A DNA stretch of 64,000 nucleotides. It comes from Octopus vulgaris (taxonomy: Eukaryota). Positions 1 to 64,000 of this stretch are shown here, piece by piece; positions within the stretch are counted from its first letter, which is position 1, and each line of letters starts with the position of its first letter. The position numbers and the translations under genes are program-made. The notes beneath the pieces are model-generated. The model did not search any database. It was not told the DNA's origin and saw nothing but the letters and a program-made list of their open reading frames with translations. The DNA lies in NCBI GenBank assembly GCA_951406725.2, contig OX597814.1, positions 110,546,001-110,610,000 on the forward strand. The letters are read 5' to 3'.

Positions 1-322
1 ACTCTAAAATATTAGAGCAGTATTATATATATATCATCATCATCATCTGTTCTCCAAGCTGGTATGGGTTGGATGGATTAACTGAGGTCTGCAGAGCCTT
101 GTGGCTGCACCAGGTCTGATCTGGTAATGTTTCTACAGCTGGATGTCCCCTGAGAGTGTAGTGGGTGCTTTTTATGTGCCTCCGGCACATTTTCTAGGAT
201 GTTTGTTGTGATGACCAGTCAGAAGGTGATCATTGGTTTCACACCTATAGTTGAAAACACTTGCTGAAGAACCATGCAGTGGGACCAAACCAGGAACCAT
301 ATGGTGAGGAAGCAAGCTTCTT

Positions 323-2350
323 TATTTCATTAAATTTGCCACAAGGGCAGCACACAGAGAGAAGCTTGAGGGCTAGACAGAGACATTAATGGGATGAATG
401 ATGATGATATAAGGATGATAAGGATAGGAGAAGACGAAAAGCGCCCGCCGACTTTCGCTTCTCTAACACATTGTTCTTTTTTTCTTTTTTTTTTTAAAAC
501 AATGAGGCAATAAACCTCTTACACAGTTCAAAATTAAAAATAAAACACAAACGAGGTAATAATCCTCTCACTTTTTACATTTTTAGTCTCTTTTTGAGGT
601 AATACACCTCTTCAATTTTTCCGCCCGGCCAGGCTCCTCGCTTCATCGAAGCACCTGGTCCGTTCCGAACTTAAAGGTTTCAACATAATTCTGAAGGAGT
701 CCTTCGGGAAGGAGTTCGTTATCCTGCACAGATCGTTCTCCCATATGACCTCTGCAGCCACCTGCGAAGGCCACTCAGGGTCCTCCGTGTAGGACAGAAG
801 CCCCTCCCACCGGCACTTCCTCTCAATTTTTTTGATTTCATTTTGCAAGGTTCCTCCCTTGTGGAAGAGGACCAAAAATTCCTCCTCCAGCAGCACACCC
901 GCCAAAGGAGAATTGGGACACGCTGGCAGCGTGTCACAACCCGCCGGCAATGTCCCGTTTTTCTTTTTTCTTTTCTTTTTCCCTTGAGCTACAGGAGGGT
1001 GGTGTTCCCTTGCTGTGTCCAGCAGGTCCTCCTTTTCTCCCGCAGCTCTCGGGTTCCTCGGTGGGCAGCCATTGTTGCCCACCTTTCGCTTTCGTTTTTT
1101 CGAGGAGGTAGAAACCTCCTCGACATCCTCCTCCTTCTCTCCCTCCATTGAGGAAGCAGGGAGTGGTTCCTCTGTTAACTGCTGCAGGATCTTATTTTGG
1201 TCCTTGGGGCAGTTTTTCTTGATGTGGCTGGTCCCCAGGCACAGGTGACACTTGGCGAGGCGTCCCTCAAGCATCACCGGATACCTAGACCCGGCCATCC
1301 TCAAAAAATCTGGGAAAACCAGACTTTCGGCTGATTGGGTGCATAGGGTCAACACAGCTTTTGACCCCTCCCAATCAGCCACAGGCAAAATTTTTACGTT
1401 GAGCAGCTTGGTACTGCTGTCACCCAGACCCCGGCGGATAGAGTTCTCTATCCACTCATGCTCAACTCTGGGTAGCAAGCCGCAGACCCAAGCTCTTGTT
1501 AACTTCTTTCCACAATAACTGGGAAGAAACATTATTTCCTTCCCCTCGAGGGGCCGGCTTGCAAATTCGCAAGCTTTTTTGGGGGAGTCAAATAGCAACC
1601 AGACCATTGCAAATTTGACTCCCCGTGAAATAAATTTAATAGCTGGCATGTATTCTGCCAGCTCTTTCAAAATTGTGGCTTTCGGGAAGACGGTTATGGT
1701 ATCGAGTGACTTTGAATAAGTCCTCAACACCACCGTCTTCCTTTCGAGCTCTTTTAGCCATGATTTGGGAGGTGTTAATTCCCACACTAATATTTCCTTT
1801 GCCATTTTTTTTTAAAATAAAAAGTTCAAATACAGTTCGACAATACGTTTTCAAATAAAGGAAGATACATAAAAAAAGACAGAAGACACAACAGAAGGGA
1901 AGAAAAAATAAAATAACAGTTCAAATAAAGTTCTTTTTTTTTAAATAAATGATAGCTGTGAAAAGAGAGTTCAAATCCAGGCAAAGAAATAAATTTTCGG
2001 CTGAAAGGTACTCCTGGCCAATCCTTTTAATCCACGTGGGCACAAAAATTTTCAAATACAATTTCTCACAATTATGTGAGACAACACACACGTCTCCACT
2101 GCAAGGCAGACAAAAAGCTCCGAATCCAGTAAGGACTCCCTGCCTGTTCAAAAAAATAAAACCAACAGGCAACAAATCCTACTGGACTCACAAAGCAAAA
2201 AGTCTTACCTTACAGTAGAGCGTTTTTCAGTTCAACTTTTGCCAGCTGCATACCAGCGTGACGACTTCAACAGGTACGTGAAGAACACTGTTTTTGTTCT
2301 TTTTTCTTTTTAGGATGGAGCTCAAAGCTACACGTCTTCACAGTTCAGCC
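323..2350 (-). mobile_element. ORF1-only (HAL1-like, non-autonomous) non-LTR retroelement, Tx1/L1-type ORF1
   Basis: Perfect 15-bp TSD GGAAGCAAGCTTCTT at 308-322 and 2351-2365. Single long ORF 612-1805, ~545-nt 5' UTR and ~290-nt 3' UTR ending ATGAAATAAA on -. No room for, and no motifs of, endonuclease or RT. Confidence 0.85.
612..1805 (-). CDS. Gag-like/ORF1 nucleic-acid-binding protein with one CX2CX4HX4C zinc knuckle
   Basis: Intact 397-aa ORF. Motif EGRLAKCHLCLGTSHIKKNCP resembles Tx1-clade ORF1/ZCCHC3-type knuckles. Acidic stretch and basic NLS-like tracts (KKRKRK, KKKRKKK) follow. Confidence 0.85.
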   Translation of the reverse strand: MAKEILVWELTPPKSWLKELERKTVVLRTYSKSLDTITVFPKATILKELAEYMPAIKFISRGVKFAMVWLLFDSPKKACEFASRPLEGKEIMFLPSYCGKKLTRAWVCGLLPRVEHEWIENSIRRGLGDSSTKLLNVKILPVADWEGSKAVLTLCTQSAESLVFPDFLRMAGSRYPVMLEGRLAKCHLCLGTSHIKKNCPKDQNKILQQLTEEPLPASSMEGEKEEDVEEVSTSSKKRKRKVGNNGCPPRNPRAAGEKEDLLDTAREHHPPVAQGKKKRKKKNGTLPAGCDTLPACPNSPLAGVLLEEEFLVLFHKGGTLQNEIKKIERKCRWEGLLSYTEDPEWPSQVAAEVIWENDLCRITNSFPKDSFRIMLKPLSSERTRCFDEARSLAGRKN

Positions 2351-3334
2351 GGAAGCAAGCTTCTTACCACACAGCTATGCTTATACACATGTTTGCATAT
2401 GTATGTATATATATATATATATATATATACACACTCACATACACATATCATCATCCTCATCACTTAGCATTTGTTGTCCAAGCTAGCATGGTTGGACAGT
2501 TTGACCAGGGCCGATAAGCTGAGGGGTTGCACCAGACTCCAGTCTGATTTGGCATGGTTTCTATGACTGGGTGCCCTTCCTAATGCCAACCACTCCGAGA
2601 TATATGTACGTGTGTGTGTGTGTGTAATATATATACAAACACACACACGTACATATATACAATACATACATTTGTATCACCTGTCTTGAGCAGACTGTTG
2701 GATACTGTTATACACCACTGGTCACAATGCAGTTCCAATTCTTTCTTGATTGTAACCTTCTTTTCCATCTTGGCCCAAATCATTTTCCCTTCATCATGAA
2801 GGCCTCCTGGCTTACCTTTTCTGATCTCTTGGAAACAACTCAGCAATTGCATATATCCACTTGTTGATCAACCTTGTGACATGTTCAGCACAGTAAAACT
2901 TGTGTGTATATATCCTCATCTTACCACCCTCCTCTGGCCCCTGTGCCAGTGGCACGTAAAAAGCACCCACTACAGTGGTTGGCGTTAGGAAGGGCATCCA
3001 GCTGTAGAAACACTGCCAGATCAGACTGGAGCCTGGTACAGCCTCCTGGCTTCCCAGACTCCGGTTGAACCATCCAACCCATGCTAGTATGGAAAACGGA
3101 CGTTAAATGATGATGATGATGATTATCATCATCATCATTTAACATCCATTTTCCATGCTGGATATGTTTGATAGTTTGACTCCTGTCATGGTAAGCTCAG
3201 GAACCACGTAGGGCTCCATTCTCTGTTTGGTATGGTTTCCATGGCTGGTTGCCCTTCTTAATGCCAACTACTTTTTACAGAGTGTACTGGGTGCTTTTTA
3301 TGTGGCACCAGGATTGGTATAAGTTCTGGTGTGG

Positions 3335-3960
3335 GGAAAAGGTCTTCTTGCATACAGCAAGTCAGTAGGTATTTCAGTCCGTTGTCATCTCCTTCCTAAG
3401 GCTCATTTCAGTGTGTTGAGACTAGTGTTCAGTACTTCGTCCTATGTCTTCCTGGGTCTACCTCTTTCATAAGTTCCATCCCCTTTTAGTGATTGACACT
3501 TCTGTGTACAACTGTCTGCATTCATATGCATTACATGAACACGTCAACACAGTCCTCTCTCTTGCACACTGCATATAATTCCTCTTATGCCTAACTTTTC
3601 TCTCAATACACTAGCGCTCTGCCATATACACTGACATTGCACATCCAGCAGAGAATACTAGCTTCATTCCTCTCTAGTGTGTGCATGTCTTCTGTATTCA
3701 GGACCCACATCTCACTACCGTCTAGCATTGCTATTCATATCTATGCATCATACAATCTTCCTTTTACTTGGAGAGACCTTTCATTGCTAAGACAGGTGTC
3801 CTTTTCTTATTCTAGCAATTACACTTTCCATGCAGTCTATCCCACAGTTAATTAAGTCCTCTAGGTAGCAGAAATTATCCACTGCCTCTAAAAAACCTCT
3901 GGGGCATTCGAGAAAATCAATTTCTCCAGTATCTGTAGCTTTTATGGATCCTGTATATTT
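3335..3960 (-). mobile_element. Degenerate RTE LINE 3' ORF fragment
   Basis: Reverse complement resembles the 3' ORF part of the RTE copy at 21750-22349 (e.g. AGAGGTAGACCCAGGAAGACA = RGRPRKT); many stops. Confidence 0.65.
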
Positions 3961-4153
3961 TCCACATACAAATACTAATAAATATATTTATTTATTTATT
4001 TCCATCCTATTTGTTAAAGGAGGCACAAGCACTTTTACACACACATATACACCATGACAGAACTTCCACCTACCAAATCTTCACATAGCTTTGGTCAGCC
4101 CGAGGCTATTGTAGAAGGTCCTTGCTCTATGTGCCATGCAGTATATATGTATA

Positions 4154-4187
<34 letters not shown>

Positions 4188-5038
4188 ATCAGCAGAAGTT
4201 ACAGTTTTTCACAGAACATAGGACCGGATATTGCTCGATGCTGGTGTTTGTAGATAGGGTTCAGCAATTAAGGAGTGGAGAATAGGTTTGGCGATACAAA
4301 CAGGAAGACAGAACTCAAGACATGAGGATAAACATATTTATTATTATTATTAATGAAAAAATATATTTACTCATGTTTTGAGTTCTATTTTCCTGTTCAT
4401 ATCACCAACCCTATATCATCACCATTTAATGTCTGTTTTCCATGCTGGCATGGGTTGGATACTTTGACAGGAGTTGGCAAGACCAGGGCCCACACTGGAT
4501 TAGATAGTCTGTTTTTGACTTAGTTTCTATGGTTGGATGCCCTTCCTAATGCCAACGACTCCAAGAGTGTAGTGGGTGCTTTTTACATGCCACTGGCACA
4601 GGTGCCATTGACCTGACACTGGCATCGGCCATAACTACAGTCTCACTTGGCTTGATAGGTGAACACAAGCATGGTATATTGCCAAGGGTCTTGGTCACCT
4701 GCCCTCCATGAGGCCCAATACTCAAACAGTGCATGGGTGCCAGTCAGATGGCATTGGCATTGGCCACCACTACAATTTCACTCAGTTCAACAGGTTTTCA
4801 CAAACAGCATATCACCCTATGATTGAAGAGTGCTTTTAACAGGCCAAATATACCTGTTACCTTGCTTCTCTTCCAGCCACTTGGTAATACTCCCTACTAC
4901 CACCTTCCTTCCATGTTCTCCACACCTATTTATTAGCCTTTATTGTCTGTTCAATTCTAATTGTTCCACCACCATTTTACTTTCAGCTTGGTTAGGACTT
5001 TGCTTGAGCCACATGTTTGTTCAGTAACTCTGAGCAGG

Positions 5039-5089
<51 letters not shown>

Positions 5090-5275
5090 AGTAATTAAGA
5101 TTCAGTTGAATTAAGTACCTAAGTTGAAGCACCAAGTGAGTCCAATATTGTCCACACAGCTCGAAGTAAGGTGAATAAAATCAAAATAAATAACAGGATG
5201 TCAAGTAATAATGCAGTACAACCATTTCAAGCGGCTCCATTTAATTGAATAATGTAATCATTACGTATATTATAT

Positions 5276-5306
<31 letters not shown>

Positions 5307-5619
5307 GGGAGAATTCACAAAAAAAAACAAAAGACAAAGACGGGTGGTGTAGACAACAAACAGATGTATTAATTTAACGTTTGGGAAGTAAAAAAGTCTT
5401 TAATGTTTCGAGCCTATGCTCTTCCACAGAAAGGAATGCAGAAAGAAACAAGGAGAGAAAATAAAGAATGTGTAGTGCCTAGCGATCTATCATGCCGATA
5501 TATATATACAATATATATATATATATATATATTTGTAAAAAATGAAGTATGAAAATGCTGCTATATTAGACAAATTTTAATTTTTAACATGTTTCGGTTC
5601 TTGAAATGACGAACCTTAT

Positions 5620-5843
5620 CAAAAAAAATTATATATAATAAAGAGAGTTCATGCTATATGTTTAAAGAGTATGATGTAATAGTTCATAATTGTGACATAT
5701 ATTCAATAGAGTCAAATATAAAAAATTCATATATAATATTCAATAGAGTCAAATATAAAAAATTCATATATAATAAAGGGAGTCCATGCTATATGTTTAA
5801 AGAGTATGATGTAGTAGTTCATAATTGTGACATACATTCAATA
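5620..5843. repeat. Local tandem duplication (~90-bp unit twice plus a partial ~37-bp copy)
   Basis: CATGCTATATGTTTAAAGAGTATGATGT...CATAATTGTGACATA occurs twice; ATTCAATAGAGTCAAATATAAAAAATTCATATATAAT occurs twice. Confidence 0.8.
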
Positions 5844-5957
5844 GCTGAGCTGATATAAACCCAACAATCACAAAATTATACGAACAGACACCAACCAAAA
5901 ATCATTACTGTTGCTCCCATTGGAACACAAGGTAAAATCTAAAATGAACTCCTCGCT

Positions 5958-6230
5958 TTAATATAATATAATATATATATAATATAATATATATATATAT
6001 ATAATATAATATATATATATATATTATATAATATATATATTATATAATATATATAATATATATATTATATAATATATATATATATATATATAATAATATA
6101 ATATATATATATAATATAATATATATATATATATACATAATATATATATAATATAATATATATATACATTATATATATATATATATATACACACACACAT
6201 ATATGTGTGTGTGTGTATGTATATATATGT
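5958..6230. repeat. (AT)n/(AAT)-type compound microsatellite
   Basis: Directly visible. Similar tracts at about 4140, 5040, 12050, 38235-38530 and 57780. Confidence 0.95.
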
Positions 6231-7219
6231 AAAGTCATGATGCAAACTTCTGGGCGTTTGTTCATTTTATGCTTCCTAAGTCTCTGTCTACTGCTCCTCT
6301 CATCTGCCAACCCCTGTTCACTGCACTGTGTCACCCATGTAAGAGTAACACTAACAAAAAATTGCATCAGATCTGTTAACATCCAGTGCACTCCTTCACT
6401 ACCATCATTCTCTTACCATTGCTAGGAGGACTACCTATCACCTGTGCTTTTCCTCACAATAAACATCACCTCTCTCTCTATTTCTAGTAGCCACTATGCC
6501 TCACATCTTAATCTCAGTTATTCATTATTGATGATATCCATCACAATCTCTTATTTCCACCCACTTTTACAACTATTGATCCCATTCTCTCTCTCTCTCT
6601 CTCTTCTATTTCTCCCTTTTCTTTCATACTGTCACCCCAATCATTCTTGTCTTCCCTACTTCAAACACAGGACTTTTTTCCATCTCACCCTAGTTCATAT
6701 TCTACTTTTCCTTCCATAATGTCATCCCAGCCACTATCTGCCCCTTTTATACTTGGGCATCTTTCAATACTTTACTCCAGCTTATCTTCTGTAAATTCTA
6801 TCTATTCTACCAACTCTAACAATCACATTCTTCAGAACAAACAGTAAGAGTATTGATCAGTATTGTATGGTTTTTTTTCTCTTGTGGGATACTTGACAAC
6901 TTCACTACTGCTGGTACCACAATAAAATGCACCCCAATAACTCCTTAAAATTGTTGAGAGGACCTTTTAAATTTGTCTAGTTAAGGAAATGATCTTGCTA
7001 GTGCCGTTTCCAGGATAACAGATATTTGGCATACTCCATAAAAAGGATTGGTGTTAGGAAAGGCACCCAGTTGTTGAAACCAAACCAATGTGAAATATGC
7101 AAGCAAGATGTGGTACCTTGAGCCATCTGGGAGGGCAGTAATTGTGAATAAGAACTGACTGTGGTGACCTATCCAACCCATACCAGCTTGGGGAGCAAAT
7201 ACGAAGTGATGATCATAAT

Positions 7220-8640
7220 TATCATCATCATCATAATTGTTTAACGTTCGCTTTTCATGCTGGCATGGGTTGGACAGTTTGACTGAGGACTGGTAAGCCA
7301 GAGGATGGATGAGGCCCCAATCTGATCTGGCAATGTTTCTACAGCTGGATGCCCTTCCTAATGCCAACCACTCCGTGAGTGTAGTGGGTAATTTTTACGT
7401 CCCACCAGCACAGGGGCCAGAGGAAGTTGGCAATGGCCACAATTGGTTGGTGCTTTTTACATGCCACTGGCATGGAAGCCAGTCAAGGCGGTGCTGGCAT
7501 CGGCCACGTTCAGATGGTGCTTTTTACATGCCACTGGCACAGGTATCACAACTACAATTTCCATTTGATTTTCATTTTGATGTTGATGTACTTGACTCAA
7601 TAGGTCTCCTCAAACACAGCAGGTCACCCTATGATCCAAGGTACTTTTGAATAGGCTGGTGCTGCTTATGCAAAACTGGTGTAGAATACAGCCGTGAATT
7701 CACTTTATTTGCCAGGTCTTCGCAGTCACAGCATATCTCCAGAGCTCTTGGACTTTCAGCATTGCCTCTGTGAGGGAGGCCAAACATTCGAAGGTCATGC
7801 TTCACTACCTCATCCCATGTCTTCCTGGGTCTACCTCTACCCCGGATTCCTTCAACTGTTTGGGAGTAGCACTTCTTCACACAGCTCTCCTCATCCATCT
7901 GCAGTACATGACCATACCAGCGCAAACGTCTCTCTCTTGCATGCCACATCTGATACTTCTTATGTCCAACAGACCTGAGGGTGTGTGTGATGAGTTTGCA
8001 TTCCTACTTACTAGAACTTTGGTCTTTGCTACATTGACTCTTAGGCCTTTTGTTTCTAAACCTAGCTTCCACACCCAAAATTTCTTTTCTAGTTCCAGTA
8101 GTGATTCTGCTATCAGGGCCACGTCATCAGCATAGAGGGGCTCCCAGGGGCAACCTGTCTTGAATTCCTCTGTTATTGCCTGGAGGACTATGATGAATAA
8201 AAGGTGACTGAGGGCTGATTCTTGGTGGACCCCTACTTCTACCCGGAATTCTTCACTATACTCATTGCCAATCCTAAACTTACTAACGGCCTCTCTGTAC
8301 AGCCCTTATTAACCATCGCCCACATTTTGCATCGCCCACCAGATAAGGGATTGGGGGGACCCTGTCAAAGGCTTTCTGCAAGTCCACAAAAGCTAAGTAT
8401 AGGGGTTTATCTTTAGCTAGGTATTTCTCTTGCAGTTGTCAAACCAGGAATATTGCATCAGTGGTGCTTCTGCCTAGCACAAAACTGAACTGCATCTCAT
8501 CTAAGCAGACTCTCTCCCTGATGAGATGGGCTATGACCCTCTCCGTCATCTTCATCACCTGATCCAGTAATTTGATACCCCTGTAGTTATTTCCATTTAG
8601 AGCATCACATTTACCTTTGTAGCAGTTGACTGTTGTGCTG
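7220..8640 (-). mobile_element. RTE-clade LINE, 5'-truncated, internally deleted, with 3' UTR and (ATG)n tail
   Basis: Fragments NCYKGK..NNYRGIKLLDQVMK, LYADD, ERRLRWYGHV and RGRPRKTW match the 20618 ORF. A deletion junction near 7975 removes the PHD-containing segment. Confidence 0.9.
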
Positions 8641-9117
8641 CTATGCCAGCTGTTAGTTTGAATAAGGTATGACCTGGTAGGCTGTATCATGTTTTAGGTG
8701 TCTTTGTAGTCATGAACCAACATAGACAATCCTCTTAGCTTCCCCACTTTGACCCAATTGGTCCTCTTGAACTACAATTGAATAGAGTGGAGCAACGTAA
8801 AGTGACATGTTTTACTCAAGGATACAAAGTGTGGCACAATTCAGGAGTCAAACACATAGCCTTGTAGAAACTGAATTTCTCTTCCCGGCTGAAATTTGAA
8901 ACCGAATCTAAAAATTCTCTCCTGCCATTCCACCTATTGTTCTGTCAATAAAGTAACCATGATTAATGTGTTTCTCTCTTGACCTGTGAACCGTGAGTAA
9001 TGGTTGACCTACATTGACCCACCTCTTGTTCTCTACAGTATGCACATCCATATGTGTATATTGTTAGAAATACAATCATTTGGAGAGACAACTGGCAGGC
9101 TGCCAGTTCAAAATACC

Positions 9118-9351
9118 TATTTCTTTACTACCCACAAGGGGCTAAACACAGAGAGGACAACCAAGGACAGACAAATGGATTAAATCGATTATATCGACCC
9201 CAGTGCGTAACTGGCACTTCTTTAATCAACCCCGAAAGAATGAAAGGCAAAGTTGACCTTGGTGGAATTTGAACTCAGAACATAGCGGTAGATGAAATAC
9301 CAGTAAGCATTTCGCCCGGTGTGCTAATGTTTCTGCCAGCTCGCTGCTTTA
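9118..9351 (-). mobile_element. tRNA-derived SINE (OK-like family, Deu/Nin-like central domain)
   Basis: Homologous to 42905-43136. Flanked by near-TSD GCCAGTTCAAAATACC / GCCAGCTCAAATACC. Confidence 0.8.
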
Positions 9352-9835
9352 GCCAGCTCAAATACCGTCTTGACAAAACATCATAGAGGGACAGCCATGG
9401 ATTTCACCAACAATACAGTTGTCCTATCCACCCCGCTCTTACTTTCTCACTCACTCACTTTCGTTTTGACAACACCACTTGATCTATTTAGTTACGGCTG
9501 CTATAGCAACAGGGAATAAGTAAGTGCAAACGCTATCTACCCATTTACAAGAAACTATAACTCTCATTACCTCGTATGCTATCTGACTGTTTTTATACAT
9601 GGATGCCTGTCATGGTTCAGCTTTAATTATATGTAATGGAGAAATAAATATGTTATTTACAACTTCAGCCATTGCCTTTCTTTCATGGAATCAACATCAT
9701 CATCTTCGCCTTCCGACATATGCATTATCTGTTACAGCCTTACTGCTGTGAACGTAACACTCTAAGCAGCAAACCACAAACCTTCTGCTATATAACCATA
9801 ATCCACTCATCTGATATACAAATAGAGTGTGTGTT

Positions 9836-9869
<34 letters not shown>

Positions 9870-9870
<1 letters not shown>

Positions 9871-10605
9871 CACTGACGTGGCCGATGACAGTACCACCTG
9901 ATTGGCACTCGTGCCAGTGGAATGTTAAAAGCACTAATCTGAGTGTAATTGTTGCCAATGTCATTGGACTGGCTCCCGTGCAAGTGGAACGTAAAAAACA
10001 CCTTTTGAGTGTGGTTGTTGCCAGTGCCACCTGACTGGCCCTTGTCCTGGTGACATGTAAAAAGCACCCACTACACTCTCAGAGTGGTTGGTGTTAGGAA
10101 GATCATCCAGCTGTAGAAACTTTGCCAGATCAGATTAGAGCCTGGTGCAGCCTTCTGGCTCGCCAGTCCTCAGTCAAACTGTCCAACCCATGCCAGCATG
10201 GAAAGTGGACGTTAAACGATGATGATGTATTACATAAATATATATACAAGGTGACCAATGCTGGTGGTACGTGAAAAGCATCTTTTGAGTGTTGGGCTTT
10301 ACGGAGGCAATGACAAATGACCGAGACCTTTGTCATTGAGCCGTGCTTGAGAAGAAGACCCATCAGGCCAAGTAAAACTGCAGTCACGGCAGATACTGGT
10401 GTCACACTAATGGCATCTGTGCCGGTGGTACGTAAAGGCACCCATTACACTCTTGGAATGGTTGTTGTTAGGAAGGGCATCCAGCTGTAGAAACCTTGCC
10501 AAATCAGTCTGGAGTTTGGTGCAGCCTTCCAGCTTGCCAGCCCTGCTCAAACTGCCCAACCCATGCCAGCATGGACAATGGATGGTTGATGATGATGATG
10601 ATGAT
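9870..10605 (+). mobile_element. Two RTE 3'-UTR-derived short repeats (representative of >25 copies in the window)
   Basis: Shared terminus TAAAAAGCACCCACTACACTC..GGTTGG.GTTAGGAAGGGCATCCAGCTGTAGAAAC..CCAACCCATGC.AGCATGGAAA..GACGTTAAACGATGATG, identical in layout to the 3' end of the RTE copies. Others at ~2935, 14912, 15960, 41665, 45510, 49298, 49793, 51700, 56834, 59575, 60130. Confidence 0.85.
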
Positions 10606-12056
10606 ATGTATGCGCATACATACACTTCATCATCACCATTTAATGTCTGTTTTCCATTTAATGTATGGGTTGGACAGTTTGACCAGGGCTGGCAAGCTAG
10701 GGAGCTGCATCGGACTCCAATTGTCTGTTTTGGCATGGTATCTACTGCCACTCCTGATGCCAACCGTCTACAGAGTGTACTGGATGCTTCTTACATGGCA
10801 CCAACACTGCATTTTATTTGGAACCAGCACAAGTGCTTTTTATGTGGTACCTGTACAGATTCCTTTTGCTTGGTGCCTGCATGGGTGCTTTTTACATAGC
10901 ACCAGCCATGTAAATGAATACACACACACACAATTTCATATATATATTTGAATTCTACATTAAAATGGAGTTTTGAAATTTCAGGGTGGATTAAAAAAAA
11001 GCATATGAAGACATTGATCAGAAACTGTTGTTAAGAATGTTATAATGGTGGTAAAGGAAAAATTTTCTAACAGTCAAGTATTATTGGTATGTAACATAAA
11101 ATATATTGATCTCCTTACCGTGTAGTTTACCAAAATCCCAAGGCTTATTTTTATTATTCTAAACATTGCTTTCTGTTCATTTTGACATGTAAAAATGCAG
11201 GAATGGCTGTGTGGTCAAGAAGTTTGCTTCCTAACTATGAGCTCTCAGGTTCAGTCCCACCGCAAGCCATTTCAAGCAAGTATCTTCTACTATAATCGCT
11301 GACCAATAAAGTCCTTGTGAGTGCATTTGGTAGACAGAAACTGAAAGAAGCTGGTGTATATATACATATACACATATATGTCATCATCATTGTTTAATGT
11401 CTGCCTTTTATGCTGGCATGGGTGGGATGGTTTGCCAGGAGCCAGCTAGACAGAAGCCTGCACCAGACTTCTGTAACTGTTTTGGTAGGATTTTTATAGC
11501 TGGATGCCCTTCCTAACAGCAACAACTCAGTAGAGTGGACTTAGTGCTTTTACATGACACAAGCACTGGTGAGATCAGTTTTGGCATGGTTTTTACAGCT
11601 TGATGCTCTTCCAAATGCCAACCACTTTACAAAGTGGTCTGGATCTTTTTAAGTGGCACCTGGGTTTACTTCTTGCCATAACAGTTACAAAAACAGTTTT
11701 GGTAATCTGCCTCAGATTCCTTCCATTGAAGCCATACTAAAATAGAAAAACAGTCTTTAAATGAACAAATGTAAAGTTCATCTTGTTCAACAACTAGTGT
11801 GTGTATATATATATATATATATATATGGAGAAAAAGTCAAGATAGAAAATGCTAAAATAATTTTTAAAAAAACATTTCAGTACCGGTTTCAGTCATTGTA
11901 ACTTTTTCAACTGTAACAATTAAACAATTAAATTTAGAAAAATTAAAAGAAAAGTTTTTTTAAGTGAATATTTGTATAGTGTTCAAATACAAGTGGCATT
12001 TTCCTTGTTTCTGCCTGTCCTTGTCTCTCTTGTGGGTTCAAGGTCATATATATGTA

Positions 12057-12110
<54 letters not shown>

Positions 12111-13214
12111 TATATATATATAAAGAGCTGAAATTGAAATTCATTAAGAATACTGATTCAGTAATATGATATAATGTAAAACAAGTTAGAATTATGGTTA
12201 AAATCAATAATTAACTCTAAGCTCTTGAGAATCCTCACCATCTTCATGAAGCATCCATATTTCATACTGGCATGTGTTGGATGTTTTGACAAGATCCAGC
12301 AAGCTGGAGGACTGCTGCACTCCAATGTCTATTTTGGTATGGTTTCTATAGCTGAATGCCCTTCCTATTGCCAATGAGTATTAAGATTAGAATAAGCTTT
12401 GCTAGAAGTCTCTAGAAATCTTTTGTGAGTTTTAAAAGCAGTTTAGTTCTTGGCAGTGAAATCTGTTCAGCTTAAAGTTGTCATCATCAATGTCCACTTC
12501 TCTGTGTTTGCAAAGATCAGAAAGAATTTGTTGAGGCAGATTTTCTTCAGCCAGATGCCTTTTCTGTTGCTGACCCTTATCTGTTCCCAATCAAAGTGTT
12601 TTCTTCTCCATTTGTCAGACATGTTTTTCTATGCGAGACTGGAAATGAACAGCATCACTTGTATGATGGTGATGCTCATTTATAACCATCACATGACACC
12701 AAGACCAGGGTACACAGAAATATACAGATGCATGCATACACACACACACACACACACATGATGAAGGCAAGCAAGCTGAAACTTCAAAGTCACTGACAAC
12801 CTTTTCCTTGTAAAAGTTTAATAAACATGTACTCTACCAAAAGTATTGAGTAGTTCTTCAATTCAGTGTTAGATTGTATTTTTTATATATAATTTAACAT
12901 CAAAACAAGCCTTAATATATCTGGGTGTGCATATATATGTACTAATATTGAACAGTGAAAATGAATGTTCAACATAGCATTGGTGGATAAATATTCTTTA
13001 TTTTTGTGGGTTAACAAGGCAACCAGTGGTTTTATACGAAGAGATCTTCACAATTATTGAAGTGTGCCATATGGAACTGTTGGTAATCTGGTAATCCTCT
13101 CCATTTTGGAGTACCAACACTTCCGTGTGACTCACTTGAACAATTGTGAAAATCTCTTCACATAAAATATCGAAATGAGGATACTTTCTGAGTGAATTTA
13201 TACAGATTGTTAAA

Positions 13215-13616
13215 TCTCTGTATATATAAAGCTGAAGTTGTCTGTGTATGGCAGGTTTGGTAGTCTTCAACTAACACTATCTCCTCTGTGACCCTGTGGC
13301 GCAAGTTGACCAAAATTGAGAGTATGATAGAAGAAGGCTTGCTCTTCCTTCTGCAGAAGAAAAAATTCAAATTGGACCATGTTAACACCAAAAATTATTT
13401 ACATCAAAAAGGTGCTTTTTTTCTATGAAAATCCCTATTTTTTACGATTTTTTGACTGCTGTGTTGCCATTTTTCTGTGTATTTCAACCAGAAAAATGTT
13501 CACTTAAAGAGAATAACAAGCTACATAATGCAAAACAAGCTAAAATTTTTACTTTTCAAAAATTCCAATTCTAAAGGGTCAAAACAAACCCGAGCAACGC
13601 TGGGTGATACTGCTAG
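13215..13616 (+). mobile_element. Non-autonomous Helitron
   Basis: Starts TC(TCTGTATATATAAAG) after A. Ends with hairpin CCCGAGCAACGCTGGG then CTAG followed by T. AT target, no TSD. Confidence 0.8.
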
Positions 13617-16287
13617 TGAATGGATATAACTGGCTTTTCTTATGTCAAACATTGCACACTACAACACTATATCTTAGAAGATTTTAATCTGTGCAGCTGC
13701 CAAACATTGATTTGAAATCACTTGCTGAAAATTAATATTTTTGCAGCTGGTAGATTGCCAGTCTGAGCTTGTTTCTACTGTAAAATGGTAGGTATTATGA
13801 TAAGATAATATTATTTAGCAAATATTTGAGTTGGAAAAGAAAATGTTTCCTCAGCTTAACTGCACAAATAACTATTTCTATTTAAACACTAGACATCTTA
13901 CTTAAATGTAAATGATGTCTGCATTAGCATCTGTAATATGATTGCTTGTGTTTACTGGAGTTTCATTTATACTAGTATACTCAATCATTAGGAGAGAAAA
14001 AAAATCTTTTAACACCTTAGGGGTTATCGAGGATTTTTTTGGGGTGTTGCCCAAAAATTTAGAAATAAATTCTATATAAAGTGGGAATCGTAATTCATAA
14101 CAAACGGACCCATTTTTATGTATTCTCACTTTGTTGTAGCAGACGATATGCATATAAAAACAGTAATGATGTGAAACTGCTGGAAATAAACCTTGGTCCT
14201 GCACCCTGCACTTTGATTCAGTGATGTAATTTCAGTATGACTCAATATTTTGTTGCTTTCTTTTTCTAGCAAAAAAATATCTGGATTATAGAGCTGAAGA
14301 TAATTAAACACAATGCTGTGAGTATTGTCTTGAGGTAAGTTTACAAAAGAAATAAACCCATCCCTTCTCCCCCACCCTACGCAGAACCACTTCCCTTTGT
14401 CATTATCATTCCTGCCCTCATTATTCCTACCAATAACCCACTTTTGTGCCTTCAGCTTCTGATGTCTTTCTTCTGCTATATCCCATCCTCAACACCCCTT
14501 TTATCTGTTATTGTTCTCAAAGCTCTCTCATTCCTACCATCACACCCTACTTACTATAGCTCCCTATATCTCCCTCTCCACCATTCCGACGTTCTGCACA
14601 TCATCCCACTACTTTCTGATTTGTTCTCCCTGAACCACTCCTGTATCTCCCACCACACACCTCTCTATAATGGTATTTCCTTTGATTGCACCTTCACCCT
14701 TATTCATTACTCCCTACATTTACCTCCACCCTCATCTTTTCTCCATCTGTTACTCTCCACCCTCATGCTCACTAAATACGGCCACTCTCTCCTCTCCCCC
14801 CATGACCCACTGTCCATATCCTCTCTTATGCTCACCTTCTTGTACCCAGAGAATTTATACTGGTACTCCGGCACTACCTCCTTTTATCTCCATCTCAACT
14901 ACTCCAATACACATCATCATCATCATCATCATCATTTGACGTCCGCTTTCCATGCTAGCATGGGTTGGACGATTTGACTGAGGTCTGGCTAACCAGGCTC
15001 CAACCTGTTCTGGCAATGTTTCTAAAGGTGGATGCCCTTCCTAACGCCAACCACTCCGAGAGTGTAGTGGGTGCTTTTACGTGCACAAGGGCCAGTTTGG
15101 TGGTACTGGCAATGGCCACGCTCAAATGGTGCTTTTTATGTGCCACCTGCACAGGAGCCAGTCCAGCAGCACTGACGACGACCTCGCTCAAATGTTTCAC
15201 GTGCCACCAGCACAAGTGCTAGTAAGGCGACGCAGGTAACCTCTATATATAATAGGGGTAGCCATACATTTCCTCAATAGCAAGACACTAGTGCTTGTTT
15301 CCCTATCTTACTTGAGCCTTTCAACATCCGACATAAAGCCACCTTCCCCCTCCCAAATATACCCCATTTAGTAGTGACAGTTTCTCTTTTTTTCCTTCCC
15401 ACTTTTCTTTCTCTATCTTGAATGTTTACATGGCAGCCTCACTAATGCCTGGGTATGACAAAAGCACCCAGTACACTCTGTAAAGTGGTGAGTGTTAGGA
15501 GGGCATCCAGATTTAAAAACTGAACCAGAACAGGCAATTGGAGCCCTACAGCAGCTTGCTGAAACCTGTCAGACTGTCTGACCCTTGCTGGCATGGAAAA
15601 GTGGATGTTAAATGATGATGATGTACACATACCAAACATACACACACACACACACACTCCATTTGGGTTTTGACCTTAGAGTTTACTTCATAAAGCCTGT
15701 CCATGGGTATCAACTATCAGACACTGTTGTCCAACCAAAATGGATCACTTCACTGTTGATAAATCTGAAAATCTGTAAATGTCCCTAAACTTTACATAAA
15801 CCTTAACAAAGAGTAGTAATAGAGTGAGCAATTTATTTTATTGCATCGTTCTACAATTGTTTCATTGACACATTACCAGAAGTTTAATGCTGAAATATTA
15901 ATGGTTAGGGACTAGGAACAATGGTGATTTGCTGTACATGAGAAGATGCATCAAGCCAAGTAAAATCCCTGTGATCCATACATACAGCCTTGTCTTTTAC
16001 AGGTGCCGGTGCCACATAAAATGCTCTTGTGCCAGTGCTGATTAAATGCACCTGTGCTGGTGGCACATAAAAAGCACCCAGCACACTGTTGAGTAGTTGG
16101 CATTAGAAAGGGTATCCAGCTGTAGAAACCATGCCATAAGAGACAATTAGAGTCTGGATAGCTTCGCGGCTGGTCAGCTCCTGTCAACCCATCCAAACCA
16201 TGCCAGTATGGAAAGTGGATGTTAAACTATGATGATGATGAATATATGAAATAATATACATCGAATCAGTATTATGCTACTATTATA

Positions 16288-16621
16288 TCTATATATATAT
16301 AAATGGCAAAATGTTTGTCTGTGTGTGTGTCCTTTATACAAATCCACAATTTTTCAGTTAGAGGGCTCGCACTTTCTATGGTCATTCAAAACCATCCAAG
16401 GGTAGTCATGCACATCTTTACATTTCCCCAGTCACCCCACAAAGCCATTAAAAAATCAATAGAAGTGACTTTTTTTGTGAATTTTCTATCCAAAACCCAA
16501 TCAAAATGCCTGAAACTTGATACGCCAATTGAATGCCAGCTAGCTGTATGTGATTGGTCGGAGATTTGGACAGTACTCGCGTGTATGTGCGCATGCACGC
16601 AGCTGTATATGCATGCACTAG
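16288..16621 (+). mobile_element. Probable Helitron fragment (5' end clear, 3' end uncertain)
   Basis: A|TCTATATATATATAAATGGC..TGTCTGTGTGTGTGTCC is typical of Helitron 5' ends. CTAG at 16618-16621 is followed by C, not the canonical T. Confidence 0.5.
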
Positions 16622-17241
16622 CACTATTATAGATCCCTTTCAGTCAGGTTCATAATGGTAACTGGATATCATATGGCACTGTGGTTAAGTAATACAACAT
16701 GCTCTTCAGAGATAGCATGTATGGAAAAATATATGGCAACTACCCTGTTATTGGAAGTGAAAAATATCCCATCCAGTTTTTGGGTGCAATGAAAAAAGAC
16801 AAAATAAAGCTGTAGGAGGCAAAGTGAGCAAGATTTTTATCAAGTGTTATATCTTATAGCACTCAAATATTTGAGGTGCTGTAAGGTGGCATGAGTTTGG
16901 TGAAAGTAGGGTTAAAATATGTGCAGGGGTCTTTGGTGGAGATGGGGGTGTTGGGTGGGTCTCTGAATGTTTAAACCGATGTTGAAGTGCATGTGTATCT
17001 GTTTTCATTTGTATGTTTTGGTTAAACTCTTTGCTGAGTTCTTAGGATAGGATGATAAGAGGGCCAGAAGCAGAGAGTCTAGTGATTATAGTCATGGTGG
17101 GGCTCATAGGTAAGATGATATACCTTCTTTCATGTGGATAAGAACAAAACTATTTTCAACACACCGTATGCTAATTAACCAACTTCATTATATTAAACAT
17201 GCATTTTGTTATTGTGCAAGCTTATGCAGAAAGTAATCACA

Positions 17242-17499
17242 TGTACAAAGAATAAATGAAAGATTTAGCTGAAATCACACATGCTCATCGTGTATTGGAT
17301 GGTCCATTCCTATAAATTTTGTTATTAAAAATCATTTATGTAAAATTATGATTTTGAAAATCATAATTTTGAAATAAACTTCATCACCAACTAATTTTAC
17401 ATAAACTGATTCTTAATAACAAAATTTATAGGAATGGACCATCCAATACGCAATGAGCATGTGTGATTTCAGCTAAATCTTTCATTTATTTTTCGTAGA
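17242..17499. repeat. Long inverted repeat / foldback (MITE-like)
   Basis: Arms of ~105 bp (AATAAATGAAAGATTTAGCTGAAATCACACATGCTCAT... and its reverse complement). The spacer holds its own palindrome AAAATTATGATTTTGAAAATCATAATTTT. Confidence 0.9.
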
Positions 17500-17604
17500 T
17501 ATTTGAAAAAAAAAATGAACGCATGACTTTGAAATTCAGAAACATTTTTTCATGCTCAGAATTGCTGAAGCATAGAATAAACTAAATGCATCAGTTGTTA
17601 GCTA

Positions 17605-17973
17605 TCAAAACTCTGAGCACCTTTTCAAACTCCACCTGTCTAACACCCGTGGACATGTTTACAAAGTCAGAAAATAGCACAGCTCCCATGACTTTCGGAA
17701 ACATTTTTTTCACGCTAAGAGTTGCTGAAGCAAGGAACAAACTGCCGGCATCAATTGTTGTCGGAGCACTGCATCCTTCAAAACTTCCATGCTTCCTGAG
17801 ATTCGCCAACACTACACCTGATTTTCTCCCCTCCATACACATGCAAGCATGTATCCGACTCATACACTGTTCACTTCCCAGACATTTGTACATTACTGCA
17901 TATACTTTATACGCAGTTTTTGACAAGTTGTGGTGCACCTGAGCACTGTATACAATAATTTCATTATTATTAT
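17605..17973 (+). mobile_element. CR1-clade LINE 3' fragment
   Basis: Near-identical to the 3' part of 23798-24473; ends in an (ATT)n tail. Confidence 0.85.
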
Positions 17974-18879
17974 TTTAAAATACTATTTCCTTCAAAACTT
18001 CCATTCGTCAACAATACATCTTTTTAAACAACTCATTCACTGTTCACTTTCTGTACATTCCTCTATGTACTGTTCATGCAGTTTTGGTTACTTTTTCTGA
18101 TCAGCTATAGTGAAATTGAGCACTGTACACAATTTAAATTCATTATTATTCCGTAAATTGCATAAAGAACAATGGTTATATAATTCCCTAAGTGTTCATT
18201 TAAAGGGAGATAACTGTTTTAACCGTTTAATGCATTATCTCTCATAGCTGGTGGAGTTGCTGTTGCCGCTGTTAGGACTGAAAAAGGGAATGGAGGGCAA
18301 ATTGCCATGCTTAGTAAAATTCCAAATGGTTTTCTAAACATACATGGCAGAGAAAGAAGAATTATATAGAAGCAAATTCTATTTTGTGTTCTTATTAACA
18401 GAGCTGGGAAGGCAGGGTTGGGGTATTTGTCAGCTTGAAACTCACTGTGGCTGTGTGGTAAAAAGCTTGCTTCCCAACCACATAGTTCCAGGTTCAGTCC
18501 CTCTGCATAGCACCTTGGGCAACTATAGTCCCAGGCTGACCAAAATGCTTTGCAGCGTTTCTTCCAACCTCACGTTGTGAGTTCAAATACCACCTCGGTC
18601 AACTTTTACCACATAAAAAGCACCTGTACTGGTGCTTCATAAAAATCACTTGTGTTGTTCATGTAAAAAGCCCCCAGTACACTCTGCAAAGCAGTTTGCG
18701 TTAGGAAGGGCATCCTAGCTGTAGAAACTATGTCAAAGCAGACAATTGGAAGCTGGTGCAGCCACCCAGCTTACCAGCTCCTGTTAAACCATTCATCCCA
18801 TACCAATATGGAGAACAGATGTTAAGGGTTTTTTTTTACCATAGATATCAAGCTGCATATTTTGGGATTAAATTTTAAA

Positions 18880-19460
18880 ATAATAATAATAATGATAATG
18901 AAATTATTGTATACAGTGCTCAGGTGCACCACAACTTGTCAAAAGTGCGTATAAAGTATATGCAGTAATGTACAAATGTCTGGAAAACGAACAGTGTATG
19001 AGTCAGATACATGCTTGCGTGTGTATGGAGAGGAGAAAATCAGGTGTAGTGTTGGCGAATCTCAGGAAGCATGGAAGTTTTGAAGGATGCAGTGCTCCGA
19101 CAACTAACAACTGATGCCAATAGTTTATTCCATACTTCAACTCTTAGTGTGAAAAAATGTTCCGAAAGTCATGGGAGCTATGCTGTTTTCAAACTTTGTA
19201 AACATGTCCACAGGTGTTAGACAGGTGGAGTTTGAAAAGGTGCTCAGAGTTATTGTTTGTAAGATGGTTAATAATTTTATGGGTGTCTGCCAAGTCAGCT
19301 GCCAGACGCCGGAGTTTCAATGTATCCATGCCCAGGGAAGTAAGGCATTCAGAATATGGCAAATGCCTGATGGAGGGTATTCTCTTGGTTGCACATCGCT
19401 GAACGGTTTCCAGATGATTAATATCCTGGGCAAAATATGGGTTCTGTGAATCCTGGAACC
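18880..19460 (-). mobile_element. CR1-clade LINE 3' fragment
   Basis: NPYFAQDINHLETVQRCATKRIPSIRHLPYSECLTSLGMDTLKLRRLAADL is a CR1-type RT C-terminus; (ATT)n tail. Confidence 0.88.
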
Positions 19461-20594
19461 CAGGAAAGACAAAATTGAACTCCACATAATTTTCTTTAAT
19501 GGTCTGTTGATTTTACTTCTAAAATATTACAACACCATAGAATTTCAAAATAGCCAAACCCCCCTCAAGTCATAACCCACTGTTAGAAAAACATGAAAAA
19601 AACTTGGATAGTATATTTTTAGATGCCCCTATAAAGATAGGATGGTCCAAACTGGGGCATCTTTGTTTAACCCCCTTGTCTGTTCAAAAGAGATGATATA
19701 GGACTGAGATACTTGGTGCATTGCTGTACTCAAGAAGACCCATCCATCACAGCAGAATTGTTAATGCCCCCTCCCAGCTGAAGGGGCTTTTGCATTGCAA
19801 GAACCTTGTGTCAGTGCTATGTAAAATGCACCCGTGCCAGGCCACATGAGAAGTACCCAACATGCTCTGTAAAGTGGTTGGTGTTAGGAAAGGCATATAG
19901 CCATAGAAACCAAGCCTGATCAGACAGGAACCTGGTGTGACTTCCAAGCTTGCCAACTCCATGTCAAACCGTCCATGCCAGCATGGAAAATGGACATTAA
20001 ATGATGATGTCAGAAATGGTGTAAGGGAATTGTTGATGCTATTTCTAGCAGGTCATGCTTTTTCATTTGATATTTATCTCTTGATTTTGTATATTTTTCA
20101 ATCGCTTCTAGGTATGTTATTAAAGAAGGTTTATTTCATAGGCCAATGTATGTTGCATTTTATAAAAATATATATAATTAGTAAAATATATTGTATTTTA
20201 TTGGCTAATCTCAAGTTATTGTTTTGTCTGAAATGTACTGACTGTTAATAAAATTATTTTCTTATTTTAACCAGTTGTTTGTTTTGTTTTTAATTTTGTT
20301 TTATAATTTTCATGCGACTTGTTGCAAGTGAATAGCATTTTGAAAAATTATTGCATTCTCAACATCCATATTTTTTCAATGTGCTATTGTTTTGAGATTT
20401 ACTTTTAATCCTTTTGACACCAACTCATCCGAGACTACTCCTGGTTCCATGATACAAATTCACTGTTTTCAAGTGGTCTAAATTAAAATCTTTCATGAAA
20501 ATTTTATGTTAATTTATGATCCAAACACCAGATTAACAATGACAATGTGATTTCCCTAAATTCTTTATTATTTAAAAAATTAATTGATATAAAG

Positions 20595-22917
20595 AGGTTT
20601 GGAGATGCCACTATGAAATGTTGCTGAATAAAGAAAATGAATGGGATAAAGAGAGTCTGCCAAATGTCAACCCAACAGAGGGACCAGCCATCCAAGTTGA
20701 CAGTTCCAAGGTAGTTAAGGCAATTAGAAGCATGAAGACAGGGAAAGCCCCAGGCCCATCTGGAATTACTGCAGGGATGCTCAAAATATCTGGCAGTGTC
20801 AGCTATAACCTAGCCACCCGTATAGTTAACCAGGTGATACACGAAGGAGTCATACCCAATGACTGGTGTAGCAGCATACTAGTCAACTGCTACAAAGGTA
20901 AAGGAGAAGCCCTAGATACAAATAATTACAGAGGTATCAAGCTGTTGGATCAGGTAATGGAGGTTACAGAGAGTGTCATAGCCCAACTGATTAGGGAGAG
21001 AGTCAACTTGGACGAGATGCAGTTTGGTTTCATGCCAGGGAAAAGCACCACTGATGCCATATTTCTGGTGAGACAGCTGCAGGAGAAATACCTAGCCAAA
21101 GATAAGCACCTGTACCTGGCTTTCGTTGACATGGAGAAAGCCTTTGACAGGGTCCCCCGATCCCTTATCTGGTGGTCAATGAGGAAACTAGGGATAGATG
21201 AATGGCTGGTGAGGGCTGTGCAAGCAATGTACAGGGATGCCGTAAGTAAGGTAAGAGTTAGCAACATGTACACAGAAGAATTCAAAGTAGAGGTTGGGGT
21301 CCACCAGGGTTCAGTACTCAGCCCCCTCCTATTTATCATAGTCCTCCAGGCAATTACGGAGGAATTCAAGACAGGTTGCCCTTGGGAGCTCCTATATGCT
21401 GACGACCTTGCTATAATTGCTGAGTCACTATCAGAACTGGAGGAGAAGTTCCAGGTGTGGAAGGAGGGTCTAGAATCGAGGGGCCTTAGAGTCAACCTAG
21501 CTAAAACCAAAGTACTAATAAGTAGGAAGGTAGAAAATCCACAAATGTCTTCAGGAAGATGGCCCTGCTCGATCTGTAGAAAAGGTGTAGGTAGAAACTC
21601 TATAAGATGTACCCAGTGTAAGCTATGGACACATAAGAGGTGCAGCAATGTCAAAGGAAGGCTAACTGGGAAGATAGTTTTTGTATGTGGCAGATGTTCG
21701 GGAGCATTAACCTCTGAAAATCTGCAGAAAACAACTTCCGTCACTTTCCAGGGGGAAAAACTAGAAGTATTTGATAGCTTCCGTTATCTTGGTGACCAAG
21801 TCAGTAGTGGGGGTGGGTGTGATGAAAGTGTAACGGCTAGAGTAAGAATAGCCTGGGCAAAGTTTAGGGAGCTCTTACCTCTGCTGGTGACTAAAGGCCT
21901 CTCGCTCAGAGTAAAAGGCAGACTATGATGCATGTGTACGAACAGCCATGCTACATGGCAGTGAAACATGGGCCGTGACTGCTGAGGACATGTGTAAGCT
22001 TGCGAGAAATGAAGCCAGTATGCTCCGATGGATGTGTAATGTCAGTGTGCATGCTCAACAGAACGTTAGTACCCTGAGAGTAATGTAGGACTTAAGGAGC
22101 ATCAGTTGTGGTGTGCAAGAGAGATAATTGCGCTGGTATGGTCATGTGGCGAGAATGGATGAAGATAGGTGTGTGAAAAAGTGCCAATCCCTAGCAGTGG
22201 AGGGAACCCGTGGAAGAGGTAGACCCAGGAAAACTTGGGCTGAGGTGGTGAAGCATGACCTTCGAACTTTAGGTCTCACTGAGGAAATGACCTGCGACCG
22301 AGACCTTTGGAAATATGCTGTGCATGAAAAGACCAGGCAGGACAAGTGAGTCCAGCCCACTTATGCATGCCTTTCCTCCCTTAGACACACAAAGACCTGT
22401 TGAGGCAAGCGAAGTCAATATCGAACCTCATCCGACGACAGGCACCTATGCCTACCCCACTTTGCTTGCAAAGACCTGTTGGGGCAAGTGAAATCGAAAT
22501 TGAACCAATCTTATGACTGGCACCTGGCAGATGCCAGGACCCCTGGACTGGAGATACGTAAAAAGCACTATCCGAATCGTGGCCAATGCCAGCGCCGCCT
22601 CGACTGGCTTCCGTGTCAGTGGCACATAAAAAGCACCATCCGAAGCCAGTGCCGCCTCGACTGGCTTCCGTGCAGGTGGCACGTAAAATGCACCAATCCG
22701 ACCGTGGCCGATGCCAGCCTCGCCTGGCTCCAGTGCAGGTGGCACGTAAAAAGCACCCACTACATTCACGGAGTGGTTGGTGTTAGGAAGGGAATCCAGC
22801 TGTAGAAACATTGCCAGATAAGACCGGAGCCTGGTGCAGCCTTCTGGCTTCCCAGATCCCCGGTCGAACCGTCCAACCCATGCTAGCATGGAGAACGGAC
22901 GTTAAACGATGATGATA
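20595..22917 (+). mobile_element. RTE-clade LINE, 5'-truncated, with RT, PHD finger, repeat-containing 3' UTR and (GAT)n tail
   Basis: RT motifs NYRGIKLL, QFGF, AFVDMEKAFDRV, GVHQGSVLSPLLF, LYADD, FRYLG; C-terminal RGRGRPRKTW typical of RTE. Confidence 0.95.
20618..22349 (+). pseudogene. Disrupted RTE reverse transcriptase ORF
   Basis: 436 aa open to 21928, where GACTATGA vs GACTGTATGA in the copy at ~28208 shows a 2-bp deletion. Further stop near 22087. N-terminal endonuclease absent. Confidence 0.9.
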
Positions 22918-23161
22918 AAAGTAGTCTATTTCAATAGAAATTTGGTAACAAAAGGTTTAAAGTAAGATACCTCTGGACAGCTTTTTATATGGACATATAA
23001 CTGAGTCCAAGGTTAGCAAAAAATTAACCTTTAAATTGTGTACTGTCTCTGTTGGTAACACATTTTAAAATGATAAGTTACATTGAAATTCCAGTTTGGT
23101 GTATAAATGTAAAGTTGAAATAATGAAAGAAGGGGTGAAAATTCAGATGACTATTACTTAT

Positions 23162-23420
23162 GTGGAGGTGCATGGCTTAATGGTTAGGGTGTCAGCATCA
23201 TGATCATAAGATTGTGGTTTCGATTCCTGGACAGGGCAATGCATTGTGCTCTTGAGCAAAACACTTCATTTCACATTGTTCCAGTTCACTCAGCTGGCAA
23301 AAACGAGTAATGCTGCGATGGACTGGCGTCCCGTCCAGCTGGGGAACACATACACCATAGAAACCGGGAAACTGTGCCCATGAGCCTGGCTAAGCTTTAA
23401 AAAAGGGCGCATTTATTATT
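23162..23420 (+). mobile_element. tRNA-derived SINE with Meta-like central domain
   Basis: A-box TGGCTTAATGG, B-box GTTTCGATTCC, domain CTGCGATGGACTGGCGTCCCGTCCAG. Relatives at ~35300, 40803 and 44588. Confidence 0.7.
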
Positions 23421-23797
23421 TTTAATATGCTTTATATGCACCTTTGACAAGTTGTGGTGCACCTGAGCACTGTTTACAATAATTTCATTATTATTATTAT
23501 TATTATAAGATCCTGTGAGAGCTTTATATGAATTACAAACATGTATAACTATTTGCTGTATTTGTAGAAAGAAAGATTGACAATTAGTGATGCATTCTAT
23601 ATAATATGGTCACAAGGATTCCTCTCTGGTACTTCAATGAATAACACCTTTCTCTAAAAGAAGTCAGCTCAGATGTCACAATGAGAGAGATATTCATTTT
23701 TACTGCTATGAAAGCACTGCAACTTGTAATATCTGTAAAGTTACTGGGGATGGGGTCATTTTTCAAGGTAGAAATGGGAAAGATATGTTAGACAAAA

Positions 23798-24473
23798 CAC
23801 GTTGCTAAAATTGCCAAGAAGGCTTATGGTATCTTGGCATCACTCACCAAGTCCTTTGTAAGCTGCTATCCGGCTATCTATCTGCGGCTTTATATAGCTA
23901 TGGTGCGACATCACTTGGAATTTGCATCACCGGTCTGGAATCCTTATCTTGCCCAGGATATTAATTGTCTGGAAGCCGTTCAGTGACATGGAACCAAGAG
24001 AATACCCTCCATCAGGCATTTGCCATATTCTGAATGCCTTACTTCCCTGGGCATGGATACATTGAAACTCTGGCGTCGGGCAGCTGACTTGGCAGACACC
24101 CATAAAATTATTAACCATCTTACAAACAATAACTCTGAGCACCTTTTCAAACTCCACCTGTCAGAAAACAGCATAGCTCCCATGACTTTCAGAACATTTT
24201 TTTCACGCTAAGAGTTGCTGAAGTATGGAACACACTGCCGGCATCAGTTGTTAGTTGTTGGAGCACTGCATCCTTCAAAACTTCCATGCTTCCTGAGATT
24301 CGCCAACACTACACCTGATTTTCTCCTCTCAATACACAGGCAAGCATGCATCCGACTCATACACTGTTCACTTTCCAGGCATTTGTACATTACTGCATAT
24401 GCTTTATATGCACTTTTGACAAGTTGTGGTGCACCTGAGCACTGTATACAATAATTTCATTATTATTATTATT
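23798..24473 (+). mobile_element. CR1-clade LINE 3' fragment
   Basis: Translates HVAKIAKKAYGILASLTKSF..LYIAMVRHHLEFASPVWNPYLAQDINCLEAVQ*; (ATT)n tail. Confidence 0.9.
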
Positions 24474-25212
24474 AGATGACTTCTTAAGTTGCTGTCACCA
24501 TAGATTCTGCATTTCAGTACAATACTGAAAATTGCACCTCCTGGAGGAAGTTTTTGTCTACTAGCTGCATGGATAATCCGAATTTCAATCAATATTTTTT
24601 TCAACTCAATTCGTTACATGTCAGATCTCACTATTATTTTTACAATGAATTGTGTTTTAACTTAGATGGTGGGTTGCGGGGTTAAAAAGTTTTGCTTCCC
24701 AACCATGCGGTTTTGGGTTTAGTTCCACTGTATGGCGGCTTAGGTAAGTGTCCTCTACTACGGCCCCAGGCTAACCAAAGTATTGTGAGTCAATTTAGAG
24801 AGAAACTGAAAGAAGCCTGTTGTGTATATATATTTGTATATGTGTGTGTGTGCTTTCTTATCTCCAGTTTTGGCCTTGTGTCTTCTACAATAGTCTCAGG
24901 CTGACCAAACCCTTGTGAGTGGATTTGCTAATTTGGTAGACAGAAACTGAAAGAAGCTTGTTGTATACACATACACAAATGTCTTGCCATCATGAGATAG
25001 TTGTAAACAAGTGTCACAGCCACACAAGCAGTATCATTTCTTTCTAGGTGTCTGTGGAAACATATCCAGCCATAGGCAAATATTACCTTGCTTTGAAACA
25101 AGTGAAGATTGGTGACAAGAAGGGCAGCCAGCTGAGGAAGACCTGCCTCAGCAAATTCTGTCTAACCTGTGGCATACAAGCATGGAAAATTGGACATTTA
25201 AACAAAAACCAC

Positions 25213-25249
<37 letters not shown>

Positions 25250-25352
25250 ATTATTATTATTAATATATAAAGGATTGAGCCTGTTGAAGACACACAAGAT
25301 GTCGAAATATCATTCACTAGATGACAATGACACTCTTCTTTTGGTTTTGACT

Positions 25353-25489
25353 TTCTTCTTCTTCTTCTTCTTCTTCTTCTTCTTCTTCTTCTTCTTCTTC
25401 TTCTTCTTCTTCTTCTTCTTCTTCTTCTTCTTCTTCTTCTTCTTCTTCTTCTTCTTCTTCTTCTTCTTCTTCTTCTTCTTCTTCTTCTT

Positions 25490-25517
<28 letters not shown>
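25353..25517. repeat. Pure (TTC)n microsatellite, ~55 units, flanked by (TTA)n
   Basis: Directly visible. Confidence 0.97.
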
Positions 25518-25548
<31 letters not shown>

Positions 25549-26467
25549 TATTATTATTATTAAGCCCTAAGTAGGATTTATGAGCCCTATGATATATTGA
25601 TATATTCTGCAGAGCCTTGAAAGCAGTAAATAATCTGAATTATATATTGTAGCAGTTCGCAATTTCCCGGTGACTATGCAAGCTGTTGCTACAACTGTAT
25701 ATTGAGGACACATGTAGCTGATTCATGGGAAGGATAAGATAGGAATTATTATGTATCACAGTATACTTTTGTGAATGTTGTAGGCTAATATTGAGCAATG
25801 TAGCCAGGGCACAGCAGTAATATAGAAGTGTGATATCACTAATAATGCTAAAACTTTTTGTTAATTTTTACTTTCAACCCTTTTCATATCAAACCACCAG
25901 AAACCTCTGGTTCTATGATACAGAATTCCAGTTTTAACCATTTAACATTCAGATTAATCCATCATCCACTCACAAGGCTTGATTGGCTCGAGGCTACAGT
26001 AGAAGACACTTGCCCCCAAGGTGCTATGCAGTGGGAATGAACCCGGAACCATGTGGTTAGTAAGTAAGCTACTTACCACAGCCACTGCTACACAGACACG
26101 TGTATAAGTCGTCTAAGATTCCATAAGTCAGGAAAAATGCACTCATATATCTGTCATTAGAGTGGGTATATTATTTAGAGTGTACAGTGTTATATATCCA
26201 CTATGGCCAACCTTGCCAATTGGTTTTGCACTAGGGATTCAACGGAGTGTTAGGTAATTAAATTGTTATGTAACACTGTTGAATCTCTAGCATGAAACTG
26301 ATTGGTTAGATCATCCATAATGGATATATAATACTGCACACTTCAGATAATACACGCACATATATTAATTGCTGGTAGGGACCCTGCATTTCATTATGCA
26401 AGCATAATGTACTATCTGAAAAAAAAAAAATCCTGATAATTTTCAAAAAGTAAAAGGTGATATATAT

Positions 26468-26641
26468 ACACGGTGGGTGCTGAAAACTTCCTGGCTTTGG
26501 GTAAAAGAAAATACAGGAGGATCAGTTATGATTTTATTGCAACAGTAACTTCAGTTTTTCTAAGCCCAGTAAAAGAACTTGGAAGGTGGCCTCTAACCAG
26601 GCCTTTTGTGATACCTGTAAAGCCAGGAACTTTCCAGCACC

Positions 26642-26648
<7 letters not shown>
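26468..26648. mobile_element. Tc1/mariner-type MITE
   Basis: Imperfect TIRs GGGTGCTGAAAACTTCCTGGCTTT / AAAGCCAGGAACTTTCCAGCACCC in a TA context. Confidence 0.7.
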
Positions 26649-26681
<33 letters not shown>

Positions 26682-26723
26682 TATACATACATACACACAT
26701 ATATATATATATACACGCACATA

Positions 26724-27196
26724 CGAAGGTGGGTCAAAGAGTAATGCCATTTTGTTTAGGACAGGTATAATTACCAACACAGGAACATATATCATATATC
26801 AAAATGAAGCTGGTCCTCTGTGGGGTCACATCCCTACTTCACAACAGTCACAATAGCAAATGTTCTACCTTCGAATGAGATCATGTATCCCTGCCCTGTA
26901 AAATTCTTTGGCCCCATGAAAGAGGGTTTGAGAGGCAAACATAATTCCAGTAACAAGGAAGTGAAAACTGTAGTGAAGAAGTGGCTTAAAGAACAGTCAA
27001 TAGAATTTTACAGGGCAGGGATACATGCTCTCATTCGAAGGTGGAACATTGCTATTGAGAGAAATGGTGACTAGATTGAGAAGTAAGGATGTGACCCCAC
27101 AGAGGACCAGCTTCATTTTGATGTATGATACATGTTTCTGTGTTGGTAATTATACCTGTCCTAAACAAAATGGCATTACCTTTTGACTCACCTTTG
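26724..27196 (+). mobile_element. Internally deleted mariner element with ~115-bp TIRs
   Basis: TA on both sides and long TIRs. Internal FFGPMKEGLRGKH..EVKTVVKKWLKEQSIEFYRAGIHALIRRWNIAIERNGD is a mariner transposase C-terminus. Confidence 0.9.
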
Positions 27197-27762
27197 TATA
27201 TATATTATCCTCTTTTCATTTAACATCTAAAAAGGAACAGATAAGGCATCAGGTTGTAGAGAATCTGCCTCAAAAAATTCCATCTGACACATGCTTGCAT
27301 GAAAAAAAGATGGACATTAAATGATGATGATTTCTATGCTTTTATGAGCCAGATGGAATTCATTGAAGTAGATGTCTTCACAGCAAAATGCCCTTCCTTT
27401 TACCAACCTTTGCCCTGTTCCACACAAAATAATATTTCTCCATGGCCAAACGTGTTTTTCACAGAAGACTGCAAATGAACAACATAGCTTGTATGATGCT
27501 GATGTTCGTTTAAACCATCACACGATGTCAAGACAAAATGCATGCGTGCGCGCACACATTTTGGTTTCTTTATATGTCTCCAATGTCCTGCTTTTTGTTC
27601 CCAACTTTTACCCTCCATAAATCCCAAATTTTATTTTGGTACTTATGGGAGTAACTGCCTTTGAAGACTCATATTGTCGCTCAATGTTCGAAATGAGGAG
27701 TGGATAGACAGCCGACAACAGATGAAGGGTCATTCTTTATATTACTTGTCCTGTTTTCCATT

Positions 27763-29297
27763 AGGACCTTAGAGTCAACCAAGCTAAAACCAAAGTCTTA
27801 ATAAGTAGGAAGGCAACAAACCACAAATCCCTTCAGGATCTGCTCAATCTGTAGAAAAGGCGTAGATAGAAACTCTATAAGATGTACCCAGTGTAAGCTA
27901 TGGACACATAAGAGGTGCAGCAATATCAAAGGAAGCCTAACTGGGAAGATAGTTTTTGTATGTGGCAGATGCTCAAGAGCAATAAACACTGAAATGTGCA
28001 GAGAACATCTGCCACATTCCAGAGAGAAAAACTAGAAGTAGTTGATAGCTTTACAAAGGTAGTTGACAGCATTACAAAGGTGACAAAGTCAGTAGTGGGG
28101 GAGGGTGCGCTGAAAGTGTAGCTACTAGAATAAGAATAGCCTGAGCAAAGTTCAGAGAGCTCCTACCTCTGCTGGTGACAAAGGCCTCTCGCTCAGAGTA
28201 AAAGGTAGACTGTATGACACATGTGTACGAACAGTCATGCTACATGGCAGTGAAACATGGGCTGTGACTGCTGAGGACATGTGTAAGCTTGCAAGGAATG
28301 AAGCCAGTATGCTATGCTGGATGTGTAATGTCAGTGTGCATACTTGACAGAGTGTAGTGCCCTGAGAGAAAGGTTGGACCTAAGAAGCATCAGATGTGGT
28401 GTGCAAGAGAGACGACTGCACTGGTATGGTCATGTGGTGCGAATGGATGAGGACTGCTGTGTGAGAAAGTGTCACGCCCTAGCAATTGAGGAAATCTGTG
28501 GAAGAGGTAGACCCAGGAAGACATGAGACGAGGTGGTGAAGCATGACCTTCGAACATTAGGCCTCACCGAGGCAATGACTAGTGACCGAGACCTTTGGAA
28601 ACATCTTGTGCTTGAGAAGACCGGGCAAGCCAAGTGAGACCATAACCCATGGCCTATGCCAGTGATGTAACCAGCCTACCTATGCATACCTTTCTTTTGT
28701 TGGACACTAAACTTTGTTTGCAAAGACCTGTTGAGGCAAGTGAAATCACAATCAAAATCAAATTCACTGACGTGGAAGATGACAGCTCTGCCTGACTCAC
28801 CCGTGTCAGTGGAATGTTAAAAGCACCATCCGAGCGTGATCGTTGCCAGAGCTCCCATGCCAGTGGCACATAAAAAGTACCATTCAAGCATGATCGTTAC
28901 CAGTGTCACCTTACTGGCACTTGTGTCGGTGACATGTGAAAACAACATTTGAGCGAGATCATTGCCAGTGCTGCTGGACTGGATCCTGTGCAGGTGGCAC
29001 ATAAAAAACACCATTTGAGCCAGTGCCATTGGACTGGCTCCTGTGCAGATGGCACATAAAAACACCTTTTGAGCCTGGTCATTGCCAGAACCGCCTGACT
29101 GGCCCTTGTGCTGGTGTCACATAAAAGCTCTCACTACACTCTTGGAGTGGTTGGCATTAGGAAGGGCATCCAGCTATAGAAACTCTTGCCAGATCAGATT
29201 GGAGCCTGGTGCAGCCATCTGGCTTGCCAGTCCTCAGTCAATCTGTCCAACCCATGCCAGCATGGAAAGCGGATGTTAAACAATGATGAAGATGATG
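27763..29297 (+). mobile_element. RTE-clade LINE, 5'-truncated degenerate copy with long repeat-containing 3' UTR
   Basis: Colinear with 21480-22917 (LRVN.AKTKVL, PHD segment, RGRPRKT); frameshifts and stops. Confidence 0.9.
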
Positions 29298-29723
29298 TTG
29301 CTTGCGTATTGAACTCGTTTGTTTTTGTATTTCATGTTGTTTACTGTTAGTGACATCCTGTACTCTTATATGCATATATGCCAAAACGAAAGATAACCCC
29401 AAATGTAATTGGTAGAACTGTATACATGTTCAATCTCATGCGGACGTCTCGTGTATAGTTCTGCAAATTATATTTTACTATGACGATCACATTGATGAGT
29501 TGTGGACATTTATGTAAGTAATTATGTAAGTGGGAACAATGAAACCGGGTTTGTGATTAATCTTTATATTTTGTATCTTTTCATTTGTCTTGCTTGTTCT
29601 GGTGTTTGCTATATTTTCTTGAGAACAATCCTTTCTTAGTGGTAAGACCATAGGGGGTCTACTTCTAGCATAATGTATGTCCACTTAGTGGTCATCCCTC
29701 TTATATGTTATCATCATCACCTG

Positions 29724-29759
<36 letters not shown>

Positions 29760-31440
29760 ATAGGCTTCTTCTAATTTCTGCCTTCCAAGTCCTCTCATAA
29801 GTCTTTGGTCTTCCTAGGGCTATAGTAGAAGACAAAGGTATTTGCCTCAGGTGCCAAGCTGAGAGATTGAACTTGAGACCACAGAGTTAGGAAGCGAGCT
29901 TCTTAACCACAGTTATGCCTGCATGAGTGTGTTAGAGTGTGTGTGTGTGTGTGTGTGAAAGAGAAAGCTTGGTACAGAAACACAAATTCTGATACATTTG
30001 TCGTGATGTCTTTCTACAAGGAGGCCTATTCTTCTACTAACATTACAATGGACAGCAATGTCTTCAAGAAATGCATTCAGCTTTTGATGAGCAAAATTCA
30101 GCTAGATGTGAGGAGAACTCAATTAAAAATGGAATATCCATTTTGTGTTATATAAGAAGCTATTTAAAGCAAGTTCTATGAACTGTCTCTGGCAAGGACA
30201 GGTAAATTGTTTGACCTCAACTCTCATAGTAAGCTGTGTAATTTCCTGCTGGAAGTTGTAAGCAACAATGATTGATTTATTATTAAAGAGATGAAGACAA
30301 TACTTAGGTGTAGGCATAGCGATGTGTTAAGAAGTTTATATTTCAACCACATGGTTTCAAGTCCAGTTCTATGTTGGGCCAACCAAAGCCTGGTAAATGG
30401 ATTTGATTTGAAGAAACTGAAAGAAATACATTGTGTGTGTGTGAGGTTTGTGCCTTGTCTTGATATTATGCAATAGCTGTATGTAAATGAGCATCCCCGT
30501 CATATAAGCAGTATCCTTCATTTCCAATCATCGCTGGGAATGTGTATGGTCAGGGGATATATTACCTTGCTTGGAAACAGTTGAGGGTTAACAACAGAAA
30601 GGGTATCCATCCAATGGAAAATCTTGCTTGAGGAATTCTGGAACTTCTTAACAGAACTTGAATGTGAAGAAACTCTTTTGAAAATAAGTTTTAAAATATG
30701 AGTGTAAGAGCTATAGGCTTTGAGCAATTTAGCTTCCTTTCAAAACTTCTCAGAATATTCCCAAAAGCTGATGGGATCCCAGAGTTGTCTCCCTTGCCTT
30801 CCATGGTTAGAATTAATAATTTCTCTTGTTACTACTTGTGTAATTGCAATTAATCAATAATTCATTTTCCAGTACATTAAGTATGTTAGAATGTACTTCA
30901 CTGTTTGTCTTTGATGCAGTAGGCATCCCTAGATCCCTTCATCACTCACTTAAATTGATTTTGTGAATCAAGCACACACACACACAAATATATCTAATGA
31001 TATGCATATATTATGGCACTGCTCTTTAACCAAATAAACATCAAAGTTTCAAAAATTTCACATATTTAACTAAACTATTATGGATTGCTCATTAACAGCC
31101 AATTCATTAATAGCTTTTATTGCCTTTTAATTATCTTTCAAACAATAAGATTAATTTGACAATGATAAGATCCAAAAAAAAAAATAAATAAAAACAAAAA
31201 CGAAGAGTTGTCATCAAGAGTAAATTTGTCATCGATTTTATTGTTAATAATTGAAAATAGAACATGACTGTTCCAAGAAAAGAAATTGCCACAATACAGT
31301 CAGGAAATGGAGATAAAACTTTGTGGTTTAATTCTGTATAAAAATGTTACACTTGCCTTAGTAATTTAGATGGATATCTTCGTGATGGTGTGCGAATGAA
31401 AAAGAAAGGAGAGAAAGAGAGGGAGTGAATAAATACAATA

Positions 31441-31885
31441 TAGGTGCAGGAGTGGCTCTATGGTATGTAGCTTGCTTACTAACCACATGGTTCTGGGTTC
31501 AGTCCCACTGTGTGGCATGTTTGGCAGATGTCTTCTACTATAGCCTCAGGCCGACCAAAGCTTTGTGAGTGGATTTGGTAGATAGAAACTGAAAGAAGCT
31601 CGTTTATATATATATATATATATATACATCTATATATGTGTATGTATGTGTGTGTATATGTTTGTGTATCTGTGTTTGTCCCCCTAGCATCATTTGACAA
31701 CCGATGCTGGTGTGTTTACATCCCCATAAATTAGCGGTTCGACAAAAGAGACTGATAGAATAAGTACTAGGCTTACAAAGAATAAGTCCTGGGGTTGATT
31801 TGCTCGACTAAAGACAGTGCTCCAGCATGACCCCAGTCAAATGACTAAAACAAGTAAAGGAGTAAAAGAGTAAAGAGTAGAGTAA
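31441..31885 (+). mobile_element. Full-length tRNA-derived CORE-type SINE (OR-like) with internal (TA)n/(TG)n
   Basis: A/B-box-like head, CORE-like TGTCTTCTACTATAGCCTC, AAAGAGT-repeat tail. Minus-strand copies at 57530-57925 and 60735-61145. Confidence 0.8.
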
Positions 31886-33479
31886 GTGCCCCCTGCTAAT
31901 GGGAGATTATTAAGTAGTAGTAGTCTGGTCATTGGATGTGGCAAAATGGTCAAGTTGACCAGTCTATTGTTGTGAAACCACTGATATTGAACTTAGTCTA
32001 ACTTAACACATGGCTGCACGTGTCCTTCTCTGTCTATGAGAATGTCCATTTGAGACTTGTATGTTCTTTGTTACTCTTCATATAAATGGTGATTGGCTTA
32101 ATTAAAACTTGACTGATTTTCAGTCAGTGATTTGGGATTTGTTTGAATGTTTTGCTGACATCAATGAAAGAATTTGGTGTGAAGTTGTTGGGCATCATTG
32201 ATTAGATTTTTCATGATGTCAATACTCAGCTGGAAATATCCTCTTTTGTCAGCTATTAAAAGAATCCAGGTTCAAATTCTAATGGAAACCCTGCCACAAT
32301 GTTTTCTAATTGCTAAACGATGATGATGAACTTTAAAAGACCAGGATTTTGTTTGAATATACATATTATTATCAAATATATTAATACACCAAAAATTCTA
32401 ATGGTTCTAGAAACAGTGATGCTGTTTTCCTGATGAAACATCTTGCAAGTTGTAAGTAAGCTTTGAAATGGAAGATAAACGTTAAGAATCTTCTGATTGA
32501 TCTTTAGAGAAAGTATTTTATGTGTTTTTGTTGTACATTGGGAAGCAGACCTGGAGCAGAGTGAGAGAGCATGTCATTGATGAGGTCATAAACAGCAACA
32601 AAAAGGTCTTTGAGAAACCTAGCTGATTGACTGACTGACTGATCAAACAATCAATCAGTTAATTGGTTAAATAGTTAACCAATTGACTAACAATAATAAT
32701 AAAAGAAGTGAAATAGAACCAGAGAATATATTTATTAGTGGCATAATGACCCTCCCAATGTACAAGAAAATCAGTTTTAACTCAGGAGTTCACATGAAGG
32801 ATCTTGCCAACCAACTACAAAAATATAATGTGTTATGATAGATAAAAGAAATAGGGTAAATGAGTTTATCAGGAACTTTCAGGCTCCTAAGGTCAGAGCT
32901 TATCTTACATTCCATGGCATATAAGCAGCTAAGAGATTACAAAACTCTCTGGTGTCATTAAATATCTTATTTTTGGATGTGTACACTATACCAGACAGGA
33001 TTTGAACTTGGAGCCTTTATTTCCAAATTAAGGTTAATAACGATTATTCTGGTGAATCTGTGAGGGTTTTTTTCTTTTTCACATCCTGTTCAAGTAACAG
33101 TGAATTATGCTACTAAAGAAGTAATGGCTTATGTCTCTTGTTTTCAACAGTGAAAGTTAAGATGACTTAAACTGTAACAGGATGAAGGTCTCAGGAACAC
33201 TTGAGGGGTGTCGGTCTTATCCTGTTACATTCAAATTGTGTCGAAAGGAAAACCAAAACTTCGACTATCTTCAACAGCAATAAATAATACTTTCTTTTGT
33301 CTGGATTCGCAAATAAAATATATACACATATTTTCTTCAGGGCGAACTGGTAGCCAAGTCCATAAAACTATTCACAATAGTTAACTTGTAGAAGGGGGCT
33401 TCTCTACATGTTAGGTTTTCCTTGAGAGAAGGTTGAGTTGTGTCCACTCGATAGGGCTGCGGCTTCAAAAAGACCGATC

Positions 33480-33610
33480 TAGCGGGAAAACTTTCTGTTG
33501 GCAGTTCTCTGTGCATAAGGGAACTTCCGGTGGCCTACCGAAAGTAATCCAACTCTGCGCATGCGTGCTGAAAATTTCCAAAATAGCGTCACTACAAAAC
33601 CATTCTGGAT
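33480..33610. promoter_or_regulatory. Putative housekeeping-type promoter/enhancer motif cluster
   Basis: ETS-type ACTTCCGGT (33523-33531), NRF1-type TGCGCATGCG (33556-33565), ACTACA (33591-33596), locally retained CpGs. Confidence 0.4.
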
Positions 33611-34304
33611 AGTTCTCATATTTATCAAAAGGTTTCTCTTGTTTGGGGCTCGTTGGGTTCAGAGGAAAGTCAAGGCTACTATGTCTAGTTGAAATGGCTG
33701 GGTGAAGTGTTTTATCAAAAGAGTCAGCAATGCTAAACTCAAAACCCTTAATGAGGTTCCATTCCACCAATAGGTTTGATGGACGACTAATGACTTGTTG
33801 AGTTCATCCATTCTTGTAGACAGGTACTGGTCTTTTGTCCTGCCAGGGTGTCCATCCACCCTCTACACACCAGCATGGGACCTTAGAATGGTGTTGCCAC
33901 CTTAGACACTGATGGCTTGACCATTAAATAGGTAGTATTGGTTTACAGGATTATTTTGAACAGCAAATCCTTTTGAAATGACCTGACACTCAATAACTTA
34001 ACAGGAATCTCTATAATATTGAGACTATCACAGGGTTCTGTACTAAGGCCCTTGCTATTCATGTAATACATTAAACAATTTGCCTCAAGAAATCACCTCC
34101 CCTCTGCTGTGTGTGTCTTATCTCCTGTCACCACTTTACAACCAGTGTTGGTGTGTTTACATCCCTGTAACTTAGTGGTTTAGTTTAAGAGGCTGATAGC
34201 ATGCTTTTAAAAAATATGCACAGGGGTCAATTTGTTTGACTAAAATTCTTTAGGATGGTGCCCCAGACTGGCTACAGTATGAAACAAGTAAAAGAAAAAA
34301 AAAA

Positions 34305-34845
34305 CGTTGGGCCTCACTGAGGCAATGACGAAAGACCGAGACCTCTGGAGATATGCTGTGTCTGCAAAGACCTGACAAATGAAGTGAGTTCATGGCTCAC
34401 AGGACGGCCTGCTGTGCTTACCTTGGATTGTAGGGCAACCTGCTATGATTGAGACCTATTGAGTCAAGTACATCAACATCAAAATAAAAATCAAATGGAA
34501 ATTGTAATTGTGATACCTGTGCAGGTGGCATGTAAAAAGCACCATCCGAACGTGGCCGATGCCAGCGCCACCTTGAATGGCGTCCATGCCGGTAGCATGT
34601 AAAAAGCACCAACTGATCATGGTTGTTGCCAGTCTTCACTGGCCCCTGTGCTGGTGGCATGTAAAAAGCACCCACTACACTCACAGAGTGGTTGGCGTTA
34701 GGAAGGGCATCAAGCTGCAAAAACACTACCAGATCAGACTGGAGCCTGGTGCAGCCTCCTGGCTTCCCAGACCCCAGTCGAACTATCCAACTCATGCTAG
34801 CATAGAAAATAGACGTTAAACAATGATGATGATGATGATGATGAC
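34305..34845 (+). mobile_element. RTE LINE extreme 3' end (ORF end + 3' UTR)
   Basis: TTGGGCCTCACTGAGGCAATGACG..GACCGAGACCTCTGG matches the ORF end at ~22270, followed by the standard tail. Confidence 0.85.
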
Positions 34846-35040
34846 GACTAAATCTCAGTTTATTTTTTGTGAAAGCTGGTCTCAAGGCAATATCAATGGA
34901 GAGATTTTTTATTTTAGTCCCAGTCAACACTGAAAATACTAGTTTGCACAATTATGCTGTGGCAAATGATAGAAGGGTCCCATCGCTAATTTCAACAACA
35001 TTAAAAATTCAGCAAGAAAACCAAACCAAAAAGTATTTAA

Positions 35041-35262
35041 CCCTTTCGTTACTGCATTTATTTTGAGATGCTCTGGGTTTCTTTCAGTTAATTTTAAATA
35101 TAATGAAGAATTTAGTAAAATAACTTAGTTATCATTCAGCAAGTGTTAGGAACATAAATTGTGACTAAGGTTTGGTGGAAGATTTTAATTCAAAACTTAT
35201 GAAAACAAAACATTTGTACTACAGAGTCAGAGGCAGTTTCAGCCAGGTTGGTACCAAATGTG
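35041..35262. mobile_element. TTAA (piggyBac-type) MITE
   Basis: TTAA-CCCTTTCG start and TTAA at 35263-35266. Reverse complement of the 63122-63341 copy. Confidence 0.8.
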
Positions 35263-36023
35263 TTAAGGTTTCATACAAAATTCAAGAATGAAGGTGTAAA
35301 GAATAGCCAAGTGGTTAGGATGTTCCACTCATGATCATAAGATCATGGTTTCAACTCCCAGACCAGGTGGTGTGTTGTGCTCTTAATTAAAACACTTCAT
35401 TTCACATTGCTCCAGTCTGCTCAGCTAAAAATGAGTTCCAGTAATGGACAGGAAGTCAGCCCTGTGATTATCTGGCATCCCATCCAAGGGAAGAGTTCTA
35501 ATCTCAGTTACTTATCTGCTATGGAAAGTGGGTTAAGTTCTGGCCTTAGGAGACCCAAGGCTCAAGACAAAACTATGAAAATTCAAGCCTCTGGTTTGAA
35601 TCACTTGAAAATTCTGCATATTCTTCTTAAGCTTTTAACATCTAATGTTTTATGTACTCTACTTCTGCATGAGTCTTGGATCCAATCCAATTGGTTCTGG
35701 ACTATTTCTGGAAATTACTTTCCAGACACTCTAAATAATCAATTACTATTTGCTAAATCAAATCAAAATTCATTGTTTTAAAGCCATGTCCAAAGAAAAA
35801 CATCACAAGCTGGGATCAATACAAAAACCTCATGTTAGATATATCACCTACAGAGATAGGAATACCAAAAGATAGAATGGCAGTTGAATGGTTCCTTTCC
35901 TTAGAAAAGGTAAGATATGTTAAAGGCTTAGCAATACCATGGACAAAAAAGTTGCAGAATATCCCAACTGTAGATAGGGCTGAGACCAGAATATTCAGTA
36001 TTTAAAGCTATCCATACAATATA

Positions 36024-36345
36024 ACCCTTCTTCCACCCCTACAATGAATGTCTATCCTCCCACTCCAACAATGTGTGATTCTTCACCCATCTTTACAGTG
36101 TGTACTTCTTCACCTAGCCCTACAGTGTGTGCTCCTCCCATCCTTAAAATATGTGCTTTTCTCCCAGCCCAACTACGCATGCCCCTTCTCCCAACCCTAC
36201 AATGTGTACTCCTTCTCCCATCCCTACAATGTGTGCACCCTTTCTCCCAGTCCTACAATGTGCACCTTCTTCTCCTATGAGAGCACATTTTTTCCGTCTA
36301 CAATGCGCACTCCTGACTCTACAATGTGTGTACCCTTTTCCCAGC
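36024..36345. repeat. Minisatellite, ~24-26-bp unit (CCTTCTCCCAnCCCTACAATGTGTGC), about 12-13 degenerate copies
   Basis: Recurring CCTACAATGTG spaced ~25 bp apart. Confidence 0.85.
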
Positions 36346-37581
36346 CAGACAATTGACGTCCCTTTAACAATTTTCTCTAGTCATCCCCCTCTTTACACAA
36401 GCTGAACAATTATCATTAATTTGGTCCCAATAATCTATAGAAACAGTATCATACACATCCATGATAAATCATTTGTTATCTGGAAAAATTTTGAGTGTTA
36501 AATCCTGTCCAACTCAACCCGTCCTCCGTCCTTTCTTCCAGAAGTGATTCCTCACCTGACTTATTTCATTACTGAGATTTCGTCATTTTGGTTGGATTAA
36601 GAATTTTTGTGTAAATTGTTTAGAATTAGTGCAGCTCCTCCAGATTTTAGTTCCAGAGGCAATTCTCTAGTTTGTCCCAAGAGTTGCGTCGATCCTGCCG
36701 GTAGACTATAAAAATACTGGAAACAACGTGGAATACAATACCTGAACAGTTAGCATTCCTTAATAGCGTGCCTAATAGCAATAAACAAAACGCTGACTAA
36801 AAATAAGTTATAATCATGCAACCAAAGATTGACTAAAGGCAGTACGTAGCTATAACCGCTGACCCGTAGATTACGACTGAATTATAATCACCTTCTATAA
36901 AGACCTGACAACCAGGATGTCAAACTGAATAAGTAGACAGAAGGTGCACACAAAAGATTAACATATTCCGATAGGACACTCAAGATGCGAATGGAATTAT
37001 AACAGAAGGAAACTTAATAATAACGGCATAATATTCCGCATTCCTTTGCTTACTTATAGATTGATTAGAGATGATGTAGAGACTGGAAATTCCTTTGTCT
37101 TATTGTTTTGTTCTTTTATCAGTCAAGTTCCGTATCCCACTTTTTTTTTTGCGTTCCATTCACATTAGATAATATTGGGATCTTTCCATTCAACTACCCC
37201 ATTCTTATTTAAAAAGAAAAAAACCGAAGAAATAACATTTTTGTGTATATATATATTCGTTTTTTTTTTTTTATATATGAAATATAACATAATAATAATT
37301 TCTTTTTTCTTTTGTGTATCATTTGTCATGTTAAAAGATACGAAAAATCAAATTTAGTTGTTAGACCGACCTATTCCATAAGAAGCCTTCATATCGGACC
37401 GTCTTCGGAATATATCTCTATTAACGGAATATGGTCCTAGCCTCAGCTAGCACCAGTCACATATTCTCTCCTTGTGACACGTTAATCTACAGACGTGATT
37501 ACGTAACACGACTAAGGTTCTTTTCACACCAAATCCCCACCTAATTCGCAACCCCTATCATAACCTTAAAAATTATCTACT

Positions 37582-37595
37582 GTTGCCATAGAAAC
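37582..37595. promoter_or_regulatory. RFX X-box motif GTTGCCATAGAAAC
   Basis: Matches the X-box consensus GTYNCYATRGNAAC and lies in the putative promoter. Confidence 0.55.
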
Positions 37596-37949
37596 AACTA
37601 ACTTTCCATGATAAGTCGCTTAAATTCGTATCGAATGTTATTTCAGTTAAACTTTATTGATATCCATATCTGTTGACTTACTTCACAGTTATTTTTAGCG
37701 CTCATATTTTAGCTTATTTCTCTAAAATGTTATGATTGGATGATATCAACCCAAACTCGGCTGTTAACGGGAATCAATTACCTTCACCATAATTTGCAGA
37801 GTTAAATGTCAAAATAAGACAAAGATAAACACTTTGACTCAGAGTCCAATTTTATTCCGAATTAATAAATATATTTTCATTTTTAATTAGTTTTTTAAAG
37901 CGGGGAGAAAATATATTAGGAAGTTTAATTGAATTAAAAAAAGAAATAC

Positions 37950-38020
37950 GCCATGTATTGTCGAATATCTTGCTGTAAAATGTAAACTTTATCCTAATGG
38001 TCCATCGCTGTGGCTGGCAG
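37950..38020 (+). other. UBE3B: Candidate first (5' UTR) exon of UBE3B
   Basis: Donor GGCAG|GTGTGT at 38020/38021. The coding exon at 44965 starts directly after a strong acceptor, so an upstream exon should exist. Start coordinate is a guess. Confidence 0.4.
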
Positions 38021-38226
38021 GTGTGTGTGGATTAATGTTATCAACATCGTGGGGTCAATTATTTGAGGCATTTACTGACTTCCTCTGTTAGTCTTACTTA
38101 AATTGCTCCCTTTTTTGCTTCCTGACTCTCTGTTTTTATCTCTCACCTGGACTGTACCCGATAAAAGCAAATGATGAAACGTAGACAAAAAGGTAAACGT
38201 TTCGCTTCGTCTCTTTTAAGTTTGTC

Positions 38227-38283
<57 letters not shown>

Positions 38284-38294
38284 TAGATAGTGTG

Positions 38295-38358
<64 letters not shown>

Positions 38359-41300
38359 TATATACACACACACACACACACTATATATATATATTTTGTG
38401 TGTATATATATATATATATATATAGATTGTGAGTGTGTATATATATATATATATATACATATTACACAAACCCACACATACATAATTACATACTCACACA
38501 CACACACTATATATATATATATATATATATCCCGTCCTGATTATTTTCAGCTGTGTATCTGTGTATTTTTAATTTAATATATATCATGCATAAGTTGAAT
38601 TATCTATTTCATAACATACATAATGGGTTTATTATTCAAAGTTGTTGCCAGAACAAAGAGGAAAAAAATTATGGAGCTACGTTAGTTATTAAAAAAAAAT
38701 GTTTGAAATATTTCTATCATTGAAGTATAGAAACAAACGAAGCCTTAGAAGAGAGGAAATCCTTTTTGCATTTTAAATATTTACAGCAAATTTTGTAAAA
38801 ATATGTATATTATGTAATATTTATTTATTAAATGATCATCGTAAACGATAGTAGCCGATTATTTCCTGATTAGTTATACATCCATGTATGTTTATTATAT
38901 ATACACAGGTCTGTAGTGTTTGCATAAGCGTATACTTTGATCGCCTTATTACTGAAATTGTCTTAATTATTATATCGTTCGTTAATTAAATGAAAAAAAA
39001 TTGTATTCTTCTTTATCGACCTTAAAAGTTTTCCTTTTTCCTCGTCTCATGCCTAGTTTCACTTCTTTGTATCACTGTTGTCCGATAACTAAATTGATAA
39101 TTCTGATTTGTGGAAGTAATTGGCAAATAGCAAGAATGTTTCGATGGAGTTTCGATGTTTCTAAATTACAAATTCATTAATTAGATTTGGCAATGGCCAG
39201 AAAAATCATTGACTCAATAAGAAATTAAGAAAAAAAAATCAACAGAGCTACATAAATGTTTAATCTTTATCAAATAGATTTATTCTTATCCTTATATTTG
39301 GTTATATCTAAACAATATTTTGTTATTAATTAGGAATATTAACTCACGATTATTCCACACTTAGTTTCGGCTTTTCTCATAAAAAAATTCCGAAGATATT
39401 CAGGTGGAAATTTTTATGTATATTATTAACAATATAGGAGAGGCATGAGCACCATCACTCCACATTTTCTTTACTAATTTATTTGTTCGTTCATGTGCAA
39501 GGAATCCTCTTTCTATAGTTTTTATTCATGAGTTTATTTGTTAATTAATTTCCTTGTGAAAACCCTGTTTTACTGATCTTCCACATGATTTAACCGAAAT
39601 GAAAACAATCACACTTGCTACTGAAGAGATATTCATATAACATGCTGTTAGGACGAACCACTTCCTTCTTTGCTAGTAAATAAATTCTATTAATAAACTC
39701 CGTATCTTACTATATTTCGTTGTTTTACCATTTTATATATCGTAGATGCAGTTACATAAGCGTATGTCTTTAAAGAACTATCTGGTAATAGAGAATTAAA
39801 TGATCTAACTTTGTATACAGCCATGCAACCATCATTTGGCACGCAATATGAAAACCATAATACAACGTGTCTCTTTCATGTTCTTTAGTCGAAAAAAGTA
39901 ATATTAAATTACTCTAATATCAAACTATTTTTAGTCTGTAATTCAAATTCAAAATAACTGGACTAAAACGAACAAAAACAAAAATATTATTTTCCATTTC
40001 ACTTGAGTAATTCTTGCGACAGACAAAAGGAAACGTGTTTATGTTTTTCGACATGGCATATTGATTTCGTTTTTGTTCTTTAATTTATGAATAAGCTTAA
40101 CCATACCATTGAAATGACTACCTAATACACTTGCTTGTTCCGGATAATGACTTAATCTTAAATCTTAGTCCTAGCACATCTAAAGTTTTGGTTCTTTGTC
40201 AATTTGCCAGGAATTTTCTTTCACTTTAGTTCTTCTATCCTTTGTTTTAACCAGTAAACATTAATCAGGTCTTCTTACACATTCACTCTCTTGATATTGA
40301 ACAAAGCCACTTATCAAATGGCACTGGTATTCCGTGCTCACTATTATTAATTTGGATTTCTATTTTTTTCTCTGTTTACCTTTAGTCGTTTGGCATTTAG
40401 CCTATTTTTCCGAATTCGTAATTACTCCTGCAGCTCTTCGACAAATTCAGTAAAACGATTCAACGATTCGGATGTTAGCACATGAAAATTCCCAAGTTCA
40501 TCCAGTTTTGTCCATTCTGTGTTCTTAAATTCATCCTGAGTTTATTGTTTCAAGAATTAAGATATGTGAACTGCTGAGGGGGAAACATTTAATCAAAAGT
40601 TATGGTAAATTCTCTAATCAATTATTGGAAGTGGACGGCAATGTCTTGGAATAAAAATCTTCAGGTTTGGAATAAGTTTAGTACTTTTCTTCTAAAGATA
40701 GATATTAATCTCTTGGCAGAGTTCTGGAATAGCTGTCTGTGGAACTTCATGGGAAAAGGGTTTCTTTGTATTTCATTTCTTAGTATTACTATGTTTAATA
40801 TATGAAGGCGCGTGGTCTAGTGGTTAGAGTGTTACACTCACATCATCCAATTGTAGTTTCGATTCGAAGACGGGTGATGCGTTGTGTTTTTAAGTAAAAC
40901 ATTTCACTTCATGTTACTCCAGTTCAGTCAGGGGTAAATGAGTTCCTGCAATAATTAGGAAGCTAACCCTGTGAACGACTGAATCAGTGTTGTAATCTCA
41001 ATCACAGAGCTAAGCTCTGGCTCACGACAAACCTAAGTCCAATGTGTAAATTACAATTCTGAAAATTGTTACTTTTTTATTCTGTTTTGTCAAAAATTTC
41101 AATTGTTTACGTTTTTGCCGCTCCCTTCCGTACCCCCTTCCCTTTCCCGTGGGGCATGAAACTTCGGGAGACAGTTACTCTAAAATTCTGACAATCTTTT
41201 ATTGAGTAGCCATGTATCATCTCCTGTACAGCAAGAAAACCTGTTCTGATCCCTTTCTTCATACGTTTAACTCCCATCATCGTCTTGCAACTACGCCCTT

Positions 41301-42904
41301 CTCTACTGTAGCCTTCGCTCAGTCAAAGGCAGTCCTGTGAGCTACATAACAACCTCACCAGTGCTTGTGCCACAAAAATGGTACTGTAAAGTTGATGTTA
41401 GGAAGGGCATCCAGCCATAAAAACCATGCCAAAACAGACGTTGGAACAAGATGCATAATTCACTGGATTCCATAAAATCGTCCAACCCAAGCTGGCATGG
41501 AAAATGGACATTAAATGATGATGGTGATCATCATCATCATCATAAAAGATTTAAAATGTGTATATCAGAAACATGTTACATGACAGTGAGAATTGAGTTA
41601 TAAAGGTGAAAGACTTTATAGCATTGGTTGGATAGGAATCGGTTGAGAATTTGAGTGTAGTGGAACATTAAAAGCACCATCCGAGCATGATTGTTGCCAG
41701 GGCTGTTGACTGGCTCCTGTGCTGGTGGCACGTAAAAAGCACCTTTCGAGTGTGATTGTTGCTAGTGTCACCTTACTGGCATGTGAAAAACAACATTCGA
41801 ACGTGGTCATTGCCATTGCTGCCAGACTGGCTCCCGTGCAGGTGGCACATAAAAAACACCTTTTGAGCATGGTCGATGCCAGTACCGCCTGACTGGCCCT
41901 CATGCCAGTGGCACATAAAAAGCGCCCACTACACTCTTGGAGTGGTTGGCATTAGGAAGGGCATTCAGCTGTAGAAACTTTGCCAGATCAGATTGGAGCC
42001 TAGTGCAGCCTCCTGGCTTGCCAGTCCTCAGTCAAACCATCCAACCCATGCCAGCATGGAAAGCAGATGTTAAACAATGATGATGATGATGGCCATGGAA
42101 GGAGTTAGTTTTAAGAAACATTCGAAAATGCTCGGGAAAAGTGACTAATGAAGATGGATGATGTTTGTTTGGTGGTGAAAAATGTCATGGATATCAACCA
42201 AAGCATTTTTTCATTTCTTAGATTTGATATATGTGAAGTAGGTTCAGTGAAGGGTAAACATCAAGGAAGAGATAGCAGTACAAAGTATGTAATTCACACC
42301 AATATATAAACAACCGTATGATTATTATATTTTATGTCATAGGATACACAGGGGATCTGTCTGGCTAAGGTTTAATATAAAAATACAAATGTGAACTATT
42401 TAAAAGAACTCCACTATCCTGCCACTTTTAATAATCAGCTCTTGTACAAAGAAACTTGGTTTTCTCATCAGGGCCAACAAATAGTTGTTGATATTTCATT
42501 AATTTGTCTTACAGTGGAATATTGTACTCATATGTGGGATCACAACACTATCTCTACTCACAAACTTTGATTATACAACATGAAAGCTAATTGGCTTGAT
42601 GTAAATTTATTCACTGAAATGCATAAGTGAGGCCCACTTATTGATCCCCAATGTCTATGAATTCTTTTCCTATTCATCTTCATCATCATTTAATGTCTGT
42701 CTTTCATGACTTTCTGGCATGGGCTGGATGGTTTAACAGGACTGCATCAAACCCTAGAGTCAGCTCTAGTATGGTTTCTGTATGTAACTGGATACCTTTT
42801 CTAATGCCTACCACTTTAGAGTATAGCAGGTACTTTTCCCTTGGCACCAGCAATAATGAGTTTGTTAACTTGCAAGACAAAAGATGGAGGTATTGTACGG
42901 AGAG

Positions 42905-43136
42905 AAGGTGGCGAGCTGGCAGAACCGTTAGCTCGCCGGGCAAAATGCCTAGCAGTATTTTGTCTGCCGCTATGTTCTGAGTTCAAATTCCGCCGAGGTT
43001 GACTTTGCCTTTCATCCTTTCAGGGTCGATAAATAAAGTACCAGTTACGCACTGGGGTCAATGTAATCGACTTAATCCGTTTGTCTGTCCTTGTTTGTCC
43101 TCTCTATGTTTAGCCCCTTGTGGGTAATAAAGAAAC
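42905..43136 (+). mobile_element. Full-length tRNA-derived SINE (OK-like)
   Basis: Head GGTGGCGAGCTGGCAGAA..GAGTTCAAATTCC, central GACTTTGCCTTTCATCCTTTC.GGGTCGATAAA, tail GCCCCTTGTGGGTAATAAAG. TSD-like AGGTATTGTA on both sides. Confidence 0.85.
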
Positions 43137-43552
43137 AGGTATTGTAGAGAGAGCTGGCTTTAAATTTGGTGTTGAGCGGTTGAAGTATGATAAAAGGACA
43201 GGAACAGTTCAAACTAGATAAGTTTTAAAAAACTCTCCAAATTCACCAACTTCCACATCTCTGCTGTCCCCTATCTGTATATATACTAAAGGCTGCTTCA
43301 TTAAGGGACTTCCTTCTCTCCCAAAACATTAGTCTTCAAGTTTTCAAAGCTATTTCACCCATACCTTCACTTCATTAGCTCTGAACATTGTAAGATAAAG
43401 ATCACATCCTATTTGATTAACTTCTGAAACATCGAACATTGTTAGTAAGCTATCATTGTATTATGCCAGATCTGTGTAAGCAACAGTCATAATCATCTGC
43501 ACCAGTGTTCATACATACCACTAATAACACATACCAGTGTTAATACATACTA

Positions 43553-44175
43553 GTATATTCTTTACTCTAGGCACAAGGCCTGAAATTTTTGGGGAAGGTG
43601 CCAGTCGATTAGATCGACTCCAGTATGCAACTGGTACTTAATTTATTGACCCCGAAAGGATGAAAGGCAAAGTCAACCTCGGCAGAATTTGAACTCAGAA
43701 TGTATAGACAGACGAAATACCTATTTCTTTACTACCCACAAGGGGCTAAACACAGAGGGGACAAACAAGGACAGACAAACGGATTAAGTCGATTATATCG
43801 ACCCCAGTGCGTAACTGGTACTTAATTTATTGACCTTGAAAGGATGAAAAGCAAAGTGGACCTCGGCGGAATTTGAACTCAGAACATAAAGACGGACGAA
43901 ATACCGCTAAGCATCTCTCCCGCCGTGCTAACGTTTCTGCCAGCTCACTGCCTTTTATATACTAGTATATTGCTGGGTGAAATGCTTAGCGGTATTTCAT
44001 CTGTCTTTACGTTGAGTTCAAATTCCGCCGAAGTCGACTTTGCCTTTCATCCTTTCAAGGTTGATAAATTAAGTACCAGTTACGCACTGGGGTGATGTAA
44101 TCAACTTAATCCCTTTGTCTGTTCTTGTTTGTCCCCTCTATGTTTAATCACCCACTGTGGGCAATAAAGAAATAA
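43553..44175. mobile_element. Cluster of OK-like SINEs in head-to-head (inverted) arrangement
   Basis: Two minus-strand copies (43553-43955) then a plus-strand copy (43970-44175). Confidence 0.8.
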
Positions 44176-44964
44176 ATATTTACTAGTATTACCATCACAT
44201 CATTTAAACCCTGCACTCCCTACAGAGCATAGGCCATCAGTGACCCTTCTCCACTCGGGCTTGTCTTTCTTCCAGATCTTGTTCATTTTGAATTGTCATT
44301 GTTTGCTTGTGTAACTTTGATTTTTTTTCTAGGTAGGGGTGTTGGCCTTATAAAAAACCATTTTTACCTGTAGGCAGAGGTGATCCATTTTAGTCTGGTC
44401 TTTACCTTTCACCTGTCTATCAGGATCTTGCACTCCACTGCTATAAACCCCATAGTGATTGGGGTAAACAACCCACCACCCTGCAACAAGGACTGGACCT
44501 TACAGTGGCAGTATTATGATGTACCAGCATTACTACATTCTAGTATTAACATGTACCAGTATTAATATGTGCTAGTGTTTATATATGGGAACGTGCATAG
44601 CTTAGTGGTTAGGGTGTTGGACTCGTTATCATAAGATTGTGGTTTCAATTCCTGGACCAGGCAGTGTATTGTGTTTTTGAGCAAAAATGTCATTTCATGT
44701 TACTCCAATCCATAGAGCAACATGAAATGAAAAAATGAGTAATCCTGAGATGGACTGGCATCCTGTCCAGTGGGAATATACACACCACGGAAATCAGGAA
44801 ATTGGCCTTGTAAGTCTGTATGACTTGGGAAGGATCTTATTATTTATAGTGTTTATATATGCCAGTCTTCATGTTGATTGATGTGAAATTTAAACTATAT
44901 TTTTTCTGTCTTGTTTGTTTCTTTCTTTTGTCTGTCGTCATTTTAATGATTTCTTACCTTGCAG

Positions 44965-45078
44965 ATGTTCAACTCAATTGATCATACCAAGAAAAATCAA
45001 TTTTTAGAACAAACCAAGGCTGCCAGAGAAGAACGCGCTTTTGAGCGAAGGAGAGACAATGCTGCCATTAAAATTCAA
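44965..45078 (+). CDS. UBE3B: UBE3B-like HECT E3 ligase, coding exon 1 (MFNSIDHTKKNQFLEQTKAAREERAFERRRDNAAIKIQ)
   Basis: Acceptor ttgcag|ATG, donor CAA|gtaaat, phase 0. AREER..ER...AA..IQ matches the UBE3B N-terminus and start of the IQ motif. Confidence 0.93.
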
Positions 45079-45084
45079 GTAAAT

Positions 45085-45125
45085 ATCTATATATCTGTAT
45101 ATCTATCTGTCTGTCTGTCTGTATT

Positions 45126-45208
<83 letters not shown>

Positions 45209-45254
45209 GTCTATCTATCTATCTATCTATCTACACACACACACACACACACAC
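45085..45254. repeat. (TCTA)n/(TCTG)n then (CA)n microsatellite directly after the exon-1 donor
   Basis: Directly visible. Confidence 0.95.
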
Positions 45255-47362
45255 AATTAATGTACAAACATCAAAAACTATATTTACAGTAATCAAAAGC
45301 TTAATTGATAACTCATTTTGTGAAGGAATTTGGTTGAGAGGAAACTGCTGGAAGTCCATTGTATATGTGTGTGTTTATTAATTGCTAGCAAGCACATAGT
45401 GTTTTGCTTTGCAACCACAATATACTACAAAATATATTAAAGGTTTATAAGTCACTATTGTGCCTTACTTTTGTGTTAGAGTGCAATGTCCTCATTTTTA
45501 AGTTTATTTCTAACGAAAGCATCATCCAAATGTGGCTGATGCCAGTGTTGCCTTGACTGGCTTCCATGCTGGTGGCACTTCAAAAGCACCATCTGATTGT
45601 GGCCAATGCCAGCTCCACTGGCCCCTTGTGCTGGTGGCACATAAAAACCATCCACTACACTCTCGGAGTGACTGGCGTTAGGAAGGGCATCCAGCTGTAG
45701 AAACACTGCCAGATCAGTTTGGCGTCTGGTGCAGCCTCCTGGCTTCCCAGACTCCAGTCAAACCATCCAACCCATGCCAGCATGGAAAATGGAGGTTAAA
45801 CAACAATGATGATGATGATGATTTTTTATAGAATTCAGAGCCGGCACTGAAAGTCATGATATTTCACACACAAATACATTTATATAAAAAATGCAATCCA
45901 AGATAGAAAAAAACAGGTAATGAGTGTATATGCATATTTCAAGTGTGATTGTTCTTTCATCAGTAGCAATAGTTGATGGGTTGGATGTGTTGCTGATGAA
46001 AGAGCAATAACTCTTGAAATATGCATATACACCCATTATATATTTTTTATATCTTTGATCGCATTGTTTACATAAAAATGTGTGTGTGGGTGTGAGTGCA
46101 TTGCTGTCTCCTTATTTTGACTTCTTGTGATACCTGCAAACAAGTCTCACCATTATACAAACAGTGTCATTCATTTCTAATCTTAAAGCAAAACATGTCT
46201 GGTCATGGGGAAATATTACCTTACTTGGGAGAAGGTAAGGATTGGCAACAAGAAGGGTATCTAGCTGTAGAAAATCTGCCTCAACGAATTCCACCTGACC
46301 CATGTGAGCATGAAAAAGTGGATATTAAATATACATTACATTTTCATAAACATAATTACATTTTCCCCATTTGTTTAATAAATATTTCTTTAGTATGACC
46401 TTATTAGTTCACACTTAATTCAGTGAAACATTATTAGGTTGCTCTTAATTGAATGTGGCCTTCAAATATATAATGGTTCCATTCACCCTGCCTCTGCTAC
46501 ACCATCCAAGTAAAACAGTATCCTCAAAATAAACAAATATATAAATTTAAATTCTGACTTTGTCTAACAATGGTTGTAATTCTAGAGTAATTTCTTAATT
46601 TAGCTTCGTTTTTTTTCCTTTCTTTTCTTTTAACAACTGTTTCAGCAAATTCAAACCATTTAAAGAACTAGTTTGTTGCTAAGTCAAAGAGTTACTAACT
46701 TTTCTATTTAAACCATGAAGTGACTAACATATATTAGATTCGTGCAGTTACTAATCAACAACATCATTTATGTTTAATGTCCTTTTTCCATGCTGGCATG
46801 GGTTGGATGATTTGACAGGAGCTGGCAAGCCAGAGAGCTGCACCAGGCTCCATCATCTGCTTTGATAATGCTTCTACATTTGGCTGTCCTTCTTAATGCC
46901 AACCACTTTACAAAGTGTGCTGGGTGCATTTTATGTGACACCAGCATCAAATGTCTTTCATTATAACCCCAGGTTGATGAAAGCCTTGTGAATGGATTTG
47001 GTAGACAGAAACTAAAAGAAATCCATTGTGTGTGTATGTGTGTCCCCTCTTGACTTGACATCACATAATTATTGTGAATGAATGTCCTTAATTTCCAATA
47101 TTCTGTGAAACATGTCTGGCCATAGGGAGATATTGTCTTGCTTGGAAAGACAAGATGGGCATCCAGCTGTAGGTAATAACTTCTTTAATAAATTCTATCC
47201 AACCCATGCAGACATGGGAAAGTGAATGTTAAAATGATGATGATGATGTAGTACCATATGTAATATCATGATTCAATGTTTGTTAACATTTCTTATTGTT
47301 TAAATGAACATGAATTAAATTGATTTTGTTGTGTTTAAATGAAATTATTTCTCCATTTCCAG

Positions 47363-47412
47363 TCTTTGGTTAGAGGTCATGTTTGCCGGGTCAAACTACA
47401 AACACAAGTTCG
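47363..47412 (+). CDS. UBE3B: UBE3B coding exon 2 (SLVRGHVCRVKLQTQVR)
   Basis: ttccag| ... CG|gtaagt; phase 0 to 2; completes the IQ motif. Confidence 0.92.
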
Positions 47413-48164
47413 GTAAGTTGAAATGTCCTTAATTCTTGAATTATGCAATAAAGTTAGTCTTCGTTTCTTTAATGGTTCTGGTCAGTAAATCATTTATGCT
47501 AATACACAATATTATTTATGGCTGCACGTGAAGATGAAAATGATCTCATTAACAATTATGTATGCTTCCATATTTTTTATTACTCAGAACAGTTGTGTCT
47601 ACACAAATACAACAATTATTTGAATAGAACAGCATCCATGAAATGGTTATTGTGACAATTAATAGTTTTCATTGCTTAAGATATTTTACTTTTTTATATG
47701 GAAATTGTTCATAGTAGGAAGGGCATCCGGCCGTAGAAACCGTGTCAAATCTGACAGTAGAACTCAACACAGCCTTGCTGCTTGCCAGATCCTGTCAAAC
47801 CGTCCAACCATCCAACCCATGTCAGCATAGAAAATAAACGTTCAATGATGATAATGATGAGAATAAGTAGAAAGGAACACTTTATCACAAAACTGACTAG
47901 TAGAGTTCTAAGTAGCACTTAAAGGTGTTCTGCTCAGGAATTCAGTCTCCCAGCTTTTATAATATTCTGTCAAAACTTCTAGAACTTTCAGCAGAACTAT
48001 TTGGTTGGAAAATTCATGAAATTTACACAAATTTGCAATCATGGAAAAGTGAATGTTAAAACAATGATTATGAATATATTTATTTGTGTTTCACATGATA
48101 ATGTTTGTATGTTTTACCCAGCATCACTCCATTGTATTTATTGTTGTTGGTATTTTATTTACAG

Positions 48165-48235
48165 GCAGGAGTTGGATTTACTTCTTCAAATACCCCAGAC
48201 TATGGATATTGAATATAATCCAAAACAACGACCAG
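48165..48235 (+). CDS. UBE3B: UBE3B coding exon 3 (QELDLLLQIPQTMDIEYNPKQRP)
   Basis: ttacag| ... G|gtgagt; phase 2 to 1. Confidence 0.88.
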
Positions 48236-48846
48236 GTGAGTTAAATGTATGAGTTTTTAATAATTTATATTTTGGTATGCCAAAGTATATATTTCCTTCA
48301 CAGCATCCAACAGAGTTTATCTAAAAATATCTGCTTCCTAAGAAGACATTTGATCCAGAAAACAGGAAATGAATTCCAATCTTGTTTTTAATTTTAAAAC
48401 TTTCACTTTTTGTTATCTATAAAAAGAGCATTTCAAGTCTCAAATAATTTCAAAACAGCTGCCCTAGTCTGTTGTTCCTTCCCCATCCTTTTCCCTTTTT
48501 TTCAATCACAATGTTAATATTAGCCCTTTGGCATTTAAGCCAGTCCTATCCAGTCCAAATATTCTACCTGTTTTATGCTCAAACTGGTCAGGTCTGGCCT
48601 CTCACAAATACACTACAATTCATTCTACCAATAAACTATTACATCTTTGAAATCTCAAGGCTACAAGATAATGCATGATTAATTCAAAACAATGTAAATA
48701 AATAAATATTACATTTGACAGAGTAATCTGAATGCTAAACAGTATATCATATGAAGACATGAACATTAATGATCTCCAGTTGTTTTCTTGATTAAATATC
48801 ATAGGTTTAATGTCTTAATTATTTATTTTTGTGTTTCTCATTTCAG

Positions 48847-48911
48847 TGCTGGAACTTTTCTCTGCCTTAAAGAAGTTTCTGTTTGTCTTTAATATCAAAG
48901 AAGACAAAAGG
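48847..48911 (+). CDS. UBE3B: UBE3B coding exon 4 (VLELFSALKKFLFVFNIKEDKR)
   Basis: tttcag| ... AGG|gtaatt; phase 1 to 0; resembles vertebrate LLFLFRIKED. Confidence 0.9.
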
Positions 48912-49743
48912 GTAATTATTCCACTAAATATTGGGATTTCTCTTTAACCAATTATATTAAACAATTTCCTTTGATTTGGTCAGGAAAATTAGTCTTGCCC
49001 CAGGTCAGCCCTCAATGATCTCAGGTATAATGTATCCAGAGAAAGATTATTCAATGTGTCTGGACCTGTCAATGGCCCTCTTACAACTCTCTTAATGTTT
49101 AGTTTTCCTTCTTTTTGTGTTTTACACTCTGTACTCTACATGTACTTCTTAGCTTTCATTGATGTCTTTCTCTACTTGATTTGTATATCTGCTTTCCATT
49201 CTTTCTTTTAACCTTTTCTAATAAATTGCAGTGCACCTGAGCACTGTATACAATTAGTCCATCATCATCATCATCATTATTATTATTATTATTATTATGC
49301 CTGACTGGCCCTCGTGCTGAGGGGCACGTAAAAAGCACCCACTACACTCTCGGAGTGGTTGGCGTTAGGAAGGGCATCCAGCTGTAGAAACTTTGCCAGA
49401 TCAGATTGGAGCCTGGAGCAGCCATCTGGTTTGCCAGTCCTCAGTCAAATCGTCCAACCCATGCTAGCATGGAAAGCAGACGTTAAACGATGATGATGAT
49501 GATGATTCTTATTATTAAAGGTGGTGAGCTGGCAGAATCATCAGCATGCTGGGCTAAATACTTGGCAGCATTTTGTCCATTTTTATGTTCCAAGTTCAAA
49601 TTCTGCTGACATTGACTTTGCCTTTCATCCTTTTGGGGTTGATAAATTAAGTACCAATTGAACACTGGGGTCAATGTAATCAATTTACCTGCTCCCCTGA
49701 AATTGCTGGCCTTGTGCCAAAATTATTATTATTATTATTATTA

Positions 49744-49793
<50 letters not shown>

Positions 49794-49976
49794 GTGGCAC
49801 GTAAAAAGCACCCACTACACTCACGGAGTGGTTGGCGTTAGGAAGGGCATCCAGCCGTAGAAACACTGCCAGATTTGACTGGGCCTGATGAAGCCTTCTG
49901 GCTTCACAGACCCCAGTAGAACCGTCCAACCCATGCTAGCATGGAAAACGGACGCTAAATGACGATGATGATGATG

Positions 49977-50014
<38 letters not shown>

Positions 50015-50284
50015 TACTACTACTACTACTACTATTATTATTGAGTGAGAGAATAGCACATTCCATCAAAGTGATTCTTGGGTACAAACATTCAAAGCTC
50101 AATATACCCATCATGATTACCTGTCTGATAAGGGTACACCAGGCATATGCATCACAACCATACGTACACAATATAGTGACTTCATATCAAGATAGACAGC
50201 ACATGACTTGCGGGTGGTACCTCTTAGAATTTTTATGAGGTCAAGTAGCCCATCCTGCTCATAAGGCTTGTTTAAGGATTATTA

Positions 50285-50334
<50 letters not shown>

Positions 50335-50967
50335 GTAACAAGCTGGCAAAATCATTAGTGTGCCTGATGAAATGCTTAGTGACATTTTTTCCAGTTCTTC
50401 ACGTTCTGAGTTCAAATGCTGCTGAAGTCAGCTTGGTCTTTTATCCTATCAGGGTTGATAAAATAAGTACCAGTTGAGCATTGGAGTTAATGTAATTGAC
50501 TAACCTTCTCCCCCCAAATTTTTGGCCTTGTGCCTGTAGTAAAAAGTATTATCATTATTATTTTAAGGTAGTAGGATGTGATTTGAGAGAGATTTGGCTG
50601 TTATCTCTTGCATGTTGATCAACTCTGTATAAATTCCATTGATGGCTCAGGACAGTTTCTGTGTAAGATTCTGATGGTGTTATAGAATCCTCCTGGACCA
50701 TAACTAGAGGTACAATCTAATAATTTTAATTAAACTAATGGAATTACTCTGTTCCAAATTGTTGAACAAGGACTCTTGCCTAATGTGTTGTGAAGTGGAA
50801 CCAAGCCCTGGATTGTGCAGTTGTAACAGAAACTTCTTAACCTCACATCCATGCCTACTTCAGTTTAAATCAATTGATTTTAATTCGAACCTTTTTTTTT
50901 TGCTTATTTTTCTCTTGTTGATATTCAAAAATATCTTTCATTTTTTTCTGTTGTTGTTGTTTTGCAG

Positions 50968-51024
50968 AGGTATGAGTATGTATGCCGTTACCTTCTTGTC
51001 AGTGTACAGTCTGAGAACACAAAA
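50968..51024 (+). CDS. UBE3B: UBE3B coding exon 5 (RYEYVCRYLLVSVQSENTK)
   Basis: ttgcag| ... AAA|gtaagt; phase 0 to 0. Confidence 0.9.
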
Positions 51025-52261
51025 GTAAGTCTCCTTTCATGATTCTGAAATTTCCACCTATTTTTTGGTGTATGTATTACCACGTATCACCTCCTCTCCC
51101 ATGACCCATTCCTATTTTCCTTACATTATCCCCAAACTAAAACTTGTCATTGCCCACACCTCTATGTCCGCCATTTACTGCTTTCACTTCTGTCTTCATT
51201 TCTACCGTCTGTCACTTATCTTTCACACTCTCACAAATTTACCTTCCCACCCTTTCTGATCCACTGTCTGTATTTTCTCTCATGCTCACCTTGTTCCTCA
51301 AACATATTCCCCAATATCTCATTTCCACCATCATTTCTCCTTTTCCAGCGGGATAGCCATGTCTCTGCTCTGCAGTAAGACAACTCTTCCTGTTCATCTT
51401 TCATTCTTTTGCCTTTCAATACCTGGCACAAAACCACCTTCCTCAATACTGCACCCCCACCACTGCCAAGGGGTTTTGTGTTGCAAGTTACTTGGTGATC
51501 TCACAAAAAAAGCATTCAATACATTTTGTAAAGTGGTTGGCATTAGGAAGGGCATCTAGCCATGGCAACCATGCTAAAGCAGACATTGGAGGCTAAATGC
51601 ATCTCTCAGGTTAACTGGATCCCGTTGAAGGTGATAGGTGGTAATTATGTTTTTAATAAATTCCCAGGTTTATGTGTTTGAGCTACAATTAATTGAGAAG
51701 TGCCAGTGGCACATAAAAGGGCACCATTCAAGTGTGATCGTTACCAGCGTTGCCTTACTGGCACTTGTGCCTGTGCTTGTAGGGTGCCAAGAGCACCATC
51801 TGAGTGTGATTGTTGCCAGAGCAGCCAACTGGTTCTGTGCCGGTGGCACGTAAAAGGGAACCATTTGAGCGTGATCATTACCAACGTTGCCTTACTGGCA
51901 CCCGTGCCGGTGGCATGTGTAAAAAGATTCAAGTGTGGTCATTGCCAGTACCGCTTGACTGGCCCTGTGCCAGTGGCACGTAAAAAGCACCCACTACACT
52001 CTTGGAGTAATTGGCGTTAGGAAGGGCATCCAGCTGCAGAAGATTGGAGCCTGGTGCGGCCGTCTGGTTCGCCAGACCTCAGTCAAAATCGTCCAACCCA
52101 TGCTAGCATGGAAAGCGGATGTTAAACGATGATGATGTGTTTGAGCTACAATTAATTAAGAAGTAGACATTAAAACATTGTGAAGCTAATAAACTGTGTT
52201 CTTAGTCTTATTATGTTAATTTTTATGTTTAGTATTTGAGTCTATTTTTTTTATTTTTCAG

Positions 52262-52366
52262 ACATCGTATGTTGCCATGTCAATGCAAAAACAACATGTG
52301 CTTTCCTGGATCCAACAACTGAAAACTGTGTTGTGGAATTGTTGTGTGTGTCTCAAGTATCTCAAG
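52262..52366 (+). CDS. UBE3B: UBE3B coding exon 6 (TSYVAMSMQKQHVLSWIQQLKTVLWNCCVCLKYLK)
   Basis: tttcag| ... AAG|gtaatt; WIQQ.K..LW.CC motif as in UBE3B. Confidence 0.93.
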
Positions 52367-52976
52367 GTAATTTATTTCTAAATTTTATTTCCTGGCTGTT
52401 TGGTTAAGTAGTTTGCTTTTATGACCATGTGGTTTCAGGTTCAGTCCCACCTTGGGTAAATGCCTTCTACAATAATCCCCAGTTTGTGAGTGGAATTGGT
52501 AGGCTCACACCCCTTTTCCCTAATTACATATTTCTCTTCCCACTACTATTCATTTTTGCCTCTCACCCTATAAAGAGGATGGCAAGTGAAGAGAGATGAA
52601 AGGGTTTTGAAGTCACTTTTGTTGTCTTGGCATAACTGACCTCTCCAACACTGGTATAACTAGTGCTGCTGCATGAAAGCTTCTCATACATGTGTATGTG
52701 TTCATTTGTGTGAGTGCGTATGCATGTGTGTGCATATGCAAGTGTTATCATTCCCTGACTTTGCTTGTCACTGTCTGAGCAAAATGGCAAATATTATGAG
52801 ACAGAATGAACAAATTAAACAATTAATACAGGAGAAGTGGATGAAGGTAGAGTGGATAGGGCACAGTTGGTCCAGTGCGGCCTTGTGTGCATGTGTGTGT
52901 GTATGTGCGTGTGTGCATGCATGCCTCTGTGTGTGTGTGTACATTTTAAAAATTAAATTTTTGTTTTTCATTTCAG

Positions 52977-53076
52977 CCAGAAAATCACCGTGATAACCAA
53001 GCAATTGTGGTTCATTTACGTATGCTAATTACTTTCACAAGTATTGGGTCTTGGGGTATAGTGAAAGGAAAGACTG
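52977..53076 (+). CDS. UBE3B: UBE3B coding exon 7 (PENHRDNQAIVVHLRMLITFTSIGSWGIVKGKT)
   Basis: tttcag| ... G|gtaact; phase 0 to 1; L.ML.TFT....W motif. Confidence 0.92.
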
Positions 53077-54813
53077 GTAACTATTTATTTCCTGTTATTT
53101 TGACATTTTCTTGCATCTTATCTCCTAAATCTAATGACATTTTTTCATTGTGTGTCACAAAACTACAGTTGATATTTTATGTGAAAATAACAGAAAGAGT
53201 AATGTTAGAGGCATTTATGCACAAATATATATATTTATTAACACCACCCAGTTGAATGATACTGCCCAGGTGTCGAAACCATAATGATATCTGCTAGGCA
53301 GCTGATGATAGTATATATTTGGCGTGCTTGTTGTCTGTGAATCTTTTATACCTTGTGTTCTTGTTCAAAGTTGTCCTCATTCTCAGAGGACATTTATTTA
53401 GATATTTAGAATTTGAATATTATGTCATCAATGTAAGTTTACAAATAATAAAAAAAAATAATATGACTAGAGATTAGTGGTGAGTCAGCATACATATTGA
53501 TACATCTAAAGATGTGAGTGAGGATCAATGATATTTCTTGTTTATTGACAATAACAGATCAAGTATGTTACTTGGAACTGAAGATTAAAAGAAAAAATGA
53601 TACCATAAATGTGTAGTAGATGCTTGGATGATGTTTTGTATTAGTATTCTTAATATCAGTTTCAAATTTTGGCACAAGGCCAGCAAATTTGGAGAAGGGA
53701 TTTGTTGATTACATCGACCCCAGTGTTCAACTGGTACTTATTTTATCAACCCTAAAAGGATGAAAGGTAAAGTTGACCTTGGTGGAATTTGAACTCATAA
53801 AGAGCCAAAGGGATGCCACTAAGAATTTAGTCCAACATGCTAACAACTCTGCCAGCTCACATAATAATAATAATAATGGTTTCAAATTTTGCCACAAGGG
53901 CAGCAATTTTGGGGGAGGGGATGTGTCAATTAATTCAACACCCAGTGTTCAACTGGTACTTATTTTATCAACCCCAAAAGGATGAAAGGTAAAGTCGACC
54001 TTGGTGGAATTTGAACTCAGAACTTAAAAAATGGTTAAACTGACACTAAGCATTTTGTCCAGCATGCTAATGATTCTGCCAGCTCACCACCATATGGTAT
54101 TGTTAATATCACCATCATTTCTCCATTACCTGAACCAAATCTCCCTCAAATCATACTCTACCTTCTTAAAACAAAAAGACACATTGGATGATGTAATCCT
54201 AGATATGTCAAGCCTAAATAAGATGATGGGATGGTATTGTCTTAGTGAATAAACGCTTCCTATATTGCCTTGTCTTGCTTTGGGCCCTCAACCTTCATAC
54301 AGTCTTAGGAATGCCATTGTGATGTATGGTGTGTCTTGGATATTTTTAGATCTGGTAAAACCCATTCCTCTCCTGGGATTTCTTTGAGAAAGAGAGAAAG
54401 ATAGACAGAAAGAATTTGAAGAATGAAAAAATCAATTCCAGTGATAGATTGGTATTTTGCTTATTGTCCTTCAAAAGATAAAAGGCAAAGTTAACCTTGG
54501 AAGGATTTGAACTCATGAAGAGAGAGCCAGAATGATTATTGCAAAGGAATCTATCCGATGCTCTACTGATTCTACCATTTAGCTGCCTTACTTTCTATAT
54601 TAGTTCTTTATTGGTGAACTTCATTGATGACCATTCAGAATGTAGCTCCTTATTGTATTGAGTCTTTGTTATGCTTCTTGTAATGTTTAATTCTGCCATG
54701 TGAATGTGTTAGACCCTCCACTACTCTTATATGCATACATTAAAGAAATATTTATTAAACATGCAGGGAAAATGCAATTATGTTTATTATGAATATGTAA
54801 TTCTAAATATTAA

Positions 54814-55869
54814 CCCTTTTGTTACTATATTTTTCACCAAATCACTGCCTTTGTCTCAATATTGAAAATAATGAAGAATTTAGTAAAATAACTTTGTCAT
54901 TATTAAATTAGTGTTTGAAACATAAATTACCATGAAATTTTGATGCAAGATACAGATAAGGAAATAATTTTATTCTCAAATGCAGGAGAATGCTAATAAT
55001 ATAACACGAACAGTGGCTGCCGACAGATTTTTCTGCAAAATCTGGATAGTTTATCCTGTTCCTGCTATATTATCAGCATTCTCCTGTCTTCTTCTTGTCT
55101 TGAGACAGCATTTACCCGGGGTGGGTTGAGCTGGCTTCATTCATCCTCAATGCTGCATCTCTCACAAACGCCAACCAGACCTGGCGATTTGAGGCTAACA
55201 ACCGCGTGATCTCCAACCACTCCTTATCCCAGCAGCCAACACCGTAGATATGGGGGCCTAGGTTGGGTTCCAGATCAGCCGTGACTGTCATCAGCCAGGT
55301 TTTTCGATATCCATCACATTGCTTTTGCCAACCCTGAAGGGGAGTTGGGGCAATTGCTTCATATGTTGAGTTCCAGATCAGCCTTGACTGTCATCAGCCA
55401 GGTTTTTCGTTGTCCACCACATTGCTTTCGCCAACCTTGAAGGGGAGTTGGGGCAATTGCTTCGTAGATAAATTCTCCTGGTTGACGATGGAGGGCATGA
55501 CCCAGCCAATACAGACGTCTCGTTAGGATGACTTGTTGGAGGGAGGTGATTTTGCACTGGTGACGCACCGAATTGTTGGAGACAAAGTGATGCCATTGGG
55601 CACGAAGGATGCGGTGTAGACAGAGGTGATTGAAGGATTCTAGTCGCTTAATATCTTCCACCCTCATTGGCCATGACTCACTGCTGTAAAGGAGAATCGT
55701 TCTCCTGCAGTTGAGAATAAAATTATTTCCTTATCTGTATCTTCTAATACATCTCAATGCTTCTAAATCAAACTTTGATTGATGGAAGGTTTTAACATAG
55801 ACCACTTTAAAACAGGAAGTTTGCATCAGATGACCAGGAGCAGTCTTGGGCAGTTTGGTATTAAAAGGG
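54814..55869. mobile_element. TTAA MITE carrying a nested foldback and a LINE fragment
   Basis: TTAA-CCCTTTTG start, AAAAGGG-TTAG end. 54814-54946 plus ~55781-55869 match the 35041 family. Confidence 0.7.
55087..55699 (-). mobile_element. 3' fragment of a second RTE-like LINE family
   Basis: ESWPMRVEDIKRLESFNHLCLHRILRAQWHHFVSN..RRLYWLGHALH..GGQRKTW; (GAA)-type tail. 8-bp TSD TTCTCCTG at 55079-55086 and 55700-55707; internal ~95-bp tandem duplication. Confidence 0.85.
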
Positions 55870-56215
55870 TTAGTTTGTTGTTTATGCTGAATTTATTATT
55901 GGCATGGGGTCTCTGAAAGAGGTCTCAGGGAGTAGCATCCCTGCCTTCCTGAGTTAGTTTTCCACCATATTTGTCAGGACCACTTATGTCTAGAAACTGA
56001 GGTTGTGGGTAAGCAGGGTCATGCTCCCTATTGGAAATCCAGCTCCAAAAAAGTCTCATAATAGCAAAGGAGAAGGGGCACCAACCAGCCCAAACGTTGA
56101 GGTGGGCTGCACCTACCTACCTTGGTTGCTATAGCATTGAGGTAGATCCAGCCAAAACCTGGATTTAAAACACTGAATGATGATGATTTTACTTTTTTTT
56201 TGTTTTTGTCTTCAG

Positions 56216-56301
56216 GTGAGGCACTTAAGCCTGGACTTAATCAGCTTTGTAATAACATCATGGGGTTTCTGAATAGCAAAGGTCTCTATAGTGTTATACA
56301 G
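56216..56301 (+). CDS. UBE3B: UBE3B coding exon 8 (GEALKPGLNQLCNNIMGFLNSKGLYSVIQ)
   Basis: cttcag| ... CAG|gtaggt; phase 1 to 0; C.NIMG.LN..G.YSV.Q motif. Confidence 0.94.
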
Positions 56302-56623
56302 GTAGGTTGTAAGATTTGATTTTTTAAAAATCTTTTATCTTTTACTTGTTTCAGCCATTAAACTGTGGCCATGCTGGGGCACCACCTTGAAGGGTTTTAG
56401 TCAAATGAATCGATCCCAGCACTCAAGTTTTCAAACGTGGTACTTATTCTATTGGTCTGTTTTACTGAACCACTAAGTTATGAGCACGTAAACACACCAA
56501 CATATATATAAACTGCATTTTAGTCTTCAATGAATTTAAACTGTTGCAATTTGGTTTATGTGTGTCTTTACTATGGTTAATAATTATTCATTAAACTATA
56601 AAGAACACTGGAAAAGTGGAATA

Positions 56624-56835
56624 CAGTAATCCTTTGATTATCATGGGTGTTACATTCCAAAAACCCCTGCGATAGGTGAAAATCTGCAAAGTAGAAACAG
56701 TATTGTATATTTTTTTTTTTAATATTTTTATAATTTGTATATATTTATTTTATTATAAATGCGAAGCAACACCAGAGGAATCAATGTAAGATCGATTAAT
56801 AAACTGCGATAGGTGAACTGCATTATGATGAGGGT
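56624..56835. mobile_element. Tigger/pogo-type MITE
   Basis: TA|CAGTAATCCTTTGATTATC.TGG start and internal repeated CTGCGATAGGTGAA. Right end interrupted by an RTE tail. Confidence 0.55.
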
Positions 56836-57427
56836 ACATCAACATCAAAATAAATATCAATGGAAATTGTAGTTGTGATACCTGTGCCGGTGGCACGTAA
56901 AAAGCACCATCCGAACGTGGCCAATGCCAGCGCTGCCTTGACTTGCTTCTGTGTCGGTGGCACGTGACCTGCTGTACTTGAGGAGACCTATTGAGTCAAG
57001 TACATCAACATCAAAATAAATATCAATGGAAATTGTAGTTGTGATACCTGTGCCAGTGGCACATAAAAAGCACCATCCAAATGTGGCTGATGCCAGCACC
57101 GCCTTGACTGGCTTCTGTGCCGGTGGCACGTAAAATGCACCAACCGATCGTGGTCGCTGCCAACCTCCCCTGGCATCTGTGCCAGTGGCACGTAAAAAGC
57201 ACCCACTACACTCACAGAGTGGTTGGTGTTAAGGAAGGGCATCCAGCTGTAGAAACACTGCCAGATCAGACTGGGGCCTGGTGCAGCCTCCTGGTTTCCC
57301 AGACCCTGGTCAACCCGTCCAACCCGTGCTAGCACGGAAAACAGACGTTAAACGATGATGATGATGATGATGATTATAGTTCCAGTTTAATTTCACCTAC
57401 AGTTGAATCTTTTTCTCTCTCTTCCAG

Positions 57428-57510
57428 GTTCTTCTTACCCGAGGTCTTGCTCGGTCCAAACCAGTCTTCAGCAACACATCACTCACAGCTGTTATCACTA
57501 TAGCACTTCG
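57428..57510 (+). CDS. UBE3B: UBE3B coding exon 9 (VLLTRGLARSKPVFSNTSLTAVITIALR)
   Basis: ttccag| ... CG|gtaaga; phase 0 to 2; LLTRGLAR motif. Confidence 0.95.
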
Positions 57511-57773
57511 GTAAGAAGATATTCTGCATACTCTCTATTTACTCTATACTCTTTTACTTGTTTCAGTCATTTGACTGCAGCCATACTGGAGCATCGCCTT
57601 TAGTCGAGCAAATCGCCCCCAGGACTTATTCTTTGTAAGCCTAGTACTTATTCTATTGGTCTCTTTTTGCCGAACTGCTAAGTTACGGGGACGTAAACAT
57701 GCCAGCATCGATTGTCAAGCGATGTTGGGGGGACAAACACAGACACACAAAGACACATACACACGCATACACA

Positions 57774-57835
<62 letters not shown>

Positions 57836-58393
57836 TATATACAACGGGCTTCTTGCAGTTTCCGTCTACCAAATCCAATCACAAGGCTTTGGTCGGCCTG
57901 AAGCTATAGTAGACACTTGCCCAAACAAACGACCCCACTTGTATGACAGTGACATTTGTGTATAGTTAACACATAATATCAATATGAGATATGAACACAC
58001 ACTCACACACATGTACATACACACATATACTATCTCTGTCTCATGCATGCATACACATATGTATATCATGTATATGCATGTATATTTGTGTATGTATATA
58101 TTTGGCTGTGTGGTAAAGAAGTTTGCTTCCCAACCTCATAGTTCCAGGTTCTGTCCCACTGCCTGGCACCATGTCTGGCAAATGTCTTCAACTATAACTT
58201 TGGGCCAACCAAAACCTGTGTCCTTCATATTCAATCTTCTGTAAAAACATGTCTGGTCTTGGGGAAATCTTACCTTGCTTGAAAAACATGTGAGTGTTGG
58301 TGACAGGAAGGGTTTCCGGCTATAGAAAATTCTCAACAATTTCCATCTGGCCTGTGCAAACATGGAGATGGAAAGTGAATGACAATGATAATG

Positions 58394-58429
<36 letters not shown>

Positions 58430-59212
58430 AAGGCAGATAAACACATATAGGTTTGATGAGTATAGTTATATGATATACAAAAGGTTTTTATGTAACAGTT
58501 GTATCTTAACACCTGTTTCGGGTGAACCATAGCATACGCTTTGACCATGTGTATTACATAATAAAGAACCATAATGTAGGTGTATGGAATAACATAAGTT
58601 CCTAAAGAGCCATGAAGCAAAGCCATGTCACCCTCATCAGAGGGGTGTGGCTTAAAGCCTGTTTCACAACAGCGTACATACAAGTGTGACTATGATTAAG
58701 AAATTTGAGTGTCTTCTACTATGGACCCAGGCCAACCAAACCCTTGCGAGTGAATTTGGTTGTCAGAAACTAAAAGAAACCTGTCATGTGTGTATGCATG
58801 TGTGCACGCACATGTGTGTGTATAAAAGTTTGTATATATGTGTCTCTCTCTGTCATGATATCACCTGGTAACTGTGAATGAGTATCATCATCATACAATC
58901 ATCCTTCATTTCCAATCTTCCATGAAAACGTGTAGTAGAAACAGGTGAGTGTTGGTGACAGCAAGGGCACCCACCTATAGAAAGACTGCTTCAACAAATT
59001 CTGTCTGACCTATGCATGCATGGAAAGATGAATGTTAAAATGATGATGATATATATATGTATATATATACGTCCAACCCATGCCAGCATGCAAAACGGAC
59101 GTAAAACGATGATGGTGATATATGTGTTTATGTATGCACACACACACACACACATGAATGTATTTTGTTACAAAACTACTTTATGCTAATACTTAAAGCT
59201 TTGTGATTTCAG

Positions 59213-59318
59213 ACCACTGTTGGCATCCAACTTTTCTGAGAACCTCATGACAATGTTTCTCCTCCATATTCTGTCTGTTCCTGCAGTTATCTATCACATT
59301 AATATGCATTCTCAAGAG
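59213..59318 (+). CDS. UBE3B: UBE3B coding exon 10 (PLLASNFSENLMTMFLLHILSVPAVIYHINMHSQE)
   Basis: tttcag| ... GAG|gtaagc; phase 2 to 0; FS.NL...FL.HI.SVPA motif. Confidence 0.95.
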
Positions 59319-60460
59319 GTAAGCACATTTATTTCACATACGAGATTCCATACAATGTAATGCGCAATGAGCTCAAATAGAAGACAACTCAGGAGGGTCA
59401 CGTTTTAACAAATGTATTAGTTTAATACTTAAAAAGAAGGGGAAATATTTTGACGTTTCAGATGATAGTTCTTCACCAGACAAAAAAAAAGACACACACA
59501 CACTCTCACACAATGGGTTTCTACACAATCTACCAAATTCGCTCACAAGGCATTGGTTGGCCTCAAATTTTAATAGAAAAGCTTGAGAGGACCTGTTGAG
59601 TTGAGTTAAAGCAAAATCGTAGCTGTGGCCAGTGCCCTCTGACTGGTTTCTATCCAAATGTGATCGATGCCAGGGCCGCCTGACTGGCTCCTGTGCTGGC
59701 AACATGTAAAAAGCACCATCCAAACGTGGCCGATGCCAGTACCCCCTGACTGGCTCTCATGTTGGTGGTACATAAAAAGCACTTTCTGAACATGATCGAT
59801 TCCAGGGCCGCCTGAATGGCTCCCGTGCTGGTGGTATGTAAAAAGCACTATCTGAACGTGATTGATGCCAGGCCTGACTGGCTGGCTCCTGTGCAGGTGG
59901 CACATAAAAAGCACCCGCTACGTTCTGCTGAGTGGTTGGTGTTAGGAAAGGCATCCAGCTGTAGAAACATTGTCAGATCAGATTGAAGCCTGGTGCAGCT
60001 GCTGGCTATCCAGACCCCAGTCAAACTGTCCAACCCATGCCAGCATGGGAAGCGGACATTAAACGATGATGATGATGATGACTTGCCCAAGGAGTCACAC
60101 AATGGAACTGAACCTGAAACCACTTGATTGCACGTAAAAAGCACCCACTACACTCTGCTGAGTGGTTAGCGTTAGGAAGGGCATCCAGTTGTAGAAACTT
60201 TGCCAAATCAGATTGAAGCCTGGTACAGTTTCCTGGCTTGCCAGTCCCAAGTCAAATCATCCAACCCATGCCAGCATGGAAAGCAGACGTTAAACAATGA
60301 TGATGATGATGAATCTGTCAAAATTCATCATTATATTCTACAAGACAAAAAAGGATGTTTAAGAACAACAGACATACTGACAATGTACTCATTAGCCCTT
60401 ATCATCAAAATGTTTGTTATATGATTTTGTTTAAAAAATCCTTTTGCTTTTGTCTTGCAG

Positions 60461-60581
60461 TGTATGAACACATTAGTAACACATCGTATCTTTAAACGGT
60501 GTCTTGATTTATTAACCAATGAACAAAGTACTCGCATAGTGTTCAATTCATTAGAAGGAAACTATGCTCTGTGCCTTTTAG
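60461..60581 (+). CDS. UBE3B: UBE3B coding exon 11 (CMNTLVTHRIFKRCLDLLTNEQSTRIVFNSLEGNYALCLL)
   Basis: ttgcag| ... G|gtaagt; phase 0 to 1; SLEG...LCL motif. Confidence 0.94.
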
Positions 60582-61396
60582 GTAAGTGTTTCAAATAAAA
60601 CTTATATATTTCTGGATAGATTTTTACACAGAATCAGACTAAATACTTTGTCCCTCCTGCTGTAACTTGCAGAGTTAGTCTTTCCTAAGACTAACTCTGG
60701 AAATTAGACTTTGGCAGTATTGCCTGTTGCTCTTTTTTATTTTACTCTCTCTTTACTCTTTTACCTGTTTCAGTCATGTGACTGTGGTCATGCTGGAGCA
60801 CCGCATTTAGTCGAGCAAATTGACCCCCAGGACTTACTCTTTGGAAGCCTAGTACTTATTCTAACGGTCTCTTTTGCCGAACCACTAAGTTATGGGGACA
60901 CAAACACACCAGTATCAGTTGTCAATTGATGTTGGGAGGATGAACACAGACACACAAACATATACACATACATATATATACATATATACAACGGGCTTCT
61001 TTCAGTTTCTGCCTCACAATCTACTCACAAGGCTTTGGTCAGCCCGAGGCTATAGTAGAAGACACTTGCTCAAAGTGCCACACAGTGGGACTGAACTTGG
61101 AACCATGTAGTTCATAAGCAAGCTACTTACCACTCCTACACCTATTGTAGAACTGATTTAACATTTTTTTAAATATTTTTTTACTGGCTTCAGTCACTTG
61201 ACTTGTGGCCATGCTAGAACATCAATGCAAACGTTTTTAGTCAGTTATATTGACTCCTGCTTAGTCTGATCTCCATTTGAATCATTTCTATTTGTCAAAT
61301 GATGAAGTTCCTTCACATAGTGTTTAGATCAGTTTATACAACTAATGTCATATATCACTGCTCACTGTATCAATTTATACACACACACACATATAT

Positions 61397-61663
61397 ATTA
61401 TAAGTTAGGGTATCTACGAGATACCACCATGCTGAAAATAGCAGCTGTGATCTGACTATAAAACCACCTTAATTGTCCATATATCAACACGGAGAGAAAA
61501 CAAAGAGACAAGATGAGAGTTATCCAGTAATTTTTTACTAGTTTCATCTTGTCTCTTTGTTTTCTCTCCGTGTTGATATATGGACAATTAAGGTGGTTTT
61601 ATAGTCAGATCATGGCTGCTATTTTCAGCATGGTGGTATCTCGTAGATACCCTAATTTATAAT
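61397..61663. repeat. Near-perfect inverted repeat, 120-bp arms, 27-nt spacer, in a UBE3B intron
   Basis: 61397-61516 is the reverse complement of 61544-61663 with 3 differences. Confidence 0.95.
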
Positions 61664-61752
61664 TTTAATAATTATTACCTTTGAAGGTTATTTTTCCCAT
61701 GCTGACCACTTGATAAAATCGTTTTATTTTTAAATTAATGAACTTATCCTTA

Positions 61753-61800
<48 letters not shown>

Positions 61801-62653
61801 TTTGTGTGCATATATCCATGCACCTATTGTTATGAATGGAAGTAACACTATGTATCTCTGCTCACCACATGGATTTACGCACACATTGGCATTAAGAAAG
61901 GCATCCAGCTGTAGAAATGATGCCAAAGTAGATATTGCAGCTTGGTGCAGTCCCCTCACCTGCTGGCTCCTGTTGGAATGTTCAATTGTGCCACCATGGA
62001 AAATGGATATTAAAGGATAATGATGACATTTTATATACATATACAGGAAGGACTCTACTGTCGTTAGACGACAATTGAGGGTTCGACAGTTTCTTACCGG
62101 ACAACCACACACATGATTTGTTTACAGTGATCAAATGTTTGTGTAGACATAAGCCGACTCCCTCCATCTTATCAACATTACCTGTGCAGGTGCAATGGGT
62201 GCCACATGTCAGATGTCTAAATAATCGCAGAGCAATGTGAAATGAAGTGCTTTGCTCAAGAGCACAACACAACTGAATTTTGTTGAAGCAAGTTTTCTTT
62301 GGCTTAGGGTTAGGGTTAACCTTTCTTGTTCTGACATGTTTCCATGTTTTCACAGAATATTAGAAATGAATGACATCACTTGTGTGATAGTAGCACTCAC
62401 TTGCAACTACCATGTGAAAACAAGGACACACAGACACACATATATATGATAATCTTCTTTCAGTTTCTGTCTACCAAATCTACTCATAAGGCTTTCGTCA
62501 GCCTGGGGTTATAGCAGAAAAATACTTGCTCCTGCTGCTCTGCTGTGGGACTGAACCTGAAACTATGTGGTTAAGAAGCAAACTTATTAACCACACAGAC
62601 ATACCTGCACCACCAATTAAATACTGTTTTTTTCTTGTTGTTTTTATTTATAG

Positions 62654-62688
62654 CTAATCTGGTACATCTTGGCTATACTGAAGTTGAG
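62654..62688 (+). CDS. UBE3B: UBE3B coding exon 12 (ANLVHLGYTEVE); gene continues beyond the window
   Basis: ttatag| ... GAG|gtgagt; phase 1 to 0; NL.HLG motif. Confidence 0.9.
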
Positions 62689-62965
62689 GTGAGTTTTTAC
62701 AGTTTTCAGTTTTCACCCTTTTTTCAGTGTCTTCATCCATACAAGCTAAGTTACTGAAATAAAAAAGAAAAAAGTAGAGTTGTTTAGGGTTTCAAGTACA
62801 CTTCTTTCAGAAACATTTTTTTCATGATCAGAACTGTTGAGGCATGGAATAAACTTTCCATATCAGTTGTTAGAATATTGCATTCTTCAAAAATTCCATG
62901 CTTCTCTAAATTCACCAACAATACTCTTGACCTGCGTATGCACCCTTTCATTTTATGACCCTTAA

Positions 62966-63341
62966 CCCTTTCATTACCAACCCAGCTGAAATCAGCTCTG
63001 GCTCTGAGTACAAATGTCTTATTTTCATAAGTTCTGAATTAAAATCTTCCACCAAACTTGAGTCACAACAGAAATACGGTATTGAAAAGGTTAAAACATA
63101 TAATGGAGAAACAATTCTTAACCCTTTCGATACCAACCTGCCTAAAACTGCCTCTGGCTCTGTAGTACAAATGTCTTATTTTCATAAGTTCTGAATTAAA
63201 ATCTTCCACCAAACTTTAGTCACAATTAATGTTCCTAACACTAGCTGAATGATAACAAAGTTATTTTACTGAATTCTTTGTTATGTTTAAAGTAATTGAA
63301 AGAAACATAGAGCATCTCAAAATAAATACATAACGAAAGGG
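62966..63341. mobile_element. Two adjacent TTAA (piggyBac-type) MITEs: internally deleted 62966-63090 and full 63122-63341
   Basis: TTAA-CCCTTTCG...CGAAAGGG-TTAA for the full copy; the first ~100 bp are shared with the short copy. Confidence 0.85.
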
Positions 63342-64000
63342 TTAATGTTCACTTTTTTGTCTTTTTGTATTATTTTCTGTACACTGTGAATGCACTTCTA
63401 GCTTTCATTGCTGTCTTTCTTTATTTGACTTCTTTCTCCTTTCTGTCTCCTCTTTTAACCTTTTCTGACTAGTTCTAATGCACCTGAAAACTGTATATAA
63501 TAATTTCATTAATTCTATTATGTTATTAAGAGTGCTTAAGAGGAATCAGATATAGTATGCAAGAAAGAAGACTGCACTGGTATGGACAGGTGATGCATAT
63601 GGATAGTGACAGCTGTTTAAAGAAGTACTGACCACTAAATGTGGCTGGAGCTATATTTTTAGTAATATATTAGTAATATTCATTTATTAATTATTAAGAT
63701 ATCTAATATTATTATGGAAATTTTATTACTTAATATGATATATAATCTATTTTCATTAAGTTCATAGCTTGATTAATTGGCAATTATTTTCACATAATAT
63801 CTACATTCAGTTTTATCTTAATGTATTGTTGTATATTTATTTATATATTGCTTTTTTACATTGATTTTTGTATTTTGTTTTAAAATGTTATGCCGTAGAT
63901 TGACAAATGATTATTTAGTATGAAATATAATTGGTTTATGTTATCAATACATTTTGTTTGTTATCAAAGCTTTACTGCTCATTGATACAATATTTCTTAT

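Follow-up and report, generated by a model that had tools for sequence, protein, structure and literature searches.

The element and its insertion site

The window, that is, the whole stretch of 64,000 nucleotides of Octopus vulgaris DNA analysed here, carries near its beginning a non-LTR retroelement that codes for ORF1 only and lies within the head of a SINE (Table 1). The element is flanked by a 15-bp perfect direct repeat, GGAAGCAAGCTTCTT (AAGAAGCTTGCTTCC on the minus strand), which is maximal, cannot be extended and is absent elsewhere on both strands of the window. Without the element, the site aligns unbroken to the head of a repeat that occurs 14 times in ~62 kb of the window. Read on the minus strand, the A-box-like motif TAGCTGTGTGG lies just 5' of the duplication and is followed by the element, the second copy of the duplication and, beyond it, the degenerate B-box-like motif GGTTTGGTCCC. 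Element and SINE have the same orientation. The arrangement described in the sequence-only reading was thus confirmed: the target duplication sits inside a SINE head, flanked by its A-box-like part on one side and its B-box-like part on the other, with the element in the same orientation.

Table 1. Coordinates of the retroelement, its coding region and its target site in the window
Feature	Position	Strand	Remarks
ORF1-only non-LTR retroelement, 2,028 bp	323..2350	-	single copy in window
5' untranslated region, 545 bp	1806..2350	-	T-rich (38% T), many runs of four or more T
Intact ORF1, 397 aa	612..1805	-	shares 65% identity with O. sinensis LOC115225585; 33 relatives found (E<=0.001)
Two predicted RRM-like domains (~residues 13-100, 101-184)	1254..1769	-	AlphaFold model, Foldseek, VIA-align
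CX2CX4HX4C zinc knuckle (residues 186-199)	1209..1250	-	from sequence; zf-CCHC matches in relatives; nucleocapsid-knuckle profile matches
3' untranslated region, 289 bp	323..611	-	ends in A-rich AATGAAATA, no poly(A) tract
Target-site duplication, element 3'-end copy	308..322	-	15 bp; exact, maximal, unique pair in window
Target-site duplication, element 5'-end copy	2351..2365	-	same exact pair; joints landing on 2353
Target SINE head, 5' part	2366..2385	-	A-box-like motif at 2377-2367; alignment to head copies
Target SINE head, 3' part and start of body	246..307	-	B-box-like motif at 291-281; alignment to head copies

A half-profile search found 12 intact heads in the window, one split by the element and one without its 5' part, and no isolated 5' half-head elsewhere in the window. 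Heads occur about once per 4.5 kb and make up ~2% of the window (~1e-4 per base and strand). Their box-like motifs were named after the A and B box consensus. The B-box-like motif was matched in 7 of the 14 copies and the A-box-like motif was recognised by eye, the head matches being trimmed at the 5' end. A multicopy short repeat with such motifs at its 5' end is what is expected of a tRNA-derived SINE. In published work, tRNA-Core and tRNA-Deu figure as the principal SINEs of octopus and OR2 is classed as a CORE SINE, and SINEs account for 11.6% of the O. vulgaris genome (PMC13282606). ARAGORN found no tRNA genes, and there was no tRNA among 105 Rfam matches up to E 5. One of the four head copies folded gave a z of about -3. 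The earlier description of the head as tRNA-derived was not confirmed by ARAGORN or Rfam, and rests on the box motifs and the octopus SINE literature. A second abundant family of short repeats, with CAT/GAT tails, gave 23 matches (~2,950 bases) at 40-190 and 22 other places, and one of its copies adjoins the body of the target SINE.

We found no second copy of the element and no other ORF1 relative in the window. The element itself (323-2350) contains neither a reverse transcriptase nor an endonuclease, which makes it non-autonomous and unable to choose a target by itself. Hence, this copy, which lacks an ORF2 with an apurinic-like endonuclease and a reverse transcriptase, is not an autonomous Tx1 element. 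ORF1 is directly followed by the 3' tail, a HAL1-like layout in this copy. In public contigs, joints 525>722 and 530>629 connect the tail with the end of the ORF in other copies, so that the ORF1-only structure is probably a family trait. The 3' tail has no special fold (z 0.21), and three short direct repeats of the GAGGTAAT type (16 nt, 43-49 nt apart) lie at 496-611. A splice-donor-like AG/GTAAG is present in the 5' region at 2204-2210 on the minus strand; together with the three protein accessions of the closest O. sinensis gene, it suggests that the 5' region may be spliced.

No Pfam family was matched by ORF1. An AlphaFold model built on a 36-sequence alignment shows two confident domains (block pLDDT 83-97) and a disordered C-terminal half. 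The top Foldseek match was to the RRMs of hnRNP A1 (E 1e-4), and alignment to a nucleolin RRM with VIA-align gave a Z of 9.1 and an rmsd of 2.5 over 78 residues. Both predicted domains match RRM folds, with the CCHC knuckle directly after them, and an Atlas lead for ORF1 pointed to ZCCHC3-type RNA-binding domains (0.91). ORF1 is thus predicted to have an RRM-RRM-CCHC organisation, the Type I ORF1 architecture. Type I ORF1 is consistent with Tx1 in non-mammalian animals (PMC5203782); it fits this clade but is not unique to it and is no proof of membership.

Eleven of the ORF1 relatives were looked up, and all seven that are named come from Octopus or Argonauta; many relatives carry zf-CCHC. None was found in metagenome or prokaryote contigs. 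Among the longer proteins (1,092-3,115 aa) there was no ORF1-ORF2 fusion and only a SPT6 zinc-knuckle match, which is weak evidence. Three distant relatives (P0003, P0004 and P0012) reside on contigs of 1.7-2.2 kb, near the length of the element, a weak hint of further ORF1-only families. The O. sinensis gene model P0015 combines ~45 residues like the start of ORF1 (58% identity) with part of an integrase, and was probably annotated as a chimera across nested elements.

Junctions of other copies in public contigs

Contigs of four public runs, with four organism labels, were aligned to positions 200-2398 at 86% likeness. Part of the element is contained in 20 of 24 listed runs, and no RNA run holding it was found among them. 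Contigs of all four aligned runs cover the element in 30 of 30 bins and are mostly 90-99% alike. The rows obtained were the best 15 of 102 joints, the best 24 of 1,455 loose ends and the best 32 of 20,369 pieces.

Ten of the best 15 of 102 joints are internal deletions. Another three connect positions inside the element (1465, 1545 and 2239) with SINE base 2353, and the remaining two begin where the left duplication ends and land on 2352-2353. A second set (best 12 of 56) adds 1633>2353, 2215>2353 and 339>2358. Base 2353 is thus shared by five of six element-to-SINE joints, each with a different internal start, and the sixth is at 2358. The six come from two organism labels, 1633 from X1 and the others from X2. 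Because the element lies on the minus strand, the joints to 2353 represent 5'-truncated copies with a SINE head as 5' flank. This flank ends 13 nt from the presumed nick, and the SINE-matching sides measure 21-22 nt. The duplication at the 5' flank is 13 bp (to 2353) in other copies versus 15 bp here; hence, 2351-2352 may represent 2 nt of microhomology in the present copy.

Five of the six joints show intervening letters, 2-25 nt in length, and in none do they include the SINE B box. Those of the 1465 joint align by eye to a diverged 1466-1489, that is, to another subfamily. At the 1633 joint (X1), the last junction letters repeat 9 nt of the target flank in inverted form; they may either derive from snap-back synthesis on the target, as would be expected at a 5' junction, or represent ~13 further nt of SINE. 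The joint whose intervening letters are not shown is that at 2239, and the 2215 and 2239 joints might belong to one 5'-shortened subfamily. As a source of the joints, tailless SINE halves inserted in element copies were considered and discarded, given that the window holds no isolated 5' half-head.

Six joints were left out of the count. Four do not start inside the element (2377>245, 2380>215, 2380>2289 and 295>2360), and for two (321>2352 and 322>2353, both X2) the enclosed sequence is not given. These two show the target with a 13-bp duplication around unread or no sequence, and may correspond to other elements or to abortive events using the same site.

On the 3' side, loose ends before 308 occur in 18 contigs of X1 and 10 of X2. 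Their letters follow the SINE consensus, with an agreement of 0.55 and 0.65. An alignment starting at 308 needs the element for its length, and the loose ends are therefore read as 3' junctions; from their letters, we infer that they lie in many different SINE copies. One record (record 25, 90% alike) leaves the element at its 3' end and reaches 310, inside the duplication; on the 5' side, record 8 passes over the boundary of the element and extends to 2362. In a further record (record 9, X11), the match on the 3' side stops at 319 and gives way to 429 unlike letters, which indicates an off-target copy. Off-target insertion therefore concerns one of the two listed 3'-spanning records. No loose end at the element boundaries 323 or 2350 is present among the best 24 of 1,455; off-target junctions are visible only as loose ends, and joints can be detected over only ~11-15 SINE positions. 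In addition, seven contigs of X2 have a loose end behind 348. They share only the last ~26 bases of the tail, followed by other letters, and may carry the tail of a sister family of passengers or that of the autonomous partner itself.

Altogether, these data support the earlier proposal that the SINE head is the target, through the recurrent joining at 2353, with at least one copy appearing off target. The flanks of other copies, checked in part through the public contigs, comprise five truncated copies at 2353 and 3' contigs that appear SINE-flanked. In the rule of Kojima 2015, a target-specific family has more than 20% of its flanks in the same repeat and independently truncated copies on the target. 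Here, copies truncated at five different points meet the SINE at 2353, and a sixth does so at 2358. A target-site duplication and 5'-truncated copies, both Tx1 traits, are present.

To estimate how often such recurrence would arise by chance, the null took 14 heads in 123,300 strand positions, with the SINE density of this single window. When all 1,557 joint and loose-end rows are counted as junctions, a generous null, 0.18 are expected at one base and P(>=5) is 1e-6. With a tolerance of 11 bases, the same rows give an expectation of 1.9 and P(>=5) of 0.048, so that the argument rests on five of six joints falling at one base. The most hostile assumption, a gross over-count in which all 20,369 pieces are junctions, gives a P of 0.085.

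These figures bear on the idea that specificity is weak or absent, with an L1-type enzyme nicking T-rich/A sites anywhere, including TTCTT/AC, and only reference-matching junctions being displayed. The nick preference of L1 is TTTT/AA, and the presumed nick motif of the octopus element resembles it. The off-target record 9 also speaks for such an enzyme, as do the biases in the display of rows and in the detection of junctions. Nevertheless, TTTTA occurs 399 times and TCTTA 156 times in the window, compared with only 13-14 sites of the SINE type, one base is common to five of six joints, and the loose ends listed avoid both element boundaries. We regard such weak or absent specificity as quite unlikely.

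A single ancestral SINE insertion amplified as a composite, or later deletions mimicking truncation, could in principle produce joints to one base, and among the pieces listed (best 32 of 20,369) no contig spans the whole copy with both flanks. However, the left breakpoints vary while the right one is fixed at the edge of the duplication, extra nucleotides are found at the junctions, and at least one truncated copy derives from another subfamily. Moreover, the copies do not have a common 3' flank (agreement 0.55-0.65). Such hitchhiking is thus very unlikely, and truncated copies are used in the same way as an argument in Kojima 2015.

The match of the flanks to the SINE is also relevant to whether a tRNA gene family is the real target, with SINE heads entered as look-alikes, as with tRNA-specific elements. 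Non-LTR families specific to tRNA genes are known (NeSL-1_TV, LIN15_SM and LIN25_SM; PMC4640811), DNA transposons of the Dada group cluster around the A box and the anticodon (PMC8869645), and the insertion site described here adjoins an A-box-like motif. Against this, it is the SINE that is matched both by the flank letters at 308 and by the sides of 21-22 nt at 2353, and the heads themselves are not recognised as tRNA by ARAGORN or Rfam. A primary preference for tRNA genes is, in our opinion, unlikely.

Finally, the copies could be chimeric retrocopies, in which the 5' half of a SINE RNA, broken near the anticodon-like loop, became linked with element RNA through ligation or a template switch. 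U6/L1 chimeras are a precedent for RNA chimeras of this type. A fixed 5' junction in the would-be anticodon loop and the extra junction nucleotides would be in line with such an origin, but the copy in the window has the duplication at both ends, with the SINE resuming past its 3' end, and the 3' loose ends of other copies also appear to run on into SINE. Consequently, we consider chimera formation extremely unlikely.

Proposed mechanism and relation to known elements

Our results point to an octopod ORF1-only retroelement whose copies are recurrently found at one base of the SINE head and which likely owes its insertion to an autonomous partner of the Tx1 type that supplies a sequence-specific endonuclease and a reverse transcriptase; we consider this explanation probable. 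Target choice is mainly set by the endonuclease, and non-autonomous passengers share the target of their partner (PMC4494074). Thirteen recently active L1-Tx1 families are reported in O. vulgaris (PMC13282606, Table 1). Our searches revealed no autonomous partner, nor the reverse transcriptase or endonuclease of one. A separate LINE fragment at 20588-21928 on the plus strand, RTE-like by appearance, has an open frame of 446 codons with an RVT_1 match (E 1e-31) and a weak PHD-like finger.

In the proposed cycle, the element RNA would probably be made by Pol II. The sense strand carries 21 runs of four or more T, the first at 2201, and transcription of the whole element from the SINE Pol III promoter was discarded by inference, since the T-runs in the first 200 bases would stop Pol III. 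The ORF1 protein would bind the RNA that encodes it, and the partner would take up this RNA in trans. A bottom-strand nick made by the partner would fall at 5'-GCTTCTT/ACCACAC-3', just past the A box. Going by LINE biology, reverse transcription would be target-primed from the A-rich 3' end, with the partner again acting in trans. A cut in the top strand ~13 nt downstream of the nick would give rise to duplications of 13-15 bp and frequent 5' truncation. Insertion would move the A and B boxes of the SINE apart by up to 2 kb, and the SINE promoter would be disabled by their separation. The target would be dispensable and available about once per 4.5 kb, and the SINE may be interpreted as a 'safe haven'.

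Insertion into other transposons is a known strategy of the Tx1 clade. As described in PMC4494074, Tx1L of Xenopus targets Tx1D (piggyBac), Tx1-Mar targets Mariner-N4_AMi, Tx1-9_AMi targets Harbinger, and Tx1-8_Crp and Tx1-4_AMi target LTR elements. The octopus element resembles the Tx1L and Tx1-Mar group in having a fixed site in another abundant transposon, truncated copies on the target and, by prediction, a Type I ORF1 (PMC4494074). Unlike these families, it has as target a SINE head between promoter-like boxes, codes for ORF1 only and lives in a mollusc. A close parallel for a passenger is SINEU-3 of crocodilians, a non-autonomous element that inherits the target of its partner: 313 of 347 copies adjoin Mariner-N4_AMi, and the duplication given, 16 bp, is similar in length to the 15 bp found here (PMC4494074). 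SINEU-3, however, is snRNA-derived and non-coding, whereas the octopus element is 2 kb long with an intact ORF1. In this respect it is similar to HAL1 (half-L1), a non-autonomous LINE derivative encoding only ORF1p, although HAL1 is mammalian, derived from L1 and endowed with a Transposase_22-type ORF1, and no fixed target is given for it in the part of PMC5753468 seen. By analogy, the octopus element would work like Tx1L, Tx1-Mar and SINEU-3, and be built like HAL1. The literature compared also takes in parts of PMC4758252, PMC8967140, PMC5911963, PMC13269885 and PMC11203168.

Dewa and Mutsu are elements that target small-RNA genes. A fixed site in a multicopy sequence of the small-RNA type, near an A box, is likewise shared with Keno (U2), NeSL-1_TV, LIN15_SM and LIN25_SM (tRNA genes) and Dada. 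Functional RNA genes are the targets of these elements, whereas SINE-copy flanks were observed for the octopus element.

We found no retrotransposon targeting a SINE head in the literature searched. The published Tx1 targets found were DNA and LTR transposons, with no SINE head among them; Fig. 3 and the supplements of PMC4494074 may list more. A term search for 'target' gave no matches in the searched part of PMC13282606, which deals with the L1-Tx1 families of O. vulgaris. The new aspect of the present case would therefore be the SINE head as target.

A target of this kind links the strategy of targeting small-RNA genes with that of targeting transposons, and offers a test of how the specificity for tRNA genes moves to the selfish sequences derived from them. 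As more than a tenth of the O. vulgaris genome consists of SINEs, there is a huge target space, and even a strict enzyme would spread genome-wide. Moreover, an intact ORF1 in a non-autonomous passenger bears on the benefit of ORF1 to its RNA in cis, and the endonuclease of the partner would add a defined specificity on the 20-nt scale to those known. More tentatively, and with slightly less than even confidence, we envisage an octopod Tx1-type lineage and a coding ORF1-only passenger that have specialised on the promoter of an abundant SINE. This hyperparasite would cut between the A and B boxes, enjoy a vast and harmless target space, and disable each SINE that it enters. If true, octopods would provide the first retrotransposon system specific for a SINE head, with an endonuclease that would act as a natural SINE-targeting nickase.

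Follow-up and report, generated by a model that had tools for sequence, protein, structure and literature searches.

A many-copy, probably ORF1-only LINE derivative with a likely preference for one base of a SINE head in the Octopus vulgaris genome

LINE derivatives that keep ORF1 and have no reverse transcriptase (RT) are known from a few clades. The mammalian HAL1 is a non-autonomous LINE derivative coding for ORF1p only (PMC5753468) and, in the quoted list of bipartite elements with ORF1, HeT-A (from Jockey), HAL1 (from L1) and Ag-Sponge (from CR1) all consist of 5′ and 3′ LINE parts with ORF1 and without RT (PMC5786205). TRE5-A.2 from Dictyostelium is also devoid of ORF2 and is moved in trans by its full-length partner to Pol III-type loci (PMC5633606). 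In the Tx1 clade, Tx1 in Tx1D, Tx1-Mar with SINEU, Keno, Kibi and Koshi occupy a set place in another repeat, as do passengers, and a target preference is assigned if over 20% of flanks lie in one sequence type (passages from PMC4494074). The octopus element described here resembles HAL1 in coding for ORF1p only, shares the composition of the listed bipartite elements, lacks ORF2 like TRE5-A.2 and, like the Tx1 families, sits in another repeat.

The element is located at the beginning of the window, i.e. the whole 64-kb stretch of DNA that was analysed, and is oriented on the minus strand. Its features and those of the surrounding SINE are the following:

323..2350, minus strand: whole element, 2028 bp, with edges set by an exact 15-bp duplication
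2351..2365: target-site duplication (TSD), 5′ side, identical to 308-322
308..322: TSD, 3′ side, providing the last two A of AATAAA
1806..2350, minus strand: 5′ untranslated region, 545 nt, with a presumed internal promoter
612..1805, minus strand: ORF1, 397 aa, stop-free
1512..1775, minus strand: predicted RRM 1, residues about 11-98, pLDDT 77-92 by block
1257..1517, minus strand: predicted RRM 2, residues about 97-183, from the structure model
1209..1250, minus strand: single CCHC zinc knuckle, C186-C199, directly after the RRMs
615..914, minus strand: C-terminal ~100 residues, perhaps folded into a small domain of their own
323..611, minus strand: 3′ untranslated region, 289 nt, without poly(A)
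504..610, minus strand: three short GAGG-N7-CCTC hairpin repeats, starts 610, 567 and 518
428..463, minus strand: predicted stem-loop in the 3′ region, with high summed contig depth
323..362, minus strand: 3′ tail resembling, by alignment, those of two local SINE types
2366..2377, minus strand: upstream remnant of the host SINE, with an A-box-like motif judged by eye
245..307, minus strand: downstream part of the host SINE, by alignment to other copies

Positions 308-322 and 2351-2365 were identical at 15/15 bases and the adjoining bases differed on both sides, so that the repeat ended at 15 bp. The frame read from 1805 to 612 on the minus strand without a stop, whereas the longest open frame across 1000 shuffles of the element had 238 codons as compared with 397 aa. 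A total of 545 nt preceded the start and only 289 nt separated the stop from the TSD, leaving no ORF2; on the element strand, the longest stop-free stretch across the three frames of the 3′ region was the low-complexity end of one frame, and no ORF2-like text was recognized by eye. The perfect TSD, the uninterrupted ORF, both UTRs and the lack of ORF2 reported in the earlier note from the sequence alone were thus confirmed for this copy, and its dependence on a borrowed RT was supported. The AATAAA end described there was present at 326-321; however, its last two bases belonged to the TSD and no poly(A) tail followed. No terminal inverted repeats were detected at the element ends and no LTRs among the repeats listed. 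LTR-element, DNA-transposon and SINE identities were rejected because of this anatomy, SINEs being defined as non-coding, under 700 bp long and headed by a small-RNA-derived sequence (PMC3531059) as opposed to 2028 bp with a 397-aa ORF. The retroelement origin was supported.

The non-coding parts gave few structural signals. GAGG-N7-CCTC motifs occurred only three times in the 64-kb window, all in the 3′ region of the element, and neither their folding (z -1.69) nor that of the stem-loop at 428..463 (z -1.44) differed significantly from shuffles. The 3′ region overall and the first 141 nt of the 5′ region also folded no better than shuffles, and no RNA family reached the gathering score over region 1-3000. 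A splice-donor-like motif was noticed in the 5′ region (2206-2214, minus strand), with no joint supporting splicing near 2210 among 15 of the 102 joints, and in run X8, guessed to be RNA, almost no cover was observed from 2046 to 2325. Neither a second copy of the element nor a partner-LINE end was found in the window.

The claim that this is the only transposable-element ORF in the window without stops was overstated, as an RT frame at 20588-21928 (plus strand) is open for 446 codons, although stops flank it on either side and it is only a fragment. Its RT domain is followed by a cysteine-rich, PHD-like stretch, and the frame is presumably RTE-type. A second RT fragment was found at 7877-8302 (minus strand). 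A short exon-like frame at 44950-45090 (plus strand) is presumably similar to the N-terminal part of a ubiquitin ligase of the UBE3B/UBE3C type; a Pfam search with this frame gave no support for such a ligase.

A structure model of ORF1, built on 12 sequences, had pLDDT mostly above 70 by block for residues 11-200 and below 50 after about residue 212. The best fold match for RRM 1 was the La RRM (Z 8.3, rmsd 2.8, 81 aligned) and for RRM 2 it was ARS2 (Z 8.2, rmsd 3.1, 80 aligned), with tandem-RRM proteins on top of the Foldseek list. Pfam and PDB sequence searches with the query gave no match; zf-CCHC was matched by 8/12 aligned members at E up to 1 and not by the query itself, and ZCCHC3-type matches were found in 0/12 members. 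The C-terminal domain reached a pLDDT of 74 in the best single-sequence model (42-59 in the other four) and had no clear fold match, ACT-like domains being the best (Z 6.9, rmsd 2.5, 72 aligned). A profile from the C-termini of four relatives did not find the C-terminus of the query, and a viral fold search returned only RRM-like or unnamed proteins on top. The CCHC-knuckle ORF of the earlier note and the RRM-like plus CCHC structure expected there were both recovered, since ORF1 models as a LINE type I ORF1 with two RRMs followed by one CCHC knuckle at C186-C199 and is predicted to bind RNA. HAL1 proper was rejected as an identity, since no Transposase_22 was found for the query, nor among the 14 Pfam families listed for 12 members, and the two RRMs and knuckle of the model are accompanied by no long N-terminal helix.

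Type I ORF1s are found in the I, Jockey, R1, L2 and CR1 subgroups, the quoted forms from the Jockey lineage and L2/CR1 having three knuckles, and the human L1 ORF1 is of type II with a coiled coil, an RRM and a CTD (PMC4120745). RRM/CCHC ORF1s of non-mammalian animals were described as consistent with Tx1, and L1/Tx1 elements carry them (PMC5203782). Type I ORF1 is shared by several LINE clades, and the clade is not readable from ORF1 alone.

The closest protein relative was the O. sinensis uncharacterized protein XP_029652367, annotated as a gene with three protein records and 65% identical over 70% of the query. At E up to 0.001, 33 proteins were recovered from the full library, mostly with 23-35% identity, and all 13 with a named organism among the 21/33 looked up (eight had none) were octopod, from O. 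sinensis, O. vulgaris, O. bimaculoides and Argonauta. Identity was about 25% for most relatives, which were dispersed over octopod gene models. Atlas neighbours were CCHC and ZCCHC3-type RNA-binding clusters (0.90-0.93), followed by the PRE_C2HC family (0.85), and the prokaryote, viral and metagenome collections contained no relative by protein or by tail pattern. Several distant relatives (P0004, P0005, P0013, P0019 and P0030) lay on contigs of 1.7-2.2 kb, one relative cluster had four members on contigs of 1.85-1.93 kb, and P0009 and P0022 were on 1.4 kb and 16.8 kb contigs, respectively. The contigs of 1.7-2.2 kb may represent other ~2-kb ORF1-only units or mere fragments. The O. sinensis gene model P0016, one of the 13 octopod relatives, matched only residues 4-48 of the query, this 45-residue piece being 58-60% identical to the ORF1 N-terminus, and otherwise had an integrase-type Pfam hit; it is likely a chimeric annotation over a nested insertion.

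Parts of the element were contained in 20/24 public runs listed, with a maximal share of its 31-mers of 0.38. Copies were collected at 80% likeness from four runs under three organism labels, i.e. X1, X2, X9 and X8, the last of which was only guessed to be RNA. The collection comprised 2761 matching contigs in X1, 4775 in X2, 2136 in X9 and 100 in X8 with graded divergence, and 30/30 bins of the element were covered in X1, X2 and X9 and 29/30 in X8. A rough single-copy level was taken as the median depth of 8 long divergent contigs listed per run. The thinnest inner bin had 10-33 times and the best ORF bin 660-1040 times this single-contig level; summed contig depth does not equal copy number and was therefore read only as many copies. 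The element belongs to a many-copy family, as the earlier note had supposed.

Eight joints connected interior positions 339, 367, 1465, 1545, 1633, 2215, 2239 and 2268 with 2351-2358, as expected for 5′ truncation. Such joints made up 3/15 entries in one table (15 listed of 102) and 7/12 in another; each corresponds to one contig with a short side of 21-22 letters where given, often repeat-derived, and the joint at 1633 is ambiguous and may be a neighbouring intact SINE. Copies truncated at the 5′ end appear to lie at the same SINE flank, and the 15-bp TSD with the eight interior-to-flank joints, each weak alone, are signs of target-primed insertion. A further joint from 920 to 2307, corresponding to a 1386-nt internal deletion, was observed in a single X1 contig and a single X2 contig, whose organism labels differ, and is possibly a shorter non-coding derivative.

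Removal of the insert restored a continuous SINE head which aligned to 10 other copies in the window. An A-box-like motif in 2366..2377 and a B-box-like motif at 291-281 of the host SINE were assigned by eye; ARAGORN detected no tRNA in the window and Rfam none in one sister SINE copy. A total of 30 contigs in X1, 13 in X2 and 20 in X9 were clipped exactly at 308, whereas the chance expectation for clips at one base is about 0.5 per 1000 copies (about one). The loose ends at 308 agreed among themselves only at 0.56-0.69 and continued as SINE; they differed from the locus's own flank and therefore came from other loci with the same base. Loose ends behind 341-358 came from other families sharing only the last 20-36 nt of the element, which are candidates for the partner LINE or sister SINEs, and some of the contigs clipped at 308 may therefore belong to such families. 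No pile of clips was present at the element's own edge near 323 among the 24 of 1334 entries given for X1, X2 and X9. The strong excess over chance indicates that insertion likely prefers one fixed base inside the SINE head.

The 3′ tail of the element was compared with nine SINE tails from the window. For 6/9 of these, the last 80 nt of the element scored above all 94 other element windows, with 0-12/1000 shuffles as good and 18 consecutive bases shared in the best case, whereas 3/9 were not above background. The match concerned the last ~30 nt, and SINE type A was the best match. Shared tails are the usual sign of elements using the same partner enzyme (PMC4824008, PMC3747384). The site preference in the SINE and the tail common to local SINEs were both missed by the earlier reading.

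Type A tails were located at 49520-49739 (plus strand), 50341-50559 (plus strand) and 53651-54095 (minus strand), two of them as a head-to-tail pair, and 2/4 type A copies had ATT repeats on both sides. SINE-B copies at 9100-9380 (minus strand), 42880-43165 (plus strand) and 43690-43950 (minus strand), the last nested in the head of another SINE, were accompanied by imperfect duplications of ~15-16 bp with the same starting 6-mer. This common 6-mer in 3/4 copies suggests that SINE-B is a motif-targeted SINE family, and other target-biased passengers therefore appear to exist.

The maximal 31-mer share of 0.38 corresponded to about 3% divergence from the family majority, with the caveat that the species of the runs may differ from that of the window. 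In the ORF, 8/30 variants were synonymous in comparison with 27% expected under neutrality (40 sites listed of 541). Among T>C or A>G changes, 9/19 were of CpG type versus a base rate of 23% (p = 0.018); the changes came from 30 near-fixed sites chosen by hand, two of which (557 and 1192) were below the 80% rule. The changes look like neutral decay after insertion and do not bear on selection while the lineage was replicating. Probably, this copy is an older, neutrally drifting insertion in which the frame survived. The divergence and the neutral look of the changes give no support to the views that the family is young and that it keeps its own RNA chaperone under selection.

Altogether, the reading favoured, with some reserve, is that a partner LINE with sequence specificity, probably of Tx1 type, moves a many-copy ORF1-only family in trans to a fixed base in a SINE. 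Transcription would start from the 5′ region, ORF1p would coat the element RNA, and the partner enzyme would recognise the common 3′ tail instead of poly(A). The target nick, at a site presumed to resemble the L1-type endonuclease motif, would give a T-rich primer that could anneal to the A-rich end of the RNA. Reverse transcription, often truncated at the 5′ end, would be accompanied by a second cut 15 bp away from the nick. Landing between the promoter-like boxes of the SINE may offer a low-cost site available once in about 6 kb. In O. vulgaris, 13 L1-Tx1 families have been active recently, and their 421 insertions add up to 2.29 Mb (about 5.4 kb on average); its other active LINEs include RTE, Dong-R4, CR1, Hero and R2, with the most recently active insertions for Dong-R4 (PMC13282606). 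Tx1 is the best candidate for the partner LINE and Dong-R4 is a rival on tail evidence.

The family as a whole is fairly likely to be ORF1-only, although the earlier proposal of an ORF1-only moving family stood only in part: depth continued across the stop-to-3′UTR bins, while no contig spanning the whole element was detected in the runs examined. The competing explanation, judged unlikely, is that the element is a rare internal-deletion product of a full-length target-specific LINE, most members of which carry ORF2, this copy having lost it in reverse transcription. It draws on the lack of a spanning record and on a depth dip at 506-715, where ORF2 would sit and where X1 and X2 fall to 5-6% of the value in the best ORF bin. 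Relative to single contigs, depth in this dip was nevertheless about 45-, 65- and 50-fold in three runs; it was equally low in the ORF linker of all three runs and in the 5′ bins of X1 and X9. An ORF2-less family is favoured by a near-identical X8 contig that spans 452-776 with 3 differences and 11 gap letters, although it may derive from this very locus, and by X2 contigs in which 525 is connected with 690 and with 722, the intervening letters not being known. A 5-6 kb 5′-truncating element should be much deeper at the 3′ end, whereas the 3′ region was about as deep as the ORF core (depth at 426 relative to 1445 of 1.68, 1.01 and 1.08 in three runs). The only loose end at 440-720 among the 24 entries listed of 1334 was a 14-nt variant of the local hairpin repeat. 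That full-size active L1-Tx1 families exist in O. vulgaris (PMC13282606) and that other internal deletions such as 920 to 2307 occur among the joints fits the deletion product. No partner element with RT was found, which weighs against the favoured reading; searches for longer fused ORF1-ORF2 proteins also gave none, which is weak evidence.

Two further explanations concern the origin. An ORF1-only family that stems from, or is carried by, a LINE outside Tx1 (Dong-R4, CR1/L2 or I-group), possibly following a tail swap, is improbable to a greater degree than the deletion product. The best tail match to SINE type A speaks for it, as do the ATT repeats on both sides of 2/4 such copies, which resemble the presumed TAA-repeat target of Dong; against it, the nick site presumably resembles the L1-type endonuclease motif. 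Among the LINEs of O. vulgaris, the most recently active insertions belong to Dong-R4 (PMC13282606), and the occurrence of type I ORF1 in I, Jockey, R1, L2 and CR1 (PMC4120745) together with PRE_C2HC neighbours at 0.85 agrees with such an origin. On the other side, the RRM/CCHC ORF1s of non-mammalian animals are consistent with Tx1 (PMC5203782), and this ORF1 has one knuckle instead of the three quoted for Jockey-lineage and L2/CR1 forms (PMC4120745). Least probable by far is that the element is a processed retrocopy whose parent was a host or domesticated gene for an RNA-binding protein. The O. sinensis relative annotated as a gene with three protein records, the ZCCHC3-like Atlas neighbours and the related contigs in X8, guessed to be RNA, would suit a retrocopy; thousands of contigs with graded divergence, the lack of poly(A), the recurrent target site, the SINE-like tail and the scattering of relatives, most about 25% identical, among octopod gene models all oppose it.

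The same-6-mer duplications of SINE-B and the relatives on 1.7-2.2 kb contigs are hints of a wider radiation. It may be supposed, quite tentatively, that octopods contain a radiation of ORF1-only half-LINEs and tail-sharing SINEs depending on sequence-specific LINEs, each with its own SINE motif. Such a radiation would be a nested parasite system with SINE heads as safe landing sites, and would provide a first case of a non-autonomous Tx1 derivative that codes for a protein. A many-copy family with a fixed target, a tail common to SINEs instead of poly(A) and hundreds of insertions to compare would allow a test of ORF1 selection in the replicating lineage and of whether ORF1 helps to choose the target, as in TRE5-A, and would show the competition between coding and non-coding passengers for the same enzyme. 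It would also extend the known LINE targets by SINE heads, and mark several gene models annotated as 'uncharacterized protein' in octopus as retroelement ORF1s.

HAL1 is characterized by poly(A) and dispersed insertion, unlike the octopus element with no poly(A), a tail common to SINEs and a probably fixed target. The ORF1 types differ as well, the human L1 ORF1 being of type II (PMC4120745) and this one of type I. ORF1-only LINE derivatives and transposon targeting by Tx1 are already known and it is their combination with a SINE site in a mollusc that was not met: no ORF1-only or SINE-targeting cephalopod element was described in the literature searched, most subscription journals and Repbase Reports lying outside it, and the quoted list of bipartite elements with ORF1 names no Tx1-derived, molluscan or SINE-targeting example (PMC5786205). 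Repbase, Dfam or the O. vulgaris repeat library, which has 80 L1-Tx1 consensus families (PMC13282606), may already contain the element. The Tx1-clade families with a set place encode RT, in contrast to the element here, and the passages on them name DNA or LTR transposons, snRNA genes and microsatellites as targets, but no SINE head (PMC4494074). By analogy, TRE5-A.2 can be regarded as the closest functional analogue, with the difference that TRE5-A inserts ~50 bp upstream of tRNA genes through an ORF1p-TFIIIB contact (PMC5633606), whereas the octopus element lies inside the SINE head.
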